64,000 nt of DNA from Marsupella aquatica (taxonomy: Eukaryota > Plantae > Marchantiophyta): assembly GCA_973895155.1 (NCBI GenBank), contig OZ316897.1, positions 13,763,375-13,827,374 of the forward strand, in the 5' to 3' direction. A program made the position numbers and the translations under genes. Of the stretch, positions 1 through 64,000 are shown one piece after another (the first letter of the stretch is position 1; every line of letters begins with the position of its first letter). The notes under the pieces are model-generated. The model had not been told where the DNA came from. It searched no databases and saw only the letters and a program-made list of their open reading frames with translations.

Positions 1-2556
1 ATGGCCAACACAAACAGCGCAAACCCCATTGCCGAATGCTTGGTCGAGCTACACCTAAACTCGGCCATTGTTAAGTGCTTTGCCCAATCCTTTTGATTGG
101 CCGTGACAAAATGATGCAAGTAGTCCTCCACGATACCATTCACCCATTCTGTTTGGCCATTTGTCTCATGATGATACGCTGATCCCCTGGTAAGGTTTGT
201 GTCGGATACCGGAACCACGCCTTCCAGACATGGCCCGTGAACTTGTTGTCGCGATCGGATAGGATACGCAACGGCAACCCCCATTGTCGGAAGACATTGT
301 CAAACACTAGACTGACAACCTCTCAGGCCGAAACCATTTTTGTAGTTGGCAAGAAATATGTCATCTTGGAAAAAGATCCATGATTGTTAAGATGGAGTTA
401 CTGCCGTGAGACTCAGGTAACCTCAGAATGAAGTCCATGGAGATGGACTCCCATGGAGCCGCGATTACTGGTAAGGGTTAGAAGTCCTCCTTTTGCCCTA
501 TAGACCGTTTGGTTCTTTTGGTATGAGTAACAACTTTGCACATGACGAAGAACCGATTGCTTCATGTCCGGCCAATACCCCGGCCAATACACATCTCGCA
601 ACATGCTGCGATACATAGCAGCTTGTCCGCCATGCCCTCCCCAAGGAGAGTCGTGGTACTTTTTGACCTCCCAAGGTTGTGGCATCACCCGCATCGCCCT
701 GGTTTTGCTTGGTCAAATTATCCACAATGACGTCCGACTCGACATTATCCTCTGGTTCCGCATCCAACCCTCTTAAGGCTGGGATCAGTCCCTCTTCTGG
801 GTCTTGACCCTCTTCCTCCGATTCCATCTTTGAACCGTTGTCGCTTATATCCAAGTCGGTGCTATCCTCGCTTGACTCGTTCTTTGGAGGATTGGCCACC
901 TCCTTCCCTTTAAGCTAACAACACTCCGCACTTGACGTGTTTGCTGTGGCAGTCAACAGTTCAGCCACCATATCCTCCCCGTCCCGCTTGTAGCATTCAT
1001 CCAGGGAAGTCAATCCGTCCTCCTTATGTTCTTTTTGAACCTATGCTCTTCCCTTAGCGTGAAGAGCCTTCTTGCCACTCTTTGATCGAGTGTTCTTCAC
1101 CATGTCTCCAGCGACTGAATCTGCCCATAGGCGACCCGCCGAGCACGTTGAAGAACTCAGTCCCCGCAAAAATCCATTAAGATTTTTGGATTCCGACCTA
1201 GCACAACTCTGGCCTGGTGTCTATGCCGGCAATTGCTTTGATACCACAAGTGGTGGACCTTGCCACCTAGCACCCTCACCAATCCTAGCACCCACGCCTA
1301 AGTGCCCCTAGTGCCCAAATACCTCCACGAAATACCTCGAGCAAGCAACCTAGTGCCCCTTGCACCGCCTCCGGCCCTTCCCATACGAAGCCGCACTTGC
1401 TCTCCTCACGTCTGCACAAGCAACCAAGCGCCTCCGTAAATAAGTAACCCCCTCAAGATCTAGATCTCCCAAGTATAGCATCCTAACTCAAGCTCAACAG
1501 ACATTGGTAAGTAGGTCAATGATAAATCCTCCCGATGCCATAAGCCGGAACAAGAACCGACACCCATTGTTCATCTAGAACAACCCCTTCGTTGGGTGCA
1601 GCCCGGGTTCCCCCTCGTATCTATCCGTCACCAACTGACTGCCCTGCCCCCAGGACATGCTCATGGCCCATATAGCATAACTTGTACTAAAGCTTGTCCC
1701 AACACGTCGGGACCAGAATGGCCCCGACTCTAGCAACCAACTCTCGATTCTTGCCCCATTGATGGACTAGGGGCCAAGTGCCCTTGGAAATCAACCTCCA
1801 CGCCTACTTGGTCTTGCCTCCCCAACGCAAGCTCCCTTGGGAGATTGAATACGGTTTGGCTACTATTTTGATAGGATTTGACAAGCAGGCGAGATAGCCC
1901 CCGCAACCCCGCAAACCTATGACACCCCTAGACCCAGTTGAGCTCAAGAGGACGTAGCCCTCCTTGAGAGATTTCCAACACACCCAAGAAATCCTCCAAC
2001 GGACTTCCCGTTGTGAAGTTATCGTCATTTCCATTTAACATTTTTTCTTAGTGTCGCGACTGCCGCGGCTCACGACTTTGGCTGGCCCTTAGCCCCAGGG
2101 AAACACCACTCCCCTCATATATGCTTTTGGAGACCGGTAACCCCCGGATCAACTTTGGTCCCCAAATTTTGGCCCCCCAGCTAGACCTCGATCAACCCGC
2201 ATGTCTGGGCGTGCCACCAACTGGCAATGCCCATAATTTTCTAATTAGGTGTCCGCAAGCAGAGTGCCTTAGTCCGTTGTGATCGGGCCGACCTAGTGCT
2301 CATGCCTAGGCACTCAGATCCCATTATCGCCCGGGGCCCCCGATCGGCCAAACCTGGATCGGGCCATAACTTGTGCCCCAAGCGTCCGTTGCCCATGGAA
2401 TCAACTCCATTGGCCTTGGGCCCAAGAGGAAGTCTCACTCAAGCCCTCAAAACTCAAAGTCAGTCCGGGGGTCCGGATGGTCGACCTTGAACCCGGCCCT
2501 TTCCCCCTTGACCCGACCAGTCCTCGGCTAGTCTAAGTCCTTAGTGTATGTCACCA
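1..2556 (-). mobile_element. Degenerate, internally deleted Ty3/gypsy (chromovirus-like) LTR retrotransposon, running off the window start
   Basis: Minus strand 1-700 encodes a frameshifted integrase (YHDSPWGGHGG..YWPDMKQSV..HVQSC; PWESISMDFI; LSDRDNKF; YHHETNGQTE). tRNA-iMet PBS TGGTATCAAAGC at 1246-1235. gag-like start MVKNTRSK at 1103. Putative LTR about 1251-2556 (TGGTG...CACCA); its distal boundary is uncertain. Confidence 0.75.
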
Positions 2557-3319
2557 GCTTAACGCCTTGCCTTTGCCAGTGCCATGCCCCATTGTCCTCA
2601 AGTCTCCCCATGCTAAGTTCTCCCCGGATGGCCTATCCGGGCATGGACCATAAGGGAGCTCAACATCGGAGTCAACGACGCCGGAGCTAAGTGTTAAGGT
2701 AGTCGAGTTCCGTGATTGTACTTGTGTAGCATAGAGACAACATCTTGAAAATCAAACAAAACCAACTCACGAAACTTAAGTACTATCAATTTAAAATGCA
2801 CACCGTCATTGTTAATTATCAACCTCCAAAATGTGACTATGTGCAGGGCCATACATCAGGTGCACGGTTTGGGTTATTTTTGACCACCCTTAATCTCTCT
2901 CAATATAGTTGTACGACACCAATCACATGATGACATGTAACTCTACATTCCCGCATGCATTTTGCTTTTAAAATCCTTATGTTTTCACTAAGTATTTAAT
3001 GAATCTTTCTCAAAATGATTTAAATGACCTTATATTTTGTTGCATGTGATGTGCCCCAGCTTATCAACATTTGATCTCATTTGTTGGTCTGAAAAATCTG
3101 ATGACAATTCTTGTTTAGTGTGACGGTTGTGCACAGTTGTTTGCCATCCGCTCTCTTCTTTGTCAGCAAATGATGAATCCCATGCTCCGACCATGTTGGT
3201 TCCTGCTCCAGCTCTTTCAATTTATCTTGAATTTGCTCATTCAATTGAGATCGCAAGTTATGAGAGGTCATGTTCTTGAACTGTTCTAGATGCACATACA
3301 GTGCAGAGGTACGGGAAAT

Positions 3320-3665
3320 GTGCAGTTTACCTCACAACTCACATGGCTTTTCAGTTTGTGCCTTAGTAGGGCTTCAATTCTTTTGCGTTATGTACTCTTT
3401 GGCATTGTGGCTTTTGGGCTTGTCGCTCTTTAGGTTCTCCAAGTAAGTTTTTAACTGGCCTTTGTTTTACCCCTTTTATTGGGTTTCCCCTCTCCTAGTG
3501 TGCAGTTTACCTCAAAACTCTACCGGGCTTTTCAGTGTGTGGCTTAGTAGGGCTTTAATTCTTTTGCTGTGTGTACTCTCTGGCTCTGTGCTTGTCGGCT
3601 CTTCAGGTTTTCCAAGTAAGTTTTTTCCTGGCCTTTGTTTTACCCCATTTAGTGGGTTTCCCCCC
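3320..3665. repeat. Diverged direct repeat, 2 x ~175 bp
   Basis: GTGCAGTTTACCTCA...GGGTTTCCCC at about 3320 and about 3500. Confidence 0.8.
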
Positions 3666-3703
3666 TGGTTTTTTTTGGGGTTTTTTTTTGGGTTTTTTGG
3701 CTT

Positions 3704-4025
3704 GGGCCAGGTTCCATGGGCCAGGGGTAGGGAGTACGGTCACTCCCTCTGACATTAACTAGGGCTCAAATATATCGTATGCCAAGGTGTATACAGTATT
3801 TTAAAAGTATAAATTTTGACTCAGGAGCCAATGAGAATGCCCTGTACTGTTCTTATACAGGGGTAGGGGGTACCCCTGAAGTTTAAGAGGGAGTGTGAGG
3901 GAAAATCATACTCCTTGATATTGTATTTGTATACCCCTCAGTCCCTGGACAAGCTGCAATATTATTGGCTTAAAAATTCTGACAGCATCCATACTCCTTA
4001 TTCCCAGCCCCATGGAACCTAGCCC
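3704..4025. mobile_element. MITE, possibly PIF/Harbinger (Tourist-like)
   Basis: Terminal inverted repeats GGGCCAGGTTCCATGGG / CCCATGGAACCTAGCCC with further subterminal complementarity. Right flank is TTA; left flank CTT is imperfect. No ORF. Confidence 0.6.
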
Positions 4026-4483
4026 TTAGGATCCTGTCGTCCAGTAAGGTGTGTGGGGGAGGAGTAGCAGACTACCAGTACCGGTACCCCCATGGAACCA
4101 GTCGAGACCTTATAGTTGTGCCTCTACGCTCGCTATAAAGCTTCCCAAGGCTCGTCCAGAAAACCCGAACTACTATTAATCTTATCTGAGTGCCCTCTCT
4201 CGGGCTCGGGACGGAGCTCTCGTTTCCGCTGGCTAAGGCGCCGGCACGGCAGCGAGGCTCGACGTCCTGCCGGGACGGTCATGGCACGATGAAGACGGCC
4301 TGCGGAAGCTAGCCAGCTCTCCAGCTATGGAGAGCACTTCGGCTCTGTGCTGAAACGCGGGCCTCCCCAAATCAATACCAACACCGACACCCCAACCACA
4401 CCAACACCAATCATGATCTCCAATGTCTCTCCGCAGCGTTTGCGTTTGTCGCCAATGATGACCTCCAATGTACTACGCAGCGT

Positions 4484-5232
4484 GTGTGTTTTGTCACCCG
4501 TGTGGGTGGAGTTGCTACGGGTGTCTTGCTATTTCTGTCGTGTGGGCTGATTGATTTCCCGTAATGCTGATGAGGTTGAAGCCCTGATGTTGGACATGAG
4601 ATCCTCCGCATTTGTGTTCTTCAACCGACCGCGTGCGAGGAGTTGTTATGATTGTCTTCCTATGACGTCATATGGGCCGACTGATTTCCCGTGGTGCTGA
4701 TGTGTTTGAAGCCCTGAATGTTGGAGATGAGATCAGAGCCTCTGTGTTTGTCACCCCCGTGCAAGGTGTTGTTCTGGTTATCTTTCTATGTCGTATGGGC
4801 TGATTGATTCCCGTAGGCAGTTGAAGCCCTGATGTTGGAGATCAGACCCTTGCATGTTGTGGTTTGGGCAGGTTAGGGTTGTACAGCCTGATGTTCTGTT
4901 CACTGTTGGGGTTGGAGATGAGTCCCTTGCTTGTTGTGGTCTGTGCAGTTTAGGGTTCTACCGCTCATTGTTCTGTTCACCGATTACAGTTTGGATTTTC
5001 TTTAGAAAGAATCTTTGTGTAGAGAGAAATGATCCTTGTAGCACCGATTTGTTGTGTGTTTTTTTCTTTAGAATAAATCTCTCTTAGAGACAAATGATCC
5101 TTACAGCACCGATTAGGTGTGTGTTTTTCTTTAGAAAGAATACTTCTTCAGGGAGAAATGATCCTTGTAGCACCGATTAGGTGTGTGTGTTTTCTTTAGA
5201 AAGAATCCATCTTCAAAGATAAATTATCCTTG
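4484..5232. repeat. Two adjacent diverged tandem arrays (~125 bp x3-4, then ~60 bp x4)
   Basis: Recurring TTGAAGCCCTGATGTTGGA and TTCCCGT in 4484-4920; recurring TTAGAAAGAAT...AATGATCCTT in 4997-5232. Confidence 0.8.
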
Positions 5233-5483
5233 TTGCAGTGCGCTTCACGTACGGTCGCCTCTCTATGCATCTCAATCATCTTGATCTCTGGTCTGGTTCG
5301 AATTATCGATCTGTCCGTCGCAATTTGAGAGAACAGGAATATTACATCAACACCGTTCCATTAAGCCAACTCAATGCATCTTGACAGAGCTTTCAGTTGA
5401 TGTGTCAGTCCACCGGCATTGCACACTGTTTGGCCAATTCGGGAAGACTTTTCAAAGTTTGCTGGCTGTCGATCCGTCTCTAC

Positions 5484-5678
5484 AATGATTGGAATCGTCC
5501 TCCCAATGTAGTGCTTCATTGAATCGATGTAATCGGTTCTTTTTTGAGAACAAATGAATTCAGTTGGACTTGTTAGCATGAATGATTGGAATCGTCCTCC
5601 CAATGTAGTGCTTCATTGAATCGATGTAATCGGTTCTTTTTTGAGAACAAATGAATTCAGTTGGACTTGTTAGCATGA
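5484..5678. repeat. Perfect 97-bp tandem duplication
   Basis: AATGATTGGAATCG...GTTAGCATG at 5484 and 5581. Confidence 0.95.
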
Positions 5679-6201
5679 TCCCAACTTGCACGGCTACATC
5701 ACAGACTGACCTAATTCCCGAAGACTTAAATCGGAATCAGAAATTTCATTCCATCACTATACTTATGTGCTGTGGATACGCATCCATCTTAGTATTAAGG
5801 GTCTCACTCCCGCTGTCATGAGCACACTAAAGGGTATGTAGTTTCCAACTGCGAACCTCCAGAAGAGTCGTGATAAGTTGCCAGAATAGGACCACTTCTC
5901 GACGCTCTGGATCCTTACACCCATCCAGGATGAATAATAGAAGATTTGCATTCACTGAAGGTGGTCAGAAGTTTGCACCCATACAGGATGAATAAAAGAC
6001 AATTGGTTTCAGAGGAAGTGTTTGGAAAGTTGCGGTATAATTGACTTCAGAGGCAGTGTTTCGAAGGTTGCAGTATCCAGAAGAGCAAACCAGTTCCTTC
6101 CATCAGAGTTGTCGAGGAGAGCAAACTGCTTCCATCAACGTTGTCCAAGAGAGCAAACCACTTCCATCACCTCCTGTCTAACACAGACGAGACGAGCCAT
6201 G

Positions 6202-6470
6202 AACCTTGAAGCCTCAATCATCACAATCTACTAGAAATGTTATACGAGTGCAGCATTAACCTTGAAGCCTCAATCATCACACTCGACTAGAATGTTAGAC
6301 GAGTGGAGCATTAACCTTGAAGCCTCAATCATCACACTCGACTAGAAATGTTGGACGAGTGGAGCATTAACCTTGAAGCCTCAATCATCACAATCTACTA
6401 GAAAATCTACTAGAAATGTTACGCAACTGAAAGCATTAACCGTGAAGCCTCAATTATCACAATCTACTAG
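6202..6470. repeat. ~56-bp minisatellite x5
   Basis: Unit AACCTTGAAGCCTCAATCATCACA...CTAG...GCATT. Confidence 0.9.
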
Positions 6471-7534
6471 ACAGAGGCTACTAGACAGAGGCCGTTAACT
6501 GGCCGATGTCAATAAAGTGTCTCGTATGAACGCGAGAGAACGTGATCTACAGAGAATCGGGCCCCACTTTGGTCAGAGAAGCAGAAGAGCATGGGTCCAT
6601 CTGCAGCACACTAAACGACATGCGGTTTCCAAAAGCGAGCCTCAAGAAGACTCGTGAAAAGATGCCAGAACAGGACCATTCTCAATGCCCAGGTTCCAGA
6701 AGCAGACGAGCTGGGGATCCGTCCGTGACCAATCGAGCGAATACGAATTAAACAGCACCCCGTCAAGAGAATTCTGGATGTCGGGATCATGAAGCAAAAG
6801 TTTTGGGGCAAACGGTTGGTCTGATGGGTCTCTCCACCTAACAAATTTGTAACAAACTCCCCTGATCGATCATGTACAGGTAGCCTCAGGCAGTGAATCA
6901 AGAATCTTTTGAAATTCGGCCCCAATCACCTAAAAGTTGCTGTTCCGGACCCCGTCGAACAAATCTCTGATCCTCCTCACGTGAAATTGTTGCAAGAAAT
7001 TTCTCTGATTGGTGATGGGACTGTCCAGCATTAGGCATTGTATCCTGGTCGGTCAGACGGACAGACGGACGCAGAGCAGTGCATCCAGAACTAAACTTGC
7101 AGCGTATAGCGAGACAGGCAAGAGACAAATTTGAGTCGAAAAGATTCCAGCGAGATATGTGGAACGGAACCGTTACTTTGCCTTTCTAGCAATAGCACCG
7201 ACACTAGCTTGGTTGCTGACAGACAATATCTGATTCTGTTGAGACAAGTTTCGTAAATTTCGCAGCAGCGTGGGCAGCTGAGAACGAACTCGACCAGAAG
7301 CACGATCGGAGTTATGCACGTTGAACGGGAGTTACTCTCGAAGTAATAATTGAGCAGATTGACCCAATTGAGTCCCGTTCGACACTGTTTTGTTGGTCAA
7401 GACTTATCCGTCTGGAATGTTCACCTGATTGTTTTTTGCCTTGAAAACCCAATGTTCACCTGATTGTTCTTTGCCTTGAAAACGCAATGTTCACCTGATT
7501 ATTTTTTGGCTTGAAAACCCAAAACCCAAAACCC

Positions 7535-8010
7535 AAAGCAGCCCATCCAACAGAGGATGGACCTATTTTATGTAGGTTAACCACAAGGGGATAATACCCA
7601 TGGATACCAAAGGGATGCTAGTCTATGTAGGTTAGCCGCAAGGGAACAATACCCCTGGATACTAAAGGGATGCTATTCTATGTAGGTGCCACAAGGGGAC
7701 AATACCCATGGATAAGGCTATTCTATGACTGTAGGTTAGCCATAAGGGGACCATACCCATGGATAGGACAGGCACCAGACCAGGAGGGAGACACTCTTAC
7801 ATCAGGGCCTATTCTATGTAGGGTAGCCACAAGGGGACAACACCCATCGATCCCACAAAGACCAGACCAGACCAGGAGGAAGACAGAGTTAACCCAGGGG
7901 CTGAGCCCCACATACACATATACCCTCCACACCCTTTGCGTGTGGAGGGGGAATTGAACCTGGGACCTCTCGGTTCTAGGCTCAGCCCCTGGCCAACTGA
8001 CCAAAGCCAG
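7535..8010 (-). mobile_element. tRNA-derived SINE-like element with a tandemly repeated body
   Basis: Minus-strand head GGCTTTGGTCAGTTGG (A-box) ... GAGGTCCCAGGTTCAATTCC (B-box). Body repeats the motif ATGTAGGTTAGCCACAAGGGGACAATACCCATGGATA. It interrupts a ~34-bp TGTTCACCTGATT tandem array (7417-7520, resuming at 8012). Confidence 0.65.
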
Positions 8011-8192
8011 TTGTTCACCTGATTATTGATTTTGGTGAAACCCAAAAATTTGGATGACAGATTGATTGATACCGACCGTTTTGAAACAATAGACTGATCG
8101 ATCGCTTTAACTTTGCTTTCTAAGATTGCCCACTTCATACGTTTGGAATGCCAGTTCTGCTTACTTAGCAAAGATTTTGTTCAAAAGAACTA

Positions 8193-8400
8193 ATTGGCTT
8201 TGGTTAGTTGGCCAGTGGATGAGCCTAGAACCGAGAGGTCCTAGGTCAATCCCTCTCTGGACATGCAAAAGTGGAGAGTGTGTCTGGGGGTGGGGTGGTT
8301 GGAATCCTGGTTTCTTCTCAGCCCCTAACTAGTCCATTTTGGGGCCTGGTTCAGCCTTCTCTCCCTCCTGGCCTGGGTCCCTCCTAGGGCGTCTCAATCT
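8193..8400 (+). mobile_element. Second, more diverged copy of the tRNA-derived SINE head
   Basis: TGGCTTTGGTTAGTTGGCCAG..GAGCCTAGAACCGAGAGGTCCTAGGTCAATCCC matches the minus-strand copy at 8010-7920. Confidence 0.6.
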
Positions 8401-9950
8401 TCTCCTTTCTGCCTCCAGTCGCCGTCAGCAACAACTTCCCGATAAAAAAGTGGCAGACACAAAAATACTCAAATTGTTCAATGGGCTTTTAGTCCAATGC
8501 CATTGAGCTGCACAATATTGCAGTATACTAAAGTATCTAGAAAATTATGACCAAAAACCTCCACCTGCTTGGCTTTGGGAAGTTGAGACCTAGATGGTCA
8601 GGCCCTCAACCACGCGTGCAATCCCCTTGGACAGTGATACCCTCAGTTTACACTTTCACTCATTAACACTCTTTCCTTTTCTGAAAATGACTTAACAACA
8701 AATTAACTTATATCCACATTATATCCAACTGGGTGTTATTGGGCTTGTTAGAAGCAGTTTGGAAACCTATTTCCAATAATAGGGTAATTTAAATGGATTT
8801 GACGGAAGACTTATTGAATTATCAATGGAAATATAGGGTGGTTTAATTCACTCCAAAATGCATGTGACATGATTGGTGTCGTACAACATTATAATAAGTG
8901 ACTTATACAACATTATATGCAGCGACTTAGGGGGATCATAAATGACCCAGACCTTTGCAAGTGATGTATGGTCCTCCAAATAGTGTCACCCCTGAACTGC
9001 AAAGCAAATCAAAGAGGAGCATTGTCCTGCGTACTCGCCAGCATAGAGCCTAGAGGAGGGCTTGCATGAGGTGCTTGTCAACAATTTTGGTTGTACTTTG
9101 CAGTGAAGTTATGTAGCACACTGCTTTAGGAAGATGTGTGAACACCCTGGGCATGTTTCAGCCGCAAGACATTTGAAAATAAGAAAAATCAAAGTTAGGC
9201 TTCAAGCACTCTAAAGCCCTTTAACTAGGGCAATGTCCCCTGAAAAGCACCTCAAAGTCCCGCTTGGAATGCCAGGATAGTGAGCGGGATAGTGAGTTAG
9301 ATCTTGAATTCCCTGAGTTAAGAGGTACAATGAAATTTGACACTGTCAGTCAAACTGAAGCTTTTAAAAAGGAATTCAAGATTTGCCTTATAATAGGGGA
9401 GTTGTGTCTCTGGGTTTTTCCACCCACTCTACTGAATCAAGATTCTAAAGTTTTGAGTACCTAAGTAATCAAAATCCAAAAAATGAATGATCCTTGCTGG
9501 CAAAAAAACACGGGGATGCTGATTTTAATGAGAATCCCCAGTATCCCCCTTCCATTGCGGTCAAGAAATTGATGCTTAAATGGACCACAATGTGTAACTA
9601 TGTATCTCAGATGGACCTAACAGCTTTTGGAACCCAGAAATGTATGTAATAATTTATTACTGAGTTCAAAAGCAATGTTTGAAAATGGTCCATGGATGTT
9701 ATGTGGTCCATCATCCTACTTATTTGTCAACTGTTGTGGCTTTTGGGGGTTCGTTTTTGTTCCTTCAACGATTCTAGCCAAGAAAAAAATATCCCTAGGA
9801 TTGAATTTGTTGCTCCACTCACCACCAACGGCTGTAATTGGTGAGCTTGGGGTCCCTTGAGTGGTTCCTGTCAGTTCATCGCACCACTGATGTGTGTTTT
9901 GGCTCTTTGCGTCTCTTTTTCTTTGTCACGACTGTGGTTGGGATTCATTG

Positions 9951-10136
9951 GCAGTATTGTTGTCTTCTCCAAACAAAAACTAAGGAAGTTGTTCTACTGG
10001 CCACAATTATGATTCATCCTTTTCCTTGACACAGGGAATCTTGCAGTATTGTTGTCTTCTCCAAACAAAAACTAAGGAAGTTGTTCTACTGGCCACAATT
10101 ATGATTCATCCTTTTCCTTGACACAGGGAATCTTGC
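9951..10136. repeat. Perfect 92-bp tandem duplication
   Basis: GCAGTATTGTTGTC...GGGAATCTT at 9951 and 10043. Confidence 0.95.
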
Positions 10137-11495
10137 CATAAAGGTTTTTCCACAATTATGCCTTCCAAACAGCAAAAAACATTCAATCAGAGAGACCCCC
10201 AGCCAGGAATACATAAAAGTATTGATGAGTGAGTACGTACCTATAAAAGTTCTCATAAAAGTTCCAAAGAGCAGGAAAACGTATTGATGAGAGAGTTCCA
10301 GAAAAATCAATCAGTGAGAGAGTAAATACTATGTGAAGCTCTCATTAAATTTCCGAACAGCAAGAAAAATATATCAGTGAGAGATTATAAGTACTATGTA
10401 AAGTTCTCATTAAACTTCCAAACAAATCAATCGGTGAGAGAGTTAGGTACTATATATATATATATAAAAATCGATGTACTTTGGTCAGAGACTGAGCAGA
10501 GTCTCCATTCCACCGTCCTTTTCGGGAAGCAGTCAATGACAGGACAAATGACAATGTCTGACAGTGTGGGAGCGGGTGTTACTCGGGGAAGGGCCTGTCA
10601 TCTTACCTTCCGCAGGAGTGTGATTGGATGGTGGTCCAAGTCGTAGGTGTTTAGTTGTAAGACCATAGTTTCATTGACTGTTTTGCTAAGATGATCTGTA
10701 ATCAAAACGGAATCGGTTGTAATCAAACTGAACTGAGAGACTATAAGCTTTGGTATTTGAGATGTTTATTTGTAGCACATGGGAGAGTGCAGAGTAAGAA
10801 GGCACAGTCTGGCTTTGTTTTGTTTTTTTCGTTTTCTCTCTCTAGTTTGTACCAAATTCACACAACCCCTGGCTTTCTGGTTGAGTGATTGATTATATAT
10901 TATTTTGTTGGAAAATCGACTGACAGTAGCTCATGATGCGGAGTGAGTAAAGTTCTACCTCAGAGATGTAAATTCATTGTTGAAAATTACACACAAGCTG
11001 TCACCTTACCGGTCCAGCATGTCACTCTAATATGTCCAAATGCAGAGAATATTTAAGCTCCAGTAGACTTTCTTAAATAGTGAAGGATTAGGGCTTCCTG
11101 CAATTTACTTCTAAGCATAGAATTAGGATGAGCAGTTGCACAATTTAGTCGCATGATCTGAAGTTGATACTAGGATAGCTCACACAACATTGGATTTTAG
11201 GACTCTGCTGGATTGAGTAAATTTTGACAACCACATAGGTGAGGATTTATACAAAAAGAAGTGCTTTCAGAACAGTCCAGGTGAGACATAATAATTTGTC
11301 ATGTATTGGAGCTTCAATTATCCATGAATGTTGGCTCGAGGGAAAATAGTTTCTATTAAGTATCATGCACTTATGACGCTTGTAGCATGGAACCTCTCTC
11401 GTCAACCAGCCAGATAGGGGGTGAACAATATCATAATTGACTCCAAGAAGGCCAAAGCCAAGATGCCACTCAAACTACCACTCTCCATGTAAATA

Positions 11496-11877
11496 CACTG
11501 TTAACCGTAATTAGTGTTATGCAAGAATTAGTGTTAGTACAAAATTAGTGTTACTAACACTAATTTTGGTAAAAATGATTTTGAGTCCAAGTAACACTAA
11601 TTTTTATCGGTTTTCAAAATGAATTTTTTTCAGTTTAGTTTAAATTGCTTGTAAAAAATGGATGATCTCTAGTCCAAAGTAACACTAATTGTTGTGGATT
11701 TTTTAAAATAGTTTTTTCCTTTTTATTTTGCCACTTTTAAGACCATAGTAACACTAATTCATGTGCGCGAATATAGTGTTAGCACAAAATTAGTGTGACT
11801 AACACTAATTCCCTAGTAGACCCTGAAAATGGGCGCTCTCGAATTAGTGTTAATCACACTAATTACGGTGAACAGTG
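11496..11877. mobile_element. Tc1/mariner-type MITE with TA target-site duplication
   Basis: TIRs CACTGTTAACCGTAATTAGTGT / ACACTAATTACGGTGAACAGTG flanked by TA on both sides. Many internal AATTAGTGTTA / TAACACTAATT motifs. Confidence 0.85.
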
Positions 11878-12740
11878 TAGTTAAAGCACCAAATCTTAGT
11901 TCACTTCCTACCTGCCCACTGCAACTTTTGGTAAGGCTCGCCAGGCCCAGCCAGAGTCCTTATTTATTTTCTACTGTCATATTTGTATTCGGAGACTTAT
12001 GAAGTTTTTTGGAAGGACACTATGAAGGTTTTAATCCAATTTTAAGAATTCTAAGAATAATAATAATTTTAAAACAATTCTAGTAATATTATTAGAATAT
12101 TGCATAAAGTTAGGGGTAGAAAAATAGCACAAAAATTTTTCTTCCTTATTTCTTAGGATATGTATTACCCAAAACTCTTACCCATGATATGGGACCCCCC
12201 TTGGAGTGAGGCCTCCCAAGTTCTTGAGCCATAGCCATGACTCAAGTCCAACTAATCTTGCAAATGTTTTTGGAATGCTTGTGCATATGTTTGTAAGAAG
12301 ATTGGAGGGCAAGCAGGACCTACCGTCTCACTCAGTCATTAATGATATATCAATGGGCTCTGCACATGATCATGTGTTCTAATCACTATTTGACATGAAT
12401 CAGATTGACCCATTTCAGCCGGCCTCTTGTCCATTTCATAATTCACTTCTCCAGCTCCCTGGGCCAACACTCCAAGTAAAATAAGTGAGCCCCCTACAAT
12501 TGTGACCCCATTCCTTTTACCCCTTGTTATTTTTTTTCTATAACAAGTTCAAATTGAATAAAACCAGCTTTTGAGTTTTTGCATGATTGTCCCCCACATA
12601 GTAGTTGAGAGTGCGGGCTCAAGGCTTGAGCTTTCCAAAAGAAGGATTTTCTGTTGACGACATTTGTGATCTCAATGGGCCATAGGCTACCAGACAAGGC
12701 AATTTGCCAACTAAGCAGACTGAGGGATAAAAATGGAAGA

Positions 12741-13527
12741 ATTTAGGGTGGGCAGTGCAGCAACTACACTGTGTATACTATACTATTTGTGTAGCATAGA
12801 TTTTTGGGGCTTACTCTTCAGTTAACATTACTAATTTTAATTACTGACTAACACTAATATTGTACGCTTTAAATAACAATAAGTGTAAGACTTATCCAGT
12901 TTTTGTAGAACACTATTTGGAGAGTAAGGTTATACTAATTGGAGAGTAAAGATATAAATGATATTGCTCTCTCACCTCAAACAGCTAGAGAAGAGAGTGT
13001 GTTTGATGCACCCAAGATCACTAGAACAAGAAAAGTTACTGGGGAACAAAGTCTCAACAGGGCTACACTACTCGCCAAACAATGTCAGCACAAATAAGAA
13101 GTAGGAATAGACATATTTGAATTGCTCTACTGTAGTTCAGGAATTTGAACCCTAAATAATCTTAGCCCAAAACCTACCACATTTAGTGTTATTTTCTATT
13201 CAATTTTGCCCCACTCTAAAATTAGAATTGCCGACATTAAATACCGAGTAACACTAATTCCAAGATAAGACCAATTACGGTGAACTGTGTGGATGGGAGC
13301 CAGATTCTGGGAAGTGGTCTGCGACGAGCATGGGATTGATGCCACTGGAGTGTATCATCAGGACAACAATATGCACCTGAAGAGGGTAAATGTCTACTTC
13401 AATGAAGCTAACGGAGGTTGGTATGAGCCTTGAGCTGTGCACATAGGCTTGGAACCAGCTACTATGGACAATTGCAGTCAAGCCCATACAGACAGATCTT
13501 CAGGCCTTGCAACCTCCTCATTGTGCA
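12741..13527 (+). pseudogene. TUB: Beta-tubulin 5' pseudogene fragment (about codons 7-95), split by a MITE
   Basis: 12741-12764 reads I*GGQCSN (cf. IQGGQCGN). From 13293 it reads [57 protein letters not shown]. Contains stops and a frameshift. Confidence 0.9.
12767..13289. mobile_element. Older copy of the same MITE family, inserted into the beta-tubulin pseudogene
   Basis: Left end TA|CACTGT; right end AATTACGGTGAACTGTG|TG; internal TAACACTAAT motifs. Confidence 0.65.
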
Positions 13528-13698
13528 GACTCCAAAGGCCATCAGCAAAGAATATGGACAAACTTTGTAGTTATCAAAAGTAGAATGATGCAAACTTAGC
13601 ATCTAAATTGAAACAAAATCCAAATCAATCACATGCAAGTAAAATACCCGGTAAAATACAGATCTGCCTCACCTTGACGGTTGTTAGAGTTGGCACTT

Positions 13699-14364
13699 GG
13701 GGGTGTCACTATTTGGAGCCCCCACATCATGCGCAACATTTTTAGGTCATGTACACCCTAAAACCTCAGGGGCCTCAATCCAAGGGGTGTCCCATATCAC
13801 TCGCAAAGTTTTGGGAGAATAAACAACCTAAAATTTAAGTCAATAAAGTTTATTTGAGGAAATTTTTACCCCTAACTTAATGGAATATTTCTCAAATAAA
13901 CTTTATTGACTTAAATTTTAGGTTGTTTATTCTCCCAAAACTTTGCGAGTGATATGGGACACCCGAATATTCTTGGAATTTGGTTTTAAAAAACCCTATG
14001 ATTCTTCTAATTTTTAAAACTGGATTAAAACAACCCTAATGTTCTTCAACAAAAATCTAAAAGTCTGTCACTAAACCCAATAAAAACACCCTATACTTAT
14101 TAGAGCGTGATGGGTTGGAAGAAAGGAAGGGACCCTGAGCCTAAAACTTAAAAAACAAGTTTTTTTCTGAATTATTTTACTCCTATTAATTTACAATATT
14201 CCTGGAATATTCAAAATTTTGGTTTTGATATCCTATCCTTAGAATATTCCAAATGAATTGGGGTAGAACAATTAATTTTTTTCTTAAGTTTTAGGGTGTA
14301 CCTCCTGGTGTACCTGAGCTAAAATTGTCATGGGTGATGTGGTGGGCTCGAATGGTGAGACCCC
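13699..14364. mobile_element. AT-rich MITE of a family with partial copies at about 2830-2940, 8860-8995, 11990-12210, 41865-42110 and 56207-56480
   Basis: Imperfect TIRs GGGGTGTCACTATTTGGAGCCC / GGGCTCGAATGGTGAGACCCC. Shared internal motifs GGGGTGTCCCATATCA and CTAACTTAATG. TSD unresolved. Confidence 0.6.
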
Positions 14365-15969
14365 GAGGCAAGCCGAAAGACATGAAAGATTATTCATCTC
14401 TTTCATGCCCTTGATCAACTCAGAACCATTCAGGACTTTGATGATACACACTCAACATGGTTAGAGGCTAAAGCCCCCTTCTAGAGAAGGCAATGATGTG
14501 ACAGGAACTGAAGTTCTTGGGAGAGCAACAGACTAACAATGAATTTTGTCGAGTACTTGCAAAGATTATGGAACAGAAAAGCGGGAGTAAGAACTCAAAC
14601 CACACCTGCCCATATAAAAGCCTCATCCCTTGTCTTGCCATTGCTCATGCCTATTCTATGCCTGATCCTATGGTGAATAGTGTACTCACCATAAAAGGTG
14701 GAGCTCAAGCACATTGCTAGTGAAATTGAACCTGTGCACTTCATAATCAAAGCTATGGATAACCTATAGCTCGTTATAGATTCAGTTGTGCGTTAAGGCA
14801 ATTGAATAACTCAAACTGCTAGTTTCTCACAACAAGTGTCCAGTGAGATTCAAAATGCAATGAAATATAGGGCAGCGACAATAGGCATGACAAAAAGCAG
14901 CCTGTCTCCTGCAAGAAAGTATAACACTATTATCCCACCGGAAATTGAAGAAACAATTATGAAAGGTGCCTTACGGTTTAGGATCACTGCACGCGGAACC
15001 AAACATTGCTCAGGAAAGCTAGGGAGAAACGAGATGTGCCTTTGATACATTGGAACTTCCAAGAACCCAATGCAAATATCGTGGATGCCTCTAATCCACA
15101 ATGTGCCTGTACCCCTCCTCTCTCCAATGATCCTCACTACGCCAAATGCCCCCTTGCCCCAGCAATCCAGAATGCACCAAATGCCTCTCTCCTGCCTAAA
15201 CCCATGTTTGCATGACAAAAGATCGATCAAGAATTTGCGACAAATGATCAAGGAACCCGATGTCTTGTAGCAGCGGCGGCCCTAAACCCAAAAATGATAT
15301 GTAGACTTAATTCAAAATGTGTTCATGTATAAACATGCCGGTACCATAGTTGAACCCTGTTGAGCATAGACGACGATCGCAACGGCAAGCCCATGAACCA
15401 TCCAACGCACAATAGTCGACACAAGAGATACGTGGTTCACCTCCTTGAGGCTACGTCCACGGGAACACACAAGAGAGCTTTACTGAACTCTAAGCCCGTC
15501 GGCTATACCGAGTCTCCACAGTGTACGCTCTCTCTATCTCTCAAGTGGCTCCATAACAATGAGCCTTGGTTCTACCTCTCCAAACACACATGCCTCTTAT
15601 GATATAGTGTGCAACTTAGTTGTACCTAACCACATAGTTGTACCTAATCACGTAGTTGTACCTAACCACATAGTTGTACCTAATCATGTAGTTGTACCTA
15701 ACCACGTAGTTGTACCAACCCACGTTGTTGTACCAACCACGTCATACCTAACCTAGACGTAAGAGTAAGTACCCAACAATCTTCCCCTTGACTCTGGTCT
15801 AGGGGAGAGTAATACTGCCAATGTATATGATCCCTCAGCGGGAAGTTCTGGACAGAAACCAAACCGGTTTCCCTCTCTAACTAGAGCAAACCAGAACTAA
15901 GCCGTAGCCTAATACATAGGAATGAGGAAGAGCATATATCAGTAATTACAATGAATGTTTAAGAAAACT

Positions 15970-18900
15970 CTACTTGTGATGCAATTGCAAAACCTGCAAT
16001 ACGTCACGGTGTCTAGAGAAACTCTCCAAAGGAATCACTTTGGTAAATGCGTCAGCCGGGTTGAGTTTACCATCAATCTTGACTAGCTCAAACAAATTAT
16101 CAGACACAGCCTGCCTGATAAAATGGTACCTGACGTCAATGTGCTTCACTCTGCTGTCCATCACCTGGTTCACAGCAAGGTGGAGCGCACTTTGACTATC
16201 ACAATGGAGCTTCACATTCCCCTGTGGCAATCCCATTTCAGTGATAAGTCTATCCAACCAAATCGCTTCCTTTGCTGCTTCCGCAGCTGCAACATACTCC
16301 GCTTCTGTAGTAGACTGAGCAATACACTTCTGCAAAGTAGATCTCCAACTTATGCATCCACCGCCAAGTGTGAACACGTATCCTGTTGTTGATCTCCTTC
16401 GGTCCAAATCTTGTCCATAGTCAGAATCTACATAGCCAATCAATGATCTAGCATTCTTTGCATTCGCATCAAATAAAAGACCATGATCCACGGTACCCTT
16501 CAAGTACCTGATAATCCACTTCACTGCTTCCCAGTGTACCTTCCCTGGATTCGACATGTACCTGCTCACCTTGCCCATAGCCATGGCAAGATCAGGTCTA
16601 GTGCAAGTCATCAAATACATGAGACTCCCCACTGCCTTGTCATATGGAACCTTTGACATCAACCCCTTCTCTGTGTCATCCGTAGGACAGAACGCTGATG
16701 ATAACTTGAAGTGTGGAGCCAACGGGGTACTTACTGGCTTGCTATTCTCCATGTTGAACCTTGCAATTACCTTCCTCGCATAACTGCTCTGCGTCAACCA
16801 TAGCTTGCCAGCCTCCAAGTCCCTAGTGATCTCCATACCCAAAATCCTCTTAGCTGGCCCTAAGTCCTTCATCTTAAACTCTGCACTAAGCAGTGCCTTG
16901 AGCTTAACAATCTCAGACCTATCCTTGGCTGCAATTAGCATGTCATCCACATAAAGTACTAAAACAATGAACCCAAAGACAACATTCTTCACCGGTTTTA
17001 AATACACACAAGGGTCAAATACACTTCTGTGAAAACCTTGTGACCGAATCCAATCGTCAAACCGCTTGTTCCACTGTCTTGGTGACTGCTTCAACCCATA
17101 CAAGGATTTCAGCAATCTGCAAACCAATTCCTCCTGTCCTCTCTTCACAAAACCTAGCGGTTGTCTCATGAAGATCACCTCTTCCAATGTGCCATAGAGG
17201 AAAGCTGTGACAACATCCATCTGATCTAGGAGCAGACCAAACATTACAACAAGTACACACAATAGTCGTATTGTAGAGTACTTAGCAACTGGTGAGAAGA
17301 CCTCATTGTAATCCACACCTTTCTCTTGTGTGAATCCCTTTGCTACCAATCTAGCCTTGTAGACCTTCGATCCACCTCCTATGGAACTATCCTTCAGCTT
17401 GTAAATCCACTTGCTGTCCACCACTTGCTGACCCTTAGGCAGCTTAACAAGCTCCCAAGTTTTGTTGTCCTTTAGTGACTGCATCTCCGTTTGCATTGCT
17501 GCAGTCCACTTCTGCTTCTCCTTTGAAGCACTTGCCTCATGAAATGAAGAAGGTTCTCCTTCTTCCAAAATTAACGCATCACCCTCATCATCAGCTGTAA
17601 AATCATCCTCTTGCAGTTGAGATGAATCAACCCACTGTCCATACCTTGGTGGAGCGCGTACAGTGCGACCAGATGTTCTTCTAGCCGATGACTCCGGTTG
17701 ATCTGCGTGTGCTGGTACAATTTGAAGCTCAACAGCATCCACTTGCTGCTCACCAGCATCAACAAACTCCTCTGGTTCCTCTGGCACAGGAACCAGCTCC
17801 ATAATTGGAGCAACTCCTTCTCTTCGGTCATGCACCTCATAACCAATCTCCCCCTCAACGAGATCCGGGATAGGAGATTTTCCTTTGTCAGTACGGGAGA
17901 CCTGAGTATTCTCCCCCTCCTTCAATAATCTGGATTCATTGAAGGAAACATCCCTACTAACAACGAGCTTACAGGCAATAGGATCCCATAGCCTATAGGC
18001 TTTCACACCACTCTGGTACCCAAGAAAAACACATTTCCTGGAGGTAGGATCCAACTTGGTCCTATTCTGCTTTGGTGTGAGAGCATATGCATCACTTCCA
18101 AAAACTACCAAGCCATGATAGTCTGCTTGCCGCTTATAGCGCATCTCAAACGGCGTTTTGAAATTGATAGCACTAGAAGGAGAAAGATTTACCAAATAAG
18201 CTGCGGTATTGACAGCTTCTGCCCAAAATTCTTGTGGTAAACCTGATTGGCTCAACATACTCCGTGACCGCTCCAACAGTGTCCGATTGAGCCTCTCAGC
18301 GACACCATTCTGCTGTGGAGTATAAACTGTGGTGAGATGGCGAGTTATCCCCTGTTCTGAACAGTACTCTTCAAATTCCATTGAAGTGTACTCCCCGCCG
18401 TTGTCTGACCTCAGACTCTTCACCCTTGTATCCAAACACTTGATCGTGTTTCCAGTCTGATTCTCCACCTGGGCCTTCCACTTCTTAAAAATGGACAAGA
18501 CATCAGACTTATGCGTCATGAAATAAATCCACACAAATCTTGAGTAATCATCAATAAATGATACATAGTACAACTTTCCAGAGTGTGAGGGAGTCGGGGA
18601 TGGACCCCACACGTCACTATGTATGTACTCAAGAACCGCTTTGGAACGATGAGTTCCAACACCAAAAGCACGACGATGCTGCTTTCCAAGAATGCAATGC
18701 TCACAAAACTCTAATTTACAAGATTGCAAATCAGAAATGAGTCCATTCTTCCGTAAGATAGCCAAACCCTTCTCACTCATGTGGCCTAGCCGTGAATGCC
18801 ACAGTTGAGTCATCTCCTCGTGAGACTTGGTTACATTGGCCTCTCCACATACAGTATTGCCCTGTAACACATACAAATTCTTTTGTCTACTCCCCTTCAA

Positions 18901-19242
18901 AATCACTGTCTCTCCCGACCTGACTTGAAGTTCACCATCAATAACGCTCCATTGATGACCATTTGAATCCAACACACCGAGTGAAATCAGATTCTTACGC
19001 ATGCCAGGTACATACCTGACTCCGGATACTGTGCGCACAGCGCCATCAAACATTTGAATCTTCACAGACCCAATTCCCTCAATTTGACAGGAGTGATCAT
19101 TTCCCATCAGAACTGAACCGTTTGAAACAGAGTAAGAACTGAAAAACTCACGAATGTAACAAATATGAAAAGAGCAAGCACAATCAAGAATCCACACATC
19201 ATCTGCTCTCCTAGATGACGTGCACAGGGCATACCCCCGGCT
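15970..19242 (-). CDS. pol: Copia Pol (protease, integrase, RT, RNase H), in frame with gag after one stop codon
   Basis: WILDCACSFH, WHSRLGH, HSDVWGP, RSDNGGEY, YKARLVAKG, LYVDDML, EAEYVA and ADAFTK motifs; uninterrupted frame. Confidence 0.95.
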   Translation of the reverse strand, partial: SRGYALCTSSRRADDVWILDCACSFHICYIREFFSSYSVSNGSVLMGNDHSCQIEGIGSVKIQMFDGAVRTVSGVRYVPGMRKNLISLGVLDSNGHQWSVIDGELQVRSGETVILKGSRQKNLYVLQGNTVCGEANVTKSHEEMTQLWHSRLGHMSEKGLAILRKNGLISDLQSCKLEFCEHCILGKQHRRAFGVGTHRSKAVLEYIHSDVWGPSPTPSHSGKLYYVSFIDDYSRFVWIYFMTHKSDVLSIFKKWKAQVENQTGNTIKCLDTRVKSLRSDNGGEYTSMEFEEYCSEQGITRHLTTVYTPQQNGVAERLNRTLLERSRSMLSQSGLPQEFWAEAVNTAAYLVNLSPSSAINFKTPFEMRYKRQADYHGLVVFGSDAYALTPKQNRTKLDPTSRKCVFLGYQSGVKAYRLWDPIACKLVVSRDVSFNESRLLKEGENTQVSRTDKGKSPIPDLVEGEIGYEVHDRREGVAPIMELVPVPEEPEEFVDAGEQQVDAVELQIVPAHADQPESSARRTSGRTVRAPPRYGQWVDSSQLQEDDFTADDEGDALILEEGEPSSFHEASASKEKQKWTAAMQTEMQSLKDNKTWELVKLPKGQQVVDSKWIYKLKDSSIGGGSKVYKARLVAKGFTQEKGVDYNEVFSPVAKYSTIRLLCVLVVMFGLLLDQMDVVTAFLYGTLEEVIFMRQPLGFVKRGQEELVCRLLKSLYGLKQSPRQWNKRFDDWIRSQGFHRSVFDPCVYLKPVKNVVFGFIVLVLYVDDMLIAAKDRSEIVKLKALLSAEFKMKDLGPAKRILGMEITRDLEAGKLWLTQSSYARKVIARFNMENSKPVSTPLAPHFKLSSAFCPTDDTEKGLMSKVPYDKAVGSLMYLMTCTRPDLAMAMGKVSRYMSNPGKVHWEAVKWIIRYLKGTVDHGLLFDANAKNARSLIGYVDSDYGQDLDRRRSTTGYVFTLGGGCISWRSTLQKCIAQSTTEAEYVAAAEAAKEAIWLDRLITEMGLPQGNVKLHCDSQSALHLAVNQVMDSRVKHIDVRYHFIRQAVSDNLFELVKIDGKLNPADAFTKVIPLESFSRHRDVLQVLQLHHK

Positions 19243-20277
19243 TCATAAAACATACTCATCATTGAGTAAATCAGCTTCTCCATCAGCCCTAGCCACATTT
19301 GCCGATGAAGTTTCCGCTGCCTTTCCCTTACAGTCTTGCTTGAAGTGTCCAACTTGGTTGCACTTCCAACATGTCACCTGCCTCCTCTGAGGGGATTTAC
19401 CCTTGGACTTAGATCTGGATTTAGATCTAAACTGGGTTCTACGGTCCCCAGTTGGTCGCTGCATACTCCTCCCACGGTTAACATTGAGGGCAGCACCAGA
19501 TGATGAAGGCTGTGACGTGATGTGCATCTTCTGTTGAAGATCATCACTAAGCAGAGAACTTACCACGTCATTGTATGAAATGGTATCCCTATCACGATGC
19601 AACAACACTCGTGATAGGGACTGGTAAGATGGAGGCAATGAACTAAGAAGTTGCAGAGCCTTCGTCTCATCATTCAAAGTCTTCCCAAGGTTTTCCAAGT
19701 CAACAACCATGTCGTTGAAAGCATCCACATGGTCTTGCAACTTCGTACCAGATTCCTTCATCCTGAAACTCATCAGTTTGTAGGAAGTGTAGAGCCGGTT
19801 CGACAACTCCTTGCGGTGATACTTGCTCTGCAATTCCGCAAACAAGGACATGCAATCCTTATGTGCACCCAACTGCTTGATGATGGGAGGCATGAGATAG
19901 AGTGTAACACACCACACTCCCTGCTCCTGCATGCGGTCCCATTGTTTCTCATCAACATCGTCTTCACGAGGGCTCAGCAGTTGGCCCATCCCTGACGCAT
20001 AAAGCACTCCCTTCATCTGCTTCTCCCATAGCAAGTAGTCAGAGCGCCCATCATACTTTGTCACTTCATACTTGGGTCCCCCAAGCTTGAAAGTCCCCAT
20101 CTTCTTCTTTACCGTGAGCTCCGGTAGTAGTAGTGCTTCCTCCACCACACGCCGCACCGGTGATGGTATCGGTGTCACGTGCTCTTCCTCCTGCTCCTCT
20201 CTCTGCCCTTGAAACCTCCGCGGTGATCCTCGTGCTTCAAGTTCCACGTCTTCAAAAAACTCCTCCGAATCACTCAT
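19243..20277 (-). CDS. gag: Copia Gag (344 aa)
   Basis: KYDGRSDYLLW and LLSSLPPSY motifs; zinc knuckle CWKCNQVGHFKQDC; ends at an in-frame TGA. Confidence 0.93.
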   Translation of the reverse strand: MSDSEEFFEDVELEARGSPRRFQGQREEQEEEHVTPIPSPVRRVVEEALLLPELTVKKKMGTFKLGGPKYEVTKYDGRSDYLLWEKQMKGVLYASGMGQLLSPREDDVDEKQWDRMQEQGVWCVTLYLMPPIIKQLGAHKDCMSLFAELQSKYHRKELSNRLYTSYKLMSFRMKESGTKLQDHVDAFNDMVVDLENLGKTLNDETKALQLLSSLPPSYQSLSRVLLHRDRDTISYNDVVSSLLSDDLQQKMHITSQPSSSGAALNVNRGRSMQRPTGDRRTQFRSKSRSKSKGKSPQRRQVTCWKCNQVGHFKQDCKGKAAETSSANVARADGEADLLNDEYVL

Positions 20278-22334
20278 ATGAGAAAGTCATAAAAAATGTT
20301 GTTTTTCACAACTTCTCAAAAAACTCGAAACTCAACACCGCCGCGTAGCCCACAAAGCTAGGAGTCCAATACTGAAAACCGAAATCAAAATCGAAATTTG
20401 ACGGAAAAGTTATTCAAATTTTGGTCGAGGTGGGTAAAACCTTGGGAAACTCCCCCGTTTTGACCACCTCAGGGAATAACCGAAATACCAAGTACAACCC
20501 GTTGTCGAAATTGCGATGTGATTGGTGCGCTGCATTGCCAACTTCAATGGCTATGACCTCGCCGAAAAATAACCAAAAAAGTTACCGTTCGGCGGATGAA
20601 ATCTTTGTCGGACGGTCAAAAAATAGCTCTATGGTTTTTTGGAATATTCTATGACCCTTGTACAGGCCCTGTGGGAATTTTGGAAGAACAATCGAGGGGC
20701 TGACATGTGTCCTCGAACCCCCAAAACCCCCTACCACCTTTCGTCGTCGAAATCTGGTCGCGCGCGCAGAAAATACACACGGCAGAATGTACCCCTCGAC
20801 ACCAAACGCAAGATATCTCACTCGGGTTTTGACGAAATCAAGATCCGATTTCAGATTTGGAAACTAGACTCCGAGGCGATGAAGATTGATATAAGAAGCA
20901 CCCAAAACGAGGAAAGAACGAGGGAGAAAAAAATTGGTAAAGATGACAGATTTCTCTCAATTGCCATAGCCAATTTCGAATCAGTTTTTCAAAGAGAAAA
21001 AAATGGTACCTTGTCAACAACGAATGTTGATCAATTGCACTTGGTGCCGTCACCAAGTCCAACAAGGTAATTGATTTTGCTTAGCCTTCCTCTTTGCATC
21101 AAAGAGCCAATCCCGGACTCAAAAACAATCGTCTTGCCTCAATCTCTCCGTTGAGTCAAAACACTTGACGCTTCTCCCTCCGAGTCGATTGCCAACTTTC
21201 TTCACAAAATCCAGAAGGACAAAAACTTAGATCTCTCTGCACCACGAGCTCCGTTCAACGATTTCTTCACACTGTTAGAAAGCTCTTGCCCTGATCTATC
21301 CGTTGAGCCCATAAACTCCAAGTTCCATGCGATGGAACTCTGGAAAATCCACCAACACTCAACGCTGGAAAAACCGTCATGAAATCCCGTCACGAACACA
21401 CGTCACCTCCCAAGCATGCTCTGATACCAATTGTTGAGCATAGACGACGATCGCAACGGCAAGCCCATGAACCATCCAACGCACAATAGTCGACACAAGA
21501 GATACGTGGTTCACCTCCTTGAGGCTACGTCCACGGGAACACACAAGAGAGCTTTACTGAACTCTAAGCCCGTCGGCTATACCGAGTCTCCATAGTGTAC
21601 GCTCTCCCTATCTCTCAAGTGGCTCCATAACAATGAGCCTTGGTTCTACCTCTCCAAGCACACATGCCTCTTATGATATAGTGTGCAACTTAGTTATACC
21701 TAACCACATAGTTGTACCTAATCACGTAGTTGTACCTAACCACATAGTTGTACCTAATCACGTAGTTGTCCTAACCACGTAGTTGTACCAACCCACGTTG
21801 TTGTACCAACCACGTTATACCTAACCTAGACGTAAGAGTAAATACCCAACAAACCCCGTGGTAGATTGCGTTGTTGGCAATTGGAATGAAGCAGGATGGA
21901 CTATGGCATGCTATGCATGGTGGGCATTGCATCTAGGTACCACACAAGAACTGAGTGTATGGAATCTGACAGGCGGTCTAGTTTGTAACAAAAGTTTCAT
22001 GGGGACCCATCACACCAAGTTTTCCAACCAGGGGTTCCATCAAACATATACCTTAGCAAGTTTCAATCCTTGCGTTCACTTTGTTAGTTTATGTGGTTTT
22101 CACACCATGGTCTGGTCGACAATAAACACCTCTCATGCCTAGTATTTACCTTGAAGAGCCACCAGCCATGATAAAAACATGGTTACACAGATTTCACTAC
22201 TTTTAGTATATTTTCCTGAAATTGTGGAGCAAACTCTTATGGTGAAGGAGTCCAATGTGAAAAGGAATAAATCTTGTACACTTCTCCCTTTTATATGGCC
22301 AGTGGTGGTTTAAGACAGAATGACAATGGGCAGG

Positions 22335-22495
22335 AGCTTCCCTACTCACATAGGTTAATCAATATTGATTAGTCTTGATTTTGTCAAAAGGTTAGCTGAT
22401 TACTTAAGGAGAGACAAAACGTAGCTTCCCTACTCACATAGGTTAATCAATATTGATTAGTCTTGATTTTGTCAAAAGGTTAGCTGATTACTTAA
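22335..22495. repeat. Near-tandem ~75-bp duplication
   Basis: AGCTTCCCTACTCACATAGG...GATTACTTAA occurs twice. Confidence 0.85.
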
Positions 22496-22569
22496 ACCAC
22501 AACTTCCCCTATATAAGGGGAAGTGTCCAAGACCTCCCCCTTTTTCCATATTTCAATCATTGTTCTCCT

Positions 22570-22900
22570 TGTTGAACTAAGACGTCATTCGCAATGACCA
22601 TACAACCATGACTTATTCCATGCACACGTAGTCGACACAATCTCTACGTGGTTCATCTCTTCTCCAAGGCTACGTCCACACGAACACTCAAGCTTTACTT
22701 CAAGAGTAAACAAACACACATGCTCTTCCTCTTCCTCAAGTTGCTCCGTTACAATGAGTAAGCACACTCTCCAACGGCTTACACTAGCCCTGGTATATAC
22801 AAGGTCACACACGACTAACCTAACCTCAGCTAAGATCCTAACTGTGGTTAGCCTAAGTGTCGTAATCTATGAGTCACAAAACTAAGAGCAATCCTTAACA
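22570..22900 (-). mobile_element. Solo LTR, distant relative of the copia LTR
   Basis: TG..CA ends and TSD CTCCT. Shares AGTCGACACAA, TACGTGGTTCA and AGGCTACGTCCAC with the LTR at 15358. Confidence 0.85.
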
Positions 22901-23504
22901 CTCCTCTAGGGTGCCAATTTGTTCCACAATTTCAGGAAAATCTCTTTTTAATGGTAACTAGTGGTAAACCATAACTTTTGAAGGGCAGTTGTGCTTTAAG
23001 GAGAGACAAAACATTGTGCATGACAATGGGCAACATTGAATGACAAACCCAATGTACAAGAATAATTGTTTTTCGGCTAGTCCAGAATGGCACCTGACAA
23101 TAAATAAGATTCCTGGAAGTACTAAGGAGAGAGATAATGGGGAACATTGAATCACAAAACCCATTATACATGAATAAAAATGTTCCAGTTAGTCCTGAAT
23201 CACAGCTGACAAGTAAAGAAGATCTGTGAGACTGAGAGTAGTGAGAGACTAAAAAGGTACACGATGATTTGACCTACAACAAAAATAAATCAAGACAAGA
23301 ACTTGCAGAGTTTTGTGTGATTGGAACTGCAACTGAAGAAAATAAAAAATTGACAAACGAGAATTTTGTTGGTGGTGTACACCCGGGTGTACAATTCTCA
23401 CAATAAATGCTGAAGTACAATGACAACCACTTTCAAAACAAACTTAATAAAATCCTAAACTATAATACAAGGTCCCGCTCGTCAGGGCCCAAAAAAGTAA
23501 ACAG

Positions 23505-23695
23505 TCACAATGAGAAGGAATAGACAAAAAGTTAATTATATTTAGTGTGGAGCTAAAAGGTGACACACTTTTCCAAGCAAGAAAAGTGTGCTCTCACAAT
23601 GAGAAGGAATAGACAAAAAGTTAATTACATTTAGTGTGGAGCAGTGGAGTTAAAAGGTGACACACTTTTCCAAGCAAGAAAAGTGTGCTCTCAAT
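23505..23695. repeat. ~90-bp tandem duplication
   Basis: TCACAATGAGAAGGAATAGAC...AAAGTGTGCTCTC occurs twice. Confidence 0.9.
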
Positions 23696-26600
23696 GCACG
23701 AGTCTCCATTTGGTACCATCCATACATAAAGTGTCACTCCCTCTGTAATTTTTTACCACTATAATACCTTATCCCTAATAAAAAAGTGTGGACCAATTTT
23801 GACTTCTACCCAAGATGAAGAACTTAATTAAGAAAATATTTAAATTTATTAATATTTAAAATTAAATTGGAAATATTTAAAAAGAAATTGATAATTTTGA
23901 AATAATTTCAATATAAAAATTTAGAGTTTAAAAATGATATTTTTTTGTCACTCGATTGTAACTCTATGATGCTGTGGCCGTTATATTACGTCTCAAATTT
24001 CTATGCAAAATGGATGGGTTATTGAACATGACCACAAAAGTGTATGGCCAGGTCACATGATAACATGTCTCAATTGTAAAGTTTATAATTTCAAGTCTAG
24101 CCTTGACATCTTTTATCAGTTTGACATGTTTTTCTAATCTTTTCATATTTATCTCTCCTCAACATTTTTCCTTGACTTGCCATCTTTTTCTCACCTAGTC
24201 TTGCCATCTTTTCTCACATTGATATCTTGATCTTACCAGGATATTTTATTCTCACTCTACATTTTTCTCTCAACTTTAACATTTTTTCTCTCCAGGACAA
24301 TTTTTGTCACCTTGACATCTTATGTTTTTTCCATCTTGCCATCATTTTTTCACTTTGACATCTTTATCTCACCACAACATCATTCCCTTAACCTGGATAT
24401 CTTTTCTCTCATCGACATCTTTCCCTCGTCTTTTCCTCATCTTTACATGTTTTTCTCACCTCACCATCTTTTCCGTCCTCGCCACATATTTCTCACCTTA
24501 TCTGTTTTTCTCACCTCAGTATTTTCTCTCTCATCAACATCTTTTTTTCATTTTTCATTTTGTGCAATGCACAGGTATTGGGGTAGTTTAGAATAAATCT
24601 ATGCCCATACTATGAGGATCATCCTCAACCCTTCAAAAGTTTTTTTTTTATTAAATTTTTTTTCAAATGCAAAAATACTTTTTAAGTTTCTGTTTTACTT
24701 AAAGAAGTCTGAGGGGTAAGGGTTTTTCTCAAATGTGTTTTTGTCCGTTGTCTAAATAAGGTATGAAAGGTGGTTTAACTAAGTCAACAAAACTTTTCAA
24801 GAGAGGGGTTCATTTGAAGTATTTTTTCAAAGTCATTGTACCTATGCCCAGATAGGCATGACTTTGTGGTAGCTCACTTGAATAGAGACTTATAGTTCTT
24901 GGATTCGAGCATTGTGGCTGACTCTTTGTGGGGTTTCACAGATTTCCTTTTATAAATTTAAAAAGAAAAGGAAAAGTCATTGTACCTATTAGCAGAATTT
25001 CTTAACAAGTCATGAGAAGTGACTTTTTCTTGACAAAAGGTGGCACCACATGACAGAAGTAGCACGAAACAAAAGAGTTGCATGAGAACATTGTTGAAAA
25101 CCAAATCAGGGTAAAACGTTTTTCAACACAAGCACCAACACATACGAAAGTCTTGATTTAGGGATAGGTCTAGTGACTGAGATCCACATGAAGTAAATCA
25201 TTGACCGGCATTCCTTTTGATAGTTTGAAGCACGTGCTACTCTCATCAATTGGGGTCTGTGCTAGTCTACATTAGGCAGTTCTGTTAGCTTCAGTTACGC
25301 ACTCAAGAACTTTGCATGTAACGCCAAATATCTGGACCTTTCTGAGGCCAGGACAAGTAAAGTGACAGGTGCGTGAAATTTGCAGGAAATAAGTAAGAAT
25401 TGTTTTTTAAAGGCGAATGGAATGCTATGGAGTAGTTCACAGGGCAAGTTACCTTCCACTTTAAAAGTTCCTTGCTAGTTTAAGGCTTTGCATATATTGT
25501 TTTCAGGTTCAGGAATTTAGTTCCAATATGCCAATTATGGACACCTCATTAGTATTATATTACTTCAACAAGCAAGTAACATATCGTCACAACATATAGG
25601 GGTTTCTTACATGCTATACATACTATTCATGCAAGAACATATCGCTAGGCCAAGGAGCAAGCAATTGGTGTAGAAAAATATACTCTATGATTGTAGTATT
25701 GATGAGCCGGCAATTTCACTCACGGATAGACAGGGAATTGGCCAAGGAAGTAAGAAAGATTAAGATCACCCTAACCCATTATGGGCAGCACCTAAACTGG
25801 TAATATAGAGAAACATTCAAGCCTGCTTTAAATTAGTAGAAGGCAGTTTTCAACAAGCAACTAGTATCGTTGTCATCTTGTGACCTTAAGTCTTCCAAGG
25901 TTTTCAACATGCACATAATAGTGTCATTGTCACAAGTGGGCCCTGGTCTAGATGATTTTAAGACTAGCAAGTAGTATCAAGATGATTGCCTGCTCAAGTC
26001 CTTTGTCTAGGATGGTTTTCAACATCCACATAAAAGCAGTACAGCAGTACAGCTGCTCCATTTCAACCTTAATCATGGAGTCATTCGAAGACTTATAATA
26101 ACGTAGCGCCAGAGTGAGCCAACTTTTTATTCATGCTATTACTTCGTAAATACTACTAGTTTTAGTGGAAATCAATGAATAGGCATTCGAGAAGAGCTTT
26201 TACTAACCGCCAAAGAGAAATCTGTAGAGATCTTGTCTACACCATACACTCAATCATTTTGATCATTCATCTTTGCGTCGTCCTCCTCCACAACAACCAC
26301 TGATAAGACGGAGGAAATCTCTCGCCAACTTGAAGGCGAGCTTGAAGGGCCTTGACTAACTATCTGCATGCACTGGTCTGATGAAGTCACAGGGATTTCA
26401 AGACGGTGGGGGCTCATCGTTTGTTTCAATCCCAGCTTGGCAAGTTTGACTGATCAACTGTCGCGAGTGAGGGGAAGGACTGAGACGGTGGTGGGTTTCA
26501 ATGACTGTTTCATTCAAAATTACAATTCATGCCTGCCAAGTCTGATCAAGAGAATCGAGGAGACGGTGGGATCATGGGCTATGTTGAATAGTGTTTGTGT

Positions 26601-29600
26601 TTGTTCTATCTGTAGATTCTACTGTAAGTTTGGGAGGATGTTAATTGGTGTATATAATCCAAACAGTGCTTGGCAAATAGATTGAATTCGGGAATCCAGA
26701 TGGGTGTGGGTTCACTGTACTGTACGTGTGAGGGACCAAGTTAATCTTCACGACAAGGTTGAGGAGAGGCACAGTCACTGTAGCTACTAGCAGCAGCTAG
26801 TTCCTACAGGACTGTCTACCCAGGTGAGGTAAGTAGTAGGTTCGCTGTCACGAATTTTGTGCAGTAGTGTTTGTGTTATTGACAAGACTACAAGAGCGAT
26901 GAGAATCTGAGAGGGGTCGACTGGAGGAGGAAGTGGCTGAAAGAGAGGAGAATGTCTGAGTGGCACAGTAGTAAGAGCAGCAGGCCGGTTGGGAACTAAG
27001 AACGCATTATCTTCTTTTGGACCAGCATATATTTTGGGATCTGGGATGCTGGGTCTACCAATAAGTGCTTTCAACTAGTTTGAGATTTGCAGGAGAAAGA
27101 TGCTTCCAGCCCATGTGCTTGATCAATATACTGACCAACAAAGATCTGGCCTCTGCACGGTTGCGCATCGAGCGAGCTCGGAGCCTCGACTTCTGGGTAC
27201 GTACTGACTGTAATCTTCCAGCCTAGAGTTGAGCTGCAACTGGCGAAAAGCGCAAGTTACCCAGTCTATTGGCGCAGATCTGAGGCTTACGACAGCTCTG
27301 AGTACTGTTTGCTCACGGCGGTGCATAGCAGTTCCACTACTAGGCGGCCCGCTGTTGAATGGATTGGCGTCCAAGGACTTGTCTAAGTTCTAGAGTGTTT
27401 TTTGTGATCATATCGATGTTGCGGAAAGCTGGAGATTTATGAGTGTCAGCCTCGCCTGGGGCGGACTAGTATAGTCGAGACCGGCGGTACTAGTCAAGAA
27501 TGCGTTTGTCAATACAGTAATTGGTGTAGAAGCCCCAAAAGGAAATCCGAGTGAAATTCTTATTGTGAGGACGGGCGTACTTAGTACTTATTACGCAGGC
27601 AAAATGGTAGTTAGCAAAGTCTTCTCCCAGTGTGACACCAAAAGTAACCCTGTGCTTCCTGCAATAAAAGGACGCACTGATCGACGCGTTCCAAGAGAGG
27701 CTGTCAGCAAACTGTCTGCGCAGAGCAGTCAGAGCTGAATCGATCTTCATCTGATTAACACCGTTAACGAGTGGAACTGTTCAAATTCATCTGTTGCACG
27801 AGATACTCGGCGAGATCGCGGTGGGCAATATTTCAATGATGCAAACGTGAAAGCTATGTAGACACTCGGTCCAGTATAAAGATGTTCATGCAGCCCGATC
27901 CGTCACGACAGCAAAGAGGGCAGCTTCTAAGTTTGAAAGATGTACGATAAAGAGCTCTCTATCAGACATTGTCGTGCTTACTCAATGTGTGATCTTGAGT
28001 CACAGCCGATAGAAGAAATCGTGTTCATGCTTCAGATCGGGCCTCACGTCATGACGGTGGTACTCGAATCGAGTTGTGATTTCAGGCCACACATCCTTGT
28101 GTGAGTGGCTAGGCTGGCGACACTGAGAGATCTACATGATCTAAATGAGGCCGACATCAATGCTTTGCCTCTGCCTACTAAATGACTTTCCAATCTAGGT
28201 TCGACGGCGACACAGTCCGGCATCGGTCGCCTCTGGACGTTATTAACCTGAAAGGAATATTTGTCTGCAGATGAGAACATTTCATCGTCATGAGACGTCA
28301 ATTCACGTTACAAGATCAGGTGTGTTTCTCAATCTTAATGTGACACCGAATTATTGTGCGATTTCATCTTTCAACCTTATCAACGTGTCCTCGTCGATTG
28401 CCGGTTGGTAAAGTCATGTGCTCTTCAAGCTACGGTCGGTACGTATCGATCTGGACACAGTTTTTATTTCCTAAGATTTCATGCGCTTAAGTTGGTGGCA
28501 GTCTACAGAATTGACAACGACCTGAGTTTTTTAGCATGACCTCGGAATTGTTCGGGTTGCAATCATCGACGCGAAAAGTCCGGTTGTTGGACCATTCGTC
28601 AACCGAGCGAACTAGGCATCTGGAATTTCGTATGCGCACTAATGTCACCCAGACCAATGTCTGTATGTAGCGCTGAAGTTCAAACGTGTTACCACTGAAT
28701 TCAGAGTGCGTAACCCGTCGAAAAGAACAGATTGCAAGCTAGTACTGACATTGCTTTGGGAGACATCAGTTCCCGTACCAAATGCCACCAAGTATCGATC
28801 AACTTCGTCGTTGGAAGAGAGAAATTGGTCTACCGCGTCTGTGCTGCTTCACTATTCGAGCAAGCCAAGGGTATACAGTAGTACTCGTCTACACTTTAGT
28901 TTGAAGTTTAATTTGCAGAATGAATTCAATCTTAATAAGCGGAGTTCCCTCAAGGAGAGACAACGTTTATGGAAGAAGAATACCATTCTGGTGTCACCTC
29001 GATCAGAGGACGATGAAGTATACATGGGGAAGTTGATCTCTCGCTCAACGGAGGAGTACGTCTTCGTCTTGAAGCTGCTACTAAGGAGGAGGATTTAGTG
29101 GGGGCACCACTTGCACAAGGACTAATTAACCTACAACCAGACACTTGGGACGCGAAGGTCGATCGATAATATGGCGACTCAACGGCGACTCAACGGCTGT
29201 ATTCGACTATGCTCGGGTCGGTAGTAGTCGTCGTGGTCTTAGGATGCTTAATTGCAACGACTCCTTCGTAATACCCTTCGTAATATCCAACCCAACCCAG
29301 GCACCGCAGAAGCTAGTGGACCTTCCCTTTTCAGCTTCCAGAGGTCTCGCAAGCAAGGACCGAGGAAGGATTGAGATACGTACGTGGTCATTTGGGTAAG
29401 TGAAGATCTGTGTATGTGTATCCATAGATATTGCAGGAATGTGCCTGCCTCACTATCGAGATCAGTTATAAATTTTCTCCAAAGGTATTATCTGACACCA
29501 CAACTACCTTAGAGGCTCTTGTAGAAAATTTGGACTCGATCGGCCCTTACCGATTTTGTCCGTTACAACTTCAATCTACTGCACAAGAACTTGGTAATAA

Positions 29601-31412
29601 ATAGCTAAAGTCGAGTCAGCTTCAATTGATCAAGAAAAGCTATTCATGTGGTCAAAGAAAGGTCTCAGCAATGGACTAGTCGGAGTTGTCTCTACTCAAT
29701 TCTGCAATTCTGATGCAACCTTGGCTCCCTCCCATGATTGGTGTGTAACCCACGGCGTATGTATATTGGTACATGTTGGTGGGGTCGGTTTATTCGTGAT
29801 GCGTCCAGTCGGTGCTTTAGTAAATGTGCAGTCTGTACCTTCTCGAATGAGCGTCATTGGAATCACAACAATTGCTTCAAGATGGCTGCCTTGTCCCAAT
29901 GCGTTCAGGTTCTCGTATCTTCTTATACGTATGCTTTCATCGGTCCTTTCTCACGTACATTTTTTCTCTGTGAGAACCTTCATCGGCGTTACTGGTCACA
30001 ATGTGAGGCACAGATGGTGAGAAACCGATTTTTGAGTTGGTCCCTCGTAAAAAAGTGCAGGATTGAAAGTCCCAAGCAAGCATCTTCATGAACTTCAATT
30101 ACACGAATTCTGTGATAACCACGCAGGACGAGCTAAAAATATTCCCCAACCTTTACACTTCCCTGCCGTGAACGTCCATGGGCAGATCACAAGTGAAGAA
30201 AAACCAATAATTTTGGCTAAGATTTTCCTTAATTAACGTACAGTTTTTTTTTCCCTAAAAAAACCAATTGAAAATTAACGTACAATTTTATTTTTTCCTA
30301 AAAAAAACCAATTGGATTACATTCAAGAAGCCAACATGCAACAGAAGTGGCCCACAAAAGGGGGTTTGCACCCGGGAGGACCAAAGGTCATGTAGCCAAA
30401 AACCGGGTGGGCCCGAAACCAAAAGAGAAGTACACTCCAACAAAGAAGCTAAACTAGAAATTTAACCACCGGAGCAGGAGAGGCAGAACTCCAGAAAACC
30501 TGCCAATGAAAAGGAACCCGCGGGGTACCTAACGTTCAGTTTAGGGTCCCCAATGTGGAAGAGATCATCTAATTTATGTAACCGATACAGCAGTGGGCTA
30601 AATTGGTTGTCACTCGTCTCTTTCTATGCGGGTGACTTTTTCAGACCTTGGCAAGCATTCACTCAAGAAATCTCTAGCAGACTGCAAATGCCTTGTTTGT
30701 GAAAGCTACTACACGTACCCACACGTCCAGGAAAATGTAAAATCTGAAAGGACAAAGTACGCGACGAACTTGCTAAGCTATTCATTTGGTCAGGAGCACT
30801 GTCAAAATTAAGAAAGCCACAACACAATTACGTGTTATGAAAAATGCTTTAAGTTTGCACAGTAAAAGACTTGATCGCCCCTCTAGGTAAAGATATCCCT
30901 GAAGAACCTAGCTCCGATCGACTGTGGAATAACAATAAGTTTTGGTAAACAGAGCCAATTCGAGCAGCATGAGTCAGCAATTTACTCAGCCATCTCACAA
31001 TTATAGACAGGCACAAATTCTCTCATTCACAAAACGGCACGAATCAAACTGAGCCCTTAGTCAAAAAGGAACAGGTAATCTATTGAGCTTATGGACCTAC
31101 TATATGGCCTCTCGCATGAACAATGTTATGACTACAGTCATGAAAGAGTCATGAAAGAGCTCCATCACATCTGTGACAGGGACATTCTAGGAGGTACATT
31201 TCTGGGCAACTCAGGCTAATGTCGCTGTTGCTCCCCAATGTCCTCTAGTCCGAGATTGTAACGGTCAGTCCCTGTTGTGAGACAAAGATCAGGCGTTCTC
31301 ATTGAGTTAAATTTCGAGCTATTCAATACGAAAATTGACATCATTCAATGCAAGCAAAACCTCGAACATGGCCGGTAGAAAAGGTAGCCCGAAGTAGTCG
31401 AGCCTTGCGAGT

Positions 31413-31437
31413 TGCGGTGAGCGTGGATCGAACACGC

Positions 31438-31480
<43 letters not shown>

Positions 31481-31485
31481 CCCGC
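31413..31485 (-). tRNA. tRNA-Phe: tRNA-Phe(GAA), cytosolic type
   Basis: 73 nt GCGGGGATAGCTCAGTTGGGAGAGCGTCAGACTGAAGATCTGAAGGTCGCGTGTTCGATCCACGCTCACCGCA folds as a full cloverleaf. A TTTT terminator lies about 30 nt downstream. Confidence 0.98.
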
Positions 31486-34414
31486 CGATAGAAGGTAGTG
31501 AGATTTAATTTATTATGAATATGTCCTTCAGCATTGCCTTAAACAAAGAAGTCTCCGCACTTTTATGTATAAAACTGAAACTTATCAAAACACTCTCCCG
31601 ACTGAGCTATCTTGGCTTGTGACAGGGAGTGAAATCTAACTCATCATATATATTCAATAGACTATTACTTTCAAGTACTTTCAAGAAAGGGTATCTAACA
31701 AGCTCATGCCTCGCGAAAAGCATGTTCATCTTGGAACGTGCTTGATATTTTTTCTTGTAGTGCTATGTAAGTGGATCAAATAAAGACTAGATTTAGAATA
31801 AGACATGCAAAGAAAACCTCATAGTGACCAATGAAAAGTACAGTCAAATGACCAATGAAAAATACAATCAAGTGCTATCACACAAAGACACTACGATGTG
31901 TAAATTCAATGTGCCTTATTAATAACGATCAATTCAATAAAAACCATAAACTTAGGGAAGAAATTCATGAGGGAAACTTAATACATCATGTGTTCATGCT
32001 TATTTAGAATCATTTTTCTCTCTCATGACAAGACTTTAAAACTTTGTTCAAGTGATAGAAATTAAAGTCATTGGGATTAAAAACTAAGAGGGCTGCCAAA
32101 ACGAGTTCAAATCTCTAAGATACAAAAAATTAAAGGGGTTCAAAACTTAATCAAAATTTATATAATACAATGGATGACCCTTGAGAAGGCACATTGAAAT
32201 AAAAATACATGACAAAAAATTATGAATAAGACAAAATTGCATTCACCATTCAAAATGTGTAGAATTGAAATTTACATGCACTCCCAACTGAGCTATGCTG
32301 GCTTGTAATTTGAGAAAAGCCATTTGAATATATATTAAATGAATGACTACTTTCAACAAAGTACTTTCATTTAAGAGTAGTCACAATGGCCCTCCTGTCG
32401 CTGAACGTGTATGTATAGAACTGAAATTTATCTAAATACTCTCGCAACTGATCTAAACCCCGCTCGTGACATTGGAGAAAATTTAGTTAGATTCATAAAC
32501 TAATTTTAGTTTCCTGTACTTTCAAGCAATTATAACCAAATAGATCATTACTCATGATCACTTGGATCGACTCTCATGTCTCCGCACTCATGTGTACAGA
32601 ATGGCAATTTATCTAATTGTTTTGGACACTCACTATGCCTCTAAGGCTTGCAGTCCATCACCCTGTTCGTTGTGGCAAAGGAGGTGAGACAGCTGAAGCC
32701 CAAGAGTGGGAGCACACTTAGTGTATCCAGCCACACTTTGCAAGGATAGGGTAGCCTGGTGGAAAAGCTCCTAAGCTAAGAAAAGTTTCAACACAAGGCA
32801 TACTGCCCCTTTAACCCAATAGGAAGGTTCTCTCTTTTCACATTGTGCTAGAGGAATGCATGTAGCATTTGGGGGAGTGGGGGTGGCTAGAATGCATTTT
32901 AGGGGATTACTAGATTGTGTTACTTGGGACTTTGAGTGCTCAATGTCAGGTATGAAAATTTGAACATGAAAAGACTCTTATACCACTACTACTTAGAAGT
33001 CAGATAGTTTATCTTTAAAGGAAAACAACAAACAGACTATTCTACTGTATCTGGGCTCACCCAAGGATAGAGCCACACTAAGGTTGCCAAAGTTCTCTCA
33101 AGCATGACTATTCTCGTCGAAGCATCTCCCAAACAGTATCACGCTTGTAATTAATTGTAGAGACAAACTGGCATCTGGGAGTCTAGCTAGCCAGGGGGAC
33201 CGTCAGTATAGGGCTAGGACCAGGGGGTAACCTCACCCCTGATTGCACCTTCACAGAACCCCCCTAACTTGTACTACAGTAGGGTTGGGAATGATCCCTC
33301 AAGTAGCAGTACTGCCCGAGGTAGTACTGAAGTAGTGCTGCGAGACACAACACAAGAACGCAAACAAGATACAAAATGCTTGGTCAAATATAAATGTTTT
33401 TTTTATAATTGTTGTAATACATATCAATGTCTTCCACTAACTCAGATGCATAGATGAGACGCACAATGTGTATATGAGAGACAAAAGTAAGAACTAACAC
33501 ACATATTTTTCAGTTTTGAGCATTTTGTGGACGTACTTGTGCAATGCCAAGACCAGTGCCAAGAAAGAGCAGAACAATTGAATGAATCATAGTGCTAAGA
33601 AAGTGAGTTATAATTGAATAAATAGGGGCATGGTGTCCCAGCACTATGGTAACAATGTAAAAAACGGATCTCCCAAACACTACATTACTAGGCGATCTCC
33701 CAAACACTACATTACTAGGCTCACAATCAAGTATATGACCCAGCCAAAGAACAAAAAGTGTCAAACAGCGGCATAGGACCCCACAGACAAGCCACCAATA
33801 AACCAAGCAGAGAAAACAAGAGAAAAATTTGGGAAGACAAGGGAGCCAAAAAAATCCCAAACATCCCAAGAAGGGTAAACGAACCAAAACCCTACTATCA
33901 GCAAACTAAAATGCCTGGTAAAGGCGAATAAAACCTCATCCGAAGGTCCCAAAGGGGATTTGGAGTGACAAACAGCGACCCTGAGCCTTGGGGGCTGAAT
34001 GAAACCCTGTACAGCTGGGACCGGGGGTACTCCTCACCGCCCACCCCCACCACCCCTCCACGGAATCCCGCTCTAAACCGTACTATTACGATCCCTACTT
34101 CTGCAGTACGGTACTAATCGCGTCAAAAGGATCTCCCAAGCGGTAATCGGCCGAACCGACTCTCTGACGAACGTGAGAGACTGAGAGCGAAACTCCGGAA
34201 AGCCTAGTACGAATCGTCGAGAAGCCGCGCGTGAAGTTTTTGGTTGAGACGGATGACAAAGATGAAAGAAACAACGAAAGAAACATTCAACGCAGCGCCG
34301 ACCAGCACGAAGGGAACTCAAATGCATGCTGTGTGATCGTAAGTGGAAGCGCGCCTTCCACAATCCCTCCTGCGCCTCGTCAATTTCGTCAGATTGTGTG
34401 CTAGATCCGATCAT

Positions 34415-34442
34415 AGTCGAGTCGAGTCGAGTCGAGTCGAGT
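34415..34442. repeat. (AGTCG)5 microsatellite
   Basis: Read directly from the sequence. Confidence 0.9.
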
Positions 34443-34489
34443 ACTGACGGAATTCCTGCAGAGGAGGAGACTGAATCGATCGGCCACAG

Positions 34490-35240
34490 GAATGATTCTG
34501 AGTAAACATCTCTTATTGCTCTGAATTGATGTTCACTGTTCAGCCTCGACGAAACGCTCTCTTGTAGAACGGTTGAATCTTCTTTAGACGATCGAGGAAT
34601 TCATTTGAATTTTCCGGATGCAGAGACTGGAAGGGATTAATATCATTCTGAGCGCACATCTCTTTCTGTGCTGAGTTGATGTTCATTATCCAGCCTCGAC
34701 GAAACGTTCTCTTGTAGAGCGGTTTGAATCTTCTTTTGACGAGGAAATGAATCTTCCGGATCGAAGCATGAGACTCGGTTGAAGGAATGATTGTATTTAT
34801 GAACATACATCGCTTGCTGTACTGATTTGATGCTCACTGTTCAGCCTCGACGAAACGTTGTCTTATATGTGTAGTGCAGAGTCCCGAAGGCCTCCGTGCT
34901 TTATATCGTCGAGCGGTTGAATCCTCTTTAGACGACAAACTGAATCTTTCGGATATATGAGACTCGAAGGAAATCTTGTCCTTCTGAGCACACATCTCTT
35001 CCTGCATTGAATTGATGTTCACTGCTCAGCGTCGACGTAAAGTTGACTTATGTGTGTAGAGTCCCTACAGGTCTCCCTGCTATATATCGTCGAGCGGTTG
35101 AATATGATTATATATTTTTTAGATAAGATTAAGAGAAATTGAATCTCCCCGGATGTATGAGACTCGAAATATTAACGATTGTCCTTCTGATCGAGCACAC
35201 ATATCTTGCTGTAGTACTGAGCGAATGTTCGGCTGGCCTC
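34490..35240. repeat. Diverged ~150-190-bp tandem array x4-5 upstream of the GT61 CDS
   Basis: Recurring TTGATGTTCACTGTTCAGCCTCGACGAAACG, GAGCGGTTGAAT and ATGAGACTCG. Confidence 0.85.
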
Positions 35241-36346
35241 GTCGCCTCGAGGAATAACCATGGGTCGGTCTCGTCGTGTACGGAGCGAGGGCTGAGATTT
35301 TATCTTCGATTTAGAAGGCTCTTCTTCTTGAAAACTGCTTGGCTGCTATACAAGTTAAGTAAGACAGGACTGTACATAGCCGACAACTTCACCATGCTAT
35401 TTCTGCGGGCTTTAAATTAGGCGGCATCTTGATCAACCGTTTTCAAATGTGCTCAATGTCGATCTCTACGTACTGGGCGTATTCTTAATCCATTACGCTT
35501 CTTTTAGGCCATGGAGCGAGGATTATAGCTGGTCGTTCCCAACCGTCTCAATTCACTATACGAAAGCGAGCAAGGAAGAGCGAGGCTAGAGCTCTTGCTT
35601 GAGTCGGGTGGGCACGTTAAATTCAGCAGAACGAGCTCGATTGATCTGTTCGATTTTCTCAGTATCCTGAACGAGGCTTCAAGCGAGACGTGGAATGAAT
35701 CTTGCAGGGTCAACGTAAATGTTTCGAGCTTTCAACCTTCGATCCGGGTGAATTAAGAACGCCGGTAATCAACTCGACCCTTGCTACCTAGTAACTACAT
35801 CACTGCGCGTCTCACTGTCAGTTGAGTTCAATCTGGGGATCTAGCAATGTCGAAGCCGGGCATATATACTGCCTATCCAAATTGCTCGAGGACCGTCAAT
35901 ATGAGCAAGTCACACAAGTAAGCTTATTCTGCTGGTTATCTTCAGTTTGAGCACTTTCCCCAAAGGTAGGAAAAGTTTAAAGAGCAAACGATCAGCCGAC
36001 AAACCACGGTGATCTGGGGCGGGGTGGTTTTACCTTTTGGCTCGGTTGAATTTGTATGGTCGGTGAATACCATTGAATGTGGTATTAATTTATATATACG
36101 GGTTGGTAGATCGCATGACTCGAAAGGGGAATGATGTCGAAGTTCAAGACAGGTAGAATAGAGCGAGTTTAAGTAAATGCTTGCCATTAGCTACGATTTT
36201 GTATAGTTTTGGTTGCATTTAGTTGAGGACTCAAGTGATAATCAACAAAGTTGTACACATCTAGCTAATTGCATTTGCTTGGCGCATGTAGTGTTTGATC
36301 AGGTTACGAGCAGCTCCAATATCACCAGGAGGCTGCACTTGCAAAG

Positions 36347-39117
36347 ATGAAGCCGAGGAAACTTTGTCAGAGAGATCCAACCTACGTCTTCAAGAAGAGC
36401 AAGACGGCTCGGTGTGGATTTCTTTGTTGTACATTGATGATAAGCTTTGCGTTGACAGTGTTCCACGAAGAAATGTTCGTCGTCGACTTCTTTCTGCACA
36501 GTAAGTGCGGCTCCTTAGTTTCACTTCCTGCAGGCCAGTTCTTATTGAATTCGCTATTTGAAGTTGACTTGCGTCACCCTGAAACCTAGGAATTAAGCTA
36601 AGCCGTGTATATAACAACGTTCTCAATACTAACAGTTTCTTCATTGAAATTAGTCTCTTCAGCATTCTGCTCACGAAATCTATGATCTGTCTCAGAAGTG
36701 TCACTAGACTTGATTACTGGTAGGCGATATCTCAGGTTTTATGTCAAACGTTCAGAAGTGTTGCAGCTCACCAAAAAATTCTGAGGAGAGTTCTCTTCCT
36801 CTACTTTGCAGAGGAATTTCGTACTCTTGAGTTGTCAAGAATTCGCAGATGATAGACAGGTTAGGGAGAGATCTGATCATGTTTCTGAAATCTTACCTAG
36901 TAGTCGTGAGTCCTAAAGGTAGCGGTCTGGCACAGCCACAACAACTGCCCTCGAATGACAGACCAGGCTAAACACAGTACAGGAGTCAATGCGTGTATTA
37001 GCAACAATGACGCTTGTCGTTGTTAACACAGTCCATACGTACATGAGCCATGAATGAATGTGCCTACGAGGAACTACCCTAGAACAGCATATGGACTATT
37101 GTCTTTCTAGAGTTTAGACGGGTCGGTGAAATAATTTTACCGAGTAGCTTACACTCTACACCATTGTGTAAAGGTGCTACCAAGAGTCCTGGGTGATGGT
37201 ATTAATTTATTCATGGCCGGTCCAGATGGACATATTGAGCAGGCTAAATTGAGATCGATCTCTGCCATGATTAATTGTATCATTTTCAATCCACTTAATG
37301 GTATCCATGTACAGGGTTATATAGTGTAATGAAGAGCTAACTGGTGAACAGCAGTGCTACCTGAGAGTCACTGCTGAGAGTCACCGTCACCTATCAGAGT
37401 CAGATAGTACCAGCTAGGGAATGACTTTGATATATGTTTTCTATTTAATGGTGCAAAGAAGCCTTCCGAGTTACTAAGGAGCACCTATTGTAAGAGATCC
37501 ATAGTGGGGAGCCTTCCAGATTAGTCGAAGCTTCTGGCTTGAATGGGATTAACTAGAGTAATGAAAATCTCTGTAGATCAAATGTCTAATGTTTGTCTCT
37601 TCATTCTTTCAAACGAAGCTGCAGATCGATGGAGAATACCGATTCTCGGTAAGGATGGTCCACAGCAGGAAGCATTCTGGTGTGATCGCTTGAATAGGAG
37701 GACAGACGTTTGTCTCGTACGAGGCGACGTGCACGTAGTGACGGGTAACTCCAGCGCGGTAGTACTCCATTCTCGAATTTGTGAGCATTTTAGTAGCTGT
37801 GGTCGAGTCGAGACTATACGGCCATACACTCGTAAGTGGGAGAAGCAGACCATGGCGACAGTGCAAACAGTGACCCTCAAGTGTGATATCAATTATGACA
37901 GCAAGGAAAGCTCACTTTCTCCTATTGATAAGACCTCAGATCATACAACCAGCTTATGTGACGATATCCATTCAGTTCCTGCAGTGTTGTTCTCGTCCGC
38001 CGGATTTACTGGAAACCCCTACCACGACTTCCAGGATGTCCTCATCCCTCTGTTCATCGTCTCACAGCACTTGAAAGGCCATGTAGTGTTTGTCGTCAGC
38101 GACATCAGACCTTGGTGGGTCGAGAGATGGAGTGACGTCCTGCATCAGCTGAGCCGTTATCCGATCATCGATTTCAAGGAGGAAACTGGTCAGCATTGCT
38201 TCCCAGAGGTCATGGCTGGTCTTTATATACACCGAGAGTTCGGGGTGTCACCCTCCTTGATGCCGAATGGCGAGAATATGGAGGACTTTCAGAGACTCCT
38301 GTACCAAGCGTTAGCGTCTCCAAAACTGAAGAAAAGTAAAATCCCTGGTGGGTTTTCAAACCGACTGCAGCCGCGCGTGAAACTCTTGCCGACGCAGCAG
38401 CTGCAGACTCGGCGACCCAGGTTACTAATTATTGCGAGAAAGGACACGAGAGTCCTGATCAATCAAGAGGAAGTGGTGGACCTTGCTCGAGAGTTGCAAT
38501 TCGACGTGATGGTCGTGACACTCAGCGACAAAATCGATCTTCAGACTATCTACGGGTACGTACAAGATTATAACAATCGAATCGACAATCGTATCACATC
38601 ATTTAATTAATTGATACATATAGGATTTGAAACGCGAGAACTTTTGAAACAAGACACGTTTTACCTAGCCTGTCTGACCTACTCTTCCAAATTGACTCAG
38701 CTCGAGCTTGATGGACGACACGCTTATGCCTGCAGGTGGTTTTATACGAGCGACGTGGTAGTGGGAGTTCATGGAGCAGAGCTTGCCCACATTGTATTCA
38801 TGCGAAGGAAAGCAGTTTTGGTACAAATTGTTCCGCTGGGAACGGACTGGCCGGCCAGTCACTATTATGCAAGCCCAGCAGTCCATGACCTGGGTCTGAA
38901 TTACATGGAATACAAGATCAAACCAGAAGAAAGCTCGTTGAGCAAGAAGTACGGCCTATGGCACCCGATTGTGCGCAAGCCGGGCCATTATATAAAGAAA
39001 GGATGGGCGACTCAAAAGCAGCTGTATCTCACGGAACAAAATGTGAGCCCATCTCCAACAGCCTTGAGAAGAAGTCTGGTCGCCGCCAGATGTATAGCCT
39101 CATCTGCATTTCCCTAA
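36347..39117 (+). CDS. Glycosyltransferase family 61 (DUF563), ~488 aa; exons 36347-36500, 37625-38555, 38736-39117
   Basis: N-terminal membrane anchor. Motifs CDRLNRRTDVC, IRPYTRKWE, GFTGNPYHDFQDVLIPLF, HCFP, VGVHGA, QIVPLG and YKIKPEESSL. GT-AG intron phases are consistent. Confidence 0.92.
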
Positions 39118-40269
39118 CTTACTAGAGATGAAAAAATCTCCATGTTATGAGCATTTTCCTCCTAGCTAATCGATCCAAGTTTTGTTTGGAAGAGAAAACA
39201 TAATAAACTGGTACACATTCTCTGTGTGCAACACCAGAAAGATAGATTTGCCACATCGACGTGAACGTCAGAGTCAGAGCCGGTCAGAGTGTAAGTTACC
39301 ACTGGGCATATATCGCTGGGGTAGATGAATTTGTAGGCAATCCATTTACGCAGTGGACTCGAAATGAAAATACTGATGTCGGCGTATTTGGAACCATAAT
39401 AGTAACTGCTTGAACAAACAGTTTACCACGTGTGCGAGCACTCACAGTACATTTCGAGTGCTTACTGATATCTTCCACTGGTGTTCTACCGGCCTCTAAT
39501 CCTCTCATAATTACAGCTACAGTAGCTCTGCCTTTCTTGATCGAGTCTCTTTGTTCTTCCATCCTGCCCGTGAGTGAGTGAGATCCTTCCCCGGCCCGAC
39601 CTGCCTGGGACTTTGGCCTGGCTATGGTATACGTATGATATTTTCGAACAGCAACACCAATGTCTTCGCTAAGTGGTTCCATTCGAACCTAATGTTGCCT
39701 GCTTACAAGTTTGTAGTTCTTCATGGATTGTTCTTCATGGATTGTGTACTACATCTATGCCCCAAGGAAGCTCTTCCCCGTGCTGTTACGTAGAAATATT
39801 GGACAATTATCCTCTGACTCGGTAAGGTTATTGTATAATCTATCAAAGAAAGCCTTTAGACCCTCACAGGAACTGTTGGGGGCGAACCTGGAAAGGGGCA
39901 CTAGAATGAATGAGGCCTCCGGAGAGTGGCACAACACCTATTTACTAACAATGTACTTTAGAATGAACTGTCGATCAGTAGACCGTGGCACAGTAAAAGT
40001 TGCTAGATCATGGCAAGACCCGGAAATGCGCACGATAATATTGACCACCTATTTACTAACAAAACGTACTCGGGTATTGACCATCTATTTACTAACAAAA
40101 TGTACTCGGGTATTCAGGCTATTTAGAATGAAGCACCCATCTATTTACTAACAAAGCCCGGACATTCAGGCTAGTTACAATAGAAGGCTAGTTGTTGGAA
40201 ATGAACCACACTCGAACTAAGATGGATACAGCCACAAAGGGCTCGAACTAAGATGGATACAGCCACAAA

Positions 40270-40340
40270 GAGCCTGTAGCTCAGTGGTAGAGCACTACGA
40301 TGTACATGGGAGGTCCTAGGTTCAATTCCTAGCCGGTCCA
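40270..40340 (+). ncRNA. tRNA-like Pol III module in TRIM LTR1 (not a functional tRNA)
   Basis: A-box TAGCTCAGTGG, B-box GGTTCAATTCC and an intact T-stem; anticodon arm is degenerate. Confidence 0.75.
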
Positions 40341-40464
40341 TGCTCTTGAAAGTTCCAACATGATATCATAGCCAAAGAAAAGGAGTTTCCCTTGGAGCGA
40401 GTGCGGCTCAAGGGTGGGTGTTGGAAATGAACCACACTCGAACGAAGATGGATACAGCCACAAA

Positions 40465-40535
40465 GGGCCTGTAGCTCAGTGGTAGAGCACTACGATGTAC
40501 ACGGGAGGTCCTAGGTTCAATTCCTAACCGGTCCA
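40465..40535 (+). ncRNA. tRNA-like Pol III module in TRIM LTR2
   Basis: GGGCCTG..CCGGTCCA acceptor-like stem with a G3:U70 pair (tRNA-Ala-like), plus A and B boxes. Confidence 0.75.
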
Positions 40536-43500
40536 TGCTGTTGAAAGTTCCAACACTAGTTACAATAGAATGAAAGACTGTGTGTTACTGACCATTCGAC
40601 TTTATGTTTTGGAATATATAAAGCAAATTAACTGGAATGTGAGAGAATCCGCCCAAAGAATTTCAAATAATAAACTAAATGATGTTTTATCTGAATCTAT
40701 AGGCAGGAAGAGTGCAGTGATCTGTTTGCAGTGAGTCGTTCATCACACAAAAATCGTACACTCCTATATTATTGAGAGAAGATTTTGCACCCTAACCATT
40801 TCCGCTCATATGAACATTCGATTGAATGGCTGGCTATTATCCTTCGACCATTTCCGTTCATATGAACATTAGCTTGAATGGCTGGCTATCATCCTTCACT
40901 ATCTGGCACCAATATTGCTTTCTCTGTTTTCATTACGGTTCCAAATTGAACAGGTGTGAAGCAATAGATCGAGCAAGAAACATGTGCACACCGAAGACTC
41001 TGAGTGAGAGAAATTGCAGAGAAAGAGAATGAATGTTCCGTAACTTTAACAAGGTTTTTCCTGTGAGCAGAGAACACGCGAAGCCAACATTGAATTCCAG
41101 TTATGTTCAAACATTCTACAGCTCGCATAGGCACGGGGCATAGCACGACACAAAAGACAAAGAAACGTCCTCTGCTACCCTGCACCTAAACTCCCTTAGT
41201 TGGCTCTAACTTTCAGGGGAAATTCAGGGTAACTATGGTCTGGTTAAGCAAATACAGAGGAGAAAACGCCAGTTTCCACCTCACAACAAGCTTGGCATAG
41301 ACATAATCTTTGCCAAAAACTCTTTCCGGAATTTGGTCTTACAATGGTAAATTATATATAGACAGTTGAGAGTCTCATCAAATCGGGAATAATCAACTTG
41401 GCTGGCTACAGTAGCTCCTGGATAATTTTCCCTTCAGCCTCCTGAAGTTCCTTATTAACTGATGAAACTAATCATATTGGACAAAATACTTTTATTGAGA
41501 TAGTTTGACAATTCCAAGATGATAGAATAAATTTGGTTGAATGTTGTTTCACAATGGGCTTCTAGCCTGAGTTGGACATGAAGCTGAAGATAACAATGAT
41601 TGAACCTAGAGTTTAGAAGTATTGTAATAGTACGAGAGTGGGGCTACCATTGTAGATGCAGATGAAATGTGGAAGTAAAAGCACAGGGAGACACTGAGAT
41701 TAATGAGAAATAGTAATTATGGACCCAATGGGAAGTGCAACCAGCAAATTTTTAGTCACGTACAGAAACAATGGTGTTTTCAAAAACAATACACTTTAGT
41801 CACATACAGGAACAATTATGTTTTCAACAAAAAAACACACAAGTGTTTGTGTTTGATTTCAACTCAGGGCCTCAATCAAAGGGGTGTCCTATATCACTCT
41901 CAAAGTTTTAGGGGAATAATTAAGCACCCTAAAACTTACATTAATAAAGTTTTTTGGGGATTTTTTACCTCTAACTTAATGCAATATTCTTGAAGTATTC
42001 CTAAATTTGGAATTAAAAAACTCTAATGTTCTTCAACAAAAATTTAAAAGTCTTTCACTAAACCCAATAAAAAAACCTGTACTTATTTGTGCGTAACTAA
42101 TTGGAAGAAAATAAGTGAGGACGCCGGGGATTTCAGGCAAGGAAAAATAATTCAACCCAATAATTATAAAAATAATAAAAAAGGAAAACAAATCTGAATG
42201 GGTAAAAACAAAGTAACCGGTTGGATGTCTTGTGAAGCGATGTATAGTGTTTCAAAACTTGTATTTTTCAAATTTTGTAAATTTCTGAAAAAATAAACTA
42301 GTAGAAATGTAAATAATTAGAACTTGTTTGCTCTGTCAAGCTCTCCAGAACTTGTAAGGGCAAATAGTTCCTCTACTTTTGCTAAAGTTAGAAAGAATAA
42401 TGGAGAGCTTATTCTACTTTTGCTGAAGTTACAAAAAATAAAGATATCGCATGTCTTATAATTAAGTGTAAGGCCTTGTTTCAGGAGCATTATGGGCAAT
42501 AATAGCTGGTCAAATCTTTAGCTTGTGATCTAGTTTTTTCCGGGCATTATATTCCATAATGCTTTTTGAGGCATTGCTTTTAGGGGCACTTAGGTGTCTC
42601 AAAGCTGACAATTTGATGGACCTTAACTCTTGTGAGACGGGTTACTTATGGACACAAAAAGATACTGAACCACAAGGATTGGTCTTATGCTAGTACCATT
42701 AGTCAATGTAGAGGCTAGTTACTGAAAAAAAAAACTTCAACATAACCTTGTGAAAAAGTTATGACCATGATTGCTTTACAGGTTGCTTTATTGCCCAATG
42801 CCATCATCTTTCAAAGCTTTGAGAATGTCATCATCCGTAATTTTAGAGCTTTTGATGCCCTACTACATACAATCTATTCCCGACAATAGCAAAGGTTGAT
42901 CATACCAAAAAATCAGTTTTGGTCAAACAAATGAGTTTTATTCATTTTCTTATTGGTTTGTTGAAGAGATGCAATTGTTCAGCCATATTGAAGGCACCTT
43001 GCCATGTTTGGTTTAGAATGAACATGGGTCACAGTTCTGATGGGTCATTTTGTAAGTAAATAGTTATCTCAGTGAGATGGCCAGATTGAAATCTGTCATC
43101 ATTTAATCAGTGAGCCTCTATAATGGCCAATTTTTTTAGGTTCAAAATACAAGGGGGATTTGAGCTCTATATTATTTAATAGCCCCAGCCGATTATGTTT
43201 TTTGGATGATATACTGGTCTAGGTAAACTTGTTGTGACTACAAAAATTCTGGATTGTTGTTTAGACTTCTTGAGCACAACATTGAAGAGGACCCTACAAT
43301 ATCTTGAGTTCCATGGATTTGTTAATGATAGGTGACAAGTGCACTTTGTTCACATCTAAGTTCACATGCCTCTACCTATTAACCATGTTGAGGATGATGT
43401 AATATGATCAATTGGCTATCTGTTAATTGTCAAGCCCTAATTTTCTACAAACCTCAACCGGGGATAAAACTTTTACAAAAAATTTAAGTGCTAGCAATGC

Positions 43501-44429
43501 TCTTATATATTTAATTTGGACTGAGGAATGAAATTGTATGTCAGATGTAACATGCATCTAGAGTGCGCACTAGGTAGTGACAAGTTGATTAGTTCTAGTG
43601 CGCAGTACAAAATCACACATGTTTACAAGGTGCCTTAATTAATTAGAGCTGTCATTTCTAATAGATGTGATTTTTTTCTTTCCAATTTTATTTGATGTCC
43701 AATTTTCCTACCTTGCTGCCCCCCATTTTGCCTCATACTTGTTTTCCCTTATCCCTTTTTGCTGCCCATTGTTGTCTTGTGCTACCCCGTTGTCCCTTGT
43801 TGAATGATAGCATCCTTGCCTTTCATGACTATTGCCCATAATTTGCCCAATTTTATTGTTGAAATTGGTATCACCATTGCAATTGGCAACAAAAATACAA
43901 AAGAAGCCTTGGTTGAATTTCACACTCCCAGCATTTTGAAATTAGATTGATATAATCTACAATCATCATGCATGTGTTGGGAGAAGACAATAGTTCAATC
44001 CTGATTGCAACCTCAAAGCGGTTAGTACCAGAGTTTGACGCTGGTAGAGATCAGTTGGAATCCCTTTTCTTAGACGCTCTCTTCCCGACAGCTCACACTG
44101 GGTATGGGAATTGAAGGTGCATAGAAAACATATCACCTCAAATTGGCAGCTGTTTCATGATACCTCAAACTAAGCCACTACGCACCTTCAAGGTACAAAA
44201 TGGCTATCTGTCCCGATCGAAGCACTCTGCTCCCCCTGCTGCTGATTTACTGTTATCTCGTGTGTTGAGTAAGAAGTTCGATTCTAGCACTTCAATCAGA
44301 AATCGCATTGGCAACCCGACATGCGACTTTGCTATTTTATTGCAATACAATTGTTGAGATGGTACACCCTTCCTTGACACCTGCACGGGCCACCTAAGGA
44401 AGCTACAGGGACAAGCAAGGACTGGGATG

Positions 44430-44880
44430 CACAACGCCTTGACTAAATGGGCTTGGATACTAGACTGGTACCATGGCCCCAAGGTCCTATGGAGCAATAC
44501 CTGGCCAGGTGCCTTTCAGGCAGTGGCAGAGAACTGTTCCTTAGGGCAGCTCATCTACAGAATCCTTGCAACCCAACATTGGTGGAATCTTTGACTCCCA
44601 GTTTTTGATGAGATAACTTGGTGCACCCGATGTAATCTGCAGCAACAAGAAGACATCATGCATTGCATTTGGAGTTGCCCGGTCTCACAACTCATCTGGA
44701 ATTGGGCGCAATACACTCTCACCTTGGCTTCAACCCCTGCTTCAACCTTGGTAGTATGACTGTCAACTTGCAACCAATCCACATTTTTGTAGCTGAACGT
44801 ATGCCAGATGAGTGGGGTGTACCAAATAAGTGGCATATCATGTGTGCCATTGTCTGCTGGAATGTATGGAGAAACTGAAG
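44430..44880 (+). mobile_element. L1-type LINE ORF2 C-terminal fragment (zf-RVT)
   Basis: QLIYRILATQHWW, WCTRCNLQQQEDIMHCIWSCPVSQLIW and AIVCWNVWRN; interrupted. Confidence 0.75.
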
Positions 44881-44884
44881 CTCT

Positions 44885-45170
44885 CACTTTATTGAACACA
44901 CTAGATCCAACCCACATGCTGTCATACAACAGGCGACTCTCACTTTATCGAACACACTAGGTCCAACCCACATGTTGTCATACAAAAGGCTTGGCACCAG
45001 CTTGGAGTGTACCTTTGCATGGACTGGGCCAGACAGCAGGCAAAGGTAAGGGCAGGGAAGTCCACCCCCACATGCTGTCATACAAAAGGCTTGGCACCGG
45101 CTTGGAGTTTACCTTTGCATGGACTGGGCCAGACAGCAGGCAAAGGTAAGGGCAGGGAAGTCCACTGCTG
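44885..45170. repeat. Nested tandem duplications (~57 bp and ~100 bp units)
   Basis: CCCACATGCTGTCATACAA x3; GGACTGGGCCAGACAGCAGGCAAAGG x2. Confidence 0.85.
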
Positions 45171-45804
45171 CAAAGGCCTACCAAGCCATGTGTTTTGATT
45201 AAGGGACACACTCAAGACTCTGGGAAGTACATGAGGACATACTTCAGGTTCCCCCGCCCCACCCTGCCTTCAATATGACCTGGGTTCACAGGAATTGATT
45301 CTTCATTGCTAGATACACCTATAGATAAGTAAGCCTATTTACCCACTCAATGGAACCTTGAGCACTGTCTGGCCAGTCTCATGGAGGGTACCTCATGGAG
45401 AGTACTTCTCTTGTTGCAGTAGTTAAATTTCTTGTTTGGCTACCTCCTGAGCTTACTTTCTTTCCTGGTAGAGCCCCATTGGTGGTACTTCTCTTGATCT
45501 GTAGTTAAATTTCTTGTTTGGCTATCTCCCAAAGTTACTTTCTTTCGTGGTACCTCCCCATTGGTGTTGTCCCCATTGGTGTTGTTTGCAGACCTCTGGT
45601 CCACCTTTGGCGTTGCCTTTGGTTCACCACCTGTGGCGTTGCCCTTGGTTCACCTTTGACGTTGCCTTTGTGGCCGCCTCTTTGTATGCTACCTTTGTGA
45701 ATAGAATTCAAAAAAGACTTGAAAAAGAAAGCCACCCGTGTACAGGAAGATGTTCGAGTGTCTCGTTTCTCCCTACTGCACACTTTCAGCTGATTTCAAT
45801 GGCC

Positions 45805-46380
45805 GACAATTGCACTCCTGAAATTCAATTCGGTTGTCTTGGGTGTTGAGGACTTGGAAAGTACACACCGTATCTCAGTGGGAAGGGATCTGGGTTTTGG
45901 TTCGGTGAAGTGTGGCGTTTCTACGGAGACGGATGGATCACATTCCACAGCATTGGACGTTGGAGACACGGTTGATTCCACAGGTTGATTGACCAGCAGA
46001 CGAATGCACTTACCTGGATTTCAATGAGGTTGTCTTGAAGGCTCCCTGTTTGGGTGTTGAGAACTTGGAAAGTAGACACCGTAACTCAGTGGAAAGGGTT
46101 TTGTTCGTTTCAGGTTAGGTGAAATGTGGACTGGTCGGTCAGACTCATCGGAGACACGGTTGATTCTACAGATTGACTGACCAGCAGACGATTGCACTCA
46201 CCTGGAATTCAATTTGGTTCTCTTGATGGCCCTCTGTTTGGGTGTTGAGGAATTGGAAAGTGTACACCGTGGCTGAATGGCAATGGTTTTGTGAGATTTG
46301 GGTTTTGGGTCGCTGAGATGTGGCGCGGAGCACAGATGTGGGAGACACGGTTGAGTTCACAGATTGATTGACGAGCAGTG
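45805..46380. repeat. ~190-bp diverged tandem array x3
   Basis: GGGTGTTGAG..TTGGAAAGT..ACACCGT and GGAGACACGGTTGA each occur three times. Confidence 0.85.
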
Positions 46381-46546
46381 TGGGTTTCTTGATCTGATGG
46401 ATTGATTGACTGACTGAGTGTCTGACTGTCGAGTTCATTTCGAAACGAGAGGTATTTCACCGTAGAGATTGGATTGCGGTATTGATTGCAAAACATTTGG
46501 TGGGTTTTCGGTCTACATTAGCAACAGGGGGAAAGCAAGGCCGTCA

Positions 46547-49500
46547 ATGCTTTCCGTTCGCTCTTCTATCCTTCTGGGTGTTTACGACGCGAAAGATTTC
46601 TCCTCCTTCTTCTTGGCTGCAATAAAGGACGGGAATTGTCATGATGTATCGCGGCCGAAGGGAGTTGACTGGGGTTGGGTAAACCCGTGGCACCAGCATT
46701 CCCTGACATCGGCCACTGTTACTGCGAGGGCAACAGGAAATTCTGGAGAGCCCGCAGAGACTTCATCAAATTTTCCGGTACTGTTCTCCTAAATTTCCCC
46801 GCAAAAAGCCTCGACTATGTCATGACTGTGCCAATGTGTTTGTCGAATACATAAGCTGCTTGAAGAAGCTGGAGATCAGTAACAAGTTTTGTAAGAAACC
46901 AGAATATAAGGCAGATGTGACTCCTAGTGTTGTCTCACTGCATTCTCTACTTCTTGTGGAACATATGGACTTGGCGGGGGCAGCTTGAGTGGGATCCCTT
47001 CGAAGATCTTTTCGGACTTGGAGTGGACCTTCGATCTCGGTAAGTGATGGGACCCCTCTAAAAACATAGCATTGGCCTTGAAATAATAGCTATTACATTT
47101 TCCGAACAATTTTATTGGAATGAAGACTACCAGTACTTGAAGAAACTTGTAAAAATTACTTCAGGGATTTCCCCAATTGTAGAGATATTCTTTTAAGACC
47201 TCACTTTCCACTCTCTAGTGATGCAGTGAAGCATTTTGAACCTAGGAGATAGTAGAGCCTCTCAAGCCAATGGGTTTACCAATATAATGGTACATAATAG
47301 AATGACTTTTCCCTCTGTTGTTTCCTTTTGTGCGCTTCGTGCTTTCCACACATAATTTCCAACCAACTCTTGACAAATAATATTGTTGCATCTCAGGTGA
47401 GAGCATCATTTTAAACACTTCTCACCTATGGTACGTTGGTGGAAAACCTGGCTCGAGTTTCCGAGCGGCATGATGCTAAAACCATCATGACTTGAATCCA
47501 GACAACATACAAGCAGCTAAAACCATCATGGCTTGAATCCAGACAACATATAAGAAGGAGCCTTTAGGACATTTATGTGAACTCACTTATGTTGCTGAAG
47601 TATTTTGTGAATACTGCCAAAGCAAGGCCTTTCATCTCAAATTTACTGATTGTCTCCAATAATTGTAAGCTCTTTGCTATGTTTTATTTAGCTCTCTGAA
47701 TTCTGAATGATAGAATCCTCAAACTGACAAACGTTGTTTATGCAGAAAAAAGCCTTCAGTAAAGAAACCGAGGGAGAAGTATGAACAGGAGATGCCCTGC
47801 CCCACTTGTGATGGCCGAGGTTACTTACTTTGTCCCCATTGCAACTTAAGGAAATCAGAAGATCACTGTCCTTACTGTTCTGGAAGGGTAACATTTCTCA
47901 CTTGAGCTCCTTTGGTGTCCACTATCTTTTACCAACTGTCAAAATCCTAGACCAAAGGATTGGACAAAATTTGGTATCCTGACAGCTTGGTTTGATTATT
48001 GCTTTCTGTACCAGGGATACCATGATTGTCCGCTGTGCCATGGGGAGTGCGTAGTCTGGGAAGATTATGTCAATGAGTCAATATCACGGGCCAGTCATCA
48101 TTCACGGTCTAGCTCTTTCGTCTGGACTTGAACTGTCCAGATTTCCATGTCTCCTTTCATCAAGAAACTTCTTATGCACGTCGGATGATCACGAGTTTGT
48201 TAATTGGTCACAGTCCCTTTGCAAAATTGTTCAGATTGTGATAATGGAATTGACATTTCATCACTGCTTGTCCATCGTATTCTTTGGCTTAGGTCACCAC
48301 GGCAGATTGCTGAAGATGAGGCTATTGAAAGTATGGCAATTACTCCTGTTCCGAAGAGGAAAACGAGGAGAGTGTACGGACGTCCTCTACCAGAAACAAT
48401 AGAGAAAATCAGGCGTGCTCTGAAGGTTAGGACGAAACTTTTGTCGGTCAAAGAGATACACAGTTCTCTGTTAATCCGACTTTTGAGACTCGTATATTCA
48501 AGTATGTGACTTTTGAGACTCGGATGCAAGTATGTGCAAAATAATGCTTGCGATAAAGTTCTTGTGTGGGTTGCACAAGTTATGACATATGTCCCCGCAT
48601 TCAATGAAGTGCTACAGTGCGAAGAGCTAAGTGATCGCCATGCTGAGGACTATGTCTCTCTAGAAAATATGTTCAATAAACCCTACATGCTAAGCGGATG
48701 GACCTCGGCTACGTTCCGATACAAACAGTAAGTATCGGTTGGTGTGTATTTCAGGATTTGGAGGCTCGTACTGGTTCAATCAGCAAAAGAATGAGGAAGG
48801 TTCACCTGGATCCGGTTCTGCGTGCCCAAAGGACAGCAGCTATCAAGGCAAGGGAGCCTTCTAAGACTTCACTGTGTTTCGGTGCATTTTGGGCTTCAGC
48901 AAGCTTGGGGACACTTACTCTGAACATTCGATGCTTAATTCCTTCTCTGGAGCTCAGATGTCTGTGAATGCGGATACTTAGCTTTTGCTCTTCTTTTCTT
49001 CTTGCTTCTTGGGGACGCTTACTCTGAACATTCGATGCTTAATTCCTTCTCTGGAGCTCAGATGTCTGTGAATGCGGATACTTAGCTTTTGCTCTTCTTT
49101 TCTTCTTGCTTTGTCAAGTTAATAATGTCGACATCGATGAGTGATAATCGCCCCAAGTAGTTTCTTTATTACTTTTTCAGGTTATTTCTTAAAGTCATCT
49201 GCCAGTAGCAACATTTTTCAACGGAGATCCAAGATATTTCTCAATAACTGAAGGGGTGCATCAGGTGTTGTAAATACAAAGATGTCATCATGTGCTTAAG
49301 AATCTGCTTAACCAGAACTCTTGTTGAAATAAAGTCCTCCACTTCTCTGTGCAAATAAGGGGGATAAATGAAGGACAAAATTAACAAATTGACGGATGAT
49401 TGTCTTGCAGAAAGCTAGGGGAACCGACGAAGCAAGAAAGCATACTTCGCAGAGACTGAAAGAATATTTTAAATCGCCAGAGAATCGCCTCAAACACAGC

Positions 49501-50817
49501 CAGAGAATGACAGGTACCTGAGTTCCTGTTCTCTGAGTCATCTGTGACGAAAGTTTTAGAGTTCTGACTAGTTACGTCATGATGCATGAATGCTGTGAGT
49601 GAAACATTCTAAATTCTATTGTATATGTGAAATATGAAGGTATGTATGATTTTGCTGTCTCGATCTTTCTCTTACGTTTTCGGTTACCGGGAGTCTTTAA
49701 TGTTGACGACCTGGATAGTCTCTGCATTATTTAGGATAAGCCTTACTCCGTTAGAGAGTTTTCCACTTGTAATACGTCCTGTCCCAGCCAATGCTATTTT
49801 GGTCCCCCCAAGCTGCAGGGTCTATGGGCGTAAGGCTACATCTGATGCTTTACGACGTGTTTAGTTCCTATGTCTAGCCTCGGGCCTATCGAAGTCTCGG
49901 CTCTCAAGGTCCAAAAAGTACAATGCATATGGATTCCAACAAATTACGCTCTTAATCGATGCATAAATAGCCAAAATCAGATCCTAAGATCAGGTCACTG
50001 GCCATACAATCATTATTATGCATGTTGATGTCACTTGCTAGTCATTAGTCCACTGGTAAGTATCGTAGTAGCTCTGAGGATACTGAAGTATCTTACACTA
50101 TTCCCATGCTTAAAGGTAAAATGTTTTTTTCTACATGTAATTGCCCAAATTGGTGCACGCTCAATACCAAAAAGTTGATCCTGGACATCCAATGGGACGT
50201 AGGTGAATAATGACGCACCAATATCAAAGTGCCTGTAGCTATTATGTTTAAGAAGGTGTTTGGGTATGAAGTCTTGCGTCCGATGAGTTAAGGCAACCAT
50301 ACAAAGGTTATTCATAAGTCCTCTTCTAAATTCGCGTGATGAAGGCAGCGGTGCAACTTGATTTAAGCTTGCAATCCAACTTTGTTGCATTGGTTTCTGT
50401 TACTGAATTTCACGATTTTGAACTCCAGGACTTCGATTCACGTGCACAGCTTGTGGAGAAAACGGTCACAGAAGACACTTTTGTCCCAAACTGGGCTTCA
50501 AGGGGAAGGAAGCAAGTGCCGCTCGTTCCTACCATTGCAGTTTCTGTGGAAAAAATGGGCATGGATGCAAACGGTGCCCAGAGAAACAAACGCAGGACAC
50601 CTCCTCTTTGAAAGCAGTTACACACTCAAGCGAGACAAATAGCAGGCAAGGAAACCCCAGGGTTTACCGGTGTGGGGTCTGTCAGAAATCGGGCCATACA
50701 CAAAGGACTTGTCCAAAACTGACAAGACCCAAGAGGCTCTGTAGTATCTGTGGCCAGGCTGGGCACAACAGTCGCACTTGCTCTGTTGCAGCTGCCAAAC
50801 AGAGAGAACAAATCTAG
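46547..50817 (+). CDS. DnaJ-type zinc finger plus four CCHC zinc-knuckle protein, ~404 aa; exons 46547-46777, 47714-47887, 48015-48106, 48293-48425, 48755-48847, 49411-49513, 50429-50817
   Basis: CPTCDGRG/CPHC/CPYCSGRG/CPLCHGEC, a basic helical middle region, and four CX2CX4HX4C motifs. All intron phases join in frame. The architecture resembles Arabidopsis At5g20220 (from memory). Exon 1 and the exon 2 acceptor are the least certain. Confidence 0.85.
48905..49110. repeat. Intronic ~103-bp tandem duplication
   Basis: CTTGGGGAC..TTACTCTGAACATTCG...TTCTTGCTT occurs twice. Confidence 0.92.
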
Positions 50818-53800
50818 AAACGTTCCTTGCGCTCACCCTGAAAAGTACAAAGGGTTCAAGCCTCTCTCCTCCACCCGACCAGTGCAGGTCCATACCCACC
50901 GTCCACAGATGCATTGTTGGGGAATAAATGAATGCATTAGTTTGTCTCAAAGCTTAGAGAAAACAATGTTAGTTAGAGGCTGGCATTGGGTTTGCTTGAA
51001 AATCGAGTTTGAGCATGTTCACATGAACCGGAAGTTTGATGCCGAATCTCAAAAGCTTGTAACTGACATGTACTGCCGAATGTCGAAAATTGGAACTGCT
51101 GATGTTTTATCTCGAAAGTTGGCCACAAACAGCAGATGTATCTGAAAAGCCGTCACACCTTTGTCGTCGTCACACATTTCCTGAGAACGTTCTGTCTTCT
51201 TGTTCATTTCAGATTAACTTTTGCAGTTTGCCCGAGCTTTACTGACTGGATCATGTACACAGGACCATAATGAAGTCGACCATGTCGTAATCGCGCTAGT
51301 GGTCGACCTTGAGCAGGTTAGTCTCATGGTGAATTCTCCTGAGACACCCCCGAAAGTGCCGCCTCTGTAATCCTGCATGCGCAAACCAGGTCGCCGGCCG
51401 CAGATGTCCTGCAGTTGTTCTCAACCAGACCCATGCCTGTCATCGTCTTGTGAGTGCGAAGGGTAGCAACAGTATCCTGTACAGCACTGAATTTATTCCC
51501 GCTGTATACGTACTGAAATTAAACACTGAGGCCACAAGATTTGTCGAAGGGGTCGATTGAATTGGATTTCTCGCCGTTCGAACAACCACCGTACTGAAAC
51601 TTGGCCTTGAGCCGTTTTGAGAGGTAAAAGGGAAGGACCCATCCAAACTGATGTGGGGACTGAAAGGTTTGGAGACTTAATTTCTCAACCGAAACCATGT
51701 CATAATCTTGTACAAGGCCAGTTTCATTCTTTGCTATACCCACGTATCAAAATTGGGCACAGAATCTCAGGAAGAGGCCGCTTGAATTGGATTTCTCACG
51801 GTTTTAACAACCAAGGTACTGAACCGCTGAAAGGTTTGCAGATTTGAGCCGTTTGAGAGGTGAAACAGAAATATCCGATCAAAAAAGATTTGGAAAATTA
51901 AATCCAGGTCTGAAAGACCACATTAGTTGTTGAGCACTCCCCGGGCTCGTCGACAATTGTCCTGATGTACGGCATTGTCTCTGTCAAGCCAGATTTAGAT
52001 AGTGGGTTGTACAGTAAGGTATTCAGAGCTCGATGCGAATGATGAAGAGCTGACGATTTTACAGTGAGGAAGAATCATACCACCGGCGGTGTTGTCTTTC
52101 GGCATCTGCAAAGTTATTAGTAACGATCGTCGTAGTGCTAACACAAACCAGAAGGCCAGCCAGCGCAATCTGAGGAAGCGCGCTGATCTGTTCATCCTCG
52201 CTGTTGTCGAGTGAATCTTGATAATTCTTTACTAGAAATGACAACAAGTGCCAGATAGGTCGAAGAGTTCACAGTAAATTCGATTGAGATAGAACTCCGG
52301 ACATGTGGGCAGATTTTCGTTTCACCATCAATCAGATCCTCCAATTTTCGCCCATATCAAAATTTCCGACACTAACTTTAATCGAACTTCTATAAAGTGA
52401 TTATTCCTCTACCATTTAAAGGATGGGCGAAACCAGGAAGTTCTGATTGAAGTATGTTATATCGAGATCGGTACACATGTCCAAAGTTCTATCTCAATCG
52501 ATTTGGCATTGAATATCTTATGCACCATCCTATGTAATAAGCCAGAATTGGAACTCGAAGATGGTCACACTGCAGAGAAAGAAACGCAGCAAAGCGATTC
52601 TGCCGCTCATCAAAGATTGTCACCGGAAGAGAACAAAATGTAGGAAAGTTACAGTAGCAGCTCTGCTGACCATTCATTGCTGTGGAGTTGTTAATCTAAG
52701 AAGCTAGAAATGGAACTTCAAGATTGTCACCGGGGGACAGATCATGCATTGAAAGAGATTCTGCCGATGACAACTTGTAGGTCTAATTCTAGCTTCCCTC
52801 ACCGTATCCAGGTGAGGGATATGGTGCAGTAGCAGCATTGTCGCTGGGGCTATTTGGGCCTGATCAATGGCAAATTGGTCGTGCTCCATTTCTTGCTTGC
52901 CTGCTTTTTACACTCTCGTTGGGGATTCGATTTCATCTCATTTTATTCCGGGCTGGATCGACTTTGGATTGCACAGCAAGGTCATAAGACTTTCTCGCAG
53001 TTTGCATCGCGAATTCACAGTCTGGTATTCACAGTTCGGTATTTCCTTTGGCCTCCTTTTTTTTTTGCCTCGAAATAACCAAACAACCTTCATTTCCTTT
53101 GGCCTCCTCTCGTCCCAGAGAGCGGCTCGACAGTCAATTTCATTCATAGCAAGGGGTCTGTGGTCAGTGGTAGCAAACGCTATTCGTACTGCAACATTTC
53201 GTGTGGCATCCAACACAGTACTCGGGTTCGCGGACGCAGTATTGGGCAGTATTGGAATTCGAGGGTTTCGAAACGACCACCAGTTAAATGAGCTTTGTGT
53301 TCCAATGTACAAAGGCTGAGCGCTTGTTTGTATTTGCCTCGAATAGATTCTCTTTGAATAGTAAGTTGTTTGGGAGAAGCCTAGGAGCATGAAGTGGCCT
53401 GAATTTTTGTGATTCGGATCGGTTGAGTGGCGCGGTATTCAAGAGAACTCTCTCGTTCCCAAATCTACTCACGCTCTAATTTACAACAGTACACAGCGAA
53501 GGATTGATCGGAATGAGTTCGAATAATTATCACCTGACGGCCCATTTTGTGACGTGAAGGCAGAGTCAGTGGACAGATCAGGAAACGCACGGTCCATGCT
53601 TATAATGAGTCTACCAAAGCGAGTTGTAAGGTTCACATTCTCGCCGCACGCTTGTTCTCATTCCTTCTCCTTCCTACGTAGCTGCCTATCTATCCTCTCC
53701 TTTATCCTTTATCTTCTCACGTCATCACTTCAATCTCGTCGACTTTATAAGAAGCTAGCCATTTGGCATCACCCCTCCATTCATGGTAAAATATCAGAGA

Positions 53801-56134
53801 GTATTCAAAGCTTTAATTTTCGGTGGATAACTGCCCCAACAAAAACATGGGAGTATGGGACAGATCGCCTATCTCCTGTAAAGCACGACCACCTGATAAT
53901 GTGCGAGTTACGCAAAGTATGTGCCATGATGAGATTTCGTGTGGCACTGCAGTTCTATGATTGCTTCGTGTTCCGTCTTTTCCGGGGAGATATATGATAG
54001 TTGAGATACACAAGCGCCAACTACTCTTCCCCGTCATAATTCCGTGCTGTTCACGACCTTTTAGACGCAATACAGTTTCTTGGTATAGATCAGCCATCGC
54101 TACTTTGCCCCTTGTAAAACAGATTTACTCTTGTTTGATTGAAGGCCATCTTTGAGTCCTGCCAAGTCTCTCAAGTTGGAGCCATGGTTTGATCCACCTA
54201 GTCAGGCACCTTGGGCTCAGGTTAGTACGAAAATTGTGGGATTGTATCTCGACATCCCCTAGACGGGTCATATTCAGTAGGAGGTATGTTTGCATACCAG
54301 CAATTGGTGTGGCCACTTATACCACAATTCGATGGATTGTTTCTGCTCTTAGCTGTCCAGACATTCTTAAAAATTCAACAGCTATTGAATAGTAACAATG
54401 CAAGCCTTGCTGTGGAGGAAGTTCTGTATCCTAAGTGCAATACAATGCACGTCTACTTGCCTTGACATGTATTAATTACTGTAGTGTGCCTTGCGTACTG
54501 CTCCCTCTCCTTCTGCAGAAATGAAAACTAAGAAAACCACGTCTATAAGTGACCTACAGTATCTATTGGGCTTTCAGCCCAAGCGTCTCTCCATGAAAGA
54601 CCTCAAAGACAAACAGAATTCATGAGAAATGGAGTGAATCGTTCGCCCTGAGGCAAAGTGCAGAGTTAACACATTCTCCATTCAACGAGGAATCCAACTT
54701 CGAGCTACTTCAGCATGTGGACTGTTTGAATTTCTGACGAGACGGGCTGCTTTCCTTTTTGGAACTTATCTCGCTAGGAGACGGATCAAAATTATATGAA
54801 AGTGTCAGGGGCATCAGCGCGGAATCAGATGACCCCGATGGAGGCCTGAACGTCCGAACACCACAGGAGGCAAAATTACTGTGTTTCACGAGCGGACAGG
54901 AACAGAATTGATCCAAACAAGTGAGAAACCAGAATTCACGAGCAGACAAACACAAAGGCAAAGACAAAACTTAGATTGAAAGCAGATCGATGACTTGTTC
55001 AGGGGATTGGAAACGCGGACCATGAAAAGCTTCAAGAAAGAAGACAAGTAGTGCCTCTTTCTAGCTGAGCTGGTTGTTCAGGGCATCTCGTGGAAGAGTT
55101 CTCCACCGGCCTCGTGCCCATCACACATGCCTCCTGCTTTGAGTGAGTCCAATGTTTGGCCCTAGGCGAGTGTTAGACTCACTCCCTGGTGATCAGAAAA
55201 GAAAGTGGGATTACGAGGAGACAGTGACAAAATTCTATAGACAGGTGGTGAGATGTTTCACGAGGAAACATGGACAGAAGTCGTAGGTAGTCAGCAGCAG
55301 CTCCTTTTAAAAGTAGTAATTAAGGGTTGCAGTTTTCAGTGGGTTTTCGATATAATGATCCACTCACTGTACATTCCGCAGCGACAATGCGCAGTTGCGC
55401 ACCACCATGCCACCCAGCGGATCGATTTGAAATCTTCTGCAAAGTACTGCAGCATTTTGTGCTGTCGATCAGTTCTCCACCATAGCAGCAGTCTCGTAGG
55501 ATCGGTCGATAGGCCATTGATCGGCGTAGAAAACGATGTCCTGAAATGAATTCACATTGAAGTCGGTTTCAAACCCGATCACGAGGTCATCCACATCACT
55601 CATTTGGAGGCCTTGAATCGGCAACTATTATTCCATCGGTATCTAATCGTCCTCCACAAGGTGATAATTATGCCGACAAAGCCGTCGATTTGAGTCGCAA
55701 AGCAAACGTATTCTGCAGCTTGGATCACGGAAAGGGGATTGGGTTCAGCTGGGAAGAAGTTATTACCGCACTCTACTGTGCTGTAGTTCCAGATCAGCTG
55801 TAAAGGCTCACGATCATGATCGAGTACACGTAGATGCTTCTCGATGTTGGCTGCAAACGCACGCTGACGGCATGTCTGGACGATTTGATCAATTGACTTT
55901 CCAAGTCAATGAAGGTCTGTCCGATTAATCGATCACCCAGAGTGTGGGTTCTTTTTCTTGTCCTCGTTGGGGTGGGTAGGGTCACCTTAGTCATGAAGCA
56001 GTCTGAGTCAATAAATCGAATCGGAGGTGACCCCGTGTCTGCCGCTCGTCAGGGAGTGACAATAGCGGCGGCGCTTGTGTGAGTACAGGACTGCAATTGA
56101 GTGTTTCTAATTTGGTTCCAAGTATCTGCAACCG

Positions 56135-56890
56135 TGTCTAAGTGCATCCTGGATAAGTGCATCCTGGATAAGGGCATGCTAACCCTGTAGTCCTTTATTA
56201 TTTGCTAGGGGGTTTCATTTCCACAAATTACACATCATGGGGCCATTTTATTGATTTCAAGAGAATATTTTTAAAAATTATTAAAAGAATGTTAGATTTT
56301 TTTTAATTTAATTTTGAAACTTACAAGAACAGTAGTCTTTCAATCAAAATTCTGGAAGATTTTCAAAAAATATTCCAACTTAATAGAGGTTAATAAATAC
56401 ATCTTTTTTCTTACTTTTAGGGGTCAGAGACCTAAAAACGCCACAGGTGGTGGGGAGGCCTCCCTATAGTGAGACCCCTCAAACTACTTTGGTAAATGCA
56501 CCAAAAAAGTGTTGCCTGGATAAGTGCATTATGTGAATAAGTGCAGGCCGCCCATGTGTTCCCCCCACTATTAAATAAATTTCCTACATAATTGGACCAA
56601 AAAAAGTGACTAAGTGCATCCTAGATAAAGTGCAGGTCAACCATATAGTCCCCTCCCATTAAAGAACTTCCCTTTTGTAAATGAACCAAGAAATGCAGTT
56701 TGCATAAGTGCATGTAGACTCTCACTACACTACAAAATCTAGGCACTAAGTGTCAAATACATGAGTGTATTTCCATCTGTGTGTGGACATTCATATATCA
56801 TAACTGCAATGCATACAAAAGAAGCAGTTATTGATAAGTGCAGCAAATAACTACATAAAGTAGTTTCATGTACTTATCCAGTTGAATTCT
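56135..56890. repeat. Probable degenerate DNA-transposon remnant with a recurring ATAAGTGCA motif
   Basis: Many direct copies of (GGA)TAAGTGCA and an inverted one near 56870; termini not resolved. Confidence 0.4.
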
Positions 56891-57096
56891 GCAATATGGA
56901 AGAGGTATGAAAGGTCAGATATGTGTTACCTGAAAACACAATGGGGAAGACCTAGTGCATATGCAATTTCACACTATGTATGGCCCTCCATATATTGAAC
57001 CCCCCCCCCCACGAGGCTAGTGGTGTCTTCTCAGGAGCCTCGCTTCGACACAGTTCACTATAATGTCCACCATGTTTATGTGCGGGGGGTCCAGAA

Positions 57097-57439
57097 TGTT
57101 AGATATTGCTCTAGTCTTGTGACTCATGAGCTAACCACAGTTAGTCTAACTCGGGTTAGAACTTAGCTAATGTTAGCGGTAGTGCTATTGTGCATATAGC
57201 CAGGGCTGATGCCAGACCCTGGGGGAACTTAGGCTCATTGTTACGGAGCTAGTTGAGAGATAGGGAGAGTTTTGCTGTGGATGCTTGGTATGCCCGGTCG
57301 GCCTAGAGTGCAGTAAAGCTCTTGTGTGTTCCCGTGGACGTAGCCTCATGTGGAGGTGAACCACATATCTCTCTGTGTCGACTATTGTGCGTTGGATAGT
57401 TCATGGGCTTGCCGTTGCGAATGTCGTCTATGCTCAACA
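57097..57439 (+). mobile_element. Solo LTR of the copia family
   Basis: TG..CA ends and TSD CAGAA. The 3' ~200 bp closely match the R/U5 end of the full-length element's LTR. Confidence 0.92.
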
Positions 57440-58738
57440 CAGAATGCAACCATGAATGTCATAGCTGGTAAGCCATTAACCAGCCTTAATTAATAATTAG
57501 GATTTTAAATTACAGCATATTACCCATCGTGCAGTTCCCAAATACCTCATACTAGCCTAACTACCTGTTCCATGAACCTAAATAGAGGGGGTGAGAACAA
57601 ACCTTAAGATTCCCCTTCATCAATGACTTGCTCCCACTCCCTGTTTTTGACTACCAGTTCTATGAATTTAAAAAGAGGTGGGATGCATTGGGTGGCAAGA
57701 GTGTTAGTTTCGGCCATGCTTGTTGAGTGCACTAGTACTGCAAGTGTGTTGCTCCTGCTTGTTGTTTGGCAACCATAGCTTTAGATGGCCAGCTGCTACG
57801 TATGAGAGGAGGAATTTCTTTGCCAACTCCCTTTGAATTGACAACATCTGCAGATAATCTACCTGTGTCTTTCTTCCTTGATTGTGATATTCTAATGAAT
57901 TGGCTCATCTTCTCCCATCAAAATGGCTCTATATATGTCAAACACACAGGGCTCTACCAAGCATGGTCTATGGTCCAAGGGGATAAACAACGACCCAAAG
58001 AAGATTACCAGGACACATTTACCTCAATACTGTCAGACCTGAGACTTCCTTAGTCCTTATGCATCTGTTTGCCATACATCATTTTGAGGCTCATTTGTGG
58101 GATACCCGGTGGGATATTGTCATTGTCTTCCTTCAAGCCAGCGTTTGTCTATATGTTTAGAAAACCTTCCTGGCTGTTGCTGGCTAGCTTATTCCCACAT
58201 CCAGGATACAGGGTTACTGACAGCCTAGTAACCCTTGCCCAAATATTGGTTATCCTATACTCAATAGGTGTCTGAGAGCCTGCAAAAACAGGATAATAGC
58301 AGTCTAGTCTAGGGTCACTAGCCTGTAACCCTATGACCAGAAAATGAGTAAAACCTGATCACTAGCAACCACAAAGCTTTTCTAAGCTTTCTTGAAGCAG
58401 GGTTCAGGTTAGAACCCCAGGCAGCCCAGACGTCCATTACAGTAAGTGTATTAACTATTTAGTGTCTACAAAAAGGTTACTTGCACACAAGCCATTATGA
58501 GAATAGCAAGTACCTTCAAAAATGTAATTGGTGTCTGAAAAAAGGTTACTTTAGGGCAAGAGATTATGGCAATAGCAGGTACCCTCAAAAATAATGCAGC
58601 AGTTACCTCCAAAGTTTCCATAGTCCAGGCAAGAGATTATGGGAACAATAGGTACCTCCAATAATGTAATTAGTGTCTGGAAAAAACATTACTTCCCCCC
58701 AAAAGATAATGGTACCACACCTGCATTCACTACAAAAG

Positions 58739-58804
58739 TTATGTGCAGTTAGACATGGTATTACGTGCAGTTAGACATGGTGTTACGTGCAGTTAGACAT
58801 GGTA
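58739..58804. repeat. 22-bp tandem repeat x3 in the CASP-like promoter
   Basis: Unit TTACGTGCAGTTAGACATGGT(A/G). Confidence 0.9.
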
Positions 58805-59024
58805 GACTTGATGGTATATGGGAGCCGGAAAGTACACGTAGGCACGGTAGACTATGGTATATTGCGGCGCAAATGTGCTGCAGATGGAAATTTAAAGGCT
58901 GAGTAAGTCCGCTGTTGTTTGTTCTCGTACTCTCTCACTCACTCACTCGAATTGCTCCAGAGTGGGATTGAAATTTGAAAGAATTGCAAAATTGTGATCA
59001 ATCGTGCCCATCGAGCAGTGAGCT

Positions 59025-61714
59025 ATGGCAACACGGGATTCTTCCGACGTCCCTGTGGACGCTGAGAAAGGGTATTCCAGACAAGGGCGGAGCTTGAAGC
59101 TGAAATTGGTCGACCTTGTGTTCAGATTTCTCGCTTTTGCGGGCACACTCTCGGCGTTTGTCGTCATGATCACCAACCGGCAGAGCATTCTCGTCTTGAT
59201 CACCAGCCGCCCCAACTCTTTTCTTAAGATCTGGGCAAAGTACCACTACTCGGATGCCTTCTTGTAAGCATATCTACAAACTGCTGCCGTTGTCGCTCAC
59301 TGTCACGTAGATCCTTTCTTTTTGACTTTCTTCTTCTTCGAGGCTATAGCGCCGAATCTATCGTTTGGTTGTCATCAAGGTGCTGAACGATTCTTGAGTT
59401 GAGCGCTGTCGTGAGTATGGGAGAAGTATCATCTTTCCTGAGTCATCAAACTATCGCTCCAGTGAGTCCCGTCTCTCGCTTCTTCATCGTCTGGCACCGA
59501 GGTACTCTGTCTTCGATTTTGAGTTCTCGGATAGAGCCTTTCGACTTCTGATACAGCGTGCAATTTGGCTTTGTACTGTGTTCAGCTCAGCGAATTTTGT
59601 TCGAGTAACAATGTCGTTCACTGGCTTGCTGATTCGTTCTCTTTGATTTTCCTCAAAGCTGATTATTTCTGTTTGATTTTACTCTTCGAGCTAAGGCACC
59701 TATTCTCTCGAAGTCCTGAACGATTCTTGAGTTGAGCGCTGTTTTGAGTGAAGGAGAAGTATTATCTTTCATGAGTTTACATCGGGCGCAGTTTTGATGT
59801 TTGAAGCTATCGCTCCAGTGACTCCCGTCTCTCCTTCCTTGATTCTGAGTCCTCTGATAGAACCTTCCGAGTTCCGACACAGAGAGCAATTTGGCTTTGT
59901 ACCGGGTTCAGCTCAGCTGATTTTTCTCAAATAGCATTTGTGCTCGCGTCGGTTATACACGCGCTCGTGTGAGTTTAGTTCTTTGATAATCAAAGTGCTG
60001 AACGATTCTTGAGTTGAGCGCTGCGTGAGTGAAGTAGAAGTATCATCTTGCATTAGTGTTACTAGGAGACTACATCGGGTGCGGTTTGATGTTTGAAGCT
60101 ATCACTGCAGTCTTCTGTTTCGCTTCTTTGTCATCTGGCACCCAGGTCCTGTCTTTCTCGCTGTCTTTCTTTGGTTTTGAGTCCTCTGATTTACTTCGTC
60201 CTCTCCGGAAGATAAGATCTCTATACTTGTCCACATAGGGCCTTGCGACACAGCGACCAATTTGACCTCGTACTGTGTTCAGCTCAACTTCGTTTGTAGG
60301 AATTTTTTAGCAATTGTGTTCGCATCGGTTATACTACAGCGGGCGCAGTTTTGATGTTTGACAGTCTTGTCTCTCGCTTCTTTGTCATCTGGCACCGTGG
60401 CCCCGTCCTTCTTTGGTTCTGAGTCCTCTGATTTCACGTTTCCTCTGTGGAAGATTAATAGAGCCTTCCGAATTCCAACATAGCGACCAATTTGGCTTTG
60501 TACTGTGGGTTCAGCTCAGCTTATTTTGTACCAAGTTTGTTCGCATCTGTTATACTCCGTCGAGCGCAGTTTTGAAGTTTGACGGTTTTGCCTCTCGCTT
60601 CTTTATCATCGGGCACCGAGGCCCTGTCTTTCTTTGGTTTTGCGTCCTTTGATTTCACTCTTCTTCTCCGGAAAATGAATAGAGCCTTCCCAATTCCAAC
60701 ACAGCGACCAATTTGGCTTTCTTCTGTGCGTTCAGCTAAGCTGATTTTGCTCGAGTAGCAGTTGCGTTCGCTTTAGTTATACTCGCCCTCTGGCTTTTCG
60801 TGTGAGTTTTTTTTGTTGGTCTTTGAAGCGTTCCGTCCGCGCTTGCACTACTGTATTGACAGTACATTGCGACCCTGGCTCAAGGCGTGTGATTAAGCTC
60901 CTCATCTCAATCCCATTTTTCTTGTAAGAAATATGTTGTTCATATGTGTTAGCTACATCACGTCACCAGTGCACTTCCGCCTCTCACAATCGTGTCAGTG
61001 TTTTCGTGGTTTTCTTCGAGCTAGGTTTCTTCCACGAGTAGTCTGATCAGCCCGTGTCTTGCTCATATTCCTATCGTCCTGTTTATTCACTCTTCGACGG
61101 AGACATTATATGATTCTTTCTTTCCAGTGTACTTCTTGTTTGGCTGCGAATCACCTCGAGCTCCCCCTTGTGCTGCAGAGCTCTCTTTCTGAATTCCTTC
61201 TGTTGATTGATTGCAGTCGAAGAAGTTGTACTTACGGTTTGGAATTTCGTGTTCGCAATGACAAACCAGGTGGTTTGTGGTGGCGAACGGGATTGCCTTC
61301 GGCTATACACTCCTCACCCTTCTATTCGGCGCGTTCAACCATTCACCAAAGATTGCACGGGTCATCCTGGTGTTGGATTTGGTAAGCAAGCAACAGCTTT
61401 TGACTGCTCTATCAATGCCTCTTATTTTATTGGAACATCACTAAATTTGGATGCAGCTGATGGGTGTAATCGCGAATTAAATTTTTACACTTCTGTTGTC
61501 GCAGTTAGTAGCCTATATGATCATGTCAGCGGCATCAGCGGCCACTGCCATCGCGTATATTGGAGAGAACGGGTTGTCGCAAACCGGATGGTCGCCTATT
61601 TGTAGCAATTTCCACCGCTACTGCCATCATGTTCTGGGGGCCTTGATCGCCAGCTTCCTCGGCTGGTTGAGTCTCACCGTTATCATCATTTCAGGCCTCC
61701 ACCAAAGGTACTGA
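59025..61714 (+). CDS. CASPL: CASP-like protein (DUF588), 186 aa; exons 59025-59263, 61270-61381, 61505-61714
   Basis: DLVFRFLAF..VVMITNRQ, AKYHYSDAF, WFVVANGIAFGY, AASAATAIAYIGENG and WSPICSNFHRYC; canonical 3-exon layout with matching phases. Confidence 0.93.
59380..60790. repeat. Diverged ~230-310-bp tandem array x5 filling CASPL intron 1
   Basis: CAATTTGGCTTTGTACTGTGTTCAGCTCA-like motif x5; CTGAACGATTCTTGAGTTGAGCGCTG x3. Confidence 0.88.
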
Positions 61715-62077
61715 GAATTGGAGACACTTCTCTTCTGGTCTCCACATCAAAAACATCCAGGATATCGGTTCTCGTCATTGGGGTTACATTGAACTCGTTT
61801 TCGCTCAGCGCCTGAAGAAGAGGCCGACGATTTGACAGGACGGTCTTCTCTAGCTTTTTAGTAAGTTGTTTTCCACCATGAACTAGCTCGGTGGTGGAGA
61901 TGACAGAGAGGAGACATGGAAGGCATATCCAATTATGTTGTGTAGTTAGGAATGGAGGGAGACAACATTTGTAGTGCAAGGGACGATGCATGGTCAGTTG
62001 AATCAGGTACTCAAATTTGGCAGTAATCTCTCTTTTAGGAATTACAGTAGTGACTTGGTGAGAGGGTCCCAATTTGC

Positions 62078-62212
62078 AAGTCACAAAGTTATCGCTTGTA
62101 GGGATGAGAGTAGAGAAAAGGGTGAGAGGGTGCCACTTTGCAAGTCAAAAAGTTATCACTGCTAGGGATGAGAGCAGAGACAAGGGTGAGAGGGTGCCAC
62201 TTTGCAAGTCAA
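62078..62212. repeat. ~64-bp tandem duplication
   Basis: AGGGATGAGAG..AAGGGTGAGAGGGTGCCACTTTGCAAGTCAA occurs twice. Confidence 0.85.
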
Positions 62213-63242
62213 TGAAAAGAGTTACGCAAGAGAGTCAACTGAGCCTCGTTTGAGGATGAATGTCAGGCACGGATCTTTTTCTATGCCGCAGCTAACTTAC
62301 AATTCTAAATGACGGTTTCCGAGCGCTCCTTTCTGCGCACCCAATTGCGTCTGCTCTGTTGCTCACCCTGTGGGCCATCTTCCTTTCTGGCATACCAGCT
62401 TTCGGCGCTCTGGTCCTGTGGGCCGTCGTCCTTTCTCGAGTAAGCTTCTGGAGTTTTGCTTTCTGAGCAGGTAAGAATTTGCCTTACAGTCAGGTGGGCG
62501 TCGAGAAGAGACAAAATTTGGGTGTGCTGAAAAGTCCAACAGAAGGTTGGTTTCGATACGGCACTCCATAGTCCACTCTTCCTGAGTTTCTTTCCAGCCA
62601 ATTCATTCGCACGTTCGGAATATGCAGTCTTAGAGTGACGTCCCATTTTGCAGAATTCAACGTGACCCCCGGTGACTTATTTGTTCGATTGCGTACCAAT
62701 CAGAAAGCCTATGCAGACATGGAAGCATGGGACCCTGGAGAATTTAATTAACCATAATGCAATTGACGTGGACACACACACAACTACAGGCCGTAAGGAT
62801 CGGCGCAAACACCGGTCTCAGCAGCAGCTGTAACTATGGGTGATGGTTTACAGCCTGATGTTCCATTCAGCACGTCAACCTGGAATGAGCGAGTGTCTAC
62901 TACGAAATAATGACCGATTAATGTTGAATGTGCCATGCTTTGATCTTTACAAGCCATCACGAAACGAGAAACCAAAATGAAGTGTAGGGTAACCCAACCT
63001 TCAAGAGGCGGTAGTGGGATCCAGATTATTTTTTATGTGCCAATTTCCACTTCCACTTTTGGCAAAAACTGGCAATTGTGTCTACCATTTGCCACTTTCC
63101 CACCAAATCATGGATCCCATTTGCTAGTCTCTAAGGACACCCCCGTTCCTAACTTTTGTTCTTCCTACCCATCACATGCAAAGAAGTTTGGTGTTTTTCA
63201 ATTCAATTGGGTGGAAGACTTAAAAACATTTGTCAGTCTTCA

Positions 63243-63543
63243 ACTTGCCTGAGCTAAGGATGGAGGACCATCATCATAGGGTTGCCATTGATGTCAAAAA
63301 CATCATAGGGTCGCCATTGATGTCAAAAACTCCCGGAGTCTCTTGGTGATATAATTTTGTCAGCCCAGGGGTTTCTTCCTGGTCAGCTGAGAAAAGATAG
63401 AGTCCACCAAGCCGTGCTGGACTCCCATTCTGGTCATGACCCTCTTGTAGAGTAAATGAGGCTGCTGCCAGAATGTGCCAATAAGGCTCATTTGGGCAAA
63501 ACTCGACTGCATCTGCATTTCCTCCCAACTCTACGTTGGCCAT
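63243..63543 (-). pseudogene. DPH7: DPH7-like (diphthamide pathway WD40) 5' pseudogene fragment
   Basis: LGGNADAVEFCP..ILAAASFTLQEG..RLGGLYLF..GVFDI, then a 1-nt frameshift at DI(K)W, a ~29-bp duplication, and LAQAS*. Confidence 0.8.
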
Positions 63544-64000
63544 CCTTTGGACACCGCTCAAGCTTGTTCCAAATGAAACCTCAAAGGTCACCCTTCAGAC
63601 CATCATGAGCATAACACACCAATTGTGCCTGATCATCCAATTTCGCTCTGAGGGTCCTCCAGTGAGTCCAATCAAACCCAGAATTAACAGACTTCCTGAC
63701 TTCCAAGAAGATTGTGGCCAGCTTCATGGCTCGTTTATCCACGTAATTGCTCAAAACCTTCTGTGTGCTCAAAACCTTCTGTGTCCATCATGAAGTGTCT
63801 CGCAGCTGTTGCCGCCTACAATTGAGAATCTTCTTTTTTTGCCTTGAATACAGAAAGTTGACCCCTCCAAGAGAGGATTGATGAACAACTCCAGAGCATG
63901 CACCTCTGTAGGGTAGCCGACAAGGGGGGATCATACCTAGTACAAGGAGGGAGAGAGGGTTGGACCAGAGCCCCAAGTGGACCAGCCAGGGGCTGAGGAC

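Follow-up and report, generated by a model that had tools for sequence, protein, structure and literature searches.

A miniature LTR element of the Helenus class with a tRNA-like module in each LTR in the liverwort Marsupella aquatica

The window, meaning the whole 64-kb stretch of DNA analysed here, contains a short element at positions 40193-40555 on the forward strand. The element is 363 bp in length, or 332 bp without a duplication that is private to its first LTR. LTR1 (40193..40360, + strand) is 168 bp long and aligns with LTR2 (40419..40555, + strand), which is 137 bp long. Both LTRs begin with TGTTGGAA and end with TTCCAACA, and these termini form an exact 8-bp inverted pair. The 31-bp tandem duplication (40211..40272, + strand) is found in LTR1 only and leaves a gap when the two LTRs are aligned. 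It is called by TRF at 40211-40270 with a period of 31 and 1.9 copies at 100%, and it lies just upstream of the tRNA-like module described below, overlapping the first 3 nucleotides of it. Over 137 bp the LTRs differ by four or five substitutions (K2P 0.030-0.038), the number varying with the duplicated unit chosen for alignment; an earlier count of five over the same 137 bp agrees with this realignment.

The internal region (40361..40418, + strand) is 58 bp long and non-coding as read in the sequence. It holds no ORF, and no similarity to it was found elsewhere in the 64-kb window. A primer binding site (PBS) of the initiator-Met (iMet) 3’-end type, TGATATCATAGCC, occupies 40361..40373 (+ strand) and shows two departures from the usual motif. 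Of the 12 positions that it shares with the PBS TGGTATCAGAGC of a copia element in the same window, 2 differ, and most aligned contigs from public runs carry other letters at positions 40363 and 40369. Self-priming by the 3’ end of the module was considered and rejected, as that end has no complementarity to the PBS. The polypurine tract (PPT) AAGGGTGGG (40410..40418, + strand) abuts LTR2 and is interrupted by one T at 40415, a position at which most aligned public-run contigs have a purine.

The element is flanked by the 5-bp target site duplication (TSD) CTAGT, with the left copy at 40188..40192 and the right copy at 40556..40560 (both + strand). A contig that spans an empty site has a single CTAGT. 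A 15-nucleotide repeat in the flanks was considered as a longer (15-bp) TSD and rejected because the empty-site contig has a 17-bp tandem duplication but one CTAGT; the 17-bp duplication pre-existed in the target.

Two LTRs, TG..CA ends, a PBS, a PPT, and a 5-bp TSD make up the full anatomy of a miniature LTR retrotransposon (TRIM), and the element is almost certainly a TRIM with a tRNA-derived module in each LTR. The preliminary description of this DNA had given the 363-bp length, the two LTRs, the LTR1 duplication, and the 58-bp interior almost to the base, and the 8-bp inverted ends, CTAGT duplication, degenerate iMet PBS, and PPT that it listed are all present. This copy is old. With LTRs 3-3.8% apart and three departures from most other copies, two in the PBS and one in the PPT, it is most likely dead.

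No second copy of the element occurs elsewhere in the 64-kb window. The window does contain a Ty1/copia element of 6494 bp (15358..21851, - strand) with LTRs of 420 and 421 bp that are about 99% alike. Its TSD is GGGTT, its PBS is TGGTATCAGAGC, its ends are TGTTGGG...CTCAACA, and it has gag and pol Pfam domains. A search with its pol gives about 50% identity to named angiosperm proteins. The copia element and the TRIM have in common an iMet PBS, a 5-bp TSD, and TGTTGG...CAACA ends, all of them generic features, and no internal similarity was found between the two; on these generic features the copia element is a candidate mobilising partner. The product of a gene neighbouring the TRIM shares 80% identity with a protein of Calypogeia fissa, which points to a leafy liverwort as the probable host. 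An in-frame stop in the neighbouring GT61 gene was considered as a mark of a pseudogene and rejected, as the stop sits in an intron.

The tRNA-like modules lie at 40270..40340 in LTR1 and 40465..40535 in LTR2 (both + strand). Each is 71 nucleotides long and in sense orientation. They match the Rfam tRNA model RF00005 at 38.7 and 40.9 bits, respectively, where the cut-off is 29 bits and a true tRNA-Phe in the same window reaches 66.1 bits. The A box TAGCTCAGTGG (40277-40287 and 40472-40482) and the B box GGTTCAATTCC (40319-40329 and 40514-40524) are intact in both LTRs. The acceptor stems are paired at 5/7 and 6/7 positions with G3:U70 present, and the T stems at 5/5 and 4/5. The anticodon stem is just 3/5 paired, wobbles included, and position 37 is a C. 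At minimum energy the modules do not fold into cloverleaves, and their folds do not surpass those of shuffles. Neither module has the intact stems and typical score of a functional nuclear tRNA gene. The Rfam scores and an arm-by-arm reading confirm the earlier account of a 71-nucleotide tRNA-like sequence that keeps its A and B boxes and G3:U70 and has a decayed anticodon arm. The description of the acceptor stem as Ala-like stands as far as G3:U70 is concerned, and by that pair, the one basis for the label, the module may be called Ala-like; ARAGORN calls the LTR2 module tRNA-Tyr GTA and misses the LTR1 module.

Contigs from four public runs under four organism labels cover the element; a search of sequencing runs for this DNA listed no RNA run. 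The element part is matched by 188, 471, 201, and 326 contigs in these runs, and the flanks by single contigs in two runs and by none in the other two. Loose contig ends begin at 40419 and stop at 40360 and 40555, which are the start of LTR2 and the ends of LTR1 and LTR2. Beyond these points the consensus is of low agreement, and therefore many different, unrelated flanks are present. The element is mobile, and its family is repeated and occupies many insertion sites. This is a multi-copy family with differing flanks and an empty site, rather than the single genomic copy that the preliminary description had considered. The empty site is seen in one X2 contig (n=1, 30 nucleotides on the shorter side, 80% likeness), where 40178 is joined to 40556 with ‘TAGAAGG’ between them and a single CTAGT. 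It could be an empty allele of this site or a paralogous or homeologous locus. In scans of contig collections, a 29-mer of the T-arm region and a gapped pattern of B box, LTR end, and PBS had no match in metagenome contigs, and the A-box and B-box blocks had none in a genome contigs collection.

Variation in LTR2 is unevenly placed. Among the aligned contigs listed, at least 10 of the 46 nucleotides upstream of the module are variable. Inside the 71-nucleotide module there are at least four variable positions among those contigs, three of which are in the anticodon arm, and no position in the A or B box varies among them. The variant at module position 40527 is private to the copy at 40193-40555. 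At 80% likeness, most of the depth in organisms C and D falls on the module; contigs were recruited by similarity, which favours conserved parts, and some of the module contigs could be tRNA genes or SINEs. Preferential conservation of the boxes had been proposed as a check on their role, and in the contigs listed the variation does avoid them, being placed in the anticodon arm and in the part of the LTR upstream of the module.

The + strand of the element contains no run of four T (T4). This agrees with the preliminary description. T4 is likewise missing from 58% of shuffled versions of the element, however, so that its absence from this one copy is not above chance. LTR tails read from loose contig ends of organism D (run X9) are also without T4.

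These features are best read as those of a tRNA-module TRIM that is transcribed by Pol III and mobilised in trans, a reading that we hold to be fairly probable as a whole. The Pol III step, which is predicted from the sequence, is itself rather likely. TFIIIC and TFIIIB would bind the A and B boxes of the 5’ LTR, and Pol III would start near the first base of the module, at about 40270. Such a start would define a U3 of about 46 nucleotides (77 nucleotides in LTR1 with its duplication) and an R-U5 of about 91 nucleotides. With no T run in the LTR tail or the interior to stop the polymerase, the transcript would pass through the PBS and PPT into the 3’ LTR and would end at the first T4 of the flank, at 40607. 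A Ty1/copia-type element would then provide packaging and copying of the RNA in trans, with minus-strand synthesis primed at the PBS by the 3’ end of initiator tRNA-Met, and a copia-type integrase would produce the 5-bp TSD. A family without a sense-strand T run offers a clean natural case in which to ask whether Pol III can supply the genomic RNA of an LTR element.

TRIM anatomy needs no Pol III, however, and the element may instead be an ordinary TRIM transcribed by Pol II. The tRNA-like segment would then be a passenger with no promoter role today, the fossil of a SINE or tRNA retrocopy that landed in one LTR and was afterwards copied to the other. Kojima proposes SINE insertion into a TRIM LTR as an origin (PMC10886601), the window holds another tRNA-derived repeat that shares the B-box block, at 7935-8269, and the chance-level absence of T4 also fits. 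Such an element would have to be transcribed from an LTR that extends just 46 nucleotides upstream of the module and has no TATA-like motif there. The variation across copies and species, which among the contigs listed spares the A and B boxes and strikes the anticodon arm and the upstream part, is not the pattern expected of a passenger fossil and counts against it. Both boxes are, moreover, identical or nearly so in the Selaginella family compared below, despite an unrelated anticodon arm. We regard transcription by Pol II with a passenger module as unlikely, though a serious contender.

Much more improbable is that the modules are functional tRNAs (Tyr-GTA, or Ala by G3:U70) and that the element spreads working tRNA genes by retrotransposition. 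According to Kojima (PMC10886601), tRNAs could be encoded by a few Helenus families of fungi and bivalves, both modules here exceed the Rfam tRNA cut-off, and ARAGORN accepts the one in LTR2. Yet 39-41 bits compare poorly with the 66 of the nearby true tRNA-Phe, ARAGORN passes over LTR1, and the folds are not cloverleaves and no better than shuffles. The 3/5 anticodon stem, one or two acceptor mismatches, and the C at position 37 also argue against working tRNAs, as does the anticodon arm being the most variable part across copies among the contigs listed. That the locus is no transposon, but a tRNA pseudogene locus duplicated locally in tandem so that it mimics two LTRs, is scarcely credible even in a neighbourhood rich in tandem duplications (36, 52, 31, and 17 bp), given the exact TG..CA ends with 8-bp inverted termini, the PBS and PPT placed exactly at the LTR borders, the 5-bp TSD, the empty site, and hundreds of contigs with other flanks in four organisms.

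The preferred reading, a Pol III-transcribed TRIM, invites comparison with other short elements that carry Pol III promoters. Like the tRNA-derived SINEs (SINE2), the liverwort element is short and non-coding and has tRNA-derived A and B boxes. SINE2 elements have an internal Pol III promoter in a tRNA-derived head and are mobilised in trans. LTRs, a PBS, and a PPT are absent from SINEs, which terminate in a LINE-related tail or an A/T-rich repeat, are copied by LINE machinery, and have TSDs of variable length. The liverwort element, in which two direct LTRs enclose a PBS and a PPT, lacks an A-rich tail.

Cassandra is a plant TRIM that, as in the liverwort element, carries the module of a Pol III-type small-RNA gene in each LTR. 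The Cassandra module is 5S rRNA (Kalendar 2008, as cited in PMC10886601), and tandem LTR-internal arrays are known. A 5S module has a type 1 promoter, whereas the liverwort module is a tRNA with a type 2 promoter (A and B boxes). An Rfam scan of 39000-42000 at E<=1 gave no match to 5S rRNA and returned tRNA only; the liverwort LTRs do not have the 5S rRNA-derived sequence of Cassandra. Among TRIMp3 lineages, Pol III transcripts have been validated for Cassandra alone (PMC10886601).

The Helenus/TRIMp3 class was named in 2024, and the sole plant host of the Helenus families described is Selaginella moellendorffii (Kojima 2024, PMC10886601). Members are 311-1263 bp in length, have 5-bp TSDs in plants and fungi with copia-type partners, and have no experimental validation of Pol III transcription in any species (PMC10886601). 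The liverwort element shares each structural property of the class. Its LTRs are short and contain tRNA-derived sequence with box A (TRGCY...YGG) and box B (GGTTC), its interior is short and non-coding with the PBS and PPT at the borders, and its length of 363 bp (332 bp without the duplication) lies within the range. CTAGT on both sides matches the 5-bp TSD length of Helenus in plants and fungi. Hundreds of contigs with unrelated flanks in four runs make it an interspersed family with independent insertion sites. It is a new family of the known class Helenus, set apart by eye from the Selaginella family Helenus-1_SMo. The earlier suggestion, that the Helenus class is known and the family perhaps new, is borne out by comparison with the consensus set of Kojima 2024 (DataS1). 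A repeated liverwort family with an empty site widens the plant range of Helenus from one lycophyte to bryophytes. Liverwort tRNA gene counts will be inflated unless Helenus-type elements are masked, because each copy adds two sequences above tRNA covariance-model thresholds.

The rust-fungus Helenus families (for example, LTR-1_PTrit, Pucciniales) are, like the liverwort element, tRNA-bearing TRIMs with 5-bp TSDs. They show copia-type PBS relations, several families per genome, and inflated tRNA gene predictions (PMC10886601). Most fungal families are primed from the tRNA anticodon loop, whereas the liverwort element has a 3’-end type iMet PBS. Sequence similarity to the fungal families is just a generic tRNA D-arm 17-mer, which has 12 occurrences in DataS1.

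Judged by eye against the published consensus (PMC10886601 DataS1), with no aligner, the nearest published family appears to be Helenus-1_SMo. Both are TRIMs with a sense-oriented tRNA-like module in each LTR, an iMet 3’-end type PBS (TGGTATCGGAGC in Helenus-1_SMo), and a 5-bp TSD, and they are similar in size (325 bp, and 332 bp for the liverwort element without its duplication). They have in common the D-arm/A-box 20-mer GTAGCTCAGTGGTAGAGCAC, found in no other DataS1 consensus, the GGAGGTCCT.GGTTCAAT block, and G3:U70. In both, the LTR starts with TGTT.GAA and ends with TTCCAACA. With the anticodon arm excluded, the modules are about 88% identical (50/57, by eye). The anticodon arms themselves are unrelated. 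The LTR is 120 bp in Helenus-1_SMo and 137 bp in the liverwort element, and the interiors, 85 and 58 bp, have no recognisable similarity beyond the PBS. Acceptor pair 5:68 is A:U in Helenus-1_SMo and C:G in the liverwort element, and one T-stem pair is G:C in the former and A:U in the latter. The LTR tail of Helenus-1_SMo contains T4 (CCATTTTCC), and the liverwort tail does not. By eye, the two do not share roughly 80% identity over most of their length, as copies of the same family would. The resemblance does not extend beyond the arms of the module and the termini, and the liverwort element is therefore a related or convergent family and not Helenus-1_SMo itself.

The hosts are a lycophyte and a liverwort, and two origins may be considered. 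The families may represent one Helenus lineage that is of early-land-plant age (hundreds of Myr) or has moved between hosts, with the module kept as a Pol III promoter and a folded RNA, the latter because two stem pairs differ on both sides. In this single lineage the liverwort branch would have lost the tail terminator, a loss that, if true, would permit a full-length Pol III genomic RNA. We offer the single lineage tentatively and think it rather doubtful. More likely is that TRIMs with copia-type termini captured the same highly conserved tRNA species independently of each other. Relatives occur under at least four organism labels and make the question testable, as one old plant lineage, shared by Helenus-1_SMo and the liverwort family, against repeated tRNA capture.

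The miniature element (TRIM) at 40193-40555 consists of a 168-bp LTR1 (40193-40360), a 58-bp internal part (40361-40418), and a 137-bp LTR2 (40419-40555), with the LTR limits set by alignment of the two LTRs. LTR1 is 31 bp longer owing to a perfect tandem duplication (TRF: 40211-40270, period 31, 1.9 copies, 100%). Between the LTRs there are 4 or 5 differing positions, a count that varies with the duplicated unit chosen for alignment (K2P 0.030-0.038). This divergence suggests an age on the order of 1-4 million years, varying with the rate assumed, a rough figure since the rate is not liverwort-derived. Both LTRs start with TGTTGGAA and end with TTCCAACA, an exact 8-bp inverted pair, and CTAGT is present on either side of the element. 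The internal part opens with TGATATCATAGCC and closes with AAGGGTGGG, which abuts LTR2. Re-reading and the LTR alignment agree with the two LTRs, the 31-bp LTR1 duplication, the 8-bp inverted ends, and the CTAGT target site duplication (TSD) of the preliminary description. The TRIM is confirmed as real, with the structure first described.

Each LTR contains a 71-nt tRNA-like module. Both modules match the Rfam tRNA model over its full length, with 38.7 bits at 40270-40340 and 40.9 bits at 40465-40535 (gathering score 29). An ordinary tRNA-Phe (GAA) gene at 31413-31485 on the - strand of the window, taken as the reference for a true tRNA, scores 66.1 bits. ARAGORN called the LTR2 module alone, as tRNA-Tyr GTA. 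Read arm by arm, the D arm with its A box (TAGCTCAGTGG) is perfect and the B box (GGTTCAATTCC) is intact in both LTRs, and both boxes are in sense orientation. The T stem has 5/5 pairs in LTR1 and 4/5 in LTR2, the acceptor stem, which includes G3:U70, has 5/7 and 6/7, and the anticodon stem has 3/5 in each, wobbles counted. Scores and pairing thus agree with the earlier claim of a tRNA-like module that keeps A and B boxes and G3:U70 and has a decayed anticodon arm. Free folding of the modules did not yield a cloverleaf, and their energies were no better than those of shuffles. The modules are therefore read as tRNA genes that have decayed but retain a type-2 Pol III promoter, and not as working tRNAs.

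Helenus is the name given to TRIMs whose LTRs carry tRNA-derived sequence; together with Cassandra and Ajax they make up TRIMp3 (Kojima 2024, PMC10886601). Known hosts are rust fungi, a few agarics, six animal phyla and, among plants, Selaginella moellendorffii only. Fungal and plant Helenus elements have 5-bp TSDs and kinship to copia elements, and Pol III transcription of the class is an inference from box conservation, not validated (PMC10886601). Further plant Helenus families were not found in literature after Kojima 2024, and a 2026 study of sugar-beet TRIMs only cites the class. The defining features of Helenus that can be checked from sequence are all present in the TRIM. The TRIM belongs to a known class; its family, and a liverwort as host, appear to be new.

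No second copy of the TRIM was found within the 64-kb window. Contigs of four public runs (X4, X2, X8, and X9, with organism labels A, B, C, and D, respectively) were placed on 39800-40950 at 80% likeness. The TRIM flanks lie under single contigs with zero differences in X4 and X2, and are absent among the placed contigs of X8 and X9. Many contigs fall on the TRIM part in all four runs (188, 471, 201, and 326 records). The non-fitting parts of these contigs have borders exact to the base, starting at 40419 and ending at 40360 and 40555. Consensus agreement among these loose parts is only 0.4-0.55, so many different flanks meet identical LTR borders. In a single X2 contig, 40178 is followed by TAGAAGG and then by 40556, which spells out the left flank (minus two A's), a single CTAGT, and the right flank. 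This is an empty site, seen in one contig only, with a shorter side of 30 nt. A second flank haplotype occurs in X2 (variant contigs at 39870-39957), so the empty site may reflect allelic or strain variation or a homeologous locus. Hundreds of contigs, different flanks, and the empty site bear out a multi-copy family inserted at varied sites.

A 15-nt repeat around the TRIM was considered as the TSD and rejected. The empty-site contig shows a pre-existing 17-bp tandem duplication in the target, from which this repeat stems, and the TSD is therefore 5 bp. Short tandem duplications abound around the TRIM (40039-40114, 40795-40897, and 40171-40192), with a 36-bp unit present 2.1 times and a 19-nt motif four times upstream, a 52-bp unit twice downstream, and the 17-bp unit twice in the target itself. 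X2 and X4 also contain several contigs with joints that run back between the LTR end and internal or LTR positions (for example 40555 to 40407 and 40439 to 40309). Arrays of the LTR-internal-LTR type or rearranged TRIM copies, as on record for Cassandra and fish Helenus, could account for these joints.

The window copy was compared with other copies using the letters observed at each position. It differs from the majority of placed contigs at 40363 and 40369 in the primer binding site (PBS), at 40415 in the PPT, and at LTR positions 40271, 40345, and 40527. With majority letters the PBS region reads TGGTATCAGAGC, as it does 3' of the 5' LTR of a copia element in the window, and in organism C TGGTATCA is also read directly behind the LTR end. 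The family primer site is accordingly of the initiator-Met 3'-end type, and the window copy is a worn family member. The degenerate iMet PBS claimed earlier is thus upheld in type, and its departures at 40363 and 40369 set the window copy apart from most placed contigs.

Among the positions listed, at least 10 vary in the 46 nt of LTR2 upstream of the module and at least four in the 71-nt module itself. Three of the module positions (40493, 40494, and 40504) lie in the anticodon arm; at the fourth, 40527, the variant letter is confined to the window copy. The A box, the B box, and the 20-nt LTR2 tail have zero variation among the positions listed. Depth at 80% likeness in organisms C and D is centred on the module, and the LTR letters upstream of it agree there with different consensus sequences (loose ends before 40463-40465). 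The suggested check of the boxes against the anticodon arm gave the pattern that would be expected if selection keeps the promoter boxes, with the caveats that recruiting by similarity favours conserved parts and that some module contigs could be tRNA genes or SINEs.

Pol III would start near 40270, in the 5' LTR, continue past the PBS and PPT as far as the 3' LTR and beyond, and stop at a T run in the flank, where the first T4 is at 40607. Both ends of this RNA would hold the stretch from module start to LTR end and, because they share it, the RNA could support first strand transfer despite overrunning the TRIM. A copia-type reverse transcriptase and integrase would act in trans. As claimed, the sense strand of the window copy lacks T4. 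This is compatible with Pol III read-through but is no evidence in one copy, because 58% of shuffles of the TRIM also lack T4. LTR tails of organism D (X9) are likewise without T4, which is mildly supportive of read-through.

The copia element lies at 15358-21851 on the - strand and is 6494 bp in length, with LTRs of 420 and 421 bp that are about 99% alike and contain 18-bp tandem repeats. It has a 5-bp TSD (GGGTT), the ends TGTTGGG...CTCAACA, an iMet PBS after a 2-nt spacer, and gag (344 aa) and pol (1075 aa) frames with one in-frame stop between them. It is apparently young. The closest named protein relatives of its pol are only about 50% identical, none above about 55%. Its purine tract starts with TCAAGGGG, resembling TCAAGGG of the TRIM, and a within-window comparison found no internal similarity between the two elements. 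An iMet PBS, a 5-bp TSD, such termini, and this purine tract start are common copia features. The element is a candidate helper of the TRIM.

A two-exon GT61 glycosyltransferase gene (37543-39117, + strand) is located 1.1 kb upstream of the TRIM. Against a Calypogeia fissa protein the two exons show 80% and 72% identity, and the next named match is from Riccia fluitans (47%). The genome is on this ground most probably that of a leafy liverwort allied to Calypogeia. The stop at 38608-38610 falls in the intron and is not an in-frame GT61 stop. Elsewhere, two inverted 78-nt arms (7935-8012 and 8192-8269) are 81% complementary and enclose a 179-nt loop. Each arm is tRNA-like, with an A-box-like GGCCAGTGG and a GAGGTCCYAGGTTCAATTCC block as in the Helenus module. 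Their sole Rfam match is MIR7533, sub-threshold at 58 bits (cut-off 230). The pair may represent a tRNA-derived SINE or MITE present as two inverted copies that make up a long hairpin, and the TRIM module could stem from such a family.

The Selaginella moellendorffii family, Helenus-1_SMo, whose LTR is 120 bp and whose internal part is 85 bp in length (PMC10886601 DataS1), is by eye the published family nearest to the TRIM; its consensus from DataS1 of Kojima 2024 served for the comparison. The block GTAGCTCAGTGGTAGAGCAC is identical, GGAGGTCCT.GGTTCAAT..CC is near-identical, and outside the anticodon arm the two modules match at about 50 of 57 positions, whereas the anticodon arm is unrelated. 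G3:U70, the LTR start TGTT.GAA, and the LTR end TTCCAACA are common to both. The PBS of Helenus-1_SMo is TGGTATCGGAGC. In text searches of DataS1, where line breaks may hide matches, the GTAGCTCAGTGGTAGAGCAC 20-mer, the GAGGTCCTGGGTTCAAT block, and TTCCAACA as LTR terminus occur in Helenus-1_SMo only, and a shorter generic 17-mer occurs 12 times. Acceptor pair 5:68 is A:U in Helenus-1_SMo and C:G in the liverwort TRIM, and one T-stem pair is G:C and A:U, respectively, with both sides changed in each case. The internal parts do not align by eye, and T4 is present in the LTR tail of Helenus-1_SMo but not in that of the liverwort family. From this comparison by eye the liverwort TRIM is read as belonging to a separate family, either related or convergent, in keeping with the early guess of a known class, Helenus, with a possibly new family.
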